Virus record (IMG/VR): IMGVR_UViG_3300023259_000001
Location: 1-64,000 of that record
Direction: 5' to 3' (one strand)
Source: a virus
Taxonomy: Duplodnaviria; Caudoviricetes
DNA length: 64,000 bases
Under the pieces are notes generated by a model. The model did not search any database. It was not told the DNA's origin and saw nothing but the letters and a program-made list of their open reading frames with translations. How positions within the stretch are numbered: the first letter of the stretch is position 1; the number at the start of each line of letters is the position of its first letter. Shown here one piece after another: positions 1 to 64,000 of the stretch. A program made the translations under genes and the position numbers.

Positions 1-133
1 CGTCGGCATCGGTTTCCGGCTTCGGATCTTCCTTGTGCGCCGACAGCACAGACAAGGCGCTATGCTGGCTTCCCGACTCCATGGAGGAGTCGAAGCTCGT
101 GCGGGTTTCCGAAGGTGGAAGCTGGGGGCTCAT
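1..133 (-). CDS. Partial ORF running off the left edge (MSPQLPPSETRTSFDSS...), possibly portal N-terminus
   Basis: Open frame from ATG 133 to window edge; positioned downstream of the terminase; no SD seen. Confidence 0.3.
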   Translation of the reverse strand, partial: MSPQLPPSETRTSFDSSMESGSQHSALSVLSAHKEDPKPETDAD

Positions 134-169
134 GAGAGGGGGAGAGCGGGAGATGGGGCGAGCGGGCGA

Positions 170-457
170 CTACGCCGCGTCGCCTGAAGCGGGTGTACCG
201 GCGCCGGCGTCGCTGTCGTCCGCGTCCGGCTCGGCGTGCTGTTGCGCGGAGTAGGCGTGCGCGTCGTCGGCGTTGTTAAACACCGCGGGCGGCTCGGACG
301 GCGGGTACTGCGGATTGCCGTCGGCGTCCGGCATCGGCTCGTGTTCTTTCGACACCATAAAGCCGTTTTTGGCGCGGCTGATGGTGGTGGAGCGCACGGG
401 GCCGTGCTTGGCTTTCTTGCCTTTGCCTTTGGACATCGAGATCGAAGAGAGTTTCAT
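170..457 (-). CDS. Hypothetical protein, basic N-terminus and acidic C-terminus
   Basis: ATG 457 (MKLSSISMSKGKGKK); co-oriented with the late block. Confidence 0.6.
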   Translation of the reverse strand: MKLSSISMSKGKGKKAKHGPVRSTTISRAKNGFMVSKEHEPMPDADGNPQYPPSEPPAVFNNADDAHAYSAQQHAEPDADDSDAGAGTPASGDAA

Positions 458-518
458 GGGAATCCTTGGTTTTGTTTGGGGCTGGAGCACCGCTTGAAAA
501 GCAGGCGCTCCAGGAGGT

Positions 519-2158
519 TTAGCGGACCGCAAGTTGCGCGAACTGATCGGCACTGCCTGTGAATCCAAGACGGCCGTTGAGGGTGCGGACGAAACCGACC
601 GCTTGCGCGGCGCTCGTACATGCCAGCGATATAAGGTCTTGCAGGGACAGTTTGCCGGTGGGTACAGGCTCGTCCCCTCTCTCGGGCAATGGCGCGAAGA
701 GCCCCTCGTGCAGGGTTTCGAGTTCGTAGTCGAGCGTTGCCAGCCAGTTGCGAAGTTCCGCAGCCTGCTTGACGACGCTGGGTTCGGACGGAGGCGGCGG
801 AAGGGGCCGCTCTGTGGTTGTGTTGCGTTGGTTATTTATCATGCCCAACTGCGTTATGAAAACTGTTCGACGGGCGCGCTCACCCGCTTGGGGAAGCCCG
901 GTATCTTGGCGAGGGTTTCGTCACTCCAAGCCATCGCTACGTTCTCCGCAAATTCCACCGCAGCATCCGCGCTGATGAAGTCGTGGCAGTCGTCTGGGGA
1001 ATCCAGCACGCACTTCGGGACGTAGAAGTAGAGGCGGTACCAGTATTCCTCGCCGATTGGCATCCCGACGCGCGCCAGGATGCGGCCGGTGCCATGCACC
1101 ATCACGTTGCTGTCGAAGCGTTCGCCTTCGGGGTTGCGCCCGGCGTGGCGTTCCCAAGTGAACTCGTTGCGGGTCATACGCCCTTGCGCATCGCGCCGTA
1201 CATGATGGCGCCGCCGGCCTGGGTGTTGAAGCCGAGTCGCTCCAGGAGTTCGGCGTACTCGTACAGGAACTTCTGTTTCGCGTAATAGCGCCAGGCGTCG
1301 TAAGACGCGAGGACGTACTGCGTCCCGGAAAGCGCGCGGCTCATTATGTGGTGGCCGCCCCTTTACCCTCGGGCATGAATTGCGAAACCTTAGTTGGCAG
1401 CTTGACCGATCGCGGAAGATACAGGCTCGCCATGGAGCGAAACCCCGTGCCGCCGGCCGTGGGGGATCCGATCAACTTGGGCTTCTTGAGCGTCTCGCGG
1501 AACAGCGTCGGGGTTTTCGCGAGATTGGGTGTCTTGGTGGAAAACGTCATGCGAAAATCTCCATCAGCACGGCGCGCGCCCGTGCGTACCGCTTGCATTC
1601 CGAGCAGGCGCATTGCGCCCCGGCCGCTTCAACATGGTCGAGGAGGTATTCCAGTTGCTCGATCAGGATGTCGCCTTCGTCAGCGGCCAGCGCGGCGGCG
1701 GGTGATTTGACTTCCGTTGCAGGCTCCATGATGCCGCCTTGGTATTTGGGCTTCGAGGTCGAGGCTCCTCTGGAGTTGCGCGCCGTCGCTTTGGCACCAC
1801 GCGGCGTGCGGCCCGCGGCCGAAGACGCATCGCTCGCAGCATTTTTCGGTGGACGGGGCATAGGGACGGCTCATCAGGTCGGTCATAAAGGGGTAATGCT
1901 TTCGGCGCTGAGATCTGCCAGCCGCGCCACGTAGCGCTCGTAGCAGCGCGCGATGCGTGCGTCGCGGGTTTCGCGCGTCTCGATCTGCGTCGCTTCCGGC
2001 GAGAGGTTCGCTGGGTCGATGGATTCGAGCGGCCCAGCTTTCAGCATGAGCCTGACCAGATCTTTCGCGACGGCGCGTACGGCGGCGTCCCAGGCGGTTC
2101 CCGTGTCGCCATCGTCCGCCAGCCAGGCGGCGTGCGCGATCTGTGCGAGGTGCGTCAT
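519..2158 (-). CDS. Run of small hypothetical genes: 519-848, 854-1177, 1174-1344, 1344-1550, 1547-1729, 1680-1886, 1883-2158
   Basis: Chain of ATGA/TAATG-coupled ORFs downstream of terL. Confidence 0.55.
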
Positions 2159-2385
2159 GGGGCGAACGGTTTAGACGCTGTTTTTGATGTGCTAAACCGT
2201 GCGGGGGTCTTGACGTTTATCGTGGTGCCGATCCTGCTTTCCGTGGACGGCACGTAAACCGGGCGCCCATACGGGTCGTAGAGCGTGACCATGCGCCCAC
2301 AAAACGCTGTGTCGGCGAACTGCCGCAAGGCTTCTCGCACATATTCCTCGCCCAGCACATCCGTGAGACTTCCGATATTCCTCAT
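2155..2385 (-). CDS. 76-aa protein resembling the N-terminus of P22-family coat proteins
   Basis: REALR...LYD...RIGTTINVKTPARF; ATGA overlap with the terL stop. Confidence 0.5.
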   Translation of the reverse strand: MRNIGSLTDVLGEEYVREALRQFADTAFCGRMVTLYDPYGRPVYVPSTESRIGTTINVKTPARFSTSKTASKPFAP

Positions 2386-3938
2386 GCCATCCATCCGCGT
2401 TCGCTGATAACGACTTTGGGCGGCGGCGCGGGGCGCGAGGGCTTCACAATCATTTTGTCCAAGCTCTCATGGAGATAGCGAGTGGCGTCCATCAAATGAT
2501 CGTCCTTCTTTACCACTTTGGAGCCGATGCCGAACAGTGTTTCGACGCTCATCCGGTGATACCGCAGGAATTCTTTCTGCCAGCGCGGCATCGTGCTGAA
2601 CACTTTCAGCCGGCCGGCCTGCATGCGTTGCAGGCAGTGCATCAATCCCGACTCGACGCCGTTGACGGCCGTTGAGATGTTGAGCCTGTGTTCAACCTTG
2701 TAAAGCCGGAACAGCTTCTGGCCGTCGACTTGACTCGACCCCAAGCTGCCAGGGTCGATGAATCCGGGGATCCACTGGTCCTTGCTGTCTTGGCCTTTGA
2801 TCGCGAATGCGTGCAGCGCTGGGTTATACTCTTCCGAGTAGTATTCGCGGTACAAGTACAGCGTGTCGTTGGGCTTATCGAGCGCGCCCCACACCACAGC
2901 CGTTTTGCCGACGTCCATGCCGAATCCGCGCGGCCAGTGCGACGGGATGTCGAACGGATCGATCAGCAGCGATTCGAGGTCCACCGGGTAGATGGCCCCT
3001 TCGCCCTGCCCTGGCTCGCCCAATTCGCGGGTTTTGAGGAGATGCGGCTGGCCGGCGTACTTCCGGCGCATTTCGGTTTTGACTTCTTCGCTCAAATGGG
3101 GTGCGTCATTCCAGCCGATCTTGATGAAGAACTTGGACGGATCTTCGGATTCGAGAAAATTCTTGACGACTTCGCTGTATCCGGCCAGCGGCGTGAACGT
3201 AACCAGCATGAGGCCGTTGCGCTCGCCAGGCTTGGTTGCCATCAACCGGATGCCGCATTCGTCGTAGACGTCGGCCGGCGGCTCCTCATCGAGCCAGATC
3301 AGATCTTTCTCCGTGCCTTCGAAGGCGTCCCGGTCTTTACCGTAGGACTTGAAGCCCAGCGCGGAGCGGCCGCCCGAGACGTGCTGTATCCAAGCCGTAT
3401 CGATCGCGTCGGAAATGCCAGATTTCGGGGAGGGCTTGCCGATGATCCACTCCCGCGGAATCATGCCGGTTCCAAGTCCCAGCGTGGCGCGCGCGTCGTC
3501 GCCGGCCATTCGGCTCAGTTTCCCGAGCAGCTTGCCTTGCACGATGTCGCGCGTGGTCTCGCCGGTTTTCCCGGCTACCCAGGCGTCTATGGGACGGTCG
3601 AATCGGCGCCCGACCCACCAGTGGGGATAGTTGCCGGTGAGGTGGATGGCAACTTCATAAGCGCCTAAGCCTTCCGACTTCCCGACACGGTTGCCGCAGA
3701 TGGCGAGGCGTTCGTTGTGCGTCGCGCCCGCCGCGAAGAAACTACAATGCTTCGGGTACAACTCCCGGCGCAGGTTCCCCGTCTCTGGGTAGAAGCTGTC
3801 CAGCTTGTTGTTGATCTGCCGGCGCCGTTTCTGCTCGTCCTGCTGTGTCGCCAGCAATACTTCGAATTCGAGCAAGTTTTGCTCTAAGCTCTGCGATCCT
3901 GCTTCGCTGGGCGATAATAGCTCGGTCAAGCTCTTCAT
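2382..3938 (-). CDS. terL: Terminase large subunit, P22 gp2-like
   Basis: Walker A GNRVGKS, GAYEVAIHLTGNYPHWWVGRRF signature, Walker B WLDEEP, nuclease DHLMDATRY. Confidence 0.95.
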   Translation of the reverse strand: MKSLTELLSPSEAGSQSLEQNLLEFEVLLATQQDEQKRRRQINNKLDSFYPETGNLRRELYPKHCSFFAAGATHNERLAICGNRVGKSEGLGAYEVAIHLTGNYPHWWVGRRFDRPIDAWVAGKTGETTRDIVQGKLLGKLSRMAGDDARATLGLGTGMIPREWIIGKPSPKSGISDAIDTAWIQHVSGGRSALGFKSYGKDRDAFEGTEKDLIWLDEEPPADVYDECGIRLMATKPGERNGLMLVTFTPLAGYSEVVKNFLESEDPSKFFIKIGWNDAPHLSEEVKTEMRRKYAGQPHLLKTRELGEPGQGEGAIYPVDLESLLIDPFDIPSHWPRGFGMDVGKTAVVWGALDKPNDTLYLYREYYSEEYNPALHAFAIKGQDSKDQWIPGFIDPGSLGSSQVDGQKLFRLYKVEHRLNISTAVNGVESGLMHCLQRMQAGRLKVFSTMPRWQKEFLRYHRMSVETLFGIGSKVVKKDDHLMDATRYLHESLDKMIVKPSRPAPPPKVVISERGWMA

Positions 3939-4455
3939 CCGATAGCGATCCGACTCCTAGTTTCAAGCTGCCGGAGTGCTCGTGCTCCATCTTGCGCTTG
4001 CCCCAGGTGTCGGGGAACAGCGTTTCGAGCTGTTTCACCATGAGCCCGATGGCAATCTTGGTCTTGATGGTTACGCCGTCCGGGCTGACGGTGGTTTCCT
4101 CGTAGCCGTCGCGGCAGATAGCGGATACTCTGTCCTGCGCGCTCGATCGCCCTAGTTCCCAGGCTTCCTCGAACGCCGCCTTGTAATTGGAATCGTTCTT
4201 CTCGCGCCGAAGATGCTGGTGCCGAATGCGTTCTGCCAGCTTCTTGACCACCTTGGCGCGTTGTTCCTCGCGTGCGTGGTGCGCCAGCGCTTCGGCTTCT
4301 CGCTGCTCCTTGCTGCGGACGTCGTTGGGGCCGCCCTTGGGAAAAATGGGGGGTGCCAGTGGCGGGCGCAGCGCCTCTGCTGCCCGGCGCGCGGCTTCGC
4401 CGATGTCGGGCCATACGCTGATCGCGGCGAGAAAGGCGCGCACGCCAACAGGCAA
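3742..4455 (-). CDS. terS: Terminase small subunit (start uncertain; overlaps terL by about 197 nt)
   Basis: RAFLAAI..IGEAARRA helix, YKAAFEEAWELG, FPDTWG..EHEHSGSL; immediately upstream of terL. Confidence 0.75.
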   Translation of the reverse strand: MPVGVRAFLAAISVWPDIGEAARRAAEALRPPLAPPIFPKGGPNDVRSKEQREAEALAHHAREEQRAKVVKKLAERIRHQHLRREKNDSNYKAAFEEAWELGRSSAQDRVSAICRDGYEETTVSPDGVTIKTKIAIGLMVKQLETLFPDTWGKRKMEHEHSGSLKLGVGSLSDEELDRAIIAQRSRIAELRAKLARIRSIAGDTAGRAETAPADQQQAGQLLPRDGEPAPGVVPEAL

Positions 4456-4480
4456 GTCTTTGGGATCGTAGTCGGGCGTA

Positions 4481-4839
4481 CTACTCCTGGCCGCCTTGTC
4501 CGCTCGGGTTGGGGAACGGATAGCCGTTGGGCGCTTCGAACGCCAGGAGCAACTCGAGCACGATGAACCTTGCCTCTTCTAAGGTGCGCGCTTTGAGCCC
4601 CGCTATGGTCAACGCAATTTTGAGATGGTTGTTAATGTCGTCGTTCATACTCTGCCCTCTGAGACGACAGTCAAAGCAACAGGAACCGGGAAGCCTTCAA
4701 CCACTTCCAACTGTTTGAGCCGTGCGCGCACGATCTTTTTCGCCGCGGCGAGGCTCTGCGCCGTGGTTGCGAGCGCCGCAATGCTCAGCGCCTGCTTCAG
4801 AAAGCCGTCAATGTTATCGTCGATTCCGTCAATCAGCAT
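4481..4839 (-). CDS. Two tandem paralogous small proteins (4645-4839 and 4481-4648)
   Basis: DDNIDGFLKQALSIAAL..A.KIV..GFPVP versus DDINNHLKIALTIAGL..ARFIV..GYPFP; ATGA overlap. Confidence 0.6.
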
Positions 4840-4852
4840 ATTACTTTTCCCT

Positions 4853-5872
4853 TCACGACGCCATGAGCCATTGCGTCCATGCGAGGCGCGCGTCCCGGTT
4901 ATGGGAATCGAGCGCCATCCAGCCCTCGAGGCCCGCGGCACGATTCCGCATCAGGGCGCAGCCCACGTTGGCAACTGAAAGCGCGCTGTCCGGTTCGGCA
5001 ATCCAGCTCTGAGGCACCCATCCGACCGCCGCCGAAACCACGCTGGGAACGCCGCACGCGCAACCGTCGGCGGTTACGTTATTGAACGTCTCAGTGAAGC
5101 TGGGCTGCAGGAGCAGGTCCATGCCGTACAGGTAGCGCAGGAAGTCGTCGTGACTCAGCCACGGCACCGGAATCAGCGTCACTGAGGGATTGAGCCCAAG
5201 GATCGCTTGGAGATTCTGCCGGCTTTGCGCGGCGCCTTCGTCGCGGCCCGTCGAGACGTGGAAGCGCACGGGAGCGCCCAGCGTCCGCGCCATGATCATG
5301 GTCGCCACGGTGGCCGTTAACCAATTCTTGAGCACGCGGGAGGCGCCGAACAATCCCACATTCAGGATATGGCCGGCACGCCAGGGCTCACGCTCGCGCC
5401 GGGTTTGCGCGGGCAGGTGATACAAATTCGGCAGCCAGGTGAACGGCATCCCTGTAGCGGCCTGCATGGATTCCGCCAGCTTTTGAGAGTTGGCCGCCAC
5501 GCAGAAGTTCTTTGCCTGGCTTTCGAGCGCCATGTACAGCGGGAGTGAGGCACCAGCAAAGCCGTCCTGCGCCAGGAATCCCAGATTGGAGTGGTAGACC
5601 AGGCTGAAGCGCTTGCCGGGAAACGCGGAAAGGAGCTTGCCCAGCCAGGGGGCATCCACGAAAGGAGCTTCGAGCACCACGTGCGTTACATCGTTCCACG
5701 GCCCGCCCAGTTGCTCCCAGATGTACTCGCCATGCGGCACGGGGTAGGCTGTGGCGTCGAGGCGCTGCTCTCGCAGCGATAGGGCCGTAGCGGCGGCCGT
5801 GATCCCCAGTCCTTGGTGGCAGGCGGTGGCTGATTCGATTGCCGGGTTTTTGAAAAGAAGGATGGTCTTCAT
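4853..5872 (-). CDS. GT-B fold glycosyltransferase (GT4-like)
   Basis: DLLLQPSFTETFNNVTADGCACGVPSVVS matches the GT4 donor-binding motif; LKN motif upstream. Confidence 0.85.
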   Translation of the reverse strand: MKTILLFKNPAIESATACHQGLGITAAATALSLREQRLDATAYPVPHGEYIWEQLGGPWNDVTHVVLEAPFVDAPWLGKLLSAFPGKRFSLVYHSNLGFLAQDGFAGASLPLYMALESQAKNFCVAANSQKLAESMQAATGMPFTWLPNLYHLPAQTRREREPWRAGHILNVGLFGASRVLKNWLTATVATMIMARTLGAPVRFHVSTGRDEGAAQSRQNLQAILGLNPSVTLIPVPWLSHDDFLRYLYGMDLLLQPSFTETFNNVTADGCACGVPSVVSAAVGWVPQSWIAEPDSALSVANVGCALMRNRAAGLEGWMALDSHNRDARLAWTQWLMAS

Positions 5873-5880
5873 CCGAGATT

Positions 5881-6240
5881 TCAGACCTTCAGCAGTTCCG
5901 CGATGTCGATGCCCCAGAAGCGCGCTTCCATGTTCAACTCCGAGACTCTCGCCTTGCAGCGGTCGCGGAAGGCAGCGAGGTTGGATTGCAGTTGGGCAAT
6001 CTGCTGCTCCTGCGCCTTGCTGTGGTGAATCCATGCGTCGCTGGTCTCGCGCGTATAAGCGAGCTGCGCGTGCGCCTCACGGAGTTGTTCCGACAGATTG
6101 ATATACCCTTCGGTCGTCGCGTCCATGTTCTCCTGGAGTTCCACCAGCTTTGCGGCCAGTTTCAGGTTAGCTTTCTCCAGTTCCTTCTCGGTCTTCGTCG
6201 TTTTGGGCAAGATTGTTCCTTTGTTACTCTTCGTCGCCAT
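5881..6240 (-). CDS. Coiled-coil hypothetical protein
   Basis: Heptad-like pattern over about 100 aa. Confidence 0.6.
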   Translation of the reverse strand: MATKSNKGTILPKTTKTEKELEKANLKLAAKLVELQENMDATTEGYINLSEQLREAHAQLAYTRETSDAWIHHSKAQEQQIAQLQSNLAAFRDRCKARVSELNMEARFWGIDIAELLKV

Positions 6241-6303
6241 ACCAGCGATAGAAAATCAAGAGCGCCTCCGTCTCTAAGTCGGAAGCGGGATAGCGCAGGC
6301 GCA

Positions 6304-6501
6304 CTAGCTTCGTCCCTGGTGCTCGCGGGCGTCGGCCGCCATCCACTCCTTGCGGGTGACGTATTCGCTACTCATCCATTCTTTGAGGTCCGCGATCTGC
6401 TTCGCGATGTCGGCTCTCATCTGGAGGTTGAGGACAGTCCAAATGACATTACCGATGAAGCCGATTGATGCGATTATGCCGGGTAGCCATGCGGGGTTCA
6501 T
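6304..6501 (-). CDS. Small single-TM protein (holin/antiholin-like)
   Basis: N-terminal TM helix, then an amphipathic coil ending EYVTRKEW. Confidence 0.55.
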   Translation of the reverse strand: MNPAWLPGIIASIGFIGNVIWTVLNLQMRADIAKQIADLKEWMSSEYVTRKEWMAADAREHQGRS

Positions 6502-6525
6502 GTTGCATATTTCCTTTACTGTGAA

Positions 6526-7404
6526 TTAGGCGATGGCGATCGCCGCGACGCCTGCCTGCGCGTTGTACTGCGCGACAAGTTGCTGGACTTCGGCCAGCGT
6601 GACCACGGGCGGCGGAGGAATTGTTTCCACCATCCAAGTGGCCTGCCCAAATAAGGCGTTCGACGGCGGCACCAGCACGAACTGCTGATCGGCCGCGAGC
6701 GGTTCGATTGGCACCGGCAGCGTCATCGCGCCGGCGGGAACCAGGGTGATTTGCTCGTCCGGAATCGATTGCACCGTGGGATCGTTGGCGGGCTCGCCGT
6801 CCGCGGGTGCATAAATCCAATGCTGCGGGGCGCCGACGCCCCCGCTGTCACGTCCGAGTATCAGCGTCTTGGCGTGCAGGTCGAACCCTGCGCCGTAAGG
6901 CGATACGCCGTTGACCAGGATGCACCACTGGCGCCTGAGTTCATCCGCGGGGAAGACGCCATAGAACATGCCGTACGCCTGCTGCGCTACGGTCACAGTC
7001 TTGCCCGCGAACAGGAAGGCAATCGCTTTCGCGATGGCCTGCGCTTCGGTTTGGAGGCACAAGGTGGCCGGATCGATCGGCGTGGGGGCGATTTCGGAGA
7101 CCAGGCAATTCTGCGTGGCGTCCGTAGGTGTCTCCACGAATGCCGGGTAGTTGTAACTCCCTGGCAGATTCACGCTGGAGGCAATCGCGGCCGGCAGCGG
7201 CATGGTAATGAGCTTGCCCGCGGTCGTGTCGAACATCAGGTATGGCTGTCCGTTAGCATCCCGATCAAACCAGTTCTTGACTGGCTTTGTAGGGTCGAAG
7301 GGCGGAGCTTGCCGTTCGAAGGTTGCCTGATAGGAGGCGCGCGTCAGATAGACGGCGAACAGGTACAGTGCGGAAATCGGAGTGAGGTTCAGGGAGGGAG
7401 TCAT
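6526..7404 (-). CDS. Hypothetical 292-aa Pro-rich beta protein
   Basis: Long ORF with phage-like codon usage. Confidence 0.65.
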   Translation of the reverse strand: MTPSLNLTPISALYLFAVYLTRASYQATFERQAPPFDPTKPVKNWFDRDANGQPYLMFDTTAGKLITMPLPAAIASSVNLPGSYNYPAFVETPTDATQNCLVSEIAPTPIDPATLCLQTEAQAIAKAIAFLFAGKTVTVAQQAYGMFYGVFPADELRRQWCILVNGVSPYGAGFDLHAKTLILGRDSGGVGAPQHWIYAPADGEPANDPTVQSIPDEQITLVPAGAMTLPVPIEPLAADQQFVLVPPSNALFGQATWMVETIPPPPVVTLAEVQQLVAQYNAQAGVAAIAIA

Positions 7405-7405
7405 T

Positions 7406-7836
7406 TTAAGTCTTGGGCCAACCACTTTGTGCAACCGTTTGGACATCTACCGTAATGACCTTTGTGCCGTCCGACGATTCCAGCAGGCCGCCAGAAAGCA
7501 GCCACTTGCCGATTTCGCGATTCAGCGATACGCCGGCTTTCGGCTGCCCCTGCGCGATCTGAATCTGAATCGTTATCATGCGGCGCTCGCAGCGGCGGCT
7601 GTGTCGAATGGGCCGGACCACTTCGAGTCCTCGTGGCTCCAGCGCCACCACTTGCGGTCGCTGCGATAGTGGATCTCGTTATTCATGCGTTAATCCTTGG
7701 GAATGTGGGTCAACTGGTGGACCTTGTGCGCCACGCTCGTGACGGCGTGCTTCACGGCGTGCACCGCGTGCGCGCCACCTACGACGGCCACCGCGAGGCC
7801 GAGGGCGAGAAGGAGGACTACGGGAGAGTAGGGCAT
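7406..7836 (-). CDS. Three small ORFs: 7690-7836 (48 aa, hydrophobic then His-rich), 7576-7686, 7406-7579
   Basis: Translated by hand; the last two are ATGA-coupled. Confidence 0.5.
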
Positions 7837-7878
7837 AATTGAAACCGAATGAAAACTTAACAGAGCGCGCGTGTTAAG

Positions 7879-8514
7879 TTATCCGCCCCAGCCGGCCAGC
7901 CGGTCCGCGCGCGTCTCGCGCTCGGTCGAGCGGACGTACCGCATGGTGTTCCGGATGTCGGCGTGGCCCATGTGGTCCTGGACTTCCACCACGTTGCCGT
8001 TCAACAGCTTGGCGACGTGCGTGCCACAGGAATGCTTGAGCGAGTGCGGGTGCGCTTTGTCCAGCGGAATGCCGGCCAGAATACAGTAGCGGCGGAACAG
8101 CACCTCAATCATGTCGGAGCTGATTCCGCGCTCGTGGCGGACGCCGGCTGTGTATACTTGGCGCGGTCCGTTGCGCGAGGGGAACAGCGGGCCGGATCGT
8201 TCCAAATTCTGCACCGCATCCCACGGGTACACCCGAATCCACGCTTTGAGCGCTTTCACTTCCACGTCGAGCAGCACGTGCTCGGCTGTGATCGAGCCCT
8301 TGCACCGTCGCACCAGCATGCGGGCCCTGCCTGCTCCAGCTCCGCCGGGCCGATAATCCGCAAATTGCAGCCGGCCTGGCTCCGAGGCTCTGAGGCCGCG
8401 GTGATACATCAGCCGGAAGATGGCGCGATCGCGAATCGAGTGGATCACGCGAAAGAAGCGCTCTATCTCCTCTTCGGTGAGGTAGGTGGCTTCCTTTTGG
8501 GGCTTGCGCTTCAT
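7879..8514 (-). CDS. Tyrosine recombinase, FimB/FimE-like (catalytic domain only, 211 aa)
   Basis: RDRAIFRLMYHRGLRASE, RRCKGS, HPHSLKHSCG, QDHMGHADIRNTMRY. Confidence 0.9.
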   Translation of the reverse strand: MKRKPQKEATYLTEEEIERFFRVIHSIRDRAIFRLMYHRGLRASEPGRLQFADYRPGGAGAGRARMLVRRCKGSITAEHVLLDVEVKALKAWIRVYPWDAVQNLERSGPLFPSRNGPRQVYTAGVRHERGISSDMIEVLFRRYCILAGIPLDKAHPHSLKHSCGTHVAKLLNGNVVEVQDHMGHADIRNTMRYVRSTERETRADRLAGWGG

Positions 8515-8729
8515 GCGGCCTTCGCACGGTGGCGCCAAACATTCACGTTCTTGTACGGCCGCCGACGGCGCATTCGTACCATGGGCCACGGTTTCGCACG
8601 CGAGCCGGGGACGCGCACGTCCACCTCATGGAGGCGCCTCGCATCCGCCAGGAACGCGCGCGCTAGCTTTTCGAGGTTCGGGAGTTCGCGGTCGATAAAC
8701 CGGGCGGCCGCCTGCGTCTCTGCTTTCAC
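8511..8729 (-). CDS. Small basic hypothetical protein
   Basis: GTGA overlap upstream, ATGA overlap with the recombinase start. Confidence 0.55.
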   Translation of the reverse strand: MKAETQAAARFIDRELPNLEKLARAFLADARRLHEVDVRVPGSRAKPWPMVRMRRRRPYKNVNVWRHRAKAA

Positions 8730-9064
8730 TTCGCCTTTTTCAACAGCGGGCAGCTCGGGCTGCGCGCGCTGGAGAAGCCAAAGGCCCGCGCCAGCCTGCC
8801 GCGGAACTGGGATACCTTGCAGCCTCCGAAGCCGGGCCCGCCGCATCCTTCCAAGCACAGCCAGCAACCGCAGGAGCACAGTTGGCACCAGGGTTCATTC
8901 ACCTTCAGAATCGGCGCGGCCGGGTCATATTGCGTGGCGACGTTGACGTGCTTTCTGCAGCAGTCGCCCTTGTCTGAGCAGGCTCCGGACTTCTGCCAGA
9001 GATAAAAGGACAGGAGGGCAAGCAGAGCGACTAGCGCCCAAGAGAGTTTCGTTGTTTTGGTCAT
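8726..9064 (-). CDS. Membrane-anchored Cys-rich protein
   Basis: N-terminal TM helix; CC and CQLCSCGCWLC clusters. Confidence 0.55.
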   Translation of the reverse strand: MTKTTKLSWALVALLALLSFYLWQKSGACSDKGDCCRKHVNVATQYDPAAPILKVNEPWCQLCSCGCWLCLEGCGGPGFGGCKVSQFRGRLARAFGFSSARSPSCPLLKKAK

Positions 9065-9561
9065 GCTGCCTTTTTGAGTTCCAGCCAATCGGCGTCGAGT
9101 TCCGCGGAAATCGCTTTGCCGATGCCTGCGACCGACACGACGATGCGGTTATGCTTCCCGATGCGGACCACTGTGCCGTACACGCCGGCCATGGGGCCGC
9201 GGCGAATATGCACTGGCGTGCCGTCCTTGAGTTGCTCGGCGGTCAGGCCGGTGGCGGTCTGCACGCTCGGAGATCGTTCCATGATCCGTACGCTTTCGAT
9301 GGTCAGGTCGGGGATGACGGCGGGTTCGCCGTCTGTTGTCAGGATGCGAATCACGTGCGGATTAGCGACGATCAGCGGCGTGCTTTTGAACTTCGCGAAC
9401 ACATAGCCGGGGAACAGTGCGCGGCGGACAATCTCTTTTTTGCCGGCGTGCTTCAGCTCCACGGAGCGGGACGGCCAATAACTTTTGGCACCCTGCGCTT
9501 CCAGGCGATCGGCAACGCGATCCTCGTGGCTGGTGTGGACTTGCAGGACGTACCAGGACAT
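9061..9561 (-). CDS. NusG paralogue (RfaH/UpxY/LoaP-type transcription antiterminator)
   Basis: WYVLQV, ALFPGYVFAKF NGN motif, KOW motif VHIRRGPMAGVYG. Confidence 0.9.
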   Translation of the reverse strand: MSWYVLQVHTSHEDRVADRLEAQGAKSYWPSRSVELKHAGKKEIVRRALFPGYVFAKFKSTPLIVANPHVIRILTTDGEPAVIPDLTIESVRIMERSPSVQTATGLTAEQLKDGTPVHIRRGPMAGVYGTVVRIGKHNRIVVSVAGIGKAISAELDADWLELKKAA

Positions 9562-9989
9562 CAGGCTTGCGCCTCGGTGCTGGCTGCTGGCTCTGCTTGG
9601 CGTTCTTTCACCCAGGCGCGTAACGCAGACGCGCAGACGGAGCACAGAAACGTGTTGGCGCTGACCGTGCGGCCGCATTCCACCGTGACGTCCGGCAGCG
9701 CGAGGCCTGGGCAGGGATGTGATCCCTTGGTAGGAGGCTGCCGGAGCCGCGTTTTCGCGCTCCAGATCTTCTGCCCTATGTGAAATTGGCCCATTCAGAC
9801 CCCAACCACTTCGTCGGCGAAGAACAGCATGCTGCTGTGATACCCAGGAACCCAGACGCGCACCGTGCCCAGCGGATCGGTCGTCACTAAGCCGGCATAC
9901 CGCACGGGTAAGCCGTCGAGTTGGCTAACGTGTCTGGCGTTCAGTCGCAAGGCAGCCTCCGGCCGAACCGGGTTAAAACCCTCTGCCAA
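9561..9989 (-). CDS. Two small hypotheticals (9795-9989; 9561-9794 with CG..CSVC Zn motif)
   Basis: Coupled ORFs. Confidence 0.5.
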
Positions 9990-10021
9990 ATTCGGCGGTA
10001 AAAGTCTCGTCGCTTACGCGA

Positions 10022-10237
10022 CTATCGCGGCACAAACCGATGCGAAAAGCGCGGCCGGATGTGCTGGTGGAAGTGCCTTCCCAGCGACGGAGCGCCTATG
10101 AGCGCCTCGTGATCCTCGGGCGCCACGCCATAGTAGTCGTGCTGTGCCCCGGTCTGAAACTGCAGCCTCATCGTCTGGCTGGCGGGATCGTAGCCCACCG
10201 CGGCGAAACAGCCGGAGGTGACGGGCTGCATGTCCAT
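10022..10237 (-). CDS. KTSC-domain protein
   Basis: VTSGCFAAVGYDPASQTMRLQF..Y.GVAPE.H.ALIGAPSLGRHFHQHIR. Confidence 0.85.
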   Translation of the reverse strand: MDMQPVTSGCFAAVGYDPASQTMRLQFQTGAQHDYYGVAPEDHEALIGAPSLGRHFHQHIRPRFSHRFVPR

Positions 10238-10713
10238 TACACCGCCGCCTTGGTTGTCGCCGGCGCGAGTGCCGTTACGTTGTAATTCCGCGGGCCGGTG
10301 CGTTCTTCGGCCACGTGCTTCTTGACAAACTCCTTGCCCAACTGCGCCTTCAGCTCCGCGAGCGTGATCGAGAACGACGCGAACGGATTCGCCTTCAGGT
10401 TCTTCAGTTTCTTCCACGCCAATTGCTTCACGGTGACAGTGATGGGGCGTTGAATCTCGCGCGGCGTGATCTCAAGCTGGTAAGCTTTGCCGAGGCAGAG
10501 TTGCTGGCTTTCGGCGCCCAGGTCAGGGTACCGTCCGGCCAGTTCCTTGAGAAGGGCCGCGCGAGATGCTGCATGCGGATTGATTTGCGGTTGGAATAGC
10601 TTGAACTGCCGATCGGCTTCGCCGAGTCGGTCGACTAAGGTTTCGATGGAAAGAGAAGAGACGGGAAGCGAGGGGGAATTTGCTGAAAGGTCCGCTGTTT
10701 GCTTTCCCGCCAT
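10237..10713 (-). CDS. Hypothetical protein
   Basis: 158-aa ORF, TAATG-coupled to the KTSC gene. Confidence 0.6.
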   Translation of the reverse strand: MAGKQTADLSANSPSLPVSSLSIETLVDRLGEADRQFKLFQPQINPHAASRAALLKELAGRYPDLGAESQQLCLGKAYQLEITPREIQRPITVTVKQLAWKKLKNLKANPFASFSITLAELKAQLGKEFVKKHVAEERTGPRNYNVTALAPATTKAAV

Positions 10714-10780
10714 GTCAGTCTACATGGTAAGGGCTTAGCCCCGATTTTGTATGTACGCAATTGCAATGCGTAGTTTTCAA

Positions 10781-11200
10781 CTACGTTTTGGGGCCGGGGT
10801 CAGGGTCCGGGGGAATGCTCGCGATGTCCTCGCCAGCGCCGCGCGCGTAAGTGCAGAATGGCTCGCCGCACGTGCAGCCTTCGGGGTGTTGCTTAATGCC
10901 GACGGCGGTGCCGGCCTTTGCGCTGCTGTGAGACATAGCCCAGCGCGTCAGAAGCGCCTGGGTGTGGATGCGCAGCCCCTGCCGGAGGTGTTTGGCGTGC
11001 CCGGTGATTGTAGACGTTGAGACGCCTAGCGAGTAGGCAATCTCTTTGATGGTCTCGCCGCAGGCGAGCAGGAACACGACCAGTCGTTCGCGGCGCGAGA
11101 GTATCGCGGCGTCCTGGGGCGCGGCCGTGAGCTTCCCGGTTTCCGGGTCGATCAGCCTCTGCCGGATATGTTTGATAATAATCCCCTTTTGGGCATCGAT
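10781..11200 (-). CDS. LuxR/GerE-type HTH regulator 1 with C-terminal Cys/His motif (start uncertain)
   Basis: LSRRERLVVFLLACGETIKEIAYSLGVSTSTITGHAKHLRQGL; HPEGCTCGEPFC. Confidence 0.75.
   Translation of the reverse strand: MDAQKGIIIKHIRQRLIDPETGKLTAAPQDAAILSRRERLVVFLLACGETIKEIAYSLGVSTSTITGHAKHLRQGLRIHTQALLTRWAMSHSSAKAGTAVGIKQHPEGCTCGEPFCTYARGAGEDIASIPPDPDPGPKT
10783..10834 (+). repeat. 52-bp direct repeat, copy A (identical to 26523-26574)
   Basis: acgttttggggccggggtcagggtccgggggaatgctcgcgatgtcctcgcc. Confidence 0.95.
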
Positions 11201-11305
11201 TTCATATCCCCACTTTGAGGATACTGCATTTGGGGGCTTGTGTCTCGCTGTGCAAGCGTTGTAAATAAAGAGTATTGCACCCGTTTTTTCGATTAAGGGA
11301 GCCCG

Positions 11306-11632
11306 ATGACACTGAATCTCGTACCGCGGCTCAGCCAAGATGAGGTCAAGCTGACCGCGAAGCAATGCGAACTCTTGCGCTTGCTTGACAAAGGTTTCGC
11401 GCACAAAGAGATCGCCGCACAGATGGGCATAGCGCTGTCCACGGAAATGACGGCGTTCGGTCGCATCAAGGAAAAGCTGGGCCTGGCCACGCGGTCGGAA
11501 GTCCGGCGCTGGGCGCAGACGCACACCGCTGCGGTCGCTATGCCGAAGACGCCGGCGCCGCGCGAGCTGCACTCGGACGGCTGCCCGTGCGACGCGCACT
11601 ATTGCCGCGGCCAGCGGCTGCTCGCGGCGTAA
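11306..11632 (+). CDS. LuxR/GerE-type HTH regulator 2 with C-terminal Cys/His motif
   Basis: LTAKQCELLRLLDKGFAHKEIAAQMGIALST; HSDGCPCDAHYC; SD aagggag. Confidence 0.8.
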   Translation: MTLNLVPRLSQDEVKLTAKQCELLRLLDKGFAHKEIAAQMGIALSTEMTAFGRIKEKLGLATRSEVRRWAQTHTAAVAMPKTPAPRELHSDGCPCDAHYCRGQRLLAA

Positions 11633-11778
11633 AGGCGCGCCGGCCGACGGCTCGCGGATTTTCCCATCGTACCGGCGTGGGCCTGTCGATACGTGGCAAA
11701 TAGCGCACCGGTTTTGCGCGTAACGCGTTGAGTAATAAAGAGTTACGTCGCTTTGTGCGGGTTTTTGAAGTGGAAAGG

Positions 11779-11844
11779 AAAAGGTCTGTACAGACCTTTT
11801 GGACCTTAGTTGGCCGACTGGCTAAAAGGTCTGTACAGACCTTT
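11779..11844. repeat. Two perfect palindromes: AAAAGGTCTGTACAGACCTTTT (11779-11800) and its 20-bp core (11825-11844)
   Basis: Read directly; recurs at 36955-36976. Confidence 0.95.
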
Positions 11845-11922
11845 GACTGCATGACTGCCTTGGGGGCATCTCGATGCGCGGGACGCGGAACGTTCGGTAC
11901 ACTGCGCTGCTCATCCGAGAAG

Positions 11923-11953
11923 ATGATAGCACGCTTGTCGCCCGCGGTGTCAA
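11923..11953 (-). promoter_or_regulatory. Putative leftward sigma70 promoter TTGACA-N19-TATCAT with extended -10 (TG)
   Basis: tgtcaa at 11948-11953, atgata at 11923-11928; spacer is long. Confidence 0.4.
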
Positions 11954-12224
11954 GAAGTCTATTGGAATAAACGCGCCCGCCGATTCTCCCCACGTTCGGT
12001 TGCTTCAATGCGTTACTGCACAGATGGGCAATATGAACGCGCGCCAGTATAAGCCTGCCTAATTCTGTCGTCGTGCTTGAGCCGTCGAAACCGATAGTAC
12101 TTGCGCTTCCGCCTGCCGCGTTGTAAGCTGACTGGCGTTATGCGCGAGGGCCGGTCACTGCCGGTCTCACCCCGAGATCCGGACACCACCTTGGCCGGCC
12201 CTCGACACTCTGTGGTGGAGTGAA

Positions 12225-13502
12225 ATGGAGAAGCCCCCACAATCAGCGACAGGCAGACGCGGCGACGCGGCGACGCGGCGACGCACGTATGGCTCGCTGT
12301 TCAGCGGCATCGGTGGCCTGGATTTAGGCTTTGACCGCGCCGGCTTCGAGTGCCGCTTCCAAATTGAGATCGACCCATTCTGCCGCGAGATTCTAGAGAA
12401 GCACTGGCCTGGAGTTCCCAAACACCATGACATCCGCGTTGCTACCGCTGCCGTTCTTTCACCCGTCGATGTGCTCATTGGCGGCTTCCCATGTCAGGAC
12501 GTTTCCCAAGCCGGAAAGCGAGCTGGCATTGAAGGATCTCGCACGGGCCTTTGGGCTGAGTTCGCCCGAATTATTGGCGAGCTTCGACCCCGATACGTGG
12601 TCGCTGAGAACGTCCCAGGGCTCCTTACTAGCAGAGGAGCAATGGGGCGAGTGCTTGGAGACCTTGCCAGACTCGGGTATGTGGGATGCTGGCGCTGTCT
12701 ACGGGCTTCGGAGTTCGGAGCTTCGCACATCCGAAAGCGCGTCTTCATTGTGGCCTACAACGCGCGCGACTTCGGGTGGGGGGAATCGCTCGGCATACGA
12801 GGGAGGGCCGTACAGGGAGGGGCTTCAGACGTTGGCGCAGAATTGGCCGACGCCAGACACGATGGGAGATCGGGACGGCACCATATTGCGGAAGGACAAC
12901 AATCTGGCAGAGGGGGGCAGCCATGGTGGCCCGAGCAAGAACCTGCGGGAAGTGGTCGAGAGCTTCCCCGCTTCGCTCCAGGCCCCTCAGATCCAAGATG
13001 GCCAGACATCCTCAGAGAGCGCCCCGACCTCGCGCCGGCTTTGGCCTACGATCCGAAGCCACGAAGTAGGCGACTACCAAAATCAAGTGGACGGCTCGAC
13101 GCAGCCGACGCTGACAGGAGTAGCGCGGGGCTGGAACGGGTCGGGCAATTCGGATGCGGGCGATGCGGCGGCAGATTCGCAGCCTTCGGAGAGCAGCCCT
13201 GGGATAACGACTTCGGAATCGTGCCGATTGCTTCTTGCCCCTGGTGCGGACATGCAGGCGACGGAACCATCACCTACGACACCGAGCACGGCGGCACCGG
13301 CAACCCAGGCGAACCCGACCTCGGCCCAGAAGAGGAGGCTCAATCCGAGATTTGTCTGCTGGCTGATGGGCTTCCCGCTGGGCTGGACAGAGCGATGCAA
13401 GACCGCACCAAGCGACTGAGCCGCCTGGGTAATGCCGTAGTGCCAGACTGCGCTGAGTGGATCGCGCGCCGGCTGGCGGAGTTCGACGAGGTGTACGCAT
13501 GA
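12225..13502 (+). CDS. C5-cytosine DNA methyltransferase, alpha polypeptide
   Basis: Motif I SLFSGIGG, IV GGFPCQ, VI ENVPG, VIII HIRKRVF, X LGNAVVP. Confidence 0.9.
   Translation: MEKPPQSATGRRGDAATRRRTYGSLFSGIGGLDLGFDRAGFECRFQIEIDPFCREILEKHWPGVPKHHDIRVATAAVLSPVDVLIGGFPCQDVSQAGKRAGIEGSRTGLWAEFARIIGELRPRYVVAENVPGLLTSRGAMGRVLGDLARLGYVGCWRCLRASEFGASHIRKRVFIVAYNARDFGWGESLGIRGRAVQGGASDVGAELADARHDGRSGRHHIAEGQQSGRGGQPWWPEQEPAGSGRELPRFAPGPSDPRWPDILRERPDLAPALAYDPKPRSRRLPKSSGRLDAADADRSSAGLERVGQFGCGRCGGRFAAFGEQPWDNDFGIVPIASCPWCGHAGDGTITYDTEHGGTGNPGEPDLGPEEEAQSEICLLADGLPAGLDRAMQDRTKRLSRLGNAVVPDCAEWIARRLAEFDEVYA
12427..13419 (+). CDS. Overlapping alternative-frame beta polypeptide of the C5-MTase (start 12427 or 12469)
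   Basis: LWPT/WPTP repeats and motif IX-like RRLNPRFVCWLMGFPLGWT, a motif missing from the alpha frame. Confidence 0.7.
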   Translation: MTSALLPLPFFHPSMCSLAASHVRTFPKPESELALKDLARAFGLSSPELLASFDPDTWSLRTSQGSLLAEEQWGECLETLPDSGMWDAGAVYGLRSSELRTSESASSLWPTTRATSGGGNRSAYEGGPYREGLQTLAQNWPTPDTMGDRDGTILRKDNNLAEGGSHGGPSKNLREVVESFPASLQAPQIQDGQTSSESAPTSRRLWPTIRSHEVGDYQNQVDGSTQPTLTGVARGWNGSGNSDAGDAAADSQPSESSPGITTSESCRLLLAPGADMQATEPSPTTPSTAAPATQANPTSAQKRRLNPRFVCWLMGFPLGWTERCKTAPSD

Positions 13503-13755
13503 ACGCAGCTACGCCCGTAGTTGGGGTCGCTGCAGGTGAAAGCCGCGGGCGTCCGCCTCCGGCTATACAAAATTGCATATTCGCCGGTCTTAATCTTGGC
13601 AGGTCAGGCCCGGCAAAAGCGCAAACACTTAGCGCCGGAGGCACGGCTTCTCCTCTATTTTCGCAAGCCCCCACCTCAAAACGCAAGTGCATCGACGCGC
13701 GTTTTCACGCCCATGCGGGCGGTGAAGACGTTAAACCCAGCCAATCGGAGGAAGC

Positions 13756-14592
13756 GTGAAGGACTGGACGCCGCAAGCGATCACCAAACTGGGTGTGCTC
13801 TATCCGCACCACCCCACCTGGGCCGTGGCGGAACTACTGAATCGTTCCATCGCTTCCGTCAAGAGCAAGGCGGGGGTTCTGAATCTCCGCAAGCCGGGGA
13901 GGCAAGTCTGGACGGCGGAAGAATTGGATCTCCTGCGCAAGCTCTACGCGGACCATTCGAGCGCGGAAATCGCGCAGCGCGTCGGCCGCAGCGTCGGCAA
14001 GGTCTATCAAGCCGCGGCGCGTCTGGGGCTGCAAAAGAGCGCGAAGTACATGGCGCACAATGTGGGCTTCGTCCTGCAGCCGGGCATTGGGGCGGCCTAT
14101 CGCTTCCCCAAGGGACACGCTCCCGCAAACAAGGGATTACGGCGCCCGGGCTACGCGCCAGGGCGGATGGCGCAGACGCAGTTCAAGAAAGGCCAGCGCG
14201 CCGGCGCCGCCGAAAAACTCTGGAAGCCAGTGGGAACCATCGTTGCCGATCCCGAGGGCTACCTGCGCATCAAGGTCCGGGAGCGCGTCAACGGCCAGCC
14301 GCCTGGATGGAGCAAGGAGATCTGGCCATTGCTTCATTGGCGCGTCTACGAGCAGCATAAAGGTCCGATCCCCAAGGGACACAAGGTGGTATTCCGAGAT
14401 CGAAACCGGTCTCATTGTGAGATCGAAAATCTGGAACTGATAACGGATGGAGAGATGATGAGACGCAACTCTATCCACAACCTGCCCCCTGAACTCAAGC
14501 AGGTAATTGTGCTTAACGGGGCACTGAAACGAAGACTAAGGAGACTCTGTGGCAAAGAACAAACTGAGCGACTTGAACGACCACTTATTTGA
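13756..14592 (+). CDS. HNH endonuclease with tandem N-terminal HTH-like repeats
   Basis: Two WT.....L..LY....A..L.RS..V..A..L.L repeats; HWRVYEQHKGPIPKGHKVVFRDRNRSHCEIENLELI. Confidence 0.85.
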   Translation: MKDWTPQAITKLGVLYPHHPTWAVAELLNRSIASVKSKAGVLNLRKPGRQVWTAEELDLLRKLYADHSSAEIAQRVGRSVGKVYQAAARLGLQKSAKYMAHNVGFVLQPGIGAAYRFPKGHAPANKGLRRPGYAPGRMAQTQFKKGQRAGAAEKLWKPVGTIVADPEGYLRIKVRERVNGQPPGWSKEIWPLLHWRVYEQHKGPIPKGHKVVFRDRNRSHCEIENLELITDGEMMRRNSIHNLPPELKQVIVLNGALKRRLRRLCGKEQTERLERPLI

Positions 14593-15736
14593 AACCATCG
14601 AAGCGTTGAAAGACCCCGATAAGCCCATGGAAATCGCGCGCGCCCTGGCCATCACCCACGTCGCGGATGCAATAGTGAAGGCCGCCAAGGTTCAGCTCGA
14701 TTACCACAAGACCGTGGAGCGGTTCACTGAGGAAGACGGCAGGTTTTTCGAACCCGGCGGCAAGCGGCTGCTGGTAAACGGGAAGGCCGGCCACGCATGA
14801 AAACCAGCAATGGCAAGCTATCCCGCCTGATCGTAGTCGAGATCGAGCACCAGCGCGTCATCGCGCGCATCCACGAAGCGGAATGGGAGGCGGCCAGGCT
14901 GTATTCCCTGGAAAGGTGGGGAGTCGGCGTGCTGTTGCTACACTGGCGGCACGCCTCAGAGGAACAGAAGGCGGCGGCGATGCTGCTGCCGGTGACGAAG
15001 ATCGCGGTCGTGCTGGCGCGCGAGTACTCGGCGCCGCGGGTTATGCGCGCGGGAGGTGGGCGATGAAACAGAAAGCTCTCTTCATGGAAACAACCACAAT
15101 CGACCCGATGCGCAGCGCCGGGGAGATCACGGCAGAGCTGGTCCGCGCCGGGGCCAAGTCGGTCAACACCGATTACAAGGATGGGAAGGTCTCGGGCCTG
15201 CGCTGGATCATGCGCGTGAACGAGACCGACATAGTGTTCGACATGCCGGTGCGCGTTCTGCCCATGGACGCGTATTTCCGGAAGCGCCACGGCGGATACA
15301 TTAACCTGCAGGATGCCGAGAAGATCCGTGCTAAGGCCGAGCGTGTGGCGTGGCGTCACCTGCTGCGCTGGGTCCAGATCCAAAGCGCACTGATCGAGAC
15401 CGGCATGGTGCAACCCGCCGAAGTCTATCTGCCCTACATGGTGATCCACACCAGCGGGCGCACACTATTCCAGCAGATGAGCGAGTCGCAATTCAAAATG
15501 CTGGCGGCGCCGGCTGGAGGTGGGCGATGAGGCGAACCCCGGCCGAGATCCTACGCGCGATCAAATTCGAGAGGGCAGAAGCGGCTGAGGCGAAAGGCAC
15601 CGTTGTCGAGGTCATACACAAAACCCTAGAGGACTGCCTGAAGTGGTGCGTCGGCGATGACGGCACCGAATATGGCGGCCACATGAAGCGCAGGAAACAG
15701 GAAGCAAAGAAGATGCCGGGAGGGAAGACGAGATGA
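14549..15736 (+). CDS. Four phage hypotheticals: 14549-14800, 14797-15066, 15063-15530, 15527-15736
   Basis: Coupled ORFs; 14549 (KNKLSDLNDHLFE) resembles a family often found after such HNH genes. Confidence 0.65.
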
Positions 15737-17085
15737 TGAACGCACAGACGAAACCGAAGCCAACAGCTTCCGAGACGAACGGCGGCGACAGCCACCTGAA
15801 GAAGTTTGCGGCTGAATTAGGGGCGCCGTGGCTCGATCCGATACCGCCCGCTCAATATCTACAGTTTGCCACGGATCCCGACTGCGAACCGTGGCTACGG
15901 GTCTGGGCGACGATCCTCGCCTGCACGATCGCCATAGGGTGCCGGTCCGCGTTCGCTATCAACCGGACCACCAGAAAGCCCATCACCATCGAGGATATTG
16001 CCAAACAACTGAAAATCGACGAAGGAAACGCGCGTCGGGCGCTTCGCCGGCTGCTTGTACAGAACCGCGTGCGCCGGGACGAAGAAGGGCGGCTGTGGCT
16101 TGCCGGCGTCTTTGAACTTCCCCGCGGCCCGCAACCGCTCAATCCGGACGACGATCCGGCCGCAATTCTCGAAAGGTCTGTTACAGACCTTTTCAAACCC
16201 TACTACGCGCGGCAAATTATGAGGCTTAAACCGCACATAATAAAGGAGTTAGTGTCTGAAAGGGAAGCGCGCGGAGAGAGATCTCGCTTCCGACTCGCCG
16301 ACGTGGTAGCTGCCGGGCGCCTCATGGATGATCGAGACGACAATGTGACGATGGCCCGGTACGGTATCAACCTCATCCGCGAAACGCACGATTTGCCGGC
16401 CGACAAGCGAGCTGAAATCGACGCCCGGCGCCTCCGTGCAGAGGATTTGATCCCGGTGCTCGAAAAGCATGTACAGGCCTTTTACAAGCCCGTTTCCAAA
16501 AGGTCTGTAACAAAGGGTAAATCGGCTTTGTTACAGACCTTTGAAATACCGCATGCGCACGCCGCAACCCCAGGCGAACACAAGAGTTCAGTAACGGCCC
16601 CGCGCGTGCTTTCAGAACAACAGAAGAGAGGAGGGGCTACTTTTGTAAACGGTAGTAATAATGGCGCGCCTCTTTCCGTGTCTGCTTCTGATCTTAAAAA
16701 AAGAGAGTTCAGTTCAGTTCCTTCAGAGAACCGAACTGAACCGAACTCTTCTCTTTTAGAACAGAGAACCGAGCAACTCAAAGAATTGCTAATGAGGTGG
16801 CTCGGAACGAAACTCTCGCCCGACAGCCCGGGCCCGCCCGTATTAGCTGGAATCCTGGAAGCGCTTGGCGATACCGACCTTACGCTCCTCGCCCAGCGGA
16901 TACAAACCCGCCTCGACTCGATCACATCCTACTGGATGGTTGTGCTCCTCGCCAAAGATGCGGAGAAGGCGGCGCAGGCACCCAAAACCGAAGCGCAATC
17001 CCAACCCAAGCCGCAGTCTGCGGCTGATAAATTTGCGGAGGAATACCATGCAAGAAAATCTCGAAACGCTACGTCAAACGTATAA
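15733..17085 (+). CDS. Putative replication initiator (lambda O-like, wHTH) with internal origin repeats
   Basis: ITIEDIAKQLKIDEGNARRALRRL HTH; internal AAAGGTCTGTAACA repeats and AT-rich stretch 16600-16780. Confidence 0.65.
   Translation: MMNAQTKPKPTASETNGGDSHLKKFAAELGAPWLDPIPPAQYLQFATDPDCEPWLRVWATILACTIAIGCRSAFAINRTTRKPITIEDIAKQLKIDEGNARRALRRLLVQNRVRRDEEGRLWLAGVFELPRGPQPLNPDDDPAAILERSVTDLFKPYYARQIMRLKPHIIKELVSEREARGERSRFRLADVVAAGRLMDDRDDNVTMARYGINLIRETHDLPADKRAEIDARRLRAEDLIPVLEKHVQAFYKPVSKRSVTKGKSALLQTFEIPHAHAATPGEHKSSVTAPRVLSEQQKRGGATFVNGSNNGAPLSVSASDLKKREFSSVPSENRTEPNSSLLEQRTEQLKELLMRWLGTKLSPDSPGPPVLAGILEALGDTDLTLLAQRIQTRLDSITSYWMVVLLAKDAEKAAQAPKTEAQSQPKPQSAADKFAEEYHARKSRNATSNV
16172..16542. 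repeat. Iteron-like AAAGGTCTGTAACA repeats (16180-16193 reverse, 16499-16512 forward, 16529-16542 reverse)
   Basis: Read directly inside the initiator gene. Confidence 0.75.
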
Positions 17086-17617
17086 CATTGCCTCGCGTCT
17101 CACATTGATACCAGGCTTCCCGAACCGCGACGAAGCGATCCGCGCGGTCTCCGACTGGCTCATAAAACAGTGCCCCGATCTAGAGTGCGCGGAGTGGCTG
17201 ATCCGCAGCGCGACAACCGAACGCTATGACGACGCCCCCTGGCAAGGCGTCCGTGAGCTCGAAACCCGCTACAACGCCAAGTACAACCCCGCGCTGCCGG
17301 CATTTGAGGCCGTCAAGCGCCGCTGCCCGAGATGCTGGGACACTGGCATCGTCAATTATGCCGATACGCCGGCCGAATGGTGCTCCTGTCCGATGGGTGC
17401 CAATATGCGAATCGCGGATCCGGAGGCGGTCGACAAACTGAATGTAAAGCCTGTGCGGCCATCAGCGGCCATCCGGATAGCCCAGATCAAAACAGCGGCC
17501 ATCCGGATAGCCGAGATCAACACATCAATCGACTTAGAGGTTGAGGAAATCAAGCGCATTCAGCGCGAGAACCAAGCCAAAAACGGTAGGGCGTTGGATG
17601 CCGGAGGTGACGCATGA
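17048..17617 (+). CDS. Replication accessory / helicase-loader-like Zn-finger protein
   Basis: CPRCWDTG..WCSC; directly follows the initiator; 30-nt tandem duplication at 17463-17522 (AAIRIA(Q/E)I(K/N)T twice). Confidence 0.5.
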   Translation: MQENLETLRQTYNIASRLTLIPGFPNRDEAIRAVSDWLIKQCPDLECAEWLIRSATTERYDDAPWQGVRELETRYNAKYNPALPAFEAVKRRCPRCWDTGIVNYADTPAEWCSCPMGANMRIADPEAVDKLNVKPVRPSAAIRIAQIKTAAIRIAEINTSIDLEVEEIKRIQRENQAKNGRALDAGGDA

Positions 17618-17945
17618 CCACTATCCAGCGCGTCGACGCCAAGATGAAAGGCTTCGCCCAGCGCCAGGCCGAGCGCGAACAGCAGAGGCGCGCGCGCCAG
17701 CGTGAGAAGCGGCGGCTGTACAGTAATGCCCTGCCGCGGCACATACGCAGCGCTTACCTAATTGCACGCGCACGGCTGGCCGAAGCGCGGGAAGGAGCAA
17801 CTGCATGAAAAGGCAAATTCCAGAAACGTGGCGCCGACCGAAAGGCAAGCCGATGCCCCCGGAGCAGAGAGCGGACATGCTCGAGGCTGCGTTGCTTCGC
17901 CGCATAGCGGCTGGCGTCGACCGCGAGGAGCAAACGCTGCCATGA
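17614..17945 (+). CDS. Two small hypotheticals (17614-17808, 17805-17945)
   Basis: ATGA-coupled. Confidence 0.5.
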
Positions 17946-18337
17946 CCTCCCAGCGCGCACTTTTCGGCGTCCGCTTGGGAGGTCCCGCGCATCCCCGTTG
18001 GCGCGGCGGCGTGTGCCTGAACGAAAAAGGCTACCGCCGCATCATGGCCGGGTCGCACCGCGGCAAATACGAGCACCGGCGGGTCATGGAAGAGATGCTG
18101 GAGCACCCGCTGTGCGCGCCCTACGTATTCCCCGAGCGCGGCGTCATCCCAGCCGGCCTTACGGTTGAGCACCTGGATCACACCCGCGCACACAACTGCC
18201 GCGAAAACCTGATGCTGCTCGACGAGCGCCTGCATAATGCAATCACCCAAGCCGGCTGCCGGTACATCCGGGAGCATTACGACGAGTGGCTGGTTTACCA
18301 GGCGCAGAAGAACGAGCCCGATTGGGTGACTGCATGA
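17942..18337 (+). CDS. HNH endonuclease
   Basis: HPRWRGG, KYEHRRVMEE, TVEHLDHTRAHNCRENLMLL. Confidence 0.8.
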   Translation: MTSQRALFGVRLGGPAHPRWRGGVCLNEKGYRRIMAGSHRGKYEHRRVMEEMLEHPLCAPYVFPERGVIPAGLTVEHLDHTRAHNCRENLMLLDERLHNAITQAGCRYIREHYDEWLVYQAQKNEPDWVTA

Positions 18338-18540
18338 AGTGCGAACAGTGCCACGACTGGGGCGTCGTGATTTTCCCCGGTGAGCCGTCGATCTGGTGCC
18401 GGTGCCCAGCCGGCCCCCTGCAGCAGCAGCAGGCATTAGAAAGGATTACTCAAGAGAGGAGGCTAACGGAATCAGGGGTTTCGCCATCCTGGGTCCGGGT
18501 GGTTGGCGCGGCCTTTGGTTTCTGGTCGTATCCGGAGTGA
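18334..18540 (+). CDS. Small Zn-finger protein
   Basis: CEQCHDWG..WCRC. Confidence 0.5.
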   Translation: MKCEQCHDWGVVIFPGEPSIWCRCPAGPLQQQQALERITQERRLTESGVSPSWVRVVGAAFGFWSYPE

Positions 18541-18541
18541 T

Positions 18542-18901
18542 ATGCCGATCCGCCGCGAGTTCCGTAAATTCTACCGCCGCTTTTGGCGGAACGTGATCCG
18601 GCCGCGCATCCTCGCGCGCGACCAGAACAGGTGCCAGCGTTGCGGAGCCAAAAACTACGATATTGGTTACAGGGATAGGCACGGATTCTTCCACCCGGCG
18701 CCAGTGAGGAAGCGCCGCGCCGCCGGGAAGTTGATCCGAATCATACTGGACGTCGCACACCTCAACCACATTCCCTGGGACAATAGGGATGAAAACCTTA
18801 AAGCGTTTTGCAAGCGTTGCCACTTCCTGCACGATCTGGACCACCACCGCCAGACCCGCTCCATCCGCAAGGACCTGGCGCGACCGTTCTGCGTCCATTA
18901 A
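18542..18901 (+). CDS. HNH endonuclease
   Basis: ILARDQNRCQRCG, VAHLNHIPWDNRDENLKAFCKRCH. Confidence 0.85.
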   Translation: MPIRREFRKFYRRFWRNVIRPRILARDQNRCQRCGAKNYDIGYRDRHGFFHPAPVRKRRAAGKLIRIILDVAHLNHIPWDNRDENLKAFCKRCHFLHDLDHHRQTRSIRKDLARPFCVH

Positions 18902-18938
18902 AAACACTAAAGATACCTGTAAGGAGTACCATAGGGCC

Positions 18939-19088
18939 ATGAGCCCCTTGGTTACTTGGATCTTTGTGTCAGCAATTGTGGGCGCGATGCTAATCCTCGG
19001 CATCCTTGCCGTTGGAGATGCTAGGGCAGCCCGAAGGCGCCGGCGCCGGCGGGATCGGCGCGAACGCGACGAAAGGTGGAAGCCGTGA
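18939..19088 (+). CDS. Small single-TM protein with Arg-rich tail
   Basis: Hydrophobic helix followed by RRRRRRRDRR. Confidence 0.5.
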   Translation: MSPLVTWIFVSAIVGAMLILGILAVGDARAARRRRRRRDRRERDERWKP

Positions 19089-19215
19089 GTTTTACAATCA
19101 ATGACGCACGGGCAGCCCAGATTGCAAAGTGGATGCTCTGGACTTTGTGCATTGCGGCTCCCGCCGCGGTGCTGCTGTTGTGCTACCTCGTAGGGAAAAG
19201 CGTAAGGTGGGAACC

Positions 19216-20217
19216 ATGAAAACGATCGGTAAAGTAATTCTGTACGCGCTGGCCGCCGCGGTGTTGGGTGCCTGCGTGATCTCGCTGTCGGCGCAGGCGC
19301 AGTCGTACACCGTGCTGGTTTGCGGCGGCACCAACACCTGCACGTTTCTGCCGCTTGGCCCCGGGCTGCAGGTGTCGTGCACGGGCGCGCCGCCGAGCGG
19401 GCCAACTTGCGCGATTACCGCGACACCTGGGCCTGTTGGTCCAGTTGGACCTCCAGGAACGCCTGGCGGGGCTGGCCAGACGGGCGCCACGGGGTTGCCG
19501 GGCGCGGCAGGACCTCAGGGGCCACCTGGGGCCGATGGCGCGCAAGGGCCGCAAGGAGTCGCCGGGATACAAGGTTTTATCGGGCTGCCGGGTCCGCAAG
19601 GGCCAGCAGGGGGAGCTGGTCCCCCAGGGGCATCCGGTCCAATTGGTCCACAAGGGCTTGCAGGCGTTGCAGGCCCTGCAGGTACCCCAGGACCTCCGGG
19701 CTTAACGGGTGCCCCCGGGCCAGCAGGTCCGCAAGGTCCGCAAGGTCCAGCGGGCGCGATCGGTCCCGCTGGGCCTCCCGGTCCACAAGGCCCCCCAGGG
19801 AGTGGCGGCGGGGCAGCATCCTCCGTCGTTGCCAGCATCACATCCACCAGCAACCCCAATGACACGCTCTCGTTTACGTGCGCCGCGCTCCCGCCGGCCA
19901 TCCCCGCTTGCCCGGTGCCGGTGCTGGTATCGTCGATCCCGCGCGGGCAACTTCAGGCATACGTCCGGCTAAACTCCACCGGGCAAGAGATCCTGACCGT
20001 AAACGGCAATCCAATGCCAGGCGACTACTTCGTGGCGCTGGCGCAGGTAGCTGCTGCTGGAGTGGGCGGGGGCAAACCCTACGCGCAATGGGCCGCCGTG
20101 CAGAATCAGTGGTCGGGCTATCCTGCGCTGCCCCAAATCTCCATCGCTTGCCAGACGTCGTGCGCGTCGGTGACTGTAGCGAATGCGCCTGGGCAGGTGA
20201 CGGTGACCGCGCCATGA
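19216..20217 (+). CDS. Exported collagen-like protein
   Basis: Signal-like N-terminus ending SAQA/Q; about 41 uninterrupted Gly-X-Y triplets; globular C-domain. Confidence 0.85.
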
Positions 20218-20663
20218 TCCCCGAATTCGCGCGCTTCGACTACGCGCAATGCTCTCATCCGTTCGTGGAACGGCATGACTTCCGGTACGGGCACCAACGC
20301 TACCGGTGCCGCTTCTGTCATCGCACTTTCACGCCCGCCAGCAGCAAACATTCCCCAGCCTCCATCGGCCGCGCCTTACTTCCACATTTCCTAGCGGCGT
20401 CCAAAATCAAGCCGACTGCTCAAACCACGGGGCACACATGCCGAACGGTGGCACGGTACTTCCGCCTGCTGCAAACCGCGCGGCCCGTGCCGTGCCCATG
20501 CGGTCGCCCGCGCTTTCATCCAGGGCGTTGCTTCAAGGACACGAACATCGCCGGACTAATGCTTGCTTCCGGCAGCCCGTACCGCAACGCCGGGACCGAT
20601 GGCTTGGACATCGGCGCCAATGTGGCCGCTGTGGCCGCGGCGGTGGGGGCGATTGTATGGTGA
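20214..20663 (+). CDS. IS1 InsA-like Zn-finger/HTH protein
   Basis: [14 protein letters not shown], then HTH-like segment and [13 protein letters not shown]. Confidence 0.55.
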
Positions 20664-21198
20664 TTCCAGACGCGATTCACATCCACACGCCAGTTCCCAC
20701 TACCGCTGGGAACCTTGCGCTCCTAGAGCTCCGACATCTTTCCGCCTTTGGCTGCACCGTTACCGACAGCGCTGGGAACTCATGGGTGCTCATTCGCAAC
20801 GGCAAAAAGCGACCGACACTGTTCCGCGATCCACCCAAGCGCGGTATCCGCTACTCACTGTATTCTGCGGGCCTTGCGGGCGGCCATCTCCTGATTTCGG
20901 CCAACGAAGCTATCGGCGTCGTGTTTAAGGAGTACGCTCTCACGCAAGAAGCCGCGAAGGCGCTGGATATATGACGCGCCTCGCCGAGATCATGCGCCTG
21001 CTCTACGCGCCGTGCCCGTGCTGCGTGGCCACAGCCATGGGGCAGATGTGTACTATGCGGTGCCTGCATCTGAATCGTGCCGCGCTCGTGAAAGAGGCGC
21101 GTGAGATCCTGGAGCGCCAGACACTTCGAGACCCAGCGCCTGCGATGCTGGCCGGGTTGGCCGCGTTACGTCGCGAGCGCCAGGACGCGCCAGGTTAG
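20657..21198 (+). CDS. Two hypotheticals (20657-20974, 20971-21198)
   Basis: Coupled ORFs. Confidence 0.5.
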
Positions 21199-21329
21199 GT
21201 ATACTAGTTACGTTCGCATGTGGTAACCTCCAGCGGCGCGAAGGCCTCCGGGCGGGTGTTAAACGGTGTCCTCCGCTCACCTGCCCGCGCTCGGTCGCGC
21301 CGCCTTCCTCCCACCCCCTTCCTGCCGCG

Positions 21330-21338
21330 TGGCATAAT
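21330..21338 (+). promoter_or_regulatory. Extended -10 (TGG-CATAAT) 6 nt before ATG 21345, consistent with a leaderless transcript
   Basis: gtggcataatagcggcATG; no SD. Confidence 0.5.
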
Positions 21339-21344
21339 AGCGGC

Positions 21345-21927
21345 ATGAAACTACTTAAACGGTATTCGAACATTGCTTTCTGCGCCGCCCTCTTGGCGGT
21401 GGCTCTTTCAGTCGCCGTCCTCACCTTCCCCCACGTGAACCACGCAACCGCGGCCACGGCCACGCCAAAAGCCGCAGTCGTACTGGCGCATGGCCCGACG
21501 TTCCCGCCGAACACGTGGTGTGGTGGCTGTACCACGTGCAACGGTTGCCCGCCCGGTCTGAGCGGCGAGTGTGCCAATAAATGCCCTGCGGCCCAATTCG
21601 CGCCGTCACACGTGGCCACGGCTGGGCGCGCGATGCCGGCTGACTGCAAGATGGCTTGCTGCCGGAAGAAGCACAAAGATGGCTAGCCGATTCGCCCGCG
21701 TTTACGCCGTGCTCGTGGTTCTATGCGCGGCGCTTCTACTCAGCGCCTTCCAGCGCGCGCCCAAGCCGAATGAGCGGATGGCCCCACCGCCGACATGCTA
21801 CGGGCCGGCGTGCGAGGCCAACGGCGAGTGCAATTTCATGACCGAGATGGGCACCTGTATCAGTTTGTGCCCGTGCGCGTGGGACGTCCGAAAGCCCGCG
21901 CCTCGACCGCAAGGGTGTCCGAAGTAA
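21345..21927 (+). CDS. Two exported Cys-rich small proteins (21345-21686, 21679-21927)
   Basis: Signal/TM N-termini; CGGCTTCNGC..C...C..C...CC and C....C.....C........C...CPC. Confidence 0.65.
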
Positions 21928-21947
21928 AAAACAAAGGAGCAAACGAA

Positions 21948-22133
21948 ATGAAGTGGAGAATGGAGCGAATGCTCAGGGTTATCGAAGCTGAGGCCAAAGA
22001 CATGGGCCTCATCATGGTGAACGGGCCTGGCCCGGAAGCCAAAACCGCAACACAGGCGCAAGCGCTCTCCCTGGGAGTGCGCACGAACGGCCAGGACCGC
22101 GCTGGAATAAATATCGAGTTCGCGGAGGCGTAG
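21948..22133 (+). CDS. Hypothetical protein
   Basis: SD aaggag upstream. Confidence 0.55.
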   Translation: MKWRMERMLRVIEAEAKDMGLIMVNGPGPEAKTATQAQALSLGVRTNGQDRAGINIEFAEA

Positions 22134-22336
22134 ATGACTGTGCGCGAAGTGGCCCGGGAGTTCGACCGATACGCGGCCGAGACGCCCGACGCTAAAGCCG
22201 TGCTCGATGACAGAGGCTCGCCCCCATGGGCCGAAGAATACCCCGAGGTCACAGAGGTAAGCCGGATGCCCGACGGCCGCGTCGTGATCCGATAACCACG
22301 GCGCGTGCTACTATTCCAACAGGGAGAATTAAACGT

Positions 22337-22774
22337 ATGAAAGGACTTGCATTACCTATTCCGCACACGCGGACAGCACTTCCACCGCGCCTCCATCGGA
22401 TGATCGAGTGGATAACCGGAGAATTCAGCTGGCTGGAGCGGCTGGAGTTTTGCTCCGCGTTGATAGCCGCGGCCGTGAAGCAGGGTGCCACCACGCCGGC
22501 CATTGTCGGCGGCCACGTTGGCACCGGCGCCGCGCCCACTACCACGGGGACCATGAACAAGCGCCACTTTTCAGCCGCCCAGCGCAACAAGCTGAGCGCC
22601 GCGGCAAAGGCCCGCTGGGCCACCAAGCGCGCGACCGTACAAGGCAACGGACCACGAACACCAATCGTAACGGAGACCGGACAGCCCGCGCCCACCGCGA
22701 TCGTCGGCAAGCGCACCCGCAGCCGCAAGACCGCCGAGAAAGCTATGACGGCGGCCGCCGGCGCCGGGATCTAA
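22337..22774 (+). CDS. Histone-like/nucleoid-associated basic protein
   Basis: KRHFSAAQRNKLSAAAKARWATKRA motif; SD agggag. Confidence 0.6.
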   Translation: MKGLALPIPHTRTALPPRLHRMIEWITGEFSWLERLEFCSALIAAAVKQGATTPAIVGGHVGTGAAPTTTGTMNKRHFSAAQRNKLSAAAKARWATKRATVQGNGPRTPIVTETGQPAPTAIVGKRTRSRKTAEKAMTAAAGAGI

Positions 22775-22874
22775 CAGGTTCGGACCGGGGAGTCGTGTTG
22801 GCCTTCGCGAGGCTACGCGCGATCGTGATCCGGGCCCGATACGGGGGCGTCCGCGGGCGCTCCCGTCGAAGAAG

Positions 22875-22910
22875 AAGGGGGCCGCGCAGCTCACGATGCG
22901 CGGCCCCCTT
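22875..22910. terminator. Bidirectional intrinsic terminator between convergent blocks
   Basis: Perfect 14-bp stem aagggggccgcgca/tgcgcggccccctt with 8-nt loop. Confidence 0.8.
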
Positions 22911-22918
22911 TGTATTTA

Positions 22919-23103
22919 CTGGCGTGCCGGATTGGTTGCCGGCCGCTTTCCTCAAGCGATAGAGGCGTCCCCTAGATTCCCTCGGCCCCGTCCGCAGATC
23001 CGAACCGCGCACTTACTCCGCGGTAAACCGGCCGGTTTTGACCTCGGCCCCGACCAGGGTCTCAGTACACGCTTACCCTCGCCCGCGTGGACGCCGACGC
23101 CAG
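22919..23103 (-). ncRNA. Candidate structured RNA of about 185 nt with a degenerate tRNA-like domain (22985-23058)
   Basis: 7-bp closing stem, T-arm CGCGG-TTCGGAT-CTGCG, CATAAT upstream, terminator downstream. Confidence 0.3.
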
Positions 23104-23123
23104 CATTATGATTGGCCAGCCCG

Positions 23124-23662
23124 TTACTGGCATAGGACGTGCTGAACTTCGTTCGCGCCGCTGTACAGCAGCATCCAGAGGTGCCGCGTGCGGAACGGCA
23201 ACTTCATGGCGAGCGCGATCGCCTCGCGCAGCGGCCGGTCGATCACGTCAATCTGAATCCTGCCGTCCGGCAGAAACTCCCAATCCACCGCGCCGCAAGC
23301 AAACAGCTCGTTGAGCGCGGCTTCCCAGCGCGCGTTGATTTCAGCGGGCGTGGCGATGACGTACTGCTCGCCGTCCCAGATCTGCTTCGTCTCGATCCAC
23401 CGCTCGCCATTCCACTGCTCGAGGACGGTGGTGTCGCCGATGCGGGGCGTGTTGCTGATTTTCATTTTAGCCTCCTAAACGTATGCGGCCGCGCCGCCCT
23501 CTCCGCCCGGTCCCGCCGCAGGCCATCGAGATACGCACGCCATTGCGGCTCAAGCTTCCCTGCGAAGAAATCGCGTTCGATTTCGTTGTAGTCGCCGTAG
23601 TGCTCCATCCACATATGGAGCCGGAAACAACAAAAGATTGCCTGCTTATCCGCTTCACTCAT
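23124..23662 (-). CDS. Two hypotheticals (23462-23662, 23124-23465)
   Basis: Coupled ORFs. Confidence 0.55.
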
Positions 23663-23826
23663 CGCGCCGCCCTTTCCGCCTGCGCCAGGACCGCGGGCAG
23701 CTCAGTGCAGGACTTTGCCGAATGCCGCGCGCCATTTGATCCCATCCCGTCCCCGGAATCTCCATATCAAGCGCTTGGCGCGATCCGAAAGCCGGTTGGC
23801 TGCATACCTCTTGGCGCGATCTGTTG

Positions 23827-25005
23827 TCATGCTTCCAGCCTTGCTTTTTCCGCTGGCTTGTAACTCCGAGCGATGAACCGCGCCAGGTCCAAGGGGATCT
23901 TGGCGATCATAGCGGAGGCTGCCTTGCGGGAGTTGCTGTTGCCGTGTGACGGGCGCGGGTCTTTGCTTTTGTCGCGTATCCAGCTTTTGCCGTCCAATCC
24001 CTTGCGGCCTTCGGCTTCGTGGGTTTCCGGTGAGACACCAGACACCAACTCTTGCCGTTGCGCCGTGGCCGCTTTCCGCCGTTCATCCAGCGCCGTGTCT
24101 AACCATGCCGCCCCGCTACCGCCTTGCTTGGTGCCCCGCGTTTCATGCTCCGCGCCGTTGAAGCTGGGCGATGAACCGAGGCCGTTTTCAAAGGCGTGGA
24201 AGTTCCGGCCTTCCCGCTTCTGCGCGCCCCGGTTCTTTGAATCTGCCACGGCGAACCATGAGCCTTGCCCGTGCGCTGTGCCGTCCGGGTTGAACTTCTG
24301 GCCGCCCCTTGCATCGTTCTCCTGCTGGCTTGTCAGATGCGCGCCTTGCCCGCCATTGCGGCGCGGATCGGAATAGCCTTCGATCTTTTGGACCCGCCGC
24401 GCCGCCGCGATCCCCGCGCCGAACTCCGGACGCACCACCACGCGCCCGCCAACCGATTCCACGTCGCCCCACAAGTAGAACGAGCCGAAGTGTGCCTTCG
24501 CCGGCCCTACCCACGGTTGCGCGCCTTTTACGTTCTCGATTACCAGCGGGACGTTGCGGTAAACTGTGCCGCGAATACAGCCGGGCACGTCGCAGGAGCG
24601 GTACACGGGAGGCCCGATTCTCCCCCCATCACAGGATAAGCACCTAATGCCCGTCGCGTGAACGGCCTCACGCTGGATGCGAAAACAGGCGTCGAATAGG
24701 GCGTTTAGTTCGCGGGTTCTATCGCGGTCCCTACGAATCTCGGCCGCCATCGCTTTAGCGCGGCTCCAAGGCATTGCCATGTACGAATAGGCCTGGCAGG
24801 GAGGGGAAGCCACGATGCAAGCCGCGCCCGCGAACTGGGAGCCGTGCAGCGTGAGCACGTCTTGGATTACGAGCTGGCCGGGATAGCGCGCTTCGCCGTA
24901 TATGTGCTGGTGGTTGTCGAAGCCCACCACGTCATAGCCTTCGGTCAGGAAGCCATCCGTCCAGCCACCCAGGCCGCAAAAGAGGTCGATGCAGAGCGGC
25001 CTCAC
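23827..25005 (-). CDS. Second C5-cytosine methyltransferase-like protein
   Basis: DLFCGLGGW (I), ASPPCQ (IV), IENV (VI), C-terminal AMIAKIPLDLA. Confidence 0.8.
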   Translation of the reverse strand: MRPLCIDLFCGLGGWTDGFLTEGYDVVGFDNHQHIYGEARYPGQLVIQDVLTLHGSQFAGAACIVASPPCQAYSYMAMPWSRAKAMAAEIRRDRDRTRELNALFDACFRIQREAVHATGIRCLSCDGGRIGPPVYRSCDVPGCIRGTVYRNVPLVIENVKGAQPWVGPAKAHFGSFYLWGDVESVGGRVVVRPEFGAGIAAARRVQKIEGYSDPRRNGGQGAHLTSQQENDARGGQKFNPDGTAHGQGSWFAVADSKNRGAQKREGRNFHAFENGLGSSPSFNGAEHETRGTKQGGSGAAWLDTALDERRKAATAQRQELVSGVSPETHEAEGRKGLDGKSWIRDKSKDPRPSHGNSNSRKAASAMIAKIPLDLARFIARSYKPAEKARLEA

Positions 25006-25385
25006 GCGCCCAGCCCCTTCATGAACTCCTGAAAGCTGGCATCCTGACGCTCCCGGATCAGCCGCGCCTCTTTCACCAGGCTGCCTTTATTCAGCTTGGA
25101 GCACCAGCCGGTACAGGTTAAGCCCGTGGGCCGCTTCTCGACGGGCTGCTCCTCGCCGCGTCCGTTGCGCGCGTGATTCCAGCGCCGCTTGTCGGTGTGG
25201 TTTGTGGCGTGGACTTTCATTTCCGCGCCCCACTCGTGCGAGTGGCTGGGATCGCCGCCCCAGGGCTGCTTTGGAATCGAATAATCGCGAAGCCCCCAAT
25301 AAGGTGGACTCGTGACGCACATCTGCACCGATTCGTCCGGCAGCTTGCGCAGGCACGCTAGGGCGTCGCCCTCGAGGATTCTCAT
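25002..25385 (-). pseudogene. Truncated N4/N6 DNA methyltransferase (beta class), N-terminal fragment
   Basis: GDALACLRKLPDESVQMCVTSPPYWGLRDY, but only 127 aa with no FxGxG SAM motif. Confidence 0.65.
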
Positions 25386-26073
25386 AGCCCCAGGCGCCGC
25401 AGGCAAGCAGCGATGTGATTGGGTTGGATCTTGCGCCGGAACACCACGAGGCGCGTTTCGAGCAGCGTGTTGCCGGTAAGCGCGACGACAATCTTCGTGA
25501 CGTCGCAGTGGCATAAATCGAGCGTGAACGATCCAGGCTTTTGGCCGGTCTGCGTGCAGGACCATCCGCCAACCGCGTAGACCATCGGATGCCGCGGCTT
25601 GCGCGCGTCGGCCCAGGTCTTCACACGGGCATCGTGGCGCCAGTGGATCGATCCGTCGGCGGTCCATGCTTCGTATTCCCCGCTGCCCACGCGCCGGCAA
25701 ACGTAGCCGCGGCATTCGCTGATATACATCTCGTTCATTTCGTTGCTCACTGGACTGCCTCCGGGCCGTCGGCGGTGGCCATCGCAATAGCGCGCTCCCA
25801 CTCCTCTGGATGCGTGGCGCGGTAGGCCTGGGCTTCCTCGTCGCTGGCAAACTCCACGCCCAGCGCCCGGGACAAAAACGCCAGGACCGCACTCGCCGGA
25901 ATCAGTATGATCTCCTCCCTCCCAGTTTCGGGGTCGGCGACCACGCCAGCGGCGGCCTTGTGCTCGGGGTGCGCATCCAGGTAATCCCATAGATCCTCAG
26001 ACGAGAGGAACTGGCGGCCCAGCAGGCGCTCCTCGTGGCGCAGGATGTCTTCTTCGTCGCTCATTAGCTTCAT
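25382..26073 (-). CDS. Two hypotheticals (25747-26073, 25382-25750)
   Basis: GTGA/ATGA-coupled. Confidence 0.55.
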
Positions 26074-26129
26074 TTTCCACCTCGCTCAAAAGCGTGCGTT
26101 TTGGGGCGCTTTTCGCACGCCGTCGCGCG

Positions 26130-26158
26130 TTGCCTGGCTCTGGTCGGCGCGCTATAAT
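26130..26158 (+). promoter_or_regulatory. Near-consensus promoter TTGCCT-N17-TATAAT, antisense to the surrounding operon
   Basis: Read directly. Confidence 0.55.
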
Positions 26159-26344
26159 GGGGCTTGGAGCCGTTTACCAGCCCGCCCGTTCGATCCCTTA
26201 AAATCAGCACTTTAGCCCTCCAATTCGGCATTACGACGAATCTCGTTTTGCAATCCTGACTTGCAACCCCTTTGCTTGCTTTAGCCGTCTTCCCCGAGTT
26301 CGGCAGTACGCGCATAATGCCGAATTCGCCGGGCTGATTTTCCG

Positions 26345-26702
26345 CTAAGCTGACGCCACGTTTCCCGGCGCCGGTTCCAGCTCCGGGACGACCTCAAATT
26401 GGGTCAATTTGACGACCACGCGCCCCAGCGCCTCGCCGCGCTCCAACAGGCCGCAGCGGTTTATTTGGTCAATCCACTCGTCAACAAACCGGATGCCCTC
26501 GCCATCGCCGTACTCGTTGCCAACGTTTTGGGGCCGGGGTCAGGGTCCGGGGGAATGCTCGCGATGTCCTCGCCTGGTCCTTGTGGTTTCGGGCATCTTC
26601 AAGCATGGCCCGATTCCCCGGCTTGCCAATCTCGTCGAACGTTTCTTGCAACTCCGCGGGCGTCATGTCCACCAGCGGCTTTTCGTTGATCTTCGTTTTC
26701 AT
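26345..26702 (-). pseudogene. Gene frameshifted by the 52-bp repeat copy B (26523-26574)
   Basis: Deleting the repeat joins ...NHKD-H-GNEYGDGEGIRF...ASA* in frame. Confidence 0.55.
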
Positions 26703-26905
26703 GGTTTCCCCTTTCTTTTGATTACGGCAAACTCCCGCAGCGCCTCCGCGGTCAGCTCCGCCAGCCGAATGCGCTCGACCATCGCAGCCACGGATATTGC
26801 CGGGTCGGCGCGGTCGAGCGCGGCCAGCAGCTCTTGCGCGCGGCGGGCATGTGCAGCCGCCGCGCGATCGAGGTCAAGGAGTTCGCTTGTGGTCCACGCG
26901 GTCAT
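26699..26905 (-). CDS. Small helical hypothetical protein
   Basis: ATGA-coupled. Confidence 0.55.
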   Translation of the reverse strand: MTAWTTSELLDLDRAAAAHARRAQELLAALDRADPAISVAAMVERIRLAELTAEALREFAVIKRKGKP

Positions 26906-26907
26906 GC

Positions 26908-28104
26908 TTAGTAGCTGATGGCCGTGATCAGGCCGTCAGTGCCGGAGGTGTAGGCGATCCGGTTCGCGCCGTCCACCGTGGCATAAACGGCGTTCGCCAC
27001 TGTGATGCCGGGTTCAACGCCACCGGGATACGGCCAGTGGAAGGGCACGGCTGTGGTGATGATCACCTGGACCGGCCCCAGACCATAGGGAGGTGCATCC
27101 AATTCTGTCTCGGTCACAGCGATGTAGATTGCGTGCGTTTTGTCGTAGGCTTGGCCAATGACCGCCGCCGGACCGAACGGAGGGCTGGCTTTGTTCTCGG
27201 TTGCGTCCACGTTGTACTGCGCATAGGCCGCTCCAACTGGGCCGCTGCCCCAACTGGGAACCAGCATCCAGGATGTGCCGATCATCGGGCCGGCCTCGGG
27301 CGCATTGCTCACTATCTGCACGAAATACCCGGCCACGGAAACCGGCTTGGTTCCAGCACCGGGAAAAAAGAAGTTGTTCACCCCGGTGAACTCGCTTGCC
27401 CCCAGCCATGGTTTTTGCGGCATTCCGGCCATGCACTTCTGAGCGACCGCGAGGTCGTAATACCACCAGTCCGTTTGCAAAGCTCCATTTACGTTGATGC
27501 CCGAGGCGGTGAGCATCAAACCTGTTTCAGTGCCGCAGAGGGGCATATATGTGGCGTTTTGAACTGCGAAGCCATCCGGTGGCGTAAAGGTTCCCAGGAT
27601 GCCCGAGTGACCCACCCTGATGTCCCATTTGTACAGGCCTCCACCCGAAACAATGAACGCTGCCCGGTCTACGGCGTCCACGCTAATCGAATACGGCGCC
27701 CCGCTCTTAGGCAGGAAGCCGCTGTACGTCGTAGGCGAGCCGTTGCCGAAGCCGTTCTCCAGGCTGATGGCCATATTGAAGCCGGCGATGACGTTGCTGC
27801 CTTCGTATGCGCCGATGCACCACAGATTGTTGAACGCCACGTCCACGTCGCAGTCGCCCACCTGCATACCGACGGGTTGCGTGGCTACGACTTGATGCGT
27901 GGCCGGCGAGATCGCCACAAGTTCATCCTGGGCCGGGATTGCCGCCCAGATCACGCTATCGAGAGCGTCGTAATACAAGAAGGTCGCACCCGGCACGGAT
28001 GCGGACCACTGGATTGCGGGATTGATCCCCGCTTGAGCCACTGCGGGCGCGACGGCCAACAGCAACGCGGAAAGAACTGCGGTTACTACCGTATTGGTTT
28101 TCAT
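26908..28104 (-). CDS. Exported beta-propeller-like protein (YVTN/YncE-like)
   Basis: Signal peptide ending APAVA/Q; LVAISPATHQVVATQPVG-type blades. Confidence 0.7.
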   Translation of the reverse strand: MKTNTVVTAVLSALLLAVAPAVAQAGINPAIQWSASVPGATFLYYDALDSVIWAAIPAQDELVAISPATHQVVATQPVGMQVGDCDVDVAFNNLWCIGAYEGSNVIAGFNMAISLENGFGNGSPTTYSGFLPKSGAPYSISVDAVDRAAFIVSGGGLYKWDIRVGHSGILGTFTPPDGFAVQNATYMPLCGTETGLMLTASGINVNGALQTDWWYYDLAVAQKCMAGMPQKPWLGASEFTGVNNFFFPGAGTKPVSVAGYFVQIVSNAPEAGPMIGTSWMLVPSWGSGPVGAAYAQYNVDATENKASPPFGPAAVIGQAYDKTHAIYIAVTETELDAPPYGLGPVQVIITTAVPFHWPYPGGVEPGITVANAVYATVDGANRIAYTSGTDGLITAISY

Positions 28105-28152
28105 GCCTTCTATTTATCCTTTTGAAGATCGACAATACAACACTATCTTTGG

Positions 28153-28869
28153 TTACGAGCAGGGCACCAACTGCTGAGGCGTGTAATCCTCGGCGGCGAT
28201 GCAAGAGTCGATATCGGAGCCCCACATGCCCCAAGTGTCGCTCGCGGCCGCATAGGCTACCGCGTAATTCTTGAGACCAGTCATCCACGTTGGCGGCGAA
28301 TTGAACAGGCTCGCCGAAACCGTGGCGTTGCCGGATGTACACGAGCCGCTCACTTCAAATCCCACGGGGCCAACGGTCACCTTTCCCGCAACGTACATAT
28401 TGGGCTGCGGGCTGCACGCTCCCACCCCTGCGCACGACATGAAATTGAGCGGGTACGGCAACTTCTGGTAGCATTGCGCGCCGGTGAGCCACGCGGGCTC
28501 ATTGCTGCCTTCCTTGGGCCGCCGAGCGCTCCGGCTCTCGTGCGCTACTAACGGACACTCCGACTGCTGGGTCTCCGGAAAATAGCGGGGAGCGACTAGC
28601 CCGACCGCAACAATAAACGCATCCAGCGCGGGGGCGCGGCGAAACCATTCGCCATCCTGTCGGAGGTCGGCGAATTTGTCGTGCAGCCATGCTTCCGTTT
28701 GGTGACTTCCAGGCATGCAGCCGAGTAGTCGGAAACCAAAGTTCGCCGGGCGTAGCGTCCCAAGCTGGGAAAGCCTGCTAAACACCCGCGCCGAGTACCC
28801 AATCTTCACGTACTGGCCGTCCTGCGTTTCAATGAAGTAGACAAAGCCTTTCGCTTTTTTCCCTTCCAC
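28153..28869 (-). CDS. T5orf172 (GIY-YIG-like) domain fused to a Cys-containing beta domain
   Basis: GFVYFIE..YVKIGYS..RLSQL..EAWLHDKFADLRQDGEWF; GTG start 28869 inferred. Confidence 0.7.
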   Translation of the reverse strand: MEGKKAKGFVYFIETQDGQYVKIGYSARVFSRLSQLGTLRPANFGFRLLGCMPGSHQTEAWLHDKFADLRQDGEWFRRAPALDAFIVAVGLVAPRYFPETQQSECPLVAHESRSARRPKEGSNEPAWLTGAQCYQKLPYPLNFMSCAGVGACSPQPNMYVAGKVTVGPVGFEVSGSCTSGNATVSASLFNSPPTWMTGLKNYAVAYAAASDTWGMWGSDIDSCIAAEDYTPQQLVPCS

Positions 28870-28997
28870 CGGGATTTGCCGCCCAAGGACTGAATCCGGC
28901 GCTTGTCCTCGACCGTCATCGTGGCGAAGCCCTTCGGGACTTTGGCCTTTCCGCCCTTCCGGCCCATCTGGGCCGCCGCTTCGTTCAATGTTGCCAT
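28806..28997 (-). CDS. Small basic KGG-repeat protein
   Basis: AAAQMGRKGGKAK...RIQSLGGKSRW. Confidence 0.7.
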   Translation of the reverse strand: MATLNEAAAQMGRKGGKAKVPKGFATMTVEDKRRIQSLGGKSRWKGKKRKALSTSLKRRTAST

Positions 28998-29047
28998 ATT
29001 CGTTTGCCATAGGGATCTTAGCAGCAATCGTTTTTTCTTGCAACTAC

Positions 29048-29088
29048 CTATTGACAAGCGTAACAGTAATCGTTTATTCTGTCAATAG
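29048..29088. promoter_or_regulatory. Overlapping divergent promoters formed by the inverted repeat CTATTGACA-N23-TGTCAATAG
   Basis: Plus: TTGACA-N18-TATTCT; minus: TTGACA-N17-TACGCT; AT-rich intergenic region. Confidence 0.65.
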
Positions 29089-29145
29089 CAGTAAACGACA
29101 ACAGAACAAATAAGCCGCGAGGCTCTAAAGCGCGAAAGGAATAAC

Positions 29146-30278
29146 ATGAGCTATTACAGCGTATGCCCTGACCCCTCCGCGTTCTCGGATGGTTGGGATG
29201 ACGAACCAGAACCCGACGAAGAAAGTGGTGCCCGCGAAACGCTGCCCGACGAATACGGCCCCGACCCCGAACTCGCCGCCCACTGGGACGAAGCGGACGA
29301 AGGCGACATGCGGTACGACCTGGCTGAGGAAGCCCGGCTGTTCCCGCCCGAGTACATTACTATACCGGCCCTGCACCGCATCGAGTTGCGCGTGGCCCGG
29401 CTGAACGTGCCGGAGCTGGCGCGCATTGAAGAGGTGGCGTGATGGCGAACGACAGGCAATCCGCGGAAAAGCAGGCTGCGGTATGGAACGCGCTATTCCC
29501 TATCGGCGTCGCGGTCGTCGTTAAACTGCCTGCGCAGCCTGGGGAAATCGAACGCCGCAGCATTTCGGCGCACACCGCCTCTATGGCATCGGTCAAGCCG
29601 CTGGCCGTACACGGCGATTACTGGATCGCTGTAGTCGCGTTAGATTGCGGCATCGAATCGGGGCTCAACAGCGTGACGGTGCCCCAGAGTCAGGAGGTGG
29701 CGTGATGCACCTTTGGCGACGGATAGCATGGACGTGGTTCTGTATGTGGAACCGCCGGGATGGAGAGGACGCGCTGGATGCCGCCGGGTCGGCGCTTCTG
29801 GTCGGCGTCGCAATCGCCTGCACGCTGGGCGCCGCAGCTCTGGTGATCGGAGGTGTCCGGTGAACGAATACACCGATACCGAGCGCCTGGACTGGCTCCT
29901 GAAAAGGGTCCTCGAAGGCACCCTCGACCTAGATCACGACGGCGAGACGGGGCGCTGGTACTTTCAATCCGCCGCGTGGGACACAGACTATCCAAGCGCG
30001 CGCGCGGCAATCGATGCGGAGATGGACTTCGAGCGGTCCTCCTCCGACAATTCGCTGATTGGAGGTGTCCGGTGATGGCGAGGGAATGGTGCCCTTGTTC
30101 TGGTGGCCACTGCCGCGCGCAAAGTGGCGACAAGGAAGTTACTTGCACGCTCTACGATCACGACACCGGGGAGATCCTCGGTGTCCAACCAATGACCAAA
30201 GCGCAGCGGGTGAAGGCAAATATCCTGCTGGCTAAGAATAACGATCCGATGTGCTGGATCGAAGGAGAGGTTGAGTAA
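29146..30278 (+). CDS. Five small early hypotheticals: 29146-29442, 29442-29705, 29705-29863, 29860-30075, 30075-30278
   Basis: TGATG/GTGA-coupled with repeated GGAGGT junctions. Confidence 0.6.
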
Positions 30279-30280
30279 TT

Positions 30281-31264
30281 ATGGGCGACATCATTAAATT
30301 CCAACTCAATGTGCCGGTCGAGGTTCCCGGCTTACGCCTGTTGAATGGAAACTTCGGCAAGCTGGTGGACTCGCCGAAGTTCAAGAAGGGCGATGGCGTT
30401 ACGCCACAGCAGCAGTACCAATTCTCCACCGTCAACGATTGCGTGTTCTGGGTGCCTGACTTTGCCGGCATGCAGATTCACGATCAACTAGCCAAGCTGG
30501 GAGTGCATGAAGGGGATCCCATTAAGGTCACCAAGGCCGAGATCCCGCAGCCGGGCAAGAAGCCGATCACGCGCTGGCTGGTGGAGCGGATCGGGCCAGC
30601 GCCCAGCGCCCAGGCTCCCGCCCCGAGCAGCAATGGCAACAGCTATCACCCGCCGGCCGTTGCCCGCAAGGTCTCCTACGGGGTGTTCCTGCGCGAGGCG
30701 ATCAGGGAAACCGTGGCCGCGTTGAAGGAAAACGGAGAGCAATGGTCGGATGCGTCGAAACAGGGGATGGTATCGACGCTCCTGATTCAGGCCGGCCGCG
30801 ACGGCATCATCTCCTGGAACCTGGAAAACGGCAATAAGCCCGATGCGCCTATCGCTGTTTCCGCCGAGCCATCGCCCCTGGAGAAGCAGCTCGCCGCATC
30901 AATCGCTCTCCAAAAGCAAAAAGCGCAGCAACCGGCCCAACTGACAGGCGAACCGGCTGCTGCGCTTCAAGATGCACAGACTTCCCAAACTTCTTCTACT
31001 TCTTCGCAGTCTACCACGAAGCCCTGGCGCACCTTTGGCGAGATGGTCCGGTGCTTCGAGGGCCTGAAATCCCAGATCCCCTGGCCAATCTATTACGACG
31101 TGCTCAAGCACTTCGGCGCCGAGCACGCGAACCAGTTCGAGAACGCCAAGGCGGCATGGGCATGTTACCAGCGCCTGGATCAGCGCGTACGTGAACACCT
31201 GCACAAGGCGCAAGACCCGACGACGTTTGAGCACTTCGAAGCGGTGGAAGGAGACTGGCAATGA
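30281..31264 (+). CDS. Hypothetical multidomain protein, possibly recombination/ssDNA-related
   Basis: 327-aa ORF directly upstream of the Gp157-like gene. Confidence 0.55.
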   Translation: MGDIIKFQLNVPVEVPGLRLLNGNFGKLVDSPKFKKGDGVTPQQQYQFSTVNDCVFWVPDFAGMQIHDQLAKLGVHEGDPIKVTKAEIPQPGKKPITRWLVERIGPAPSAQAPAPSSNGNSYHPPAVARKVSYGVFLREAIRETVAALKENGEQWSDASKQGMVSTLLIQAGRDGIISWNLENGNKPDAPIAVSAEPSPLEKQLAASIALQKQKAQQPAQLTGEPAAALQDAQTSQTSSTSSQSTTKPWRTFGEMVRCFEGLKSQIPWPIYYDVLKHFGAEHANQFENAKAAWACYQRLDQRVREHLHKAQDPTTFEHFEAVEGDWQ

Positions 31265-31887
31265 GCGCCCTGGCTCTGGTTGAACCCCGGGAGGCTACGG
31301 CCTCCCTTTCGTTGTTCGAGTTGTCTGAGGAGTTAGTCTGTCTCTTAGACACCCGCGACATGGTGGAGGCTGGCTCCGCCGACCAAGCCGAGCTGGATGC
31401 GCAGATTCAGGCGTTCCAGGACGCACTGCCGCGCAAGGTCGATAACGTCTGCCGCATGATTTCGCACATGGAATCTCAAGCCGCCGCGGCGAAACTCGAA
31501 GCCGCCCGGCTCTCGCAACGCCAGAAGCAGTTCGAGGCTCGGGCCGCTTCGCTCGAAGGTTACTGCGTCCGGGTGCTGGAGGCGTTGCCGGCGCCGAAGA
31601 AAGGCCCGCGCAAGCTGGAGGGAGAGTTCAACACCTTGGCGCTTTCGACGTCGGAACGCTGCAAGGTCGAGGACCCGCTGCTGGTGCCGATCGAATACAA
31701 GACCGCCGCGGCAAAGATGCCGGCCGAGTTGTGGCAGCAGATCGTCGAGACGCTGTGGCCGGAAACGCTGGCGCAGATCACCGTCGATGTGTCTGTCCGG
31801 CTGGCCGACGTCAAGAAGGCGCTCAAGGCAGGCGTCGAAATAGAAGGCGCCGATATCGAGTACCCGAAAGGCGTGCGGAGATCATGA
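31261..31887 (+). CDS. Siphovirus Gp157-family protein
   Basis: SLFEL..., KVDNV, coiled coil, DVKKALKAGVEIEGA. Confidence 0.85.
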   Translation: MSALALVEPREATASLSLFELSEELVCLLDTRDMVEAGSADQAELDAQIQAFQDALPRKVDNVCRMISHMESQAAAAKLEAARLSQRQKQFEARAASLEGYCVRVLEALPAPKKGPRKLEGEFNTLALSTSERCKVEDPLLVPIEYKTAAAKMPAELWQQIVETLWPETLAQITVDVSVRLADVKKALKAGVEIEGADIEYPKGVRRS

Positions 31888-32781
31888 GCCAGAAATCAAA
31901 GCAGTATTACCAATGGCAGCAAGCCCTGGTGCGCGATGCGGAACTCTGCAACCGCCCAGGCTGCGGCCACAAGCGCTCCTGGCACCTCGGCGACAAGAAC
32001 TGCACCGCACGGCAGATCAACCAGTGCGAATGCCCAGCGTTTGTTCCGGCGCCACCCGAGCCAGCGAGGGCCGCATGAAGCGAACGACGATCCAATGGCT
32101 CTCTCGAATCTTCCTGCGGCCGCCGGTATGCTCCCATTGCGGGCTGCCGGCGACACCGCTCACAGCCGGCCTGTGCTGGGGCTGTGCCGACCTGCTGGCG
32201 CGGCGCGCGGCCATCGACGCCAAATGCCCGTGCGGCAACCCCGCCGACGCCATGATCTCGCATCACCCGGTATGCCGGGGGTGCGTGCAGGCGCTCAACC
32301 GCACGGTCGGCGCGCTGCGCTTGCGCGGCCTCACCACGCGGCAGATTATCCGGTACTTGGTCGAGGCTGGGAGGGATGCGGAGGCGGAGATCCTACTGAA
32401 GAAGTATGAAGAGGAGCCAAACCGATGCCGATAGTTGATGCACTTACGCCTTCCCAGATCGAATTCCTGGCCCGCGAGCTGCTGCGGTTGCAAAAAGGCT
32501 ACATATGGGCCAAGACCGCCGCTGAAGTTCCCGAGGCCTGCGGCAGCTACATCCTGTATCAACGACTTCGGCCCGGCGGCGGAGGTGTCTGCCACTGCCT
32601 CCGCAAAGCCTTCCCCGGCCAGCCTGGAGCAATGTGGGGCATCGAAACAGACCAGATCTTTCTTTACAGGCTGGATGACGATGGCAGCGTGGTGCGATGG
32701 CTGGATCACGGGCCAGAGCCAGAACCGGACGAAGAGGAAGACGTCCCCGGATTTTGCACTAAATGCGGAGCGCCATCATGA
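31884..32781 (+). CDS. Three Cys-rich hypotheticals: 31884-32078, 32075-32434, 32425-32781
   Basis: Multiple CxxC motifs. Confidence 0.55.
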
Positions 32782-33242
32782 AAGCTCTAACCCTCACCCA
32801 ACCTTGGGCCACGCTGGTAGCCATCGGTGCCAAGAAAATTGAGACGCGAAGCTGGTACACGCACTATCGCGGCCCGCTGGCCATCCATGCAGCCAAGGGA
32901 TTTCCGAAGTGGGCGCGCGATTTCACGCTTGAGCCTGCCTGCTATCACGCAATGGAGATACTCGGGTACAAAACGCGCCGCTGGTTCCCACGCTATCCGC
33001 TCGGGGCCGTGATCGCCACATGCACACTCGTGGACTGCGTGCGGATGGTCGAGCCGCCAGTCCCGCGTTTGCCAATCAGCATCGGGCGGTATGACGACAG
33101 GCTGATCGACCACCCCGTGGAGTTGGACTTCGGCGACTATTCTCCGGGGCGATTTGCCTGGATTCTCAAAGGGGTGGAATGCTTTGAAAATCCGATACCA
33201 GCGACTGGCGCGCTGGGCCTCTGGGAGTGGACGCGGCCATGA
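32778..33242 (+). CDS. ASCH-domain protein
   Basis: KALTLTQPWATLVAIGAKKIETRSW..YRGPLAIHA; GALGLWEW. Confidence 0.9.
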   Translation: MKALTLTQPWATLVAIGAKKIETRSWYTHYRGPLAIHAAKGFPKWARDFTLEPACYHAMEILGYKTRRWFPRYPLGAVIATCTLVDCVRMVEPPVPRLPISIGRYDDRLIDHPVELDFGDYSPGRFAWILKGVECFENPIPATGALGLWEWTRP

Positions 33243-33622
33243 TCCTATCCACTCACCAACTCACCCGCTGGCTCATGCGGGAAGTCCACGGGGCAGGTAT
33301 CCCCAGGAAAGCACCAAGGAAGGCGCTGAGCGGGCCTGTGCGATCTTGGCGCTATCGCCAGTGGATCAGGAGCCTGCCTTGCGCTGCCTGTGGGCTGGAG
33401 CCGGCTGGGGAAGCGGCGCATACCGGATCTGACGGCGGAATGCGCCAGAAGGCATCGGACTTCTCGGTGATTCCGCTATGCCCGGATTGTCATCGATTCG
33501 GAGCTGGAGCTTATCACGCGATCGGCCGGCGTCAGTTTGAACGGCGGCGCTCGATCGACATTGACGCCCTGGTGCGCAGGCTGAATGATCTGTGGTGGAA
33601 GGGAAGGAAGGTAGCAGCATGA
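33239..33622 (+). CDS. DUF968-like putative HNH nuclease
   Basis: YRQWIRSLPCAACG..AAH..KASDFSVIPLCPDCH. Confidence 0.75.
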   Translation: MILSTHQLTRWLMREVHGAGIPRKAPRKALSGPVRSWRYRQWIRSLPCAACGLEPAGEAAHTGSDGGMRQKASDFSVIPLCPDCHRFGAGAYHAIGRRQFERRRSIDIDALVRRLNDLWWKGRKVAA

Positions 33623-35017
33623 AAAACGCGGTACGGATTACGGTGCGCCAGGGGAAGATCAAGCGGCGGTTTGTGGTGACGAAGGCGCCCTTCCCGGATG
33701 TTGGAGATATTTGCGACTTGCCTGGAAGCCCCGGATGGGAAGTGGTCAGCACAAAGACCACCTCGGCGTTTTCTATTAAGTTCCCAGCAGTAAAGACAAA
33801 GAGGTTGGCATGACGCCCCGCCAGTTGGAAATTCTCCAGCACAGTTTGGGCGTGGACAAATACGGCCAGGGCGAGATATATCGCAACCACTTCTGCGCAG
33901 GCGGAAAGGATGAGGAGACTTGCCGGGAATTGGTGGCACTTGGGTTCATGTGGGAATGGCACAAGAGCTACCAGGAAATGTTCCCGTACTATAACTGCTC
34001 GGTTACGGAAGCCGGTAAAGCGGCGATGCTGGCTGAGAGTCCGAAGCCTCCCAAGCTGTCACGCTCCCAGAAGCGATACCGCGAATTTCTGAACGCCGAT
34101 CTGGGGATATCGTTCCGTGAATATCTGAAGGCGCTCGACGATGTAAGGCGGCGATCATGAGTCTCTTCAACGGCATCTACTACACCCGCGCCGGCAGCCG
34201 GCTGGAAGTGTCTGGCAAGCATGGAGGGCGATTCAGCCTGGAATTCGATTGGATGGAAGAGCCGGGGGCTTGCATCGACTGCGTGCCCGATCCCGAGCCG
34301 GAAGAGTTCGGGCCGGAGGACTTCAGGATCGTTTGGCGCTGCGCTCTCCATTCCTCGGGGAATGCTCAACTGTTGCCTCGGGGAATGCCCCCCAGTTTCG
34401 GAAGGGAGTCCCAGTGAACCACAGCAACGTAGAAGCCGCCCTAACGCTGCTTCGCAATCACCTGGCAGCCGGGCATCCGCTAGTACTATCCACAACTCAG
34501 CTTGTGCTGAGAGGGCATGTATTCCAGGGGTTCTATTCAGTGTCGGACGTGGAAAGGCATTCGGTAGCGTACATCGAGCAGCCGGTGCGGGTGGTGCGGT
34601 GCCTGAGTTTCGAGGACGCGCTACCGCATTTGATCGATTCCTGGACCTGGGAAGACGGGCCAGGGAGATATTTATTCTATGAAATGGAGAGTGACTGAAA
34701 TGAAGGTAACGAAGTGGGTGGAATTCTCGCAGGAAGTCGAGATCTCCCTGGGCGTGGAGGATATTAGCTCGCTGCTCAGCGAGTCGCTAATCTCCGAGCG
34801 TCAGGAGACCATTCAAGGGGTGCTGTACGCGCTGAATAGTATCGCGACGTTTCTTCGCGCCATTGGGGACAAGCAGATCGCCGCGATGCATCCGATCCAC
34901 CGGCGGACCGTCGCGACTTTTCTAGCGCAACAGTCAGGGCGCTTTCAAAATCCGGAACCAGCCGGGGACGCGGCGGCGGCCACGGCGGCACCAAACAATG
35001 AAGATTTGAAAGGTTGA
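33619..35017 (+). CDS. Five hypotheticals: 33619-33813, 33810-34160, 34157-34417, 34414-34698, 34700-35017
   Basis: Coupled ORFs. Confidence 0.6.
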
Positions 35018-35020
35018 ACC

Positions 35021-35245
35021 ATGACACTCTCACGGCTTGTAACCTACTACTACCACGACAGAATGATGTTACCCAAGCTGCCCATGAGATTCTTTGGATG
35101 CAGGCACAAACGTACGACTTGGCCCCAGAGGCCCCGCGCCAAGGGGCCGGCACAGTCCTCGGGCGGGGAAGTGGTAATGTGTTCGGATTGCGGCCGGAGA
35201 TTCAATTACGACTGGGAAAAGATGCAGATGGGGGAAGAGATATGA
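35021..35245 (+). CDS. Small Zn-ribbon protein of a type recalled from Acidobacteriota genomes
   Basis: FFGCRHKRTTWP..VMCSDCGRRFNYDWEKM. Confidence 0.6.
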   Translation: MTLSRLVTYYYHDRMMLPKLPMRFFGCRHKRTTWPQRPRAKGPAQSSGGEVVMCSDCGRRFNYDWEKMQMGEEI

Positions 35246-36765
35246 GTACTTCAATTGAATGGACGGATGTTACGTGGAATCCGACGCGGGGGTGTTCGAG
35301 GGTGAGTGAGGGGTGTAGAAACTGCTACGCGGAGCGAATAGCTGCGCGCTTCAGCGGCTCATGGAAAGGCGAGCAGGCACTGCGGTTCGAGCCGGGTCCG
35401 TTTGGCTCATTCGCGGTGAGGACCGATTCAGGCCCGCGATGGACCGGCCACGTTGAACTGATCGAAGACAAGCTGCAGGAGCCGCTGCACTGGAAGCGGC
35501 CCCGGCGCGTCTTCGTCAACTCGATGAGCGACCTATTTCATGAGTCACTGCCGTTTGAGGATGTTGCCCTGGTCTACGCCGTGATGTACAGCGCCCACGG
35601 CGAGCACCACACGTATCAAATTCTGACAAAGCGTCCCGCAAGACGGCTTGCGTTCTTCGCGTGGCTGGCGAAAGAGTCGCATCGGCACCATTGTTCGATA
35701 CCGGATCTGCTGTCTCACGAATTCGCCGCAACGCTGCCACCGGCCGCTTACTTCTCGGACTGGCCGCATCCACATATCTGGGAAGGAGTCAGCGTCGAAG
35801 ACCAATTCACCGCGGCCGCCCGCATTTCCCTGCTGCTTCAGACGCCAGCAGCACTGCGGTTTGTGTCGTATGAGCCGGCGCTGGGCCCGGTGAACTTTAG
35901 CCGACATTTTGGAGAAGGCAATGAGGCCAACGCAAAACGAGGAAGTGGTGTACCAAGCGGTCGTGGACGAGGAGCTCAGGATCGACGGCCAAGGCAGGAT
36001 ATGGAGGGTGTCGGCGCGTCGGGGGAACCGATGGGCCAACACGACGAGCTTAATCCGCTGTCATCCGCGGCGTGCGGAAGTCAAGGTAACCAACGGATAC
36101 CTCCAGGTCAGGGTTATGTGGAACAACAAACGGGTGGCCGCGCTAGCGCACCGTCTCGTGTGGCTGCACTTTTACGGACCAATCCCTCCGGATTTGACGG
36201 TGAACCACAGGAACGGCAAGACGAACGACAACGATCCAGGGAACCTCGAACTGGCGACGTACTCGTACCAGGTCATTCACTCGTGGCGGGTATTGAAACG
36301 GAGGTGGCAAAGCGGAGAGACGAATCATCGGGCGACGCTTACGGAATCGGCGGTCCTGGAGATTCGCCGCAGGAGGCTTGCCGGCGAGAAACTCAAGTCG
36401 ATAGCCACTACGTTCGCGGTGTCGGATCGGGAAATATCGAAAGTGGCCAGGAGAGATCGTTGGGCATTTCTTGGGTGATCTGCGGCGGCGAATCAGGCCC
36501 CGGCGCCCGCCCGTTCGATCTGGCCTGGGCGCGCAACGCACGCGATCAATGCGCGGCGGCCGGAACGGCGTTCTTTATGAAGCAAGTGGGAGCGCACCCC
36601 ATTCTGTCAGTGACCGATCTCCATAAATTGCTGGCCGAGTTGCCGGATACCGACAGAACGCTGGAGGATAACTGCTACCGCCTGAAGCTCCGCGACCGCA
36701 AAGGCGGATCAATGGAAGAATGGCCAGAGGATATCCGCGTGCGCCAGTTCCCGGAGGCGCGCTGA
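35242..36765 (+). CDS. DUF5131 (Gp37/Gp68) radical-SAM-like protein with an insertion of about 185 aa
   Basis: SIEWTDVTWNPTRGCSRVSEGCRNCYAE, FVNSMSDLFH, LTKRP, SYEPALGP, WVICGGESGPGARP, FFMKQ. Confidence 0.9.
   Translation: MSTSIEWTDVTWNPTRGCSRVSEGCRNCYAERIAARFSGSWKGEQALRFEPGPFGSFAVRTDSGPRWTGHVELIEDKLQEPLHWKRPRRVFVNSMSDLFHESLPFEDVALVYAVMYSAHGEHHTYQILTKRPARRLAFFAWLAKESHRHHCSIPDLLSHEFAATLPPAAYFSDWPHPHIWEGVSVEDQFTAAARISLLLQTPAALRFVSYEPALGPVNFSRHFGEGNEANAKRGSGVPSGRGRGAQDRRPRQDMEGVGASGEPMGQHDELNPLSSAACGSQGNQRIPPGQGYVEQQTGGRASAPSRVAALLRTNPSGFDGEPQERQDERQRSREPRTGDVLVPGHSLVAGIETEVAKRRDESSGDAYGIGGPGDSPQEACRRETQVDSHYVRGVGSGNIESGQERSLGISWVICGGESGPGARPFDLAWARNARDQCAAAGTAFFMKQVGAHPILSVTDLHKLLAELPDTDRTLEDNCYRLKLRDRKGGSMEEWPEDIRVRQFPEAR
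35921..36478 (+). CDS. HNH homing endonuclease nested in the +1 frame inside DUF5131
   Basis: SD GGAG; AHRLVWLHFYGPIPPDLTVNHRNGKTNDNDPGNLE; C-terminal HTH. Confidence 0.85.
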   Translation: MRPTQNEEVVYQAVVDEELRIDGQGRIWRVSARRGNRWANTTSLIRCHPRRAEVKVTNGYLQVRVMWNNKRVAALAHRLVWLHFYGPIPPDLTVNHRNGKTNDNDPGNLELATYSYQVIHSWRVLKRRWQSGETNHRATLTESAVLEIRRRRLAGEKLKSIATTFAVSDREISKVARRDRWAFLG

Positions 36766-36956
36766 TGCCAATAGCGTATCTCGCCGATGAACCAGCGATT
36801 GCGCACGAGTGTATCCGCTGCCACGTGGCGTTTCGTTCGAAATGCCGCAACGTGAAGCGCTGCCCAACCTGCCGCAAGTTGAGGAAGGTCGAGGCGCAGG
36901 TGCCCTACTGTGAACGCAAGGCGCGCAGGGATAGACGGGGAATGGGAGTAAGGTAA
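36765..36956 (+). CDS. Small Zn-finger protein
   Basis: CIRC..CPTC. Confidence 0.55.
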   Translation: MPIAYLADEPAIAHECIRCHVAFRSKCRNVKRCPTCRKLRKVEAQVPYCERKARRDRRGMGVR

Positions 36957-36976
36957 AAGGTCTGTACAGACCTTTT
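36955..36976. repeat. 22-bp perfect palindrome identical to 11779-11800
   Basis: aaaaggtctgtacagacctttt overlapping the last early stop codon. Confidence 0.95.
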
Positions 36977-37011
36977 GTGCTTAGGCTCGCCGTGTTTGGT
37001 GGCGAAAGGTG

Positions 37012-37041
37012 AGGATAGCGGGTTGCTGAGGGGAATGTCAA
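37012..37041 (-). promoter_or_regulatory. Putative leftward promoter TTGACA-N18-TATCCT
   Basis: tgtcaa at 37036-37041, aggata at 37012-37017. Confidence 0.4.
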
Positions 37042-37058
37042 GTAGCAGGATAAAGATT

Positions 37059-37110
37059 ATTGTTTGGTGCCGCGCCCGTCGCATCCGCGCCGGATCGCTG
37101 GATCCAGATT
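37059..37110 (+). repeat. 52-bp inverted repeat, left copy (partner 53616-53667)
   Basis: attgtttggtgccgcgcccgtcgcatccgcgccggatcgctggatccagatt; 50/52 identical to the reverse complement of 53616-53667. Confidence 0.95.
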
Positions 37111-37122
37111 GAGCGGCTCCGG

Positions 37123-40100
37123 TTAGTGTCCCGCGGCTTCCCTGCGCAGCGCCTTCTCCCGCTTCTCTGGGCTGGAGGCATTCTGCACGATCCCCTGAGT
37201 GACGGGGTTCAGGTCGGCAGCCATCCGCCACCAGGCGTTGCCCACCCTCCCCTTGTCGCTACCGAGGAATCCGGTATGCTCGCCCACGTCGCCATAGAAC
37301 GCGTTGAGCTCGCGGATCGAGGCGCCGATGGTGGCTCCAACTTCCGACGCATAGCCGGCGTGTTTCTGCGCAGGCGCGGAAGAGAGCGCCGGCATCAGGC
37401 CACCCATGAATCCAGGCTTGCGCGTGTTGGACGTCGCAGGCATCAGCTTGGGGCCGGGCTCCACATAGGGCTCATAGCCTTGGCCCAACAGCCCGCTGCC
37501 CAGCACGAACATGGCGTGCGAGGCGGGGCCTTCCATGGGATGCGCCAGGCTGTTGGAGATATCGGAGAAGGCAGATTGCGCCATCTGCGCGCCAGTGCCA
37601 CCGCCTTGCATGGTCTGGAATAGTTGCGGCACGCCGAATAGGCGGGCGCCGCGGGCCGGTAGGGGGTTGTACCAATCAAAGTTCAGATAGCCCACTTCCG
37701 GACCGGTTCCCCACATGGCATTGCCCAGTTTCGAATGCCGGTACTGATCGATATAGCCGTTGCCACCGCCGACCGGGATGGAGAACAGTTTGGCGCGCTT
37801 GTCTTCGAGCGGCCAGTTGCCGGTGAGTAGCTTGTAGCCGATCACCCAGAGCGCCACGGCCATCATGCTCGAGGCCGCCCACATCCATGCGCGCGCTTCG
37901 GGCGTCATCTTGCCATATGGCCCTTTCCCGCCGGCGGCCAGGGGAGCCCCGGTGTAGGAGTCCACGGCGTTTACCATGCGCGTCATACCGGCGGTTGCAA
38001 ACGGGCCCATGCCGATGCGCTTGATGAATTTCTCGATCTCGCCCTGGAATTCCGGGGTGTAGTTCCCGAGCTGATTGACGAAGTGGTACAAGTTGCTGGG
38101 GGTCTGCTCCTCGGCGGGGAATGCGGCCGTGAAAATGTCGTGCATCAGGATGCGCGCGCGGGCGTCGAGCCCTTTCGGCCCGAACAACAGGGGGCCGAAA
38201 GAGGCGCGCTCGACCTTGGCGCCGGTAGCCTCGGCGAATTCTTTCGAATACGTCACCTTGCCCGATCGCGCCGGCATGGCGCCGGCCTGCGCCATCTTCT
38301 GCAGCTTGGCGATGTTCTCCGGGGTGGTGGGATCGGTCGCCAAGAGCTTGCCGCGGATAGCCGCCCACTTGATGAGCGGCAGAGAGAGCGCTTTGTCCAG
38401 ACCGGAGTTGCCCAGGAAGGGTGTGTTGGAATAAAGCGCGCCCATGACGCCGGCCGAGTGAAACAGGAATTCGTAGGGGCCCTTGGTGGCCAGCATGTTC
38501 GCCCAGGCCATCATTTTGGCTACGTCGTTCGGGTCGCTGGGTTCTTTGGCCAGGATCGGCCGTAAGCCCCGCTCCATGAACTTCGGCATAACTCCGAAGC
38601 TGGCCGGGATATGGGTAACCTTGCCGTTCTGGATCACCAGTCTGGCCTGCCCGGTTTCGACTTGCGCGCCTTCGCGGACCTCGCCGTCCGGCCCTTTGAA
38701 CGTTCCGTCCCAGTTGCCGGGCTGGGGCTTGAGCCAGGCGGTCTCTCGCAGCGTCTTGATGAGCGTGGCCTTGTCGTTGGCACGGATCGCGGAGGCGAGG
38801 CGCCGGGCGAAATCCTCCATGTGCACGGAGTAGCCCCCCGAGGATAAGCCGGTGGCAAAAGCGTTCGCGATGTTCTTGGGCGGGTGGTACGGCAGGCGCC
38901 GGCCCGGTCCCGCCATGGTCTGTTTGTCCACCGGTATCAGCGGGTAGTAGGTGTCGAGCGGTCCCAGCGCATCCGAGAACACACCTTCATTGAGCGCGTG
39001 ATTCTGCGCCATCACCGCTTCCACCTGGTCTTTGTAGATCTGGTGCGCCGCAGCTACTCCCGGGTTGGATTTGATGAGGCCGCGGACGTGATCGAAGGCT
39101 GGCGCTGGCATCACCCGCTGCACGCGCTCCGCGGCATCGTGGAAGGTGTTCTCGAGGAATTCGCGGAGCGTGTCCCAGTCCTTCGCCTCAGCCAGGGCCG
39201 CGGCGGTCTGTCCCAGGTCCTGCGCCAGGCCGGCGCGCCCTTCGATGTTCGAAAGCAGTTGCAGGGTCGGGTTGGGGCGCTCGCTCGAGTACTTGCCGTA
39301 GACGAAATCCTTCAGGTCTTCTTCCGTCATCTCGGCCGCCTGGTCGGCAAAACCGTTCCAGCGATCCTGGATGCCGTCGAGACGGGACTGATCGTAAGCC
39401 GTGGCGAGCGTGTCCCAGGTGACGGGAGAGCCTTTGAGCGCCTTCATGATCGCTGGCATGGCCGAATGCAGGACTGTGGAGGCCTGCGACATGGATCCGC
39501 CGGTACGGAGGGCTGCTTCGAATACTTTGCTCGAAGCGTTCTCCACTTCGGCCAGGGATTGGCCGGGCTGCAGGATGCGCTTCAGGCCGCCCATGGAGCT
39601 GTAGTTGGCTTTGGGGGCGTCGTCTTTGCCGAATTTGCGCACCAGGGCGTCGGTCAGATCGGTGAGCATGGGCGCGGAGCCGCGCTCGCCGCTGTTGGCT
39701 GGACCGCCGATGGCGCTTGCAGCGCCCGGCCATTTGTTTGCCCATTGTTTGGCAAAGTGCGCATAAACTTCTTTTGGGGCCACGCCCACGGAAAGCACGT
39801 CGTGGCTCAGCGTGTCGATTTCTACCTCGCCCTTCGTGCTGATTAGCGCGGTGCCTCTTTGGATCTTGTCGAATTTCGGTCCATAGCTAGGCAGCCCGAT
39901 TTGCTCAAACCAGTCGGGATGGTTGATGAATGCGGTGCGCTCTTTGCTGGCGACCTCCCCGTCTGGCTTGATAGCCCACATGAACTCTTTAGGGGAACTC
40001 GGCCAACCTGCGGCGTTGCCCCTCTTGATCCACGGCGCATCCGCCGGCGTCCCGCCATATTCTCCCCGTAGCAGGTTTGTCCCGGAGGGCTGCAAGTATG

Positions 40101-43100
40101 CTTGCGGGTTGGCGAGGAATTGCCCAGTCTCATGCGGCGGGACTACCGCCATGCCTTCAGGGGTGTCGATGTGGATATCTTGGCCGGGGGCGCCGGCTTT
40201 GGCGGCTTGCAGGGCGCTGGAGAGTCTGGAATCAAATGATACTGGAGCCTTTCCGGTCTGGACGGATCCGCCGCGAACGCGGATGTAGCCCTGGTCCAAA
40301 AGTTTGGCTGTGGCTGTCCGGGCGTCGGCGGCGCCGGTGATCTTCATGGCTGTTTGGCCGTGGGTGGCAATGCCGTTTTCTCCGGTGAGGGGGATGGCTT
40401 TACCTTGAGGGGAGATCCATAGGCCGGGACCGCCTTGCTTGGATTCGGTGGAATCAGTGGTGTCTTCGGGGGTTTTGAAGAGATCACGGAGACGGGAGGA
40501 TTGTTTGCTTTCTATACGGGTAGGGCCACGAGAAAGATTTTTGTTTGATGCCGCCGCCGTCACATGCGTGCCGGTGGCTGGTAGGCCCTCGGGTGTCAGG
40601 CTGCTTGGTTGGTAGGCGCTGCGCTGGCCGGTTCGGGGGATGGCGAGGGCTTCGGTTCCGCCACTGGCGGGTGGCGTTCCAGGAACCATTGGATTTGCTG
40701 CCGGGTAGTCTTCTCCTGCTCCGGCGAGGATTTCTTTGGCGTAACGTGGACGAACATATTTTATGATCCCTCTCATGGGCTCGCCGTGCTTGCGAACCAG
40801 CTCGGTATGGTAGGCGCGGAAGAGTTTGACGCCCTCGCTGCGGGTCAGGCCCAATTCTCCATACCCTTCGCGCGCAAGCGTCCCGCCCACTTCAGCGTAT
40901 GCTTGTGGCAAGGTAAGGGCCGGGCGCTTCGCCAGGACGGCATTCACCGCTGTTTGAGCCAGTGGATCGCCAGCGAGGCTGGCAGGGTCCACGTGGTCCT
41001 TTTCGATGTCGCCGCGGCCCCGGAGAATTTGCTGGCGGTGAAACTCTTCCTCAATACGGGCATCCCGCAATCTGGCGGCCGGTAGATCGCCGTCCAGCAA
41101 AACGAGCGGACCGGTTGCGGCCCGGCTGCTGGCCACAGCATCGCGAATTCTTTCAATACGTGCCGCAGCATCAGGCTCCGAATCGGTTGCCGCGAAGGCC
41201 GTCAGCGTCTTTTCGAGATCCCGCGCTACGATGTGGCCGACAGTTAGCCCGTCGAAGTCCGGCGCATTGTATCCAGCCCGCTGAAACGCGGCCATGACGA
41301 TTGTGCGGGCCGCCTCATTCAGGTAGACTAGGCCCGGCGTGCCCGGTATCAGGGCTTCGTATTTGGCGTCTGCCGAACGAAAGAAGGGCTGGTGCCCGAG
41401 ATGGACTGGGGATTGTTCGAGCTTGGGGCGCTCCAGAATCGCCCTTTCGGATTGCCAGAGATTCGCCGCCGTCACATCCGTGCCGGTGGCTGGTAGACCC
41501 TCGGGTGCCGTGCTGCTTGGTCCTTGCTCACCCGCCGCTTCCTCCGCTGCCGCAGGCTCAGCCAGTTCCGCCGCTGCCGCCTGCTGGTCCGCCGCGTCGG
41601 TTTGCAACTCCTTGGCGAGCGCAGCCTGCCGCTGCAAGAGATTCTTCAGCTTGGCATCCTGTTCGAAGGGCTTGCCCAGCAGATCGTTGGTATCGGCCAG
41701 TTTGCGCTGGGTGTCCGTGATATTGGACTGCGCCGCCTCGGCATGGCGGTCGATGTTGCGGATGGCGCTTTCGATGCTGGCCAGCGTTCCCAGGGGAGCG
41801 TCGGGGTTGGTGTTGGCCGAATAGCTCCAGTTGCCCTTGATCTCGATATCGGGGAGCGGTTGCGGCTCTAGCCCCCTCGTGGTCATTCCCGGCTGCCGAT
41901 ATCTAGTTTCGAGCGTGAAGCCCCGGTAATTGCCGAAGGCGATAGGTTCGCGCGAATCCTTCGCTGCGTTGAGAACCTTGGCGATGGCCGCGGCGGCGTT
42001 CTTGCGCGCGTCCTCCCCGGCGAAAGTGCGCTTGCCCACGGCGAACTCGGCCGGCGACTGCTCGCGCAATGCGATGTCGCCCTGGAACTTGGCGAGCGCC
42101 TGCTGCTCCGCGCGGATGCGCAAGGGTAGAGACGCGGACTCGCGCTTCAGGTCGGCCTGCTGCTTGTCGTGGCGCGACCGCATGGCGTCGAGCTTGCGCA
42201 CCTCGGCGTCAATGACGGTCTTCTCGCGGATGGCTGGATTGCCGGAAGCGATCGCCGCGACCTCGGCGTAGGTCAGCGCGGAGTCGGCCACGTCGTCGGC
42301 GGTGCGGATGCTGACTTCGCCTCTGATGACTTGGCCGATAAATTGCGCCTTGGTCTTCAGGGTGTCCCACATCTTCGCGTCGAAGCTGGGTTCGGTGACG
42401 TACTGGTAGATTTCGACTTCCGGGTTTTCGTTCCCCTGCCGCAAGATGCGGCCTTCCCGCTGCTCAATGTCCCGTGGGCGCCAGGGCGCGTCGAGATGGT
42501 GCAAGGCAATCAGGCGCTTCTGGACGTTGAGCCCCACGCCCATCTTTTGCGTGGAGCCCATCAGCACCCGGATGCGACCGGAGTTCACGTCGTGGGAAAG
42601 CTGGGCGGCTTCCTCTGTGCCGGTGGCGTCATGGATGAATGCCACTTCCTTGGCGGGGATGCCGCGCGCGATGAGCTTGGCCTTTACGTCGTCGTAGACG
42701 CTGAACTTGTGTTTCTGGCCTGGCTCGGCAGGTTTCGAGAAGTCGAGGAATACGAGTTGCGCGCTGCGGTTGGCCTTGCTGTCCTTCCAGATCCGGACGA
42801 TCTGGTCCACGGCCTTATTCGTTTTCGAGTCCCGGAAATCTTCCTCGCCGGGATCGACCAGGCGCATGTCGAGCGCGGACTTTCTCCCGTCGGTCGAGAC
42901 CTTCAGCATGTTGTCGATGCGCGGGTCTTTGACCTTGCCGCTCTTGATGTCGTTGGCGCGCGCCGCCAGGTCCTTCAGGTACGCCGTCTGCGCGGGACTT
43001 GCCGGCGCCGCTATGGTCGTGCGCTGGCCGCCCTTCAGCCGCGGCACGGGCAGTTTCAACATGCTGGCGGTTTGCACGTCGGCCATGAGCCGGAAGCCGG

Positions 43101-46100
43101 AAACCAACTCTGGGATGTTGACGAACTTCGCAAACCGATTCGTCATGCGGAAGCCGGAAGCGTCCGGCGAGACTTCCAGCGTCGGCACTACTTCGCCGAA
43201 CGTGTTGGCCCAGGCGTCGAAGTGCTGCAAGCCATGCTCGCGCAGATAGTCCGGCTGCAGGTACCGCTGCATGGTCCACATCTCGGCCATGGTGTTCGCT
43301 ACCGGGGTGCCAGTGGCGAAGACGATTCCACGCCCGCCGTTGCGCTTCGCAATGGTCTGGGTCTTGATGAACATATCGAAGGCGCGCTTCGATTCGGTAT
43401 TGGGCAGTCCCCTTACCCGCGTCATCTTGGTAGGGAAGAACAGGTTCTTGAAGTTGTCAGCTTCGTCCACAAATAGGGAGTCGACGCCCAACTCCTCGAA
43501 GCCGATCCCTGTGTCCTTCGCTTCGCGGTCGGCCTTGCCGCGCAGCTTCGCCTCCAGGCTCTTTTTGGATTTCTCCATCTGCTTAACGAGCTTGGCGTCG
43601 GCCTTTTCCGCCTTCATTTCCAGAAGGTAGTTTTCCAGGTCGGCAATTTGGTCGCGAAGGTAGGAGTTGAACGTCTCGTCGGAGACGGGCAGCTTTTCGA
43701 ACGACTCGTAGGAAACGATCACCGAATCCCAGTTGCCTGTGGCGATGCGCGCCATGACCTTGGCGCGGTTGGCCGCAGTGAACTGCTCGGGTGCCATCAC
43801 CAGGACGTTCGCGCCGGGGTACATGGCCAGGAACTCGGCGCCGGTTGGCTCGACGCGGTTCTTGGGCACCACCATCAGGGGTTTCTTGGAGAGTCCCAGA
43901 CGGCGCAACTCCATGGCCCCGCCGATCATTTCGTAGGTCTTGCCCGCCCCTACGACGTGCGCGAGCAGCGTGTTGCCGCCGCTCGAAATGATGCGCCAGA
44001 CGGCATTCTTCTGGTGGGGACGCAGCTTGATGTTTGCGGCCATCCCCGGCAACTCCAGGTGGGAGCCGTCGTATTCGCGCAGACGGAGCGAGTTGAATTC
44101 GTCGTTGTAGAGCCTGCCCAGCGTTTCGGCGCGCTCTGGGTCTTGCCATGCCCATCCACGGAAGCGGTCTTTCAACTGCTGCTGCATCTCGCGCGCGGCG
44201 AGCGTTTCTTTCTCGTTGATGACGGTCTTCGTATCCGCGCCGCTGCCGATTATGTCGTAGGCGGTTGGCGTCTTCATGTTCAACGCCTGCTCGATCAGAT
44301 CAGTGGCGCTGAAACGGTCGGTGCCGTAGGTTTTGGAATTGGCGACGTTGTTTGCGCCCCAGCGGTCTGGCTTGACGGTCCACGTCGCCAGGGCTTCGGA
44401 ATGCGAGACGTCGACGTTGCGCGGGGAGACTCCCAGCAGTTCGGCGATGTACTGCTGAATGTATGGAGCCGGAATCCAGCTTGAGCCCATCTTGGCTTCG
44501 ATATCCTCGGGTTGGAGGTCCTTGGGTTGCACGGCTTCGAGGGCGTCCACGTTGCGCTGGAACTGCTGGCCCATAGCCGGCTGGCCTGCAACCGTGCGCG
44601 CCTCGGCGAGCTTCTGCCGCACGTTGCCAGACAGGTATTCTTCCTGCGTCTCCCAGCGGTTGCCGTTCGGGTTCTGATAGATGATTGGCCCCAGTTCCGC
44701 CTGCATCTCGGCGGGCGTGCGGCCGGTGAGGTCCTGCATGCGCATCCAGTCGATGCGGCCTTTCTCGTTGAGTGAGATGGCAAGCGCCTCCTTGGCCGAT
44801 CCGGCGCTGTCGATCCTCTTGGCCGGGCTGACGGTGCGCTCGCGGAATACCGGAGCCTTCTCGGCCTTCTTCGCCTCCGCGTCCCACTGTTCGAGCGAGA
44901 GAAGCACCGGGGCGTCGGGGTCTCCCCGGAAGGCGCTGATGTTCTGGGGTGCCGACAGGTAGCCGTTCTTCGCAACGAAGTGATCGTAAACCGTGTTGAG
45001 TTGCCGGATGGCCTTCTTGATCTCAGGCTCGGGCGCGTTCTGGATCTGGGTGCGGAAAACTTCGCGCAAGGCGTCGCGCACCTCGATCATGCCCTTGATG
45101 CGCTTCGCCTGCCATTCGGGGTTCGTGGCGGGGACGAGGCGGTCACCATGCCGCATAACGAGCTGCTTGTTGTCGTCGAGGGCGTAGGCACCGTCCTTGA
45201 CCGTCGCCTGATCGGCGAAGGATACGGGGCCGGATTGTTCATCTGGCGCTTCCCAGGCATGGACTGCGTTCTCTGGCAGTTTGGCAATCGCGGCGTCGAG
45301 TAGCTCGGGCGTCAGTTCCCCGGTGAGCGCCGCGCTTTTGTCGGCGTACATGGTGCCCAGCAGGCCCATCTGCCCCAGCATCATTTCCGGGTGGCGCGCG
45401 TAATACTCGTTGACCTCCATCGTGGTCTTGCCGATGGAGCCGTCAGGCCTTTCGGTGTTGCCCTGGATCTCGGACAGGGCCGTCCAACCTTCGCCTTTCG
45501 GTTTGTCGCCTGGGCCGCGCTTTTGCAGGAAGATGATGTCCGTTGTGACTTCGGTTCCGGCGTTGCCCTTGAATGCCGTATTCGGCAGCCGGATGGCGCC
45601 CAACAGATCGGCTTGGCTTGCGAGATACTGGCGCACGGTGCCGTCGCGCTTATCCATGGTGAAATTCGAAGTGATGAACGCCACCAGTCCGCCCGGCCGC
45701 ACCTTATCGAGGGCCTTGGCGAAAAAGTAATCGTGAATCGAGCGTGTGACAACCGGGTTGCGCTTGAATGCCGGGTCGTGGATCGCGTAGTTTCCGAACG
45801 GAACATTGCTCACCGCGGCGTCAAAGAAATTGCCGGGGAGGCGCACGGTTTCAAACCCGGCGACATGCACGTCCGTTTCGGGATAGAGCAGCTTGGAGAT
45901 GCGGCCGCTCAGCGAGTCCAGTTCGATTCCGGTGCGCCGCGAGCCTTCGGCCAGGTCCTCGGGCATCAGGCCGTAGAAGTGGCCTACGCCCATGGCCGGT
46001 TCAAGGAAGCTGGAATTGTCGCGCACGCCGAGGCGGCGCACGGCATCCCAGATTTTCGAGATCACCAGCGGTGAGGTGTAATGCGCGTTGGGGGTAGAGG

Positions 46101-49100
46101 CGCGGGCGGATTGGAATTCCTCGGGAGTCAGCAGCGCGTCCATTTCGGCGCGCACGCCCTGCCACTCGCGCGGGATGCCCCAATCGGCGAAGGGTTGCGG
46201 CATGCCGCCCCAGCCCACGTACTTGACCAGGATCTTCTGCTCCTCGGGTGTGGCGTAGCGGCCTTCGGCTTCGACGCGCTTCAAGGCGCGGATAGCTTCC
46301 AGGTTGTCGTTGGCTTTTTGACGGATGCCGCCTTCCCCGACGTGGTCCTCGGGGGTTATGCGGTAATCGGCGGGTCGATCTCCGGTTGGACTGGTCCGGG
46401 GGGTAGCTGCAATTCCTCGTCCGCCAGCTCGCTCGCCTGGCTGTGTTCCAGGCCGCTCCGCAGAAGGTTCGACAGCACCTCCGCGTATCTCCCCAGGGCC
46501 GCTAAGGCCAGCTTCTCCAGGTTCCCCTTGCGGCGCATTTGCTCCACCGCTGACGGGTTCTGTTCCCGCCACTGGTTCACGAGTTGCTGGACCTGGGGTT
46601 GCATCCGCCTCCATTATAGGCTGGTTTTCAGGTGTTGGCGCAATCCCCGGTACGGATAGTACTTTAGATAACTGCGGCGGCAGCGCCACTGGCTGCATGT
46701 CGCTTCGCACTCCGCCTTGGCTTGGACCCGCCGGATGCGCGGTGGCTTCCTGGAAGCCTGCCATGCTCGGAAGTTGCTCGGTAGCTGGTGGCTTCTGAGT
46801 AGGAGCGGCCTGGCCGAAAGGTTCAGCGGTGACGCCCTTGAATTTCTTGATGGCCGCTCTGTTTTCCGGTGTGTCCGGTGCGATCCAGGCTTTCTCTTCC
46901 TTGTTCCAGTGAACACCTTGGACGGTTTGGCGGATAAGGGCTTTTACCGGGAAGGTGTTTCCCTTGATGGCAATTTGAGCGGGACCAGCAGCCGGAGAAA
47001 GATCAGGCGTTGCTGCCGCCGTGGTCGCCGCCGCGCCCCCGGCTGGTACAACCTCGGGTGCCGCGCCCCGGTACAGGTATTGCTCAAACTGCTCCCGATC
47101 GAACTTCTGCACCGAGTCATCCGGCATCTTGGCCGTGATGTTGTAGACCTCGCGCGTGCCTCCGCCGATGGGCGCCCACTTGCCTCCAGGACCGCCCGGC
47201 ATAATGGGCTGCATCAGGAACGCCGTCTCCTCCTGAATGGTGAGCGAGCCGTCCGGCACCTTCACTTTGTCGCCGGTGCGCAGCCCTTCCCAGAACGTGC
47301 GGAACTGTTCCGGCGCCGGGATCAGTTGGGGTATGTGGTCTTCCACTTCGGCCCGCATGCGCTGACTCGCGTATGTGCGCACCGCGCCAGGCGCGACGCT
47401 GCGCAACTGCTTGTCGATTTCCTTGTACCGGCCCTCGTAATTCTTGCGCGCTTCCTCGGTTCCAGCCTTGATCTGCGCGCGCCGCTGGTCCGCGCCTCTC
47501 TTGCCGGCGACATCCTCCAGCCTGGCGGGTTCGCCGTCGATGAATGCCTTGGCGGATTTCTGGGCGAAGCGGATGGCCTCGTAATAGGCGTCCGGGGTTT
47601 TGAAGTGCGCCTGTAGAGCGGCGTCGGCTTGCGGCGTGAATTCGAGATTGAGGCGGTTGGCGGCTACGGGCTGCGGCTCCGGAGTTGCCGCCGCGCCCCC
47701 GGCTGGTTCCAGTTTCTTTACCTGCGAAACAGGTACATACGCCTCAATCCGCCCGATTGGCACGCCGCCCGCATGGGCGATCTGGTCGGTGTCGATATCG
47801 ACGGTGCCGCCGTTCTCGTCCGGCACCCACTTCTGGGCGGCTTGGTCGAAGCGGTTAGGCTCGATGCTGCGTATTGTTCCAGTGAGCTGCTTGCCGTTGC
47901 GAGTGAAGCTGACGCGATCACCTTCCTGGAAGCCCGCGGGCTTGCCTTCCAGCTTGATATCCGTCTGCTTCCCGTTCTTGTCTGAAAAGCTGACCGTATC
48001 CAGCTTCACTTGCTGCCCCGTCACGCCTGGAACACTCAGCCCGTCGTACTGCTTTCCTTCGCCCGGTTTCAAATAGGCGATGGTTACATGGGGTTGGTAG
48101 GAAGGATGGGTGTCGGTATGAGGTAATTGGCTAACGATGGAGTTCAATCGATGCAGGTCTGGAGATTCGACGTCCACTTTGAGCACGTCGGCATCGGGAG
48201 TTTGGAATAAGGAGGCTTTACCGAGGGTTGCGGTGATGGGACCTTCGTTGGCCAGGAGCTTCTGGACTTCAGCGGGATCTTCACCATGAAGGCCGAATTT
48301 CACGGTGATGTGGGGCTGGGCCTCTCTTCCATCGGCAGCCAGTTTCTTGGCTGGGATAGTCTTACCGAAATTGACGACAGCTTTCGAGGCAGGGCCGGAT
48401 AGGTTGGCTTGGGTGCTTGCGAAATCAAACTTGGGAGCGGGTTCATTGCTTGCAGCCTGCGGAGACGAAACCTCCGGTTTCTTCCCCGCGCCCCCTTCTT
48501 CCCCTAACGCATCTGCCGGGATGACGCTCTGTGGCGCGGCGGGAAACTGTACCGAGGTGCTCGGTGCCGCTTGGGAAACAGGTGCCGCAACGGGTCTACC
48601 AGCCACGGGCGCGGCTGCGACCGGGGCGGCAGCAACATATGATGCTTGTCCTGGAACTGGTTCGGCTGCTGGAGTTGTCGGCAGACTTGTCGGCGCAACT
48701 TGATTTGTCGGCGGACTTTTCGGCAGATTATCCCATGCTGTATCTGCATGCCTTGCAATGAACACTCCATCTTGTGAAGTGTTCGCTACCGGCGTCATTT
48801 CCATGGCTTGTGGATCAATTCTCCACATGGCAGTCGGTCCCATGTGCTGCCGCTGCAACATGGCCGGGGTCGAGATCTCTCCGGATGCCGGCGCGCCGTT
48901 GGCAAACCACGCCTGTGCTGTGTGGACGCCAATCGAATGCGTCAAAAGCAAAGGCCGCTCGCCCGGCCGCCACGAATCGATGGCCTGCTGAAGGCCGCCG
49001 ATGAACCTGCCCCTGAAATCGTTGAACGACTCGCCGCCCGGGACGGCTTCGTCCGGCTTGTTGGCGATGTAATCGTTGATCTGCGGGTTCACGTCCGACT

Positions 49101-51606
49101 GGCGCTTGCCCGCGAAGTCGCCCAGATCCCATGGTGCCAGGGCATCATTCACCGTCGGCTCGACGCCGGCGTCGGTAGAGTCCGCTATCCGCCGCGCGGT
49201 CTGAAGTCCACGGGCCATAGGGGTGGCCTCGATGGAGGTGACGCCCTTGGTGTTCAGGCCCAGCTTGTCGGCGTCGGCTTCGCCCTTGGGGGTTAACGGC
49301 TTGTCGATGTTACCGGTAACAATGTCTTCAGTTTCCGGGTGATTCGCGCCTACAGCACCTTGGCCTGATACCCCGCTGCTTGCAGGTTGGCCGCCACCAG
49401 GTCCGCCTGGCTGCGCTCCGGGAAGTCCAGGTAATGCTCCGGACTGGTTCCCTGCTGGTAGAGCCGTTCCAAGTTGAGGAGTTGCTTGAGTTCCTGGAAC
49501 TGGTGGGGCTTGCGGAGGTTGCTGATCTGTAGTCGGATTGGCATTGGTTGCTCCGGGAGGCGTGACACTGGCCTGGAAGATATTCACAGGCAGGTTCATT
49601 TTAGCGATCTGCCCGCCGGGCTGGGTGTGCTCGAAGCGCACCATGCCATTGTCGACCGCCGTGACTTTGGCCGTTCCATTGGCCATGGGATAGGATTGGC
49701 CTACTTGGGGAGCGGCCAGCTTGCCGTTTTCCATGCCTGAGAGCATGGCGTCGAGGGGATCGGCGGTGAAAGCGCCTGGAGTTGGCGCTGGGTCCGCTTC
49801 GGGCGCGGCTCCGCCAGGCTTGGGTGCTGCACCATCCGGCTCCGCACCGAAGAACTCCGGATTGAGACGCTGGGACGCGCGCCCACGCCCAGGCAGAAAC
49901 GGCTCTGGACCAGCAGCCTCGGCGCCCTGCTGTTGCAAAGCCTGATTGGCGGCCTGCATGCGCTGCTGAAAGTCGGAAGAAAATTCCGGTAGCGGCCGGT
50001 TCCCGCCAGCAGTGGGAGGCGTACTGCTTCCGGGCACATTAAAGCCCTGGTCGTGTGCTGTGGAATTGGCGGCAGCTTCGATCTTGGCGCGCAGGCCATC
50101 GGCTACATCCTGGCCGTAGTCCTTGGCGAAACTTTGCCACTCCTGCTCGTAAATCTGCTGCTTCCCGGCGAGAGCATCCTGCAATGCCTGCGCGCGCACC
50201 TCGGGCGGCGCCATCCTGCCCGGCATCCCCTCAACTCCGGGCGCCGGCCTTACGCTGGCCGATTCGCTCATCGACGGGGCTTGGCCAGTTTTCAGGTAAT
50301 TGTCGTAGGTCCGCTGGTTCTCCTGGAGGTCGCGGAAGCGCTGCGCCTGCTCCTGAACGCCATCGAAAAAGTTCTCGGAGTGCATGGCGGCGTCCAGCAC
50401 GTCGCTGCCGCTCTGGCCTTGCTCCGGCACTTGCGCCCTGCGTTGCGCCAGGAGTTCGTTGATCTTTCCGGGAGGAGCACCGGCCTCCCCATAGCCGCGC
50501 ATCGTGTCATTGAACTGCCGCAACCAGGTTGAGGCGCTGGCTTCTTCAGGGCTGATCCCATTGCCGCCGTCGAGAAAGGTTTTCACATCGGCTGCGGTGC
50601 CTTGCTTTACGGTCTCGCCGTCCTGCACGACGCGCCAAAGGGCAGGCATGCGCGTGCCGCCGGCCATCGTCGGGGTTCCAGCGTATTCTAAGGTGGCTGG
50701 CTTCCCGGCATGGGTGATCGGGTAGCTGGTTTCGCCAAATGCCTGGCCGCCGCGCGACTCTGACTGAAACATCCTGTCGGCCAGTTCGTTGTGGGCGGCG
50801 AGGGCACCGTCCGCTGCATCCAGGACCTTGCCTACGGCGTGCCCGGCGACACCCAAACCCACAACCGTGCCGGCGAGGTCCGAGTACTCTGGCGCGATGC
50901 CAGCCGCCTTCATAGCTTGCGAAGTCGCGTAGCTGGCCAGCATCGTGCGCGCTACGCCCGCGACGGTGGCAGCCGGGGCCATTACCAGGCCAGCCGGGAT
51001 AGCGACGGGCGCGGCAAGATTCATCGCTCCGCTGAGCACGTCCTCCAGCCCCTTCGCGCCTTGCTTCGACTGCTCTGCCGTCAACGGCGGCTTCGCGGCC
51101 ACGTCGGGGTTGTAGCCCGCGCCGTACTCGGGGCCCGCCGTCTGGCCGATATAGCTGGACAGGGCCTTAACCGGTCCTGCGAGTGCCTGCACGCCATGCA
51201 CTACGCGTTCCGCATTAGGAAGGACCTCGAATCCGGTATCTACCTGGCCGCTTGGTACCGGAGTTTCCTCGGCCGCTCCGTGCCAGTGCGCCATGTATGG
51301 CCCAGTCAAGCCCGGCGTCGCCGGCCGCGGCACCCCTGGAGGCGGTACGGTTTGCGACGGCGCAACGCCGGTCGGGAAATCGCCGGCTTCTTCGGCGCCT
51401 TCACGCTCGCCCCGCTCCATGGCGGTTTGTAATTCTGCTGGCGTGCTGCGCTGGACGGCTTGGTCTACGGAGGGATATGCGGGTTGGGCGGGCTTCGCCC
51501 CAGGCATGCTTGAAAGCATGTCGTCCAGAGCGTCGGATTGAGGGGGTGATGCGGGCGCCGCCGAAGGTTTAAGGGTGTCCAGCAGCGCGTCGAGTTGATC
51601 GGCCAT
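37123..51606 (-). CDS. Giant polyvalent ejection protein (gp16 position): histidine phosphatase, 2H phosphoesterase, SH3-like modules, DarB-like N6-adenine MTase plus SNF2 helicase
   Basis: FLEPAMGVGHF, SNVPFG, HVVGAGKT, FVDEAD, ATGTP, WRPRDIEQREGRILRQGN; HITV and HVTI; RHADT. Confidence 0.9.
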   Translation of the reverse strand: MADQLDALLDTLKPSAAPASPPQSDALDDMLSSMPGAKPAQPAYPSVDQAVQRSTPAELQTAMERGEREGAEEAGDFPTGVAPSQTVPPPGVPRPATPGLTGPYMAHWHGAAEETPVPSGQVDTGFEVLPNAERVVHGVQALAGPVKALSSYIGQTAGPEYGAGYNPDVAAKPPLTAEQSKQGAKGLEDVLSGAMNLAAPVAIPAGLVMAPAATVAGVARTMLASYATSQAMKAAGIAPEYSDLAGTVVGLGVAGHAVGKVLDAADGALAAHNELADRMFQSESRGGQAFGETSYPITHAGKPATLEYAGTPTMAGGTRMPALWRVVQDGETVKQGTAADVKTFLDGGNGISPEEASASTWLRQFNDTMRGYGEAGAPPGKINELLAQRRAQVPEQGQSGSDVLDAAMHSENFFDGVQEQAQRFRDLQENQRTYDNYLKTGQAPSMSESASVRPAPGVEGMPGRMAPPEVRAQALQDALAGKQQIYEQEWQSFAKDYGQDVADGLRAKIEAAANSTAHDQGFNVPGSSTPPTAGGNRPLPEFSSDFQQRMQAANQALQQQGAEAAGPEPFLPGRGRASQRLNPEFFGAEPDGAAPKPGGAAPEADPAPTPGAFTADPLDAMLSGMENGKLAAPQVGQSYPMANGTAKVTAVDNGMVRFEHTQPGGQIAKMNLPVNIFQASVTPPGATNANPTTDQQPPQAPPVPGTQATPQLGTALPAGNQSGALPGLPGAQPGGPGGGQPASSGVSGQGAVGANHPETEDIVTGNIDKPLTPKGEADADKLGLNTKGVTSIEATPMARGLQTARRIADSTDAGVEPTVNDALAPWDLGDFAGKRQSDVNPQINDYIANKPDEAVPGGESFNDFRGRFIGGLQQAIDSWRPGERPLLLTHSIGVHTAQAWFANGAPASGEISTPAMLQRQHMGPTAMWRIDPQAMEMTPVANTSQDGVFIARHADTAWDNLPKSPPTNQVAPTSLPTTPAAEPVPGQASYVAAAPVAAAPVAGRPVAAPVSQAAPSTSVQFPAAPQSVIPADALGEEGGAGKKPEVSSPQAASNEPAPKFDFASTQANLSGPASKAVVNFGKTIPAKKLAADGREAQPHITVKFGLHGEDPAEVQKLLANEGPITATLGKASLFQTPDADVLKVDVESPDLHRLNSIVSQLPHTDTHPSYQPHVTIAYLKPGEGKQYDGLSVPGVTGQQVKLDTVSFSDKNGKQTDIKLEGKPAGFQEGDRVSFTRNGKQLTGTIRSIEPNRFDQAAQKWVPDENGGTVDIDTDQIAHAGGVPIGRIEAYVPVSQVKKLEPAGGAAATPEPQPVAANRLNLEFTPQADAALQAHFKTPDAYYEAIRFAQKSAKAFIDGEPARLEDVAGKRGADQRRAQIKAGTEEARKNYEGRYKEIDKQLRSVAPGAVRTYASQRMRAEVEDHIPQLIPAPEQFRTFWEGLRTGDKVKVPDGSLTIQEETAFLMQPIMPGGPGGKWAPIGGGTREVYNITAKMPDDSVQKFDREQFEQYLYRGAAPEVVPAGGAAATTAAATPDLSPAAGPAQIAIKGNTFPVKALIRQTVQGVHWNKEEKAWIAPDTPENRAAIKKFKGVTAEPFGQAAPTQKPPATEQLPSMAGFQEATAHPAGPSQGGVRSDMQPVALPPQLSKVLSVPGIAPTPENQPIMEADATPGPATREPVAGTEPVSGGANAPQGEPGEAGLSGPGEIRGGAVEPSAERPGTQPGERAGGRGIAATPRTSPTGDRPADYRITPEDHVGEGGIRQKANDNLEAIRALKRVEAEGRYATPEEQKILVKYVGWGGMPQPFADWGIPREWQGVRAEMDALLTPEEFQSARASTPNAHYTSPLVISKIWDAVRRLGVRDNSSFLEPAMGVGHFYGLMPEDLAEGSRRTGIELDSLSGRISKLLYPETDVHVAGFETVRLPGNFFDAAVSNVPFGNYAIHDPAFKRNPVVTRSIHDYFFAKALDKVRPGGLVAFITSNFTMDKRDGTVRQYLASQADLLGAIRLPNTAFKGNAGTEVTTDIIFLQKRGPGDKPKGEGWTALSEIQGNTERPDGSIGKTTMEVNEYYARHPEMMLGQMGLLGTMYADKSAALTGELTPELLDAAIAKLPENAVHAWEAPDEQSGPVSFADQATVKDGAYALDDNKQLVMRHGDRLVPATNPEWQAKRIKGMIEVRDALREVFRTQIQNAPEPEIKKAIRQLNTVYDHFVAKNGYLSAPQNISAFRGDPDAPVLLSLEQWDAEAKKAEKAPVFRERTVSPAKRIDSAGSAKEALAISLNEKGRIDWMRMQDLTGRTPAEMQAELGPIIYQNPNGNRWETQEEYLSGNVRQKLAEARTVAGQPAMGQQFQRNVDALEAVQPKDLQPEDIEAKMGSSWIPAPYIQQYIAELLGVSPRNVDVSHSEALATWTVKPDRWGANNVANSKTYGTDRFSATDLIEQALNMKTPTAYDIIGSGADTKTVINEKETLAAREMQQQLKDRFRGWAWQDPERAETLGRLYNDEFNSLRLREYDGSHLELPGMAANIKLRPHQKNAVWRIISSGGNTLLAHVVGAGKTYEMIGGAMELRRLGLSKKPLMVVPKNRVEPTGAEFLAMYPGANVLVMAPEQFTAANRAKVMARIATGNWDSVIVSYESFEKLPVSDETFNSYLRDQIADLENYLLEMKAEKADAKLVKQMEKSKKSLEAKLRGKADREAKDTGIGFEELGVDSLFVDEADNFKNLFFPTKMTRVRGLPNTESKRAFDMFIKTQTIAKRNGGRGIVFATGTPVANTMAEMWTMQRYLQPDYLREHGLQHFDAWANTFGEVVPTLEVSPDASGFRMTNRFAKFVNIPELVSGFRLMADVQTASMLKLPVPRLKGGQRTTIAAPASPAQTAYLKDLAARANDIKSGKVKDPRIDNMLKVSTDGRKSALDMRLVDPGEEDFRDSKTNKAVDQIVRIWKDSKANRSAQLVFLDFSKPAEPGQKHKFSVYDDVKAKLIARGIPAKEVAFIHDATGTEEAAQLSHDVNSGRIRVLMGSTQKMGVGLNVQKRLIALHHLDAPWRPRDIEQREGRILRQGNENPEVEIYQYVTEPSFDAKMWDTLKTKAQFIGQVIRGEVSIRTADDVADSALTYAEVAAIASGNPAIREKTVIDAEVRKLDAMRSRHDKQQADLKRESASLPLRIRAEQQALAKFQGDIALREQSPAEFAVGKRTFAGEDARKNAAAAIAKVLNAAKDSREPIAFGNYRGFTLETRYRQPGMTTRGLEPQPLPDIEIKGNWSYSANTNPDAPLGTLASIESAIRNIDRHAEAAQSNITDTQRKLADTNDLLGKPFEQDAKLKNLLQRQAALAKELQTDAADQQAAAAELAEPAAAEEAAGEQGPSSTAPEGLPATGTDVTAANLWQSERAILERPKLEQSPVHLGHQPFFRSADAKYEALIPGTPGLVYLNEAARTIVMAAFQRAGYNAPDFDGLTVGHIVARDLEKTLTAFAATDSEPDAAARIERIRDAVASSRAATGPLVLLDGDLPAARLRDARIEEEFHRQQILRGRGDIEKDHVDPASLAGDPLAQTAVNAVLAKRPALTLPQAYAEVGGTLAREGYGELGLTRSEGVKLFRAYHTELVRKHGEPMRGIIKYVRPRYAKEILAGAGEDYPAANPMVPGTPPASGGTEALAIPRTGQRSAYQPSSLTPEGLPATGTHVTAAASNKNLSRGPTRIESKQSSRLRDLFKTPEDTTDSTESKQGGPGLWISPQGKAIPLTGENGIATHGQTAMKITGAADARTATAKLLDQGYIRVRGGSVQTGKAPVSFDSRLSSALQAAKAGAPGQDIHIDTPEGMAVVPPHETGQFLANPQAYLQPSGTNLLRGEYGGTPADAPWIKRGNAAGWPSSPKEFMWAIKPDGEVASKERTAFINHPDWFEQIGLPSYGPKFDKIQRGTALISTKGEVEIDTLSHDVLSVGVAPKEVYAHFAKQWANKWPGAASAIGGPANSGERGSAPMLTDLTDALVRKFGKDDAPKANYSSMGGLKRILQPGQSLAEVENASSKVFEAALRTGGSMSQASTVLHSAMPAIMKALKGSPVTWDTLATAYDQSRLDGIQDRWNGFADQAAEMTEEDLKDFVYGKYSSERPNPTLQLLSNIEGRAGLAQDLGQTAAALAEAKDWDTLREFLENTFHDAAERVQRVMPAPAFDHVRGLIKSNPGVAAAHQIYKDQVEAVMAQNHALNEGVFSDALGPLDTYYPLIPVDKQTMAGPGRRLPYHPPKNIANAFATGLSSGGYSVHMEDFARRLASAIRANDKATLIKTLRETAWLKPQPGNWDGTFKGPDGEVREGAQVETGQARLVIQNGKVTHIPASFGVMPKFMERGLRPILAKEPSDPNDVAKMMAWANMLATKGPYEFLFHSAGVMGALYSNTPFLGNSGLDKALSLPLIKWAAIRGKLLATDPTTPENIAKLQKMAQAGAMPARSGKVTYSKEFAEATGAKVERASFGPLLFGPKGLDARARILMHDIFTAAFPAEEQTPSNLYHFVNQLGNYTPEFQGEIEKFIKRIGMGPFATAGMTRMVNAVDSYTGAPLAAGGKGPYGKMTPEARAWMWAASSMMAVALWVIGYKLLTGNWPLEDKRAKLFSIPVGGGNGYIDQYRHSKLGNAMWGTGPEVGYLNFDWYNPLPARGARLFGVPQLFQTMQGGGTGAQMAQSAFSDISNSLAHPMEGPASHAMFVLGSGLLGQGYEPYVEPGPKLMPATSNTRKPGFMGGLMPALSSAPAQKHAGYASEVGATIGASIRELNAFYGDVGEHTGFLGSDKGRVGNAWWRMAADLNPVTQGIVQNASSPEKREKALRREAAGH

Positions 51607-53588
51607 TACTGGAGCAGTCCCTTTTGGCGGGCCAAGGATACCGCGGCGTTTTCGTCCAGGCCGCGTGTACGGGCACGCGCGCGGATGTCAGCCTCGGCAT
51701 AGCGTTGGGGAGGCGGTGGGGTCTGGCCGCTGGGCGCGGCTGCTGCCGGGGCTGCCGGCTTGGCGCCTGGCGCGGAGTTACCCCAGCCATGTTTGGCTTG
51801 CAGCTCGTCGGATTGCTGCTGTGAATCGAGCGCTTGCTGGCGCGCGGTCTCCGAGCCGGCGCGCAGTTCGTCGCGTACTGGATTGGAGTGATTGTATTTG
51901 GAGTCCAGGGTGTCTGCCGGCATCGTGCGCGTAGTGCCGGTTCTCGGGTCTGAATACTGGCTACCTGCGGGCGTAGATGCCGCGATCTCCATTTTCCTGT
52001 TGAGGCCCCATGCTTGATTGGCAGCGGCCTGCGCCTTGTTTTTTGCCAAGAGGTCCTGGCGGACTCCGGACTGATTGTTGGCCGCCCGGTCTGCCGCGAT
52101 TCCGGCCATCATAGAATGGGTGTCGGCGTTCTGCTGCCCTTGCTGCACACGGGCATCGCCTTGCGCTATCCGGGCGTCGCGCGCTTCCGCGCTCTCTGTC
52201 TGTGTGCCTGTCATGCCGGATCGGATGATCTGGTCGCGATCAGTCGGGCTCTCCGGGAAGAATCGTTTGAGATCTGGGGCGAGCTGGTTTCGCGCGGCGG
52301 TGTAGTTCGCCCGATCTGAGGGCGTGGCCAAGCTGGGATCGACCTGGCCGGGGCCCATAGCGTCCTGGTCTTTGTCGAATGCCGTCGCCAGCAGGGGGCC
52401 AGTCATTTGCAGTCTGCCCTGCAGATCGCGGGTTTGATCTTGCGGGGGGATAAGCGCTTGCTGTGCGGCTGCGCGCGCTTGGTCGCTGTATTGGACAATC
52501 GGTACACCGTTCTTCGCCACGAGCATTTGGCCGTTGGCGTCGCGCGCCACGGGAAACAGATTCCCAATCATCTCATTAGGGACGCCTCCCTGCTTCGCCA
52601 GCAACACCTGATGGTTCAGATCGTCCTGGGTTGGGCTGGAAGCTACGGCGGTCCGCCCGAATTTCGTCTGATCTTCGACGGTCTTCAGGTTGCCCTGCAC
52701 AGCTTCCTGGGTGTTCTTCAGAAGGTTCACGGCATTAGCCGCTACTCTTTGTGCATCTGGATTGGAGTCGAATAGGTGGCCGGCCCAATCTGCGGGCTTG
52801 CCCAGGCCGCCGGCTCCCGTATCCGTGTACTGATTCGGTAATTGGGCCTCGGTGAACATCTTGCCGTTCGGGCCTGGGCCGGGCAGTGTCAGCAGTTGAT
52901 TGCGTGTCTGACGCCAGGACTCCTGTAACTGGGTTGGATCGGGATTCTGGCCGCGCACCGCGGTAGCGAACGGGGTGACAATCTGCGCGACGTTGTTCGC
53001 ATTGGACGCCCAGTTCTTGGTGGCTTCCTGCTGCTGGGTGAGCGCGGCGGTTTCGTTGGCGCGTTGATCGGCGCGCAGCTTATAGAACTGCGGCCCCCAC
53101 CCGCCGGCTACCGCTCCGCGTTCGACGGCATTCCAGTCGGTGACAGGATAGCCGTGGATGTCTCCGATCTGGTGCTGGGCGGCTGCGGCCTTGTACTGTG
53201 CATCGCTGGTGGGGCCTGCCTGGACTGGAGTCGCCGGTCCGGCTTCGCCGCCAAAGTCGCCAAACGGGGCGACGGCCGCGGCCATGCTGCTGTTCGCTGC
53301 GGGAGGCACCGTGGGCTGTTGCGTGTTCGCGGCGATCAGGCCTGCGAGGCCGGGCCCGGAGCCTAAGTCCCGCTGGCGTTCCTGCGCCAACAGGTTCTGA
53401 TTTTGCACCTCAGCCTGCGTGAGTTGGCGACGCGCCATGGCATCCTGCAAACTCACCATCTGCCCCACGTATTGCGCGGCAGAGGGAAACTGCGGGATCT
53501 TCACATCAAGCGGGATGGACGAGTAGCTTCCGCCTCCGCCGTAACCTCCGCCGTATCCACCACCACCGTAACCGCCACCTGGAAACAT
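51606..53588 (-). CDS. Ejection (DNA transfer) protein, gp20 position; GGGY-rich N-terminus
   Basis: Gln/Ala-rich; between the gp7-like gene and the giant; TAATG coupling to the giant. Confidence 0.7.
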   Translation of the reverse strand: MFPGGGYGGGGYGGGYGGGGSYSSIPLDVKIPQFPSAAQYVGQMVSLQDAMARRQLTQAEVQNQNLLAQERQRDLGSGPGLAGLIAANTQQPTVPPAANSSMAAAVAPFGDFGGEAGPATPVQAGPTSDAQYKAAAAQHQIGDIHGYPVTDWNAVERGAVAGGWGPQFYKLRADQRANETAALTQQQEATKNWASNANNVAQIVTPFATAVRGQNPDPTQLQESWRQTRNQLLTLPGPGPNGKMFTEAQLPNQYTDTGAGGLGKPADWAGHLFDSNPDAQRVAANAVNLLKNTQEAVQGNLKTVEDQTKFGRTAVASSPTQDDLNHQVLLAKQGGVPNEMIGNLFPVARDANGQMLVAKNGVPIVQYSDQARAAAQQALIPPQDQTRDLQGRLQMTGPLLATAFDKDQDAMGPGQVDPSLATPSDRANYTAARNQLAPDLKRFFPESPTDRDQIIRSGMTGTQTESAEARDARIAQGDARVQQGQQNADTHSMMAGIAADRAANNQSGVRQDLLAKNKAQAAANQAWGLNRKMEIAASTPAGSQYSDPRTGTTRTMPADTLDSKYNHSNPVRDELRAGSETARQQALDSQQQSDELQAKHGWGNSAPGAKPAAPAAAAPSGQTPPPPQRYAEADIRARARTRGLDENAAVSLARQKGLLQ

Positions 53589-53615
53589 TGTTGAGACTCC
53601 TGGAAAATGATCCTA

Positions 53616-53667
53616 AATCTGGAACCAGCGATCCGGCGCGGATGCGACGGGCGCGGCATCAAACAAT
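53616..53667 (-). repeat. 52-bp inverted repeat, right copy
   Basis: aatctggaaccagcgatccggcgcggatgcgacgggcgcggcatcaaacaat. Confidence 0.95.
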
Positions 53668-53677
53668 CAGCTTTGTT

Positions 53678-54673
53678 CTACGGGTAAGCTGGTGCTGAAG
53701 GCGCGGCTATTCCAAGATTGTTATATGCCCCGCCGGTGTAATTGATCGGCTGGCTGATAGTAGGAGAGGTGCCCGTGTACATTCCCGGCATCTGGAATCC
53801 AGACCCCCAGTCCGAAGTCATCCCGCCACCGGTTCCTGCCATTGGCACGCTATTGTAGGAATTTCCTCCGCCCATGGAGTTCTGGTACATTTGCGACATT
53901 CCATAACCCCCAATTGCGTTAGAGGTTCCTGGCAGAATCGAGCTATAGGCATTCGACTGTCCCACAATGCCCGACGCCTGCGCTCCGGCGCCTTGCATCA
54001 AGTACTGCTGTGCTTGGTTGGTCCCTTGCAGCCCCAGGTTGGCGCTGCCCATTGCCAGTTGGTTGCCCTGTCCCGCTTGCGTGGTGCCGAGTTGGTTGGC
54101 CTGCTGCGTTCCAAACTGCCCCGCGCCCAGCAGAGACGTGAGGTTTTGCATGGTGTTGGATCTGTTCGTTTGGAACGAGGTGAGAGCTTGGTTGTACGCG
54201 GTATTGTACTGGTTTGCCGCGAGGCCGGAAGTAAATTGCGCCAGCGACTTCTGCGTCCCGGTGCCCAACGCGCCTCCAGTTGCCGCCGCTGATCGCTGGA
54301 TTCCTTGCGTGCCCTGCTGCAAATTGAACTGATATGCGGGGTTCGAAGCGATCTGCGAAGGGTCGAAACTGAACTGCTGGGAGAGGGAGCCGCCTGGTGC
54401 TACCGCCGACATCAGGCTGTTCGCGCCTTGCGTTCCAGCTTGGAGGTACGGATTCAGATTCGCGTTGAGCGGCTGGTAAATGCCGTTCATCGTGTTGTTC
54501 TGATTGGCGATCAATCCCTGGCCGGCAGTGGTGGCGTTGTTCACCGCCGTACCGCTGGCCTGGCCCTGCTTCTGCAAGACGCCGGCGGCGTTCTTGGCGG
54601 CTTTACCGCCGAAGATTCCGGATAAGATGCTGCCGACGCCGCCGATGCCAGCGGATATGGCCATGATGGGCAT
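53678..54673 (-). CDS. DNA transfer/pilot protein, P22 gp7-like
   Basis: Hydrophobic Gly/Ala N-terminus, PYLQAG, NPAYQFNLQQG..RSAAATGG. Confidence 0.85.
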   Translation of the reverse strand: MPIMAISAGIGGVGSILSGIFGGKAAKNAAGVLQKQGQASGTAVNNATTAGQGLIANQNNTMNGIYQPLNANLNPYLQAGTQGANSLMSAVAPGGSLSQQFSFDPSQIASNPAYQFNLQQGTQGIQRSAAATGGALGTGTQKSLAQFTSGLAANQYNTAYNQALTSFQTNRSNTMQNLTSLLGAGQFGTQQANQLGTTQAGQGNQLAMGSANLGLQGTNQAQQYLMQGAGAQASGIVGQSNAYSSILPGTSNAIGGYGMSQMYQNSMGGGNSYNSVPMAGTGGGMTSDWGSGFQMPGMYTGTSPTISQPINYTGGAYNNLGIAAPSAPAYP

Positions 54674-54733
54674 AGAGGTTTCCTTGGGGGGAGGTGTGAG
54701 TTTTGCGGGGCTGGGGTGCTATTGTTGGGTTAA

Positions 54734-54916
54734 ATGATGCCCAAATCGCTATCGCCGGAAGAGATGCAGTTTTGGCAGGCGGTCTTCCTCAAGGCCATGG
54801 CACTCGGCCCGTGGCCCTCCCTAGCGGTGATTGACGCCACGGAATACGCGGACGCCGCGGTCAATGCCCGGCGCCAACGATTCTCGCGAGATCCAGGCAT
54901 GCTCGGCGACGGCTGA
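54734..54916 (+). CDS. Small antisense-oriented hypothetical protein
   Basis: 60-aa ORF filling the intergenic gap; FWQAVF..YADAAV..RR.RF pattern. Confidence 0.5.
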   Translation: MMPKSLSPEEMQFWQAVFLKAMALGPWPSLAVIDATEYADAAVNARRQRFSRDPGMLGDG

Positions 54917-54919
54917 AAG

Positions 54920-55492
54920 CTATTCGCCGAAGTGATTGGGCAACAGCAGCGTGTGCGGATCGAACGGCGCGATCTTCGGCCGCGCCTTCTGGCGCTCGAG
55001 CGCGAGGTCGGCGGCGATGGCGTCAATCTCTTCGCGTGTGAGGTCGCAGCCGGGCAGCCAGTCGGCTACGGACGCAATTACCACCCAGAGCTTGGCGCGG
55101 ATTTCGCAAAACGGGATGTGCAGTACCGCGCCAACGTCCTTGGGCATGCCGTCCATCTGCGCGACGTGCGCCTCCGTCAGCGCCCGGTGCAGCCAGCGGT
55201 CGCCGTCCGGAACCTGAAATGCCCGGTACGCGGACGCCAGCGCCTCCTCGATGTCGCGGTACGAGTACAGCGCGATCGCCCCGCCGTCGCGGAGCAGTTC
55301 CTTCTCGCGGTGGCAGAGCCACGGCACCTTGTAGACGGCCCAGCCGCCCCGTGGGCGCTCAGGTGGGCGGTGGGGAGGCTCGTAGTAGCCGGCGCGCTCT
55401 CCAATGCCGCGCAGTTCGACGATCGCGGAGGCGATCTGGTAGAGGACGGTGGACCCGCTCCGGATCATGCCGCAGCAGAGGATCACGCTCAC
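54920..55492 (-). CDS. Sulfotransferase-family protein
   Basis: PAPS-binding loop CGMIRSGST and YSYRD..ALAS; GTGA overlap with the GNAT stop. Confidence 0.75.
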   Translation of the reverse strand: MSVILCCGMIRSGSTVLYQIASAIVELRGIGERAGYYEPPHRPPERPRGGWAVYKVPWLCHREKELLRDGGAIALYSYRDIEEALASAYRAFQVPDGDRWLHRALTEAHVAQMDGMPKDVGAVLHIPFCEIRAKLWVVIASVADWLPGCDLTREEIDAIAADLALERQKARPKIAPFDPHTLLLPNHFGE

Positions 55493-55989
55493 GCCGTCTC
55501 CCCCTCGCCCGCTCGCCCCATCGCCCGCTCGCTTTCTTCCCACTGCTCCCGTGTCAATTCGTATGCTACCAGACCCGGGAACCAGTTTTTGAGCCGCATC
55601 CCCACGCGCTTGTTGAACGCACGGGCCGGGTAATTCGTGGCTTTCACCAGCCCAATGATGTAAGCATAGCCTTCCTGCCCGAGTATGATCGCCATCACCT
55701 GCCGGGCCGCCTCGTCCAGGTACCCTTTACCCCAAGCCCAGCGCGCGCTGACCACGTAAGCCTGGAGGGCCATCGTACCGCAGTCTTCCATAATGATGGC
55801 GCCGGCGAGCGAGCCGTCGTCTGAGCGCACGGCCCAACTGCGAGACGCCCCCAGCCGTTCGCGCATCTGCGCCTCGAACGTAGGCCAGTCGGCTGGGAAT
55901 TCCGGCGCGCGCGCGATCGCGGGGACCGACGCCAGCCACTGGTAGAGATCTGGGATTGATTCGAGGGGGAACGGTTCGGAGATGGTCAT
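55489..55989 (-). CDS. GNAT acetyltransferase (P22 gp14 position)
   Basis: RWAWGKGY motif A, N.PARAFNKRVGM motif B. Confidence 0.8.
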   Translation of the reverse strand: MTISEPFPLESIPDLYQWLASVPAIARAPEFPADWPTFEAQMRERLGASRSWAVRSDDGSLAGAIIMEDCGTMALQAYVVSARWAWGKGYLDEAARQVMAIILGQEGYAYIIGLVKATNYPARAFNKRVGMRLKNWFPGLVAYELTREQWEESERAMGRAGEGETA

Positions 55990-56180
55990 CTGGACCCCAT
56001 CGACCGGCCCAGCCAGCCGCCGGCTGCGCCCGCTAATCCTTCCGCCCCGGGCCAGCCCAGCTTCCACATTGCGAGGGCCACGGCCAGGGCGATGAAGCTG
56101 ATTACGACGTGCCCGGCTTCGCGTTCGACGAAATCAGCCAGGGAGAATTCCCCGGAGACGAGCAGCAGATTGATTTTCAT
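55986..56180 (-). CDS. Small membrane protein
   Basis: Two hydrophobic segments. Confidence 0.55.
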   Translation of the reverse strand: MKINLLLVSGEFSLADFVEREAGHVVISFIALAVALAMWKLGWPGAEGLAGAAGGWLGRSMGSR

Positions 56181-56341
56181 AATGCGCAATAGATCCCGTG
56201 GCATCCGTAGCCCACAGCCACAGGGCGTCCTCATAGTTGAAATCGAAGTCGTCACAGCCCGTCTCCGTGTCGATTGAGTTGGGCGTGTCCATGAGGCAAT
56301 CCCCGGCAATGTGAGCAATCTAAAGCGGCGGTTTCGATTAC

Positions 56342-57784
56342 TCACTGCAGGTAAGGGCGCGGCGCTGGAGGCGATCCACCCGCCGCCGCTTGCGACTGGA
56401 GTGCCCCTATATCCAGGTATCCGGTACCAAACGGAGTCACGCCAGGGAATCCCGCAGCCTTGAGCGCCGCGCCGCCGCCCACTGTCGAGTTGAGCGCAAA
56501 GTTTGGTGTGGCTGTGTTAGTAAAAGGATTTGCCGTAAGGGTGACATCACTCGAATTGATGCCCGCTACCCAGTTTGTATATGGGGCTGTGCTTTGATTC
56601 CCGTAAGCATTCGATTGAGAAAACGCCATTGCTGGAACCCCTCCCCCGAACGAAACGCCGTAAGTGCCTCCCCAGAAAATGTTATTCTCGATGATCGCCG
56701 CTGCTGGGGAACTGGACGGCGGATCGTAGACGTTTTCATTCGTTTGCCCATAAAAGTCGTTTCCTATCAGTATGAGCGAAAGCAATCCTCTGGCTTGAGC
56801 GTAAACCCCCCGGCCGTTTCCATTGAAAACATTGCCCTGGATAATCCACCGCTGGGAGTTGCTGAAATTTGAGTCATAAACGCCCGCCGCCCCTCCGGTG
56901 AAGTAGTTGTTAAGCACCACTACTGGAGCATTATTGCCCCCCGAATCATTGACACCGTATGCCGTGGAATTCAGCAAAAACCTTGAGTTCATAACGAGTT
57001 CGGATATGTCAGTGCGCCCGTCGAAGTTATTGACGGCATATCCCGCAGCTACGGCAGTAAGGTCGAAGATGCAGCCGTAGATAACCGTTCTTTGGTTGCT
57101 CCCATTCGCTACGATGCTCCCACTTGCCGCACCAGTGAAGGACATGCGTAAATTGATGAGCCTATCCGAAGAATTCCCCTCTCCTAAACTGAAGATGGAG
57201 GTAGAAGCGGTTGAAGTTGTGATTAAGGGCGGTGTGCCGAAATCACCATGCGTCGCTGCATACCCCTCGTACGTCTCTCCATTCTGGCTGTTAGTTATCA
57301 CGCTGGTGACTACGTAGGTACCGCTCTTTATCCAAATGGTGTTGCCGCCTGTTGCCTGTGGCGGGCTTGCATTTGCATGGGCTATTGTCAGAAAACTGCC
57401 GCCAAGCACCGCCGTGCAGACGCTTGCCGCCGTGCCTAGGCTTCGATCCACCGTTGCCGTGATCGTGGCATTCGACAGGATCTCAAAGGTTCCCGTGGTG
57501 CATCCCGTGCCCCCCGTGATAACCAGGGTGTTGCCAGGGAGCGCCGAGGAAACCACGTTCAAGACGCTGGTGTAGGTTGAGGTGGTGGCTCCTACCACCA
57601 GATCGGTGTACGTGATTTGAGGCGAGTTCTGTTGACTGTAATCCGTCCCAGGTACGGAGACGCCAGGGTCGAAGCCCCCGGAGTTGGAATCGCTGCCCGT
57701 GGTGCGGACATCCCATTGCATTGTTGCCGAGATGCCCCCGAAGGCAGGCAGTGCCAGGGCGAGAAGCAGAATCAGTTTACGCAT
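56342..57784 (-). CDS. Right-handed beta-helix (pectin lyase-like/tailspike-like) protein with signal peptide
   Basis: N/G/I-rich repeats (IIQGNVFNGNGRG, IENNIFWG); MRKLILLLALALPAFG N-terminus. Confidence 0.75.
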   Translation of the reverse strand: MRKLILLLALALPAFGGISATMQWDVRTTGSDSNSGGFDPGVSVPGTDYSQQNSPQITYTDLVVGATTSTYTSVLNVVSSALPGNTLVITGGTGCTTGTFEILSNATITATVDRSLGTAASVCTAVLGGSFLTIAHANASPPQATGGNTIWIKSGTYVVTSVITNSQNGETYEGYAATHGDFGTPPLITTSTASTSIFSLGEGNSSDRLINLRMSFTGAASGSIVANGSNQRTVIYGCIFDLTAVAAGYAVNNFDGRTDISELVMNSRFLLNSTAYGVNDSGGNNAPVVVLNNYFTGGAAGVYDSNFSNSQRWIIQGNVFNGNGRGVYAQARGLLSLILIGNDFYGQTNENVYDPPSSSPAAAIIENNIFWGGTYGVSFGGGVPAMAFSQSNAYGNQSTAPYTNWVAGINSSDVTLTANPFTNTATPNFALNSTVGGGAALKAAGFPGVTPFGTGYLDIGALQSQAAAGGSPPAPRPYLQ

Positions 57785-57785
57785 G

Positions 57786-58775
57786 TCAGTTGGCCGCCAC
57801 TTTCAGTTCGATTTGCAGGCCGGTCACCGTCGATGGGCTGGTCAGGTAGAAGCAAAACCAGGAGTCAGCCGTAACCGTCGTGGTCCACCCGGTCAGGGTG
57901 GTGTCGCCACCAGCGCCATTCTGCGTTGCCGAGGACAGCGCCGGGGTGTCGGACGCCGTAATTGTGCTGGTGCTCGCCGGTCCCGTCCAACTCGCCAGCG
58001 CCACGGTGCGGACGTCCACGGTTGCCGAGCCGGAAGGATAGCCTGCGAGCAGTGCGCGCACGATGGTGCCTGAGAACGGGACCTCCACACAAGACTGAGC
58101 CGCTGCCGATAGCGCCGTGGCCGTCGAGGTCATGTCTCCAAAGCTGGTGCCGATGGTGCGAATCTTCTGGTTTGTCGTAGAAACCGGGAGCGCCACGGCG
58201 GTGTAGCATGGGTTCGGCGAGCCGCCGGTGGTGTACTCTACAATCTGTCCATTGGTCGGGGTATACCCGGAGCAAAACGTCACGCCATCCAGGCCAATTA
58301 CGGTAAACACGCCAGCGTTCGTCAGGCCGAGATCGCCCGAAGCCGCCACATCGGCGGGAAGGTTGGACCCGTTGCCGACGTAAATGTGCGCCGAAGTCAG
58401 GGCGGCCGCGATGGGCTGTAGGCTGCTGTTCGAGCCGAGAACTTTCGCGGAGGTCGGGACCGCTCCGCCATTTACTTTCGCGACGCCGGGATTCGGATAC
58501 GAGCCGGAAAGGTCGCCGCCTGCAGACCCACTCGGTGGACCGCCAGAGCCTGGGCCGATCAGCGTCCACGTATTCGTCGCCGTGCACACGTTGAGTCCCT
58601 TTGTTGCTCCCGACGTCGTAACCTGATACTGCTGTCCGACCGTGCAGGTGGCGGGGAGCGTCGCGCCGACGACAACGCCGGAGCCGCCCCCGCCCTGGCC
58701 AGGGTTCACGACTTGGGCGCGCATGCCCAGCGCCCCGAACAGTAGGAGCAAGGCGATAAGGTTGGATGTTTTCAT
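57786..58775 (-). CDS. Fibre-like protein with signal peptide
   Basis: MKTSNLIALLLLFGALGMRA/Q; GGDLSGSYPNP motif; beta-rich C-domain. Confidence 0.65.
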   Translation of the reverse strand: MKTSNLIALLLLFGALGMRAQVVNPGQGGGGSGVVVGATLPATCTVGQQYQVTTSGATKGLNVCTATNTWTLIGPGSGGPPSGSAGGDLSGSYPNPGVAKVNGGAVPTSAKVLGSNSSLQPIAAALTSAHIYVGNGSNLPADVAASGDLGLTNAGVFTVIGLDGVTFCSGYTPTNGQIVEYTTGGSPNPCYTAVALPVSTTNQKIRTIGTSFGDMTSTATALSAAAQSCVEVPFSGTIVRALLAGYPSGSATVDVRTVALASWTGPASTSTITASDTPALSSATQNGAGGDTTLTGWTTTVTADSWFCFYLTSPSTVTGLQIELKVAAN

Positions 58776-58779
58776 TTGG

Positions 58780-59865
58780 CTATCCGGTCCATCCTGAGTT
58801 GGTGACTGTAGTTGCGCCAGCCGGGGGGCAGATGGCAATCGAGCAATTCACGGTTGCCGTAGCTCCGGGCGTATCCGTTACGGTGATCGAGAACAGGAAC
58901 TTGTCCGCCGTCGTAGGCGTGCCGCTGATTACCCCGGTGCTGGTGTTGAGAGTGAGCCCCGGCGGCAGAATCCCGCCCGTCAAGGCGTACGTGTACGGCG
59001 GCGTCCCTCCGGCTGCCACGATGCCATGGCCCAAGCCTCCAGGCCCGTACGCGACTCCAATCGTGCCGTTTGGCGGGTTGTCGCAGTCGGCTTGCGGCGG
59101 TCCTCCAAGGTAGGGAAAATCACCGTAAGCCAAGCAGCCTGCGCAACCTGGGTCAGACGACCCGCCACCTGTCGGCTCAAAAGTCGTATTGATGAGCGTG
59201 CCGACCGCCCCCATCGTGAAGTACGGCGCCGTCGGGTTGTAGGGGTTGTAGTTCCCGCCAACCAGGAAGACATCGAGAAACTGGTTCACGAGCGCCAACG
59301 CGACGACGCTGGAATGGCACCGCGCGTTGTTAACCCCTACCGGAGTCATGGTCAGAATCACCACCCCGGTGTCGGAGCAATCCGCCCCGCCTATGGCTCC
59401 GTTGCTTGCCAACGCGCGGAATTCCATGGAAGAGTCGGCCACGCTGTAGCTGTTAAGCCGTTGACTTACCAAGGCTACCCCCGAAAATGCGAGGCCGGTG
59501 CCCCACACTTGGTAGAGGTCTGGGACTTCAAATTCGGCGACGATGACGCTAGGGCCGCTGTTGAAGCCCCCGCCCCCGCCCCACCCGTTGAATGTCACCG
59601 TGCAACTCCCGCCTACGATCTGTTGGGCGGCGTACAAAAAGCTGTTAGACGCGACATTCGTGATGTACCCTGCCCCCTGCGAATAGGCGGCATAGGTATT
59701 GCCTAAACTGTCGGTGACGCCCGTGGGGTAGGTGAAACCGTACCCGTTCGGATATGCCCCAAAAAATGCGACGACTAGATTCCCGTAGGCGACCGGGCTT
59801 GCAAAAGTGGCTGAGCCGCTCCCGATGGACTTGGCCGTCTGCACGAGATTGAATGAGGCGCTCAT
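58780..59865 (-). CDS. Beta-rich virion/adhesin-like protein with He_PIG Ig-like domain
   Basis: GGTPPYTYALTGGILPPGLTLNTSTGVISGTPT. Confidence 0.75.
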   Translation of the reverse strand: MSASFNLVQTAKSIGSGSATFASPVAYGNLVVAFFGAYPNGYGFTYPTGVTDSLGNTYAAYSQGAGYITNVASNSFLYAAQQIVGGSCTVTFNGWGGGGGFNSGPSVIVAEFEVPDLYQVWGTGLAFSGVALVSQRLNSYSVADSSMEFRALASNGAIGGADCSDTGVVILTMTPVGVNNARCHSSVVALALVNQFLDVFLVGGNYNPYNPTAPYFTMGAVGTLINTTFEPTGGGSSDPGCAGCLAYGDFPYLGGPPQADCDNPPNGTIGVAYGPGGLGHGIVAAGGTPPYTYALTGGILPPGLTLNTSTGVISGTPTTADKFLFSITVTDTPGATATVNCSIAICPPAGATTVTNSGWTG

Positions 59866-60620
59866 CCCTGGGTGGAAATCAGTAGGCCGATCACGGCGGT
59901 ATAGAGTTGGGCTGGCGGCGCCGCCGGCAGCGGAGATGCCTGAAACTCAACGAAATTCAAGGCGTGCGGATAGCCTACGGTGCAGTCCGTAACGGCTCCC
60001 GTTTCGAGCGTCCCCGTGTCTTCATACTGGATGCGCACGGCTGGGAGCACCCCCACGTAGTAGCTCGGGTACAAAGCCACCGACCACGTGCGCGCGATTC
60101 CGCTGCTGTCGCTGGAAGTGGTGTTGAGAAATGCCAGGAGGGTCGAATACCAGACTCCTCCGGAGGCGTTGTACATCGACTCCATGGTCAACGCAGATCC
60201 AGCGCTATAAGTGCCCTCAACGCCGTTGCCAGCTAACGCCGCTTGCAATACCTGGAAGCCGATATTGCATGGAAAGCAGCCCGCTGGCGCGTACTCCAGG
60301 ATTGTGAGCACCGGGGCCTGGGAGCCGCCAATGGGAGCAACGAGTCCAGCCACTGTAACAGTGTTTCCCCCAGGCTTCAGGCTTGGGCAAACAAAGAGAG
60401 TCGAATAGCCAAAGTTGCTGAAATACCCAGGAAATTCATACCAGACGTTCCCATTCGTATCCGTGCAGCCGGATGGCCCCGCTCCCGTATCCGCGGTGAT
60501 CCAGGCGATGCCGATATTCCGCGCCGTGTTGTTCGAAGGGAAGGCACAGGGCAAGGCAAGGCCAGACCCCGCTACTGCGTAGTACGCGACGTTGGCTTGG
60601 ACGAACGTGACGCCCGGCAT
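59862..60620 (-). CDS. Beta-rich protein related to the N-domain of 58780-59865
   Basis: Shared ..N..(V/I)..TD(S/T).GN.(Y/W) pattern. Confidence 0.6.
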   Translation of the reverse strand: MPGVTFVQANVAYYAVAGSGLALPCAFPSNNTARNIGIAWITADTGAGPSGCTDTNGNVWYEFPGYFSNFGYSTLFVCPSLKPGGNTVTVAGLVAPIGGSQAPVLTILEYAPAGCFPCNIGFQVLQAALAGNGVEGTYSAGSALTMESMYNASGGVWYSTLLAFLNTTSSDSSGIARTWSVALYPSYYVGVLPAVRIQYEDTGTLETGAVTDCTVGYPHALNFVEFQASPLPAAPPAQLYTAVIGLLISTQG

Positions 60621-61112
60621 TTAGGCCAGCTTCCCGCGCAGTTCGGCGAGCGCGCTCTTTTCCAGGTGCGAGATTTGGCCGGGCGTGACGTTGAAGGCGC
60701 GGCCCACCTCTTCCTGTGTCTGCTCGTCGTAGTAGCGCATTCGAATGACTTTGGCGAGCCGGGGCGGCAAACTGTCCACCGCGCTGCGGATCTCGGCGTG
60801 GAGTACTTCGGTCTCCTGATTGGCGTCCGTGCAGCGGCCGCGGCCTTCGTCCGATACGAATTGCGGCTGGGCTGAACCCGCGCGCTGCACTTCGTCCTCG
60901 CCGCGCAACTCGTCGATCACGCGCTGGCGGATGCGCCTCCACAGGAAGCCCCTGCGGTCGAAGCGGGCAGGGTCCCAGGTGGGGATTGCCTTCAGCAGCG
61001 CCACGTAAGCGCAACTGGCCAAGTCGTCGTCGGTGACGCGGAAAGGGATGCTCTTGCGTATCGAGCGGCCCGCGCCGCGCGCCAGGGCGATGTCCTCGGC
61101 TGTGATTGTCAC
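60621..61112 (-). CDS. Minimal FliA/WhiG-like sigma-70 factor (regions 2 and 4)
   Basis: DLASCAYVALLKAIPTWDP..IRQRVIDELR; LPPRLAKVIRMRYYDEQTQEEVGRAFNVTPGQISHLEKSALAELR. Confidence 0.85.
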   Translation of the reverse strand: MTITAEDIALARGAGRSIRKSIPFRVTDDDLASCAYVALLKAIPTWDPARFDRRGFLWRRIRQRVIDELRGEDEVQRAGSAQPQFVSDEGRGRCTDANQETEVLHAEIRSAVDSLPPRLAKVIRMRYYDEQTQEEVGRAFNVTPGQISHLEKSALAELRGKLA

Positions 61113-61474
61113 GGGGTGACTTCGAGGGTGCGATCCGATGCGCTGGACACATTCAGGCGCGTCAACTGCGGCATGATGATGCAGCCCTCCGATGCGCTTT
61201 GATCGTGGCGCGAATTGTCGCCGTGCATGAAGAAGCCGCTTCGCCCGTGCATTTCGTTGCTCGGGTCCGGAGTCAGCGGCATAGCCAGCGGGCCAAGGTG
61301 GTCGGGCGGATTCAGCGGATGGCCGACGGTGTAGATGCCTTGCGGCAGTGGCCCGCGGTCGATCACGTCCTGCATAGCCGGGTTGTTCAACCCCGCGCCA
61401 TTTCCTGAATAGCCCGTGCCGAGCACCGCGCCGTCGTCGCCGGTCAGTTGCCCGGTGGTCTGCGAGTACTTCAT
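61109..61474 (-). CDS. Tlde1/DUF2778 L,D-transpeptidase-fold protein
   Basis: GYSGNG..NNP..GPLPQGIY; GRSGFFMHGD..ASEGCII. Confidence 0.85.
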   Translation of the reverse strand: MKYSQTTGQLTGDDGAVLGTGYSGNGAGLNNPAMQDVIDRGPLPQGIYTVGHPLNPPDHLGPLAMPLTPDPSNEMHGRSGFFMHGDNSRHDQSASEGCIIMPQLTRLNVSSASDRTLEVTP

Positions 61475-62130
61475 AACGTGTTGAACTCCGGGTCGATAAC
61501 CGCAGTCGGACCAAGGATCTGCGTGCACGCCTTGTACAGCTTCATCCGCACCAGGTCCGCCGGCGACGTCGCCGAGAAGTCGCGATGCAGCGCCACCCCG
61601 GAGTTTTCGAAGATCGCCGTATCGTAGGCGCTACAGAACATGCGCCGGTAGGTCTCGCTCTGACACACGCGCGCGCCGATGAACGGGATGCTGCGCCAGA
61701 GGTAGGCGAAGTAGCCGGGGATGTCGTACTTGACGCTGCCGTTTTCGCACTTCGCGATGAAGGCCGTGAACTTGGTCCAGTCGATCTGGGCGCGCACTTC
61801 GTCGGAAATCGCTAGGTGCCAGGCGCAGGAGCCGGCCGCGGCATAATCTACGGTGAGAACCTGTTCCAGCGGGTGCGTCTGCGGCCCCGAAATCTTCTTC
61901 TTGGTGACCGGATCGGTGAAGATGGTCGACTCCGTGACCCAGATCGCGGGCGACGGCTGTTTCGCCGCTTGCGGCCACGCCAACTGCTTCCTAACCATCG
62001 CCACATGCGATAGCTTCGATCCCGTGTAGCCGTCGATGATAAAGCTCAGCGGCGCGCGGCCGGCGAAAGCAATCACGTCGCCTGGCAGCATGTTCGGCGC
62101 CGCGGCGCGGTATTGGGTGAGGTCGTTCAT
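61471..62130 (-). CDS. Permuted papain-like NlpC/P60 (YiiX/YaeF-type) hydrolase
   Basis: LPGDVIAF, SHVAM (His) before FCSAY (Cys), TSPADL. Confidence 0.8.
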   Translation of the reverse strand: MNDLTQYRAAAPNMLPGDVIAFAGRAPLSFIIDGYTGSKLSHVAMVRKQLAWPQAAKQPSPAIWVTESTIFTDPVTKKKISGPQTHPLEQVLTVDYAAAGSCAWHLAISDEVRAQIDWTKFTAFIAKCENGSVKYDIPGYFAYLWRSIPFIGARVCQSETYRRMFCSAYDTAIFENSGVALHRDFSATSPADLVRMKLYKACTQILGPTAVIDPEFNTL

Positions 62131-62363
62131 TTGTTCTTCCAGGGCGCGTCTGCCATAAAGCATTGGCCGTCCGCGCGGGCGGCCCATTCGACGTTCGGGT
62201 GCGAATCGGCCCAACACGTTGCCGGGGCCGTATCTTCCTGCGGGTGGCGATAGCGGTGGATGCCGTCGGGCACACGGTGAGTGCATGCGGCGATGGCGGA
62301 AAGCGCCAACATGAGTCCGATGCAGCCTTTACGCCGGAGTTGCAGTTTCGTCATTGGGGCCAT
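62127..62363 (-). CDS. Small lipoprotein (o-spanin-like position)
   Basis: Lipobox-like SAIAAC. Confidence 0.55.
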   Translation of the reverse strand: MAPMTKLQLRRKGCIGLMLALSAIAACTHRVPDGIHRYRHPQEDTAPATCWADSHPNVEWAARADGQCFMADAPWKNK

Positions 62364-62572
62364 TCTCCTGACGTTTCGACATCGCGCCAGAGCTTCGAGA
62401 GCAACTTGGCCTGCTTCACGTCGAATACGTGCTGCCGCAGCTTGCCGTCGAAATTCACCAACTCGCGGCCGAAGCGGTTCATGCGATCGGCGAATAGATC
62501 GCCCGACTCGACGGCACGCGCCGGCGCGGCGATAATCGCCAGGGCGAGCGCGGCGCGGCGCGTCATCGTCAT
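62351..62572 (-). CDS. Small exported protein
   Basis: TRRAALALAIIAAPARA, twin-Arg-like leader. Confidence 0.5.
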   Translation of the reverse strand: MTMTRRAALALAIIAAPARAVESGDLFADRMNRFGRELVNFDGKLRQHVFDVKQAKLLSKLWRDVETSGEWPQ

Positions 62573-62949
62573 ACGCCGAAGGTCATTTTGATCGGGACAT
62601 TGAAGCTCTGCACCGTTCCAGACGAAGACGAAGGAGCCGCTGCGCCGGCGATGCTGGCGGGCGCCTGCAACGTGCCAGCTTGCTTCATCTGGGAGAGCAC
62701 GGCTTCGATAATTGCCGTGATCTCGGTGTCGGTGGGCGGCACCACGGGGGCGACTCCCGATGCTGAGAGGGGGTCGAGGAGCGCTTTGATCCCGCCGAGG
62801 ACCCAGGACAATTTCGATTGGCCCGATAGCGGCTTGCTGAAAATGGTTTCGGCACGACCGATCAGGCTGGACACGAGCGGGCCGAGGGTGCCGACCGCGA
62901 ATTGCACGGCGGTAAGGACTGCGGGGATTGCGACTACGGCTGCTGCCAT
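62569..62949 (-). CDS. Holin-like protein
   Basis: Hydrophobic N-terminus, GQSKLSWV, AIIEAVLSQMK. Confidence 0.5.
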   Translation of the reverse strand: MAAAVVAIPAVLTAVQFAVGTLGPLVSSLIGRAETIFSKPLSGQSKLSWVLGGIKALLDPLSASGVAPVVPPTDTEITAIIEAVLSQMKQAGTLQAPASIAGAAAPSSSSGTVQSFNVPIKMTFGV

Positions 62950-63110
62950 TTAACTTGCTCCTTGTTGCGTCTCTCGCATCTTCTTGTCGGCACAAGGCGT
63001 ACACGCCGGCCGCGGTGTGCCGATCAAACTCGGGTAAACGGTATCGGCCGGCTTCCCACAGAACTGGCACCGCCTCATGGTATTCGGCTTGTCGCTGCAG
63101 CACCCCATCG

Positions 63111-63599
63111 CTACCCCTGCGTTTCAAGCACTGCCGTAAACCGCCAATCCGATGAGCCAGACGTGATGTCGATCGAGAAAACATCGTTGTACGCGACCGG
63201 CAGTGGCGAGGTGGTCAGGTTTGTGAATTGGAATACCGTGTCTGCTGCCGTGTTGGCCGGGATGGTGGGGTCCGCCAGAAAGATATCGGACGGGTCATTC
63301 GCCAGGCCGGTGGCAAGCAGCGGAGCCTGATTGATGCGGAACGTCAATGCCACCGACGGGTCCGAGGCCTGGATAACGACGGTTACCACGTTCGCGCTTG
63401 CAGCCCGCGGCGCCGGCAGCATCGGCCCGACGTTGGTTCCTGTCGCCCCGCTGTTCATGATGAAGCCGACGACTACCGTTGGGCCGCCCCCCTGGTTCTG
63501 GAAATACAGGTTCCAGGGCTGCGTCATGTTGCCCTGCGCGTCGAACATGGGCGTGCGGAGAGGCGCCAGGCGGTAGGTGGGTTGGGTGCCGAGGGCCAT
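63111..63599 (-). CDS. Tail protein at the gp26 position
   Basis: PLRTPMFDAQGNMTQPWNLYF N-terminal motif typical of the gene after gp10. Confidence 0.55.
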   Translation of the reverse strand: MALGTQPTYRLAPLRTPMFDAQGNMTQPWNLYFQNQGGGPTVVVGFIMNSGATGTNVGPMLPAPRAASANVVTVVIQASDPSVALTFRINQAPLLATGLANDPSDIFLADPTIPANTAADTVFQFTNLTTSPLPVAYNDVFSIDITSGSSDWRFTAVLETQG

Positions 63600-63737
63600 G
63601 GGAGTTGTCAGTCGCGGTATGCTGGGAGAGCCATGCGTGGCAGGCTCCGCGGCGTTGATCTGAAGCTGGCGCTTCCGCTGTCTTATGTGGCGGTGGTGGA
63701 CGGTTCGATTCCGCCACGCCGCTTCGGAGCCAGCTTC

Positions 63738-64000
63738 TTATTCCCCGCCTGGCTCGCCGTCCATGAAGGCGTTCGTAATCGAAATCAACGCCGTCGCGCT
63801 GATGATCGTAATCCTCGGCACAATATCCCAGGCCCAGCCCAGACGTCTCCAGCGCAGGCGCGTGGAGTAGCCCGATACGTTGGGAGCGTTCGCGTTCGGC
63901 GCAGCCAGAGCCGTCAGCGCTTGCGCGTTCATGAAGGTGTGGCCGTGATCCTTCGAATAGTCGAAGGTCATAGTTACGTCCGCTTCCCCGACGTCCATTT
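63738..64000 (-). CDS. Packaged-DNA stabilisation protein, P22 gp10-like (C-terminal part)
   Basis: YSKDHGHTF..YSTRLRWRRLG..WD. Confidence 0.7.
   Translation of the reverse strand, partial: MDVGEADVTMTFDYSKDHGHTFMNAQALTALAAPNANAPNVSGYSTRLRWRRLGWAWDIVPRITIISATALISITNAFMDGEPGGE

Follow-up and report, generated by a model that had tools for sequence, protein, structure and literature searches.

Homing endonucleases are generally taught as surviving within genes by way of introns or inteins, or as residing between genes. The HNH homing endonucleases of the I-HmuI kind are classically intron-encoded in phages. Free-standing homing endonucleases adjoin their target genes, an arrangement established for the T4-like phages. 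In the Aeromonas phage Aeh1 the free-standing homing endonuclease gene mobE lies within nrdA and splits this host gene.

A further arrangement has been described by Arsenault, Gosselin, and Gogarten (2025; PMC11855218; earlier PMC9957025). This is the 'ShiLan domain', a hidden out-of-frame HNH gene located in the mycobacteriophage DNA methylase gp65. On the basis of sequence and predicted structure these authors argue that the ShiLan insert is neither an intron nor an intein and that it is read through. The evidence consists of a few mycobacteriophage sequences that are nearly identical, and no selection test accompanied it. Adjacency of a nuclease to its target gene is also seen there when Pacc40 is compared with Tiff81/Sashimi. 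There is no mention of Gp37/Gp68 or DUF5131 in that paper (PMC11855218).

We have analyzed a locus of this general design in a phage genome from IMG/VR. The source record is 87.8 kb in length and has direct terminal repeats; the window, that is, the whole stretch of DNA analyzed, is its first 64 kb. The sequencing runs that hold this phage are peat and permafrost metagenomes. Our reading, to which we assign a probability of roughly 0.7, is that the locus is a mobile cassette of the ShiLan type, a hidden out-of-frame HNH gene that occupies a surface loop of a radical-SAM-like DUF5131 enzyme encoded by the phage and is read through. The design itself is already known, and the DUF5131 family is by far the largest group of such elements so far.

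Anatomy of the nested locus

The host gene is a member of the DUF5131 (Gp37-Gp68) family, which is listed as a subgroup of the radical SAM superfamily in RadicalSAM.org (PMC9477430). It lies on the plus strand at 35242–36765, with an ATG at 35242 and a stop codon at 36763–36765, and consists of 507 uninterrupted codons encoding a protein of 507 amino acids. The translated ORF matches Pfam DUF5131 (PF07505) with 241.9 bits (E = 9e-72; gathering score 28.9), and the match is split into two stretches, residues 3–217 and a C-terminal part, that flank an insert. Alignment with insert-free homologues shows that the 5' host part (35242–35892, residues 1–217) ends in SYEPALGPV. The 3' host part (36472–36765, residues 411–507) corresponds to the second Pfam stretch and begins WVICGGESGPGARP. 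A small ORF begins at the host stop codon (TGATG, 36763–36767), an arrangement indicative of downstream coupling.

The conserved features of the family are retained on both sides of the insert. Insert-free homologues define 84 columns with a conservation of at least 95%, and the window host protein keeps 83 of these, among them GGESG and the CX6CX2C motif (Cys-18, Cys-25, and Cys-28). The invariant residues Gly-415, Gly-419, and Arg-423, identified by alignment with insert-free homologues, are present in the 3' part. In the AlphaFold2 model pLDDT values are mostly above 85 for the 5' part and 92–97 for the 3' part, with β-strands immediately preceding (residues 205–210) and immediately following (residues 411–415) the insert. 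With the conserved columns kept and both halves confidently predicted to fold around the loop, the host gene looks functional. A Foldseek search with the host model detected no match in the PDB at E ≤ 0.001, and the weak matches to radical-SAM proteins (spore photoproduct lyase) that were returned agree only loosely with the SFLD assignment.

The insert (35893–36471) is ~579 nt long and when read in the host frame contributes 193 residues without a family match (residues 218–410), lying between SYEPALGPV217 and W411VICGGESG. A few residues at either end may belong to the native loop of the enzyme. Within the insert is an HNH homing endonuclease gene of 185 amino acids (35921–36478, plus strand), placed in the +1 frame relative to the host, as (35921 − 35242) mod 3 = 1. 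The nested protein matches Pfam HNH_3 with 48.6 bits (E = 6e-13; curated cut-off 24.8) and PHROG 59 'HNH endonuclease' with E = 3.5e-24, and its profile matches I-HmuI (PDB 1u3e) over the HNH core with E = 1.2e-5. Residues His-77, Asn-95, His-96, Asn-104, Asn-108, and His-120 are invariant in an alignment of five nested proteins. The HNH gene is present in a single copy in the phage genome.

The HNH reading frame is closed upstream by a TGA codon at 35891–35893, 28 nt before the HNH ATG. The insert is therefore almost entirely taken up by the nuclease gene, with only ~28 nt remaining outside the ORF. A Shine-Dalgarno-like sequence, GGAGAAGG, can be read at 35911–35918 with its GGAG core 6 nt 5' of the HNH ATG. 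The ATG is conserved among the nested relatives described below and a Shine-Dalgarno-like motif is found at the equivalent position in 22 of 57 of them. No sigma-70-like promoter was detected near the HNH start in a scan of the window. We also considered a +1 frameshift that would fuse DUF5131 to the HNH protein. This was set aside because the TGA at 35891–35893 precedes the ATG and relatives conserve the ATG.

At its 3' end the HNH gene runs into the host sequence. Its TGA stop codon (36476–36478) is made from bases 2 and 3 of the host codon for Val-412 (GTG, 36475–36477) and base 1 of that for Ile-413 (ATC, 36478–36480), and thus sits within the host motif W-V-I-C-G-G-E-S-G. The original prediction had placed a complete HNH gene with its own Shine-Dalgarno sequence in the +1 frame at 35921–36478, between the EPALGPV and WVICGGESG segments of DUF5131, with its stop codon overlapping the WVI codons. 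The coordinates and the GGAG core, the HNH_3 score above the cut-off, the two flanking Pfam stretches, and the position of the TGA over Val-412 and Ile-413 uphold this description in full.

Selection on the two reading frames

Over the insert, the host frame contains no stop codons, the third forward frame contains nine, and the reverse frames contain 3–8. The expected number of host-frame stops was estimated with three types of shuffle, each preserving the HNH protein or its codons, namely of synonymous codons within the HNH gene, by resampling from phage codon usage, and of codon order. These gave an expectation of 5.6–5.9 stops, and zero stops were obtained in 0.03–0.2% of trials (P = 0.0003–0.002). 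The open host frame of the window therefore exceeds what is expected by chance (zero stops against about 5.7).

Searching with the host protein identified four long homologues (P0001, P0004, P0017, and P0019; 42–49% identity), and on each of the corresponding contigs the site is occupied by an HNH ORF that is homologous, lies in the +1 frame, and leaves the host frame open. The other homologues, which are up to 70% identical to the window host protein (P0002), are mostly insert-free and 300–360 amino acids in length; of the 120 nearest, only ~4 contain the insert.

Further loci were fetched from viral, metagenome, and genome collections by HNH alignment alone, with no consideration of the host frame, and so their ascertainment is unbiased. 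A scan of viral contigs with the single HNH protein gave no matches; the loci came from the alignment-based scans. They were classed using custom DUF5131 and HNH profiles and clustered at 90% amino acid identity, yielding 85 HNH clusters. In 63 clusters the HNH gene lies inside a DUF5131 ORF, always in the +1 frame, and the host frame is open. The 62 of these that were tested have no stop codon in the host frame against a mean expectation of 6.1 each, and the other forward frame of the nested clusters contains 4–23 stops. One more cluster (L094) is nested in a broken host frame, with one stop, and has a truncated HNH gene. The 18 non-nested clusters have 0–25 stops in the host (−1) frame with a median of 5, and the two of these with no stops are L022, which lies in a divergent DUF5131-like ORF, and a cut contig. 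The remaining three clusters could not be classified. Two of these, for which stops were not counted, are on contigs that end inside the HNH gene, and the third (L012) has DUF5131 on one side only.

The L012 locus is a free-standing copy of the HNH gene just upstream of a DUF5131 gene. It has 8 stops in the host frame and branches inside a clade of nested elements, as judged from a quick tree that was used solely for this placement and for the second-site clade described below. L012 is a natural control for the lifted constraint.

Members of the nested family share as little as ~40% identity and are found, in several phyla, in both phages and prophages. Nine of the 10 loci from bacterial genomes are nested and open, among them those of the isolates Spirillospora sp. 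NPDC048911 (L116), Spongiactinospora sp. TRM90649 (L118), and Nonomuraea sp. NPDC049141 (L119). In INPHARED the cultured phages contain only distant relatives of this HNH protein (<40% identity). Judged from these sequences, a stop-free host frame has clearly been kept by selection across 63 diverged lineages.

The two frames differ in what is conserved within them. Among 1485 pairs of nested relatives, differences at the HNH codon positions follow the order position 3 > position 1 > position 2 in every divergence bin, and mean amino acid identity between relatives is 48% in the HNH frame versus 23% in the host frame. Because the differences follow the HNH codon positions, the nuclease is evolving as a protein, under purifying selection. 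In the host frame, by the same comparison, the sequence varies freely, the one restriction being that no stop may arise. The original prediction had spoken of 'overprinting', and here the direction has to be reversed. The older coding frame is that of the HNH gene, the constrained one, and the loop in the host frame arises as a by-product that is merely kept open.

The polar character predicted for this loop is evident, with 70% of its residues polar or disorder-prone. The loops are also more polar than their own synonymous permutations (0.70 versus 0.65 polar residues; paired Wilcoxon P = 1e-10). We discount this difference as a sign of separate selection for polarity, because avoiding T at host codon position 1, which is what stop avoidance entails, is by itself enough to make the loop more polar. 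Disorder is predicted for the loop. Specifically, in an AlphaFold2 model built with 98 homologues pLDDT is below 50 for residues ~238–403 and at least about 90 for the host halves. A figure of 79% for the retention of conserved residues across all nested alleles is uninterpretable, because the insert-free reference set is biased toward the clade of the window.

Movement between hosts and fate of the insert

Across 31 complete, non-redundant nested loci the identities of the host exons and of the HNH proteins are uncorrelated (Spearman 0.07). Several pairs combine 72–76% identity between HNH proteins with 37–43% identity between exons, and the HNH protein of the window is 66% identical to that of L002 with host proteins that are about 46–49% identical. 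These sequence comparisons point to horizontal movement of the HNH gene between diverged hosts.

DUF5131 genes contain a second target site, at profile positions ~146/152, just before WPLPNVWLG. The elements at this site form a single well supported HNH clade and are likewise in the +1 frame, and in one gene (L020) both sites are occupied. At either site the element borrows its stop codon from the host, the codons used being those for a conserved hydrophobic strand (pattern xTR Rxx). Free-standing relatives directly adjoin DUF5131 in several lineages (L012, L024, L028–L032, and L109–L111). In the soil DNA run X7, contigs join position 35897 to 36472/36484; the sides of these joints are short (29–48 nt) and show 85% likeness, and we read them as coming from insert-free relatives and not from an empty allele of this phage. 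Runs X5 (at 35708–35791), X6, and X7 leave parts of the window uncovered, and we place no weight on these gaps.

The insert could in principle be removed before the enzyme is complete. If it were a self-splicing intron, either of group I or of an undescribed type, that carries the HNH ORF, the openness of the host frame would be irrelevant. I-HmuI, the solved structure nearest to the nested protein, is of a classically intron-encoded kind, and a ribozyme that is undescribed and absent from Rfam is conceivable. However, Rfam searches returned no intron match, with E ≤ 10 as the threshold for the window and E ≤ 1 for 11 relatives. In addition, a ribozyme core would not fit, as the HNH ORF takes up all but ~28 nt of the insert and continues past it into host codons. 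Relatives differ by 46–66% at third codon positions, which is hard to square with a conserved RNA fold, and an intron leaves unexplained why 63 lineages keep stops out of the host frame. A 1.3-kb contig from a peat metatranscriptome is identical to 35798–37097 and spans both junctions unspliced; DNA carry-over being possible, we take it as a hint that the insert is retained in RNA. No joint that skips the insert was present in the metatranscriptome contigs, which do drop rare (spliced) variants. Taken together, we consider an intron very improbable. Excision or neutralization of the loop after translation, by an unrecognized intein-like or protease-dependent route, has in its favor that the host frame must be read through, as it is in inteins, and that there are inteins whose endonuclease gene lies out of frame or antisense (bioRxiv 10.1101/2025.01.02.630785). 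Nevertheless, searches of the host-frame loop against Pfam and PHROG gave no match even at E = 10, and no Hint or intein domain. The junction residues vary, and neither a conserved Cys or Ser where the insert begins nor a His-Asn where it finishes is present. A loop that is 23% identical between relatives and predicted to be disordered cannot contain a conserved splicing domain, and this route also appears highly doubtful. The lack of an intron or intein signature noted in the original prediction thus extends to Rfam searches of the window and of the 11 relatives and to Pfam and PHROG searches of the host-frame loop.

If the insert is retained, the host enzyme might have been inactivated and be dispensable, its frame being open for some other reason, such as polarity on the downstream gene or on HNH expression, or simply because the insertion is recent. 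DUF5131 is patchy among phages and so may be non-essential. The TGATG overlap shows that a downstream gene is coupled to the host frame, and a loop of ~190 residues could impair a radical-SAM barrel. Moreover, host genes are damaged in L002 (a frameshift in the 3' part), L020 (a TGA at host codon ~60), and L094 (one stop). However, this damage concerns just 3 of more than 60 lineages, and the window host protein retains nearly all of the conserved columns, including the Cys triad and GGESG. A recent insertion fails as an explanation because the HNH copies have diverged to about 40–50% identity with all 63 lineages open. An inactive host is in our judgment unlikely, though it is the alternative to which we give the most weight. 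It is also conceivable that the HNH protein is not selfish at all but has been domesticated as a partner for DUF5131. It might, for instance, be a nuclease that works alongside a DNA-modifying radical-SAM enzyme, the two being co-encoded to save space. The free-standing relatives next to DUF5131 show that the two genes are linked in more than one arrangement, but adjacency to the target gene is equally a hallmark of free-standing homing endonucleases. The rarity of the insert among the closest DUF5131 homologues (~4/120) and the uncoupled phylogenies of HNH protein and host also argue against a partnership, which we regard as improbable.

The reading we prefer remains a mobile cassette that is read through. 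The cassette is essentially the HNH gene alone, beginning with its own Shine-Dalgarno sequence and an ATG ~28 nt into the insert and ending on a stop codon formed by host codons of the hydrophobic strand (W)VI before GGESG. It would be removed neither at the RNA level nor at the protein level. Translation from 35242 would continue through the cassette, inserting ~190 polar, disordered residues as a loop between two core β-strands, while internal initiation at 35921 would yield the endonuclease. On the evidence of sequence and structural model, the host DUF5131 protein is probably made with this floppy loop in place and without splicing. Selection on the phage purges variants with stops in the host frame, and 'no stops' is the sole constraint on that frame, the low hydrophobicity of the loop being a side effect. 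During co-infection the endonuclease presumably cuts insert-free DUF5131 alleles beside the EPALGP and WVIxGGESG codons, and repair would then copy the cassette into the cut allele.

An element of this kind is minimal, with no ribozyme, no splicing domain, and no stop codon of its own. It would also imply that a radical-SAM-type fold may tolerate a large disordered insertion. Gene callers report only the long host ORF, with the result that the nucleases are invisible and the lengths of 'DUF5131' proteins are inflated. The prophage-like copies in cultured actinomycetes make read-through, enzyme activity, and homing accessible at the bench.

Comparison with described elements

The original prediction had presented stop-free overlap as possibly a third way for a homing endonuclease to be harmless. 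The mechanistic part of this proposal stands, given the lack of intron and intein signals and the 63 open lineages, but the claim to novelty does not, as the arrangement was published in 2025 (PMC11855218). We think it likely that stop-free read-through is a general third lifestyle of homing endonucleases that is maintained by selection, that no larger or older radiation of it is known than the DUF5131 family, and that the enzyme works with the disordered loop.

Among solved structures, the nearest relative of the nested protein is I-HmuI of the Bacillus phage SPO1 (PDB 1u3e). However, I-HmuI is housed in a group I intron, and its similarity to the nested protein is limited to the catalytic core. 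Elements of the mobE/nrdA type (cf. review PMC2988022) also place an HNH-type gene inside a coding gene without an intron or intein. In that case the host is split into two separately translated pieces, whereas here it is a single uninterrupted ORF. The inteins with out-of-frame or antisense endonuclease genes (bioRxiv 10.1101/2025.01.02.630785) resemble the present locus in that the host frame is read through, but they keep a protein-splicing domain that removes the insert, and none was found here. Pacc40 gp60 (PMC11855218, section 3.6) contains a hidden nuclease ORF and has free-standing relatives just upstream of the uninvaded gene, like L012 and L024. It differs in that the host is another methylase and the nuclease is unrelated, with a less certain HNH assignment.

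The closest match is to ShiLan. In both cases the insert lies beside conserved residues of a phage enzyme gene with the host frame free of stops, and an HNH gene of about 190 amino acids in another frame takes up the insert, with its stop codon at the extreme 3' end. Both lack an intron or intein signature, both have a loop that is predicted to lie clear of the enzyme core, and both show a patchy, mobile distribution. The two differ in the following respects. The host is a methylase in ShiLan and DUF5131 here; the ShiLan nuclease is a zinc-finger-flanked HNH protein, whereas the present one is of the HNH_3/I-HmuI type; the ShiLan gene is in the 'third' frame and starts with GTG without a ribosome-binding site, whereas the gene described here is in the +1 frame and has an ATG and a Shine-Dalgarno sequence. 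Relative to ShiLan, the DUF5131 family is further distinguished by a stop codon taken from host codons, by two target sites, and by its spread over 63 or more lineages and several phyla. It is this number of diverged lineages that makes a statistical test of stop avoidance possible, and the DUF5131 family thereby supplies a selection test for the ShiLan-type route, in which the nuclease frame is protein-like and the host frame is stop-free.

Double occupancy of DUF5131 and its second target site

DUF5131 has a second target site immediately 5' of the conserved WPLPNVWLGVS sequence, used by one HNH clade with a support of 100 (loci L018, L020, L023, L027, L098, L101, and L105). As at site 1, the EPALGPV/WVICGGESG insertion point used in the window, the HNH genes at this site 2 are in the +1 frame relative to the host. 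Their ATG is embedded in TATAATG, where the host reads Y-N. In L020 (IMGVR_UViG_3300038829_000109) a single DUF5131 gene (1262-3046) contains two nested HNH elements, one at site 2 (1512-2033) and one at site 1 (2202-2750). Each lies in the +1 frame, with no stop in the host frame across either one. Double occupancy of this type is also present in L090. Just ahead of the L020 reading frame, a TGA at 1259-1261 replaces the conserved Gly codon of PRWTG; the host gene may be a pseudogene, or the TGA may be a codon that is read through or a sequencing error.

Start signals and size of the nested HNH genes

Many nested relatives have no SD sequence at their 5' junction (e.g. L003, 1942-1960; L004, 3076-3094; L060; L061). 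The sequence GG-TATAAT-CCAGTCC-ATG, which the host frame reads as G-Y-N-P-V/I-H/Y, is conserved there instead. In 13 of 58 representatives, the strictly defined hexamer TA[TC]A[AG]T was found exactly 7 nt 5' of the HNH ATG, the spacing at which a -10 box would yield a leaderless mRNA. The HNH copy in the window is of the SD type and has no TATAAT-type junction.

L006 (4632-5045), L075, L094, and L120-L123 encode a shorter nested HNH protein of 125-138 amino acids, without the helix-turn-helix-like region at the C terminus of the 185-amino acid form. Among these short-form loci, only L094 does not have an open host frame.

Host gene variants and neighboring genes

In L002 (5238-5531), the closest nested relative, the 3' part of the host gene contains a frameshift, after which the true DUF5131 C terminus continues in the +1 frame. 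This C terminus is identical to that of the insert-free homologue P0006, suggesting either that the sequence was misassembled or that the allele is a mosaic of the kind co-conversion would produce. Directly 5' of the nested DUF5131 gene of L004 is an ORF of 176 amino acids (1946-2476) with a Pfam DUF5131 match, a second copy that is truncated or divergent. In the window, a small Cys-rich ORF on the plus strand (36766-36956; CxxC...CxxC, zinc-ribbon-like) is probably translationally coupled to DUF5131, as its ATG overlaps the host stop (TGATG).

The nested, open arrangement was also found in cultured actinomycetes, namely Spirillospora sp. NPDC048911 (L116), Spongiactinospora sp. TRM90649 (L118), and Nonomuraea sp. 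NPDC049141 (L119), where the loci presumably sit in prophages. These strains offer experimentally tractable material.

Free-standing HNH relatives adjoin complete DUF5131 genes, directly 5' or 3', in L012, L024, L028-L032, and L109-L111. They could plausibly represent a precursor or an escape form of the nested state, and their placement is that which would be expected of intergenic homing endonucleases targeting a neighboring gene.
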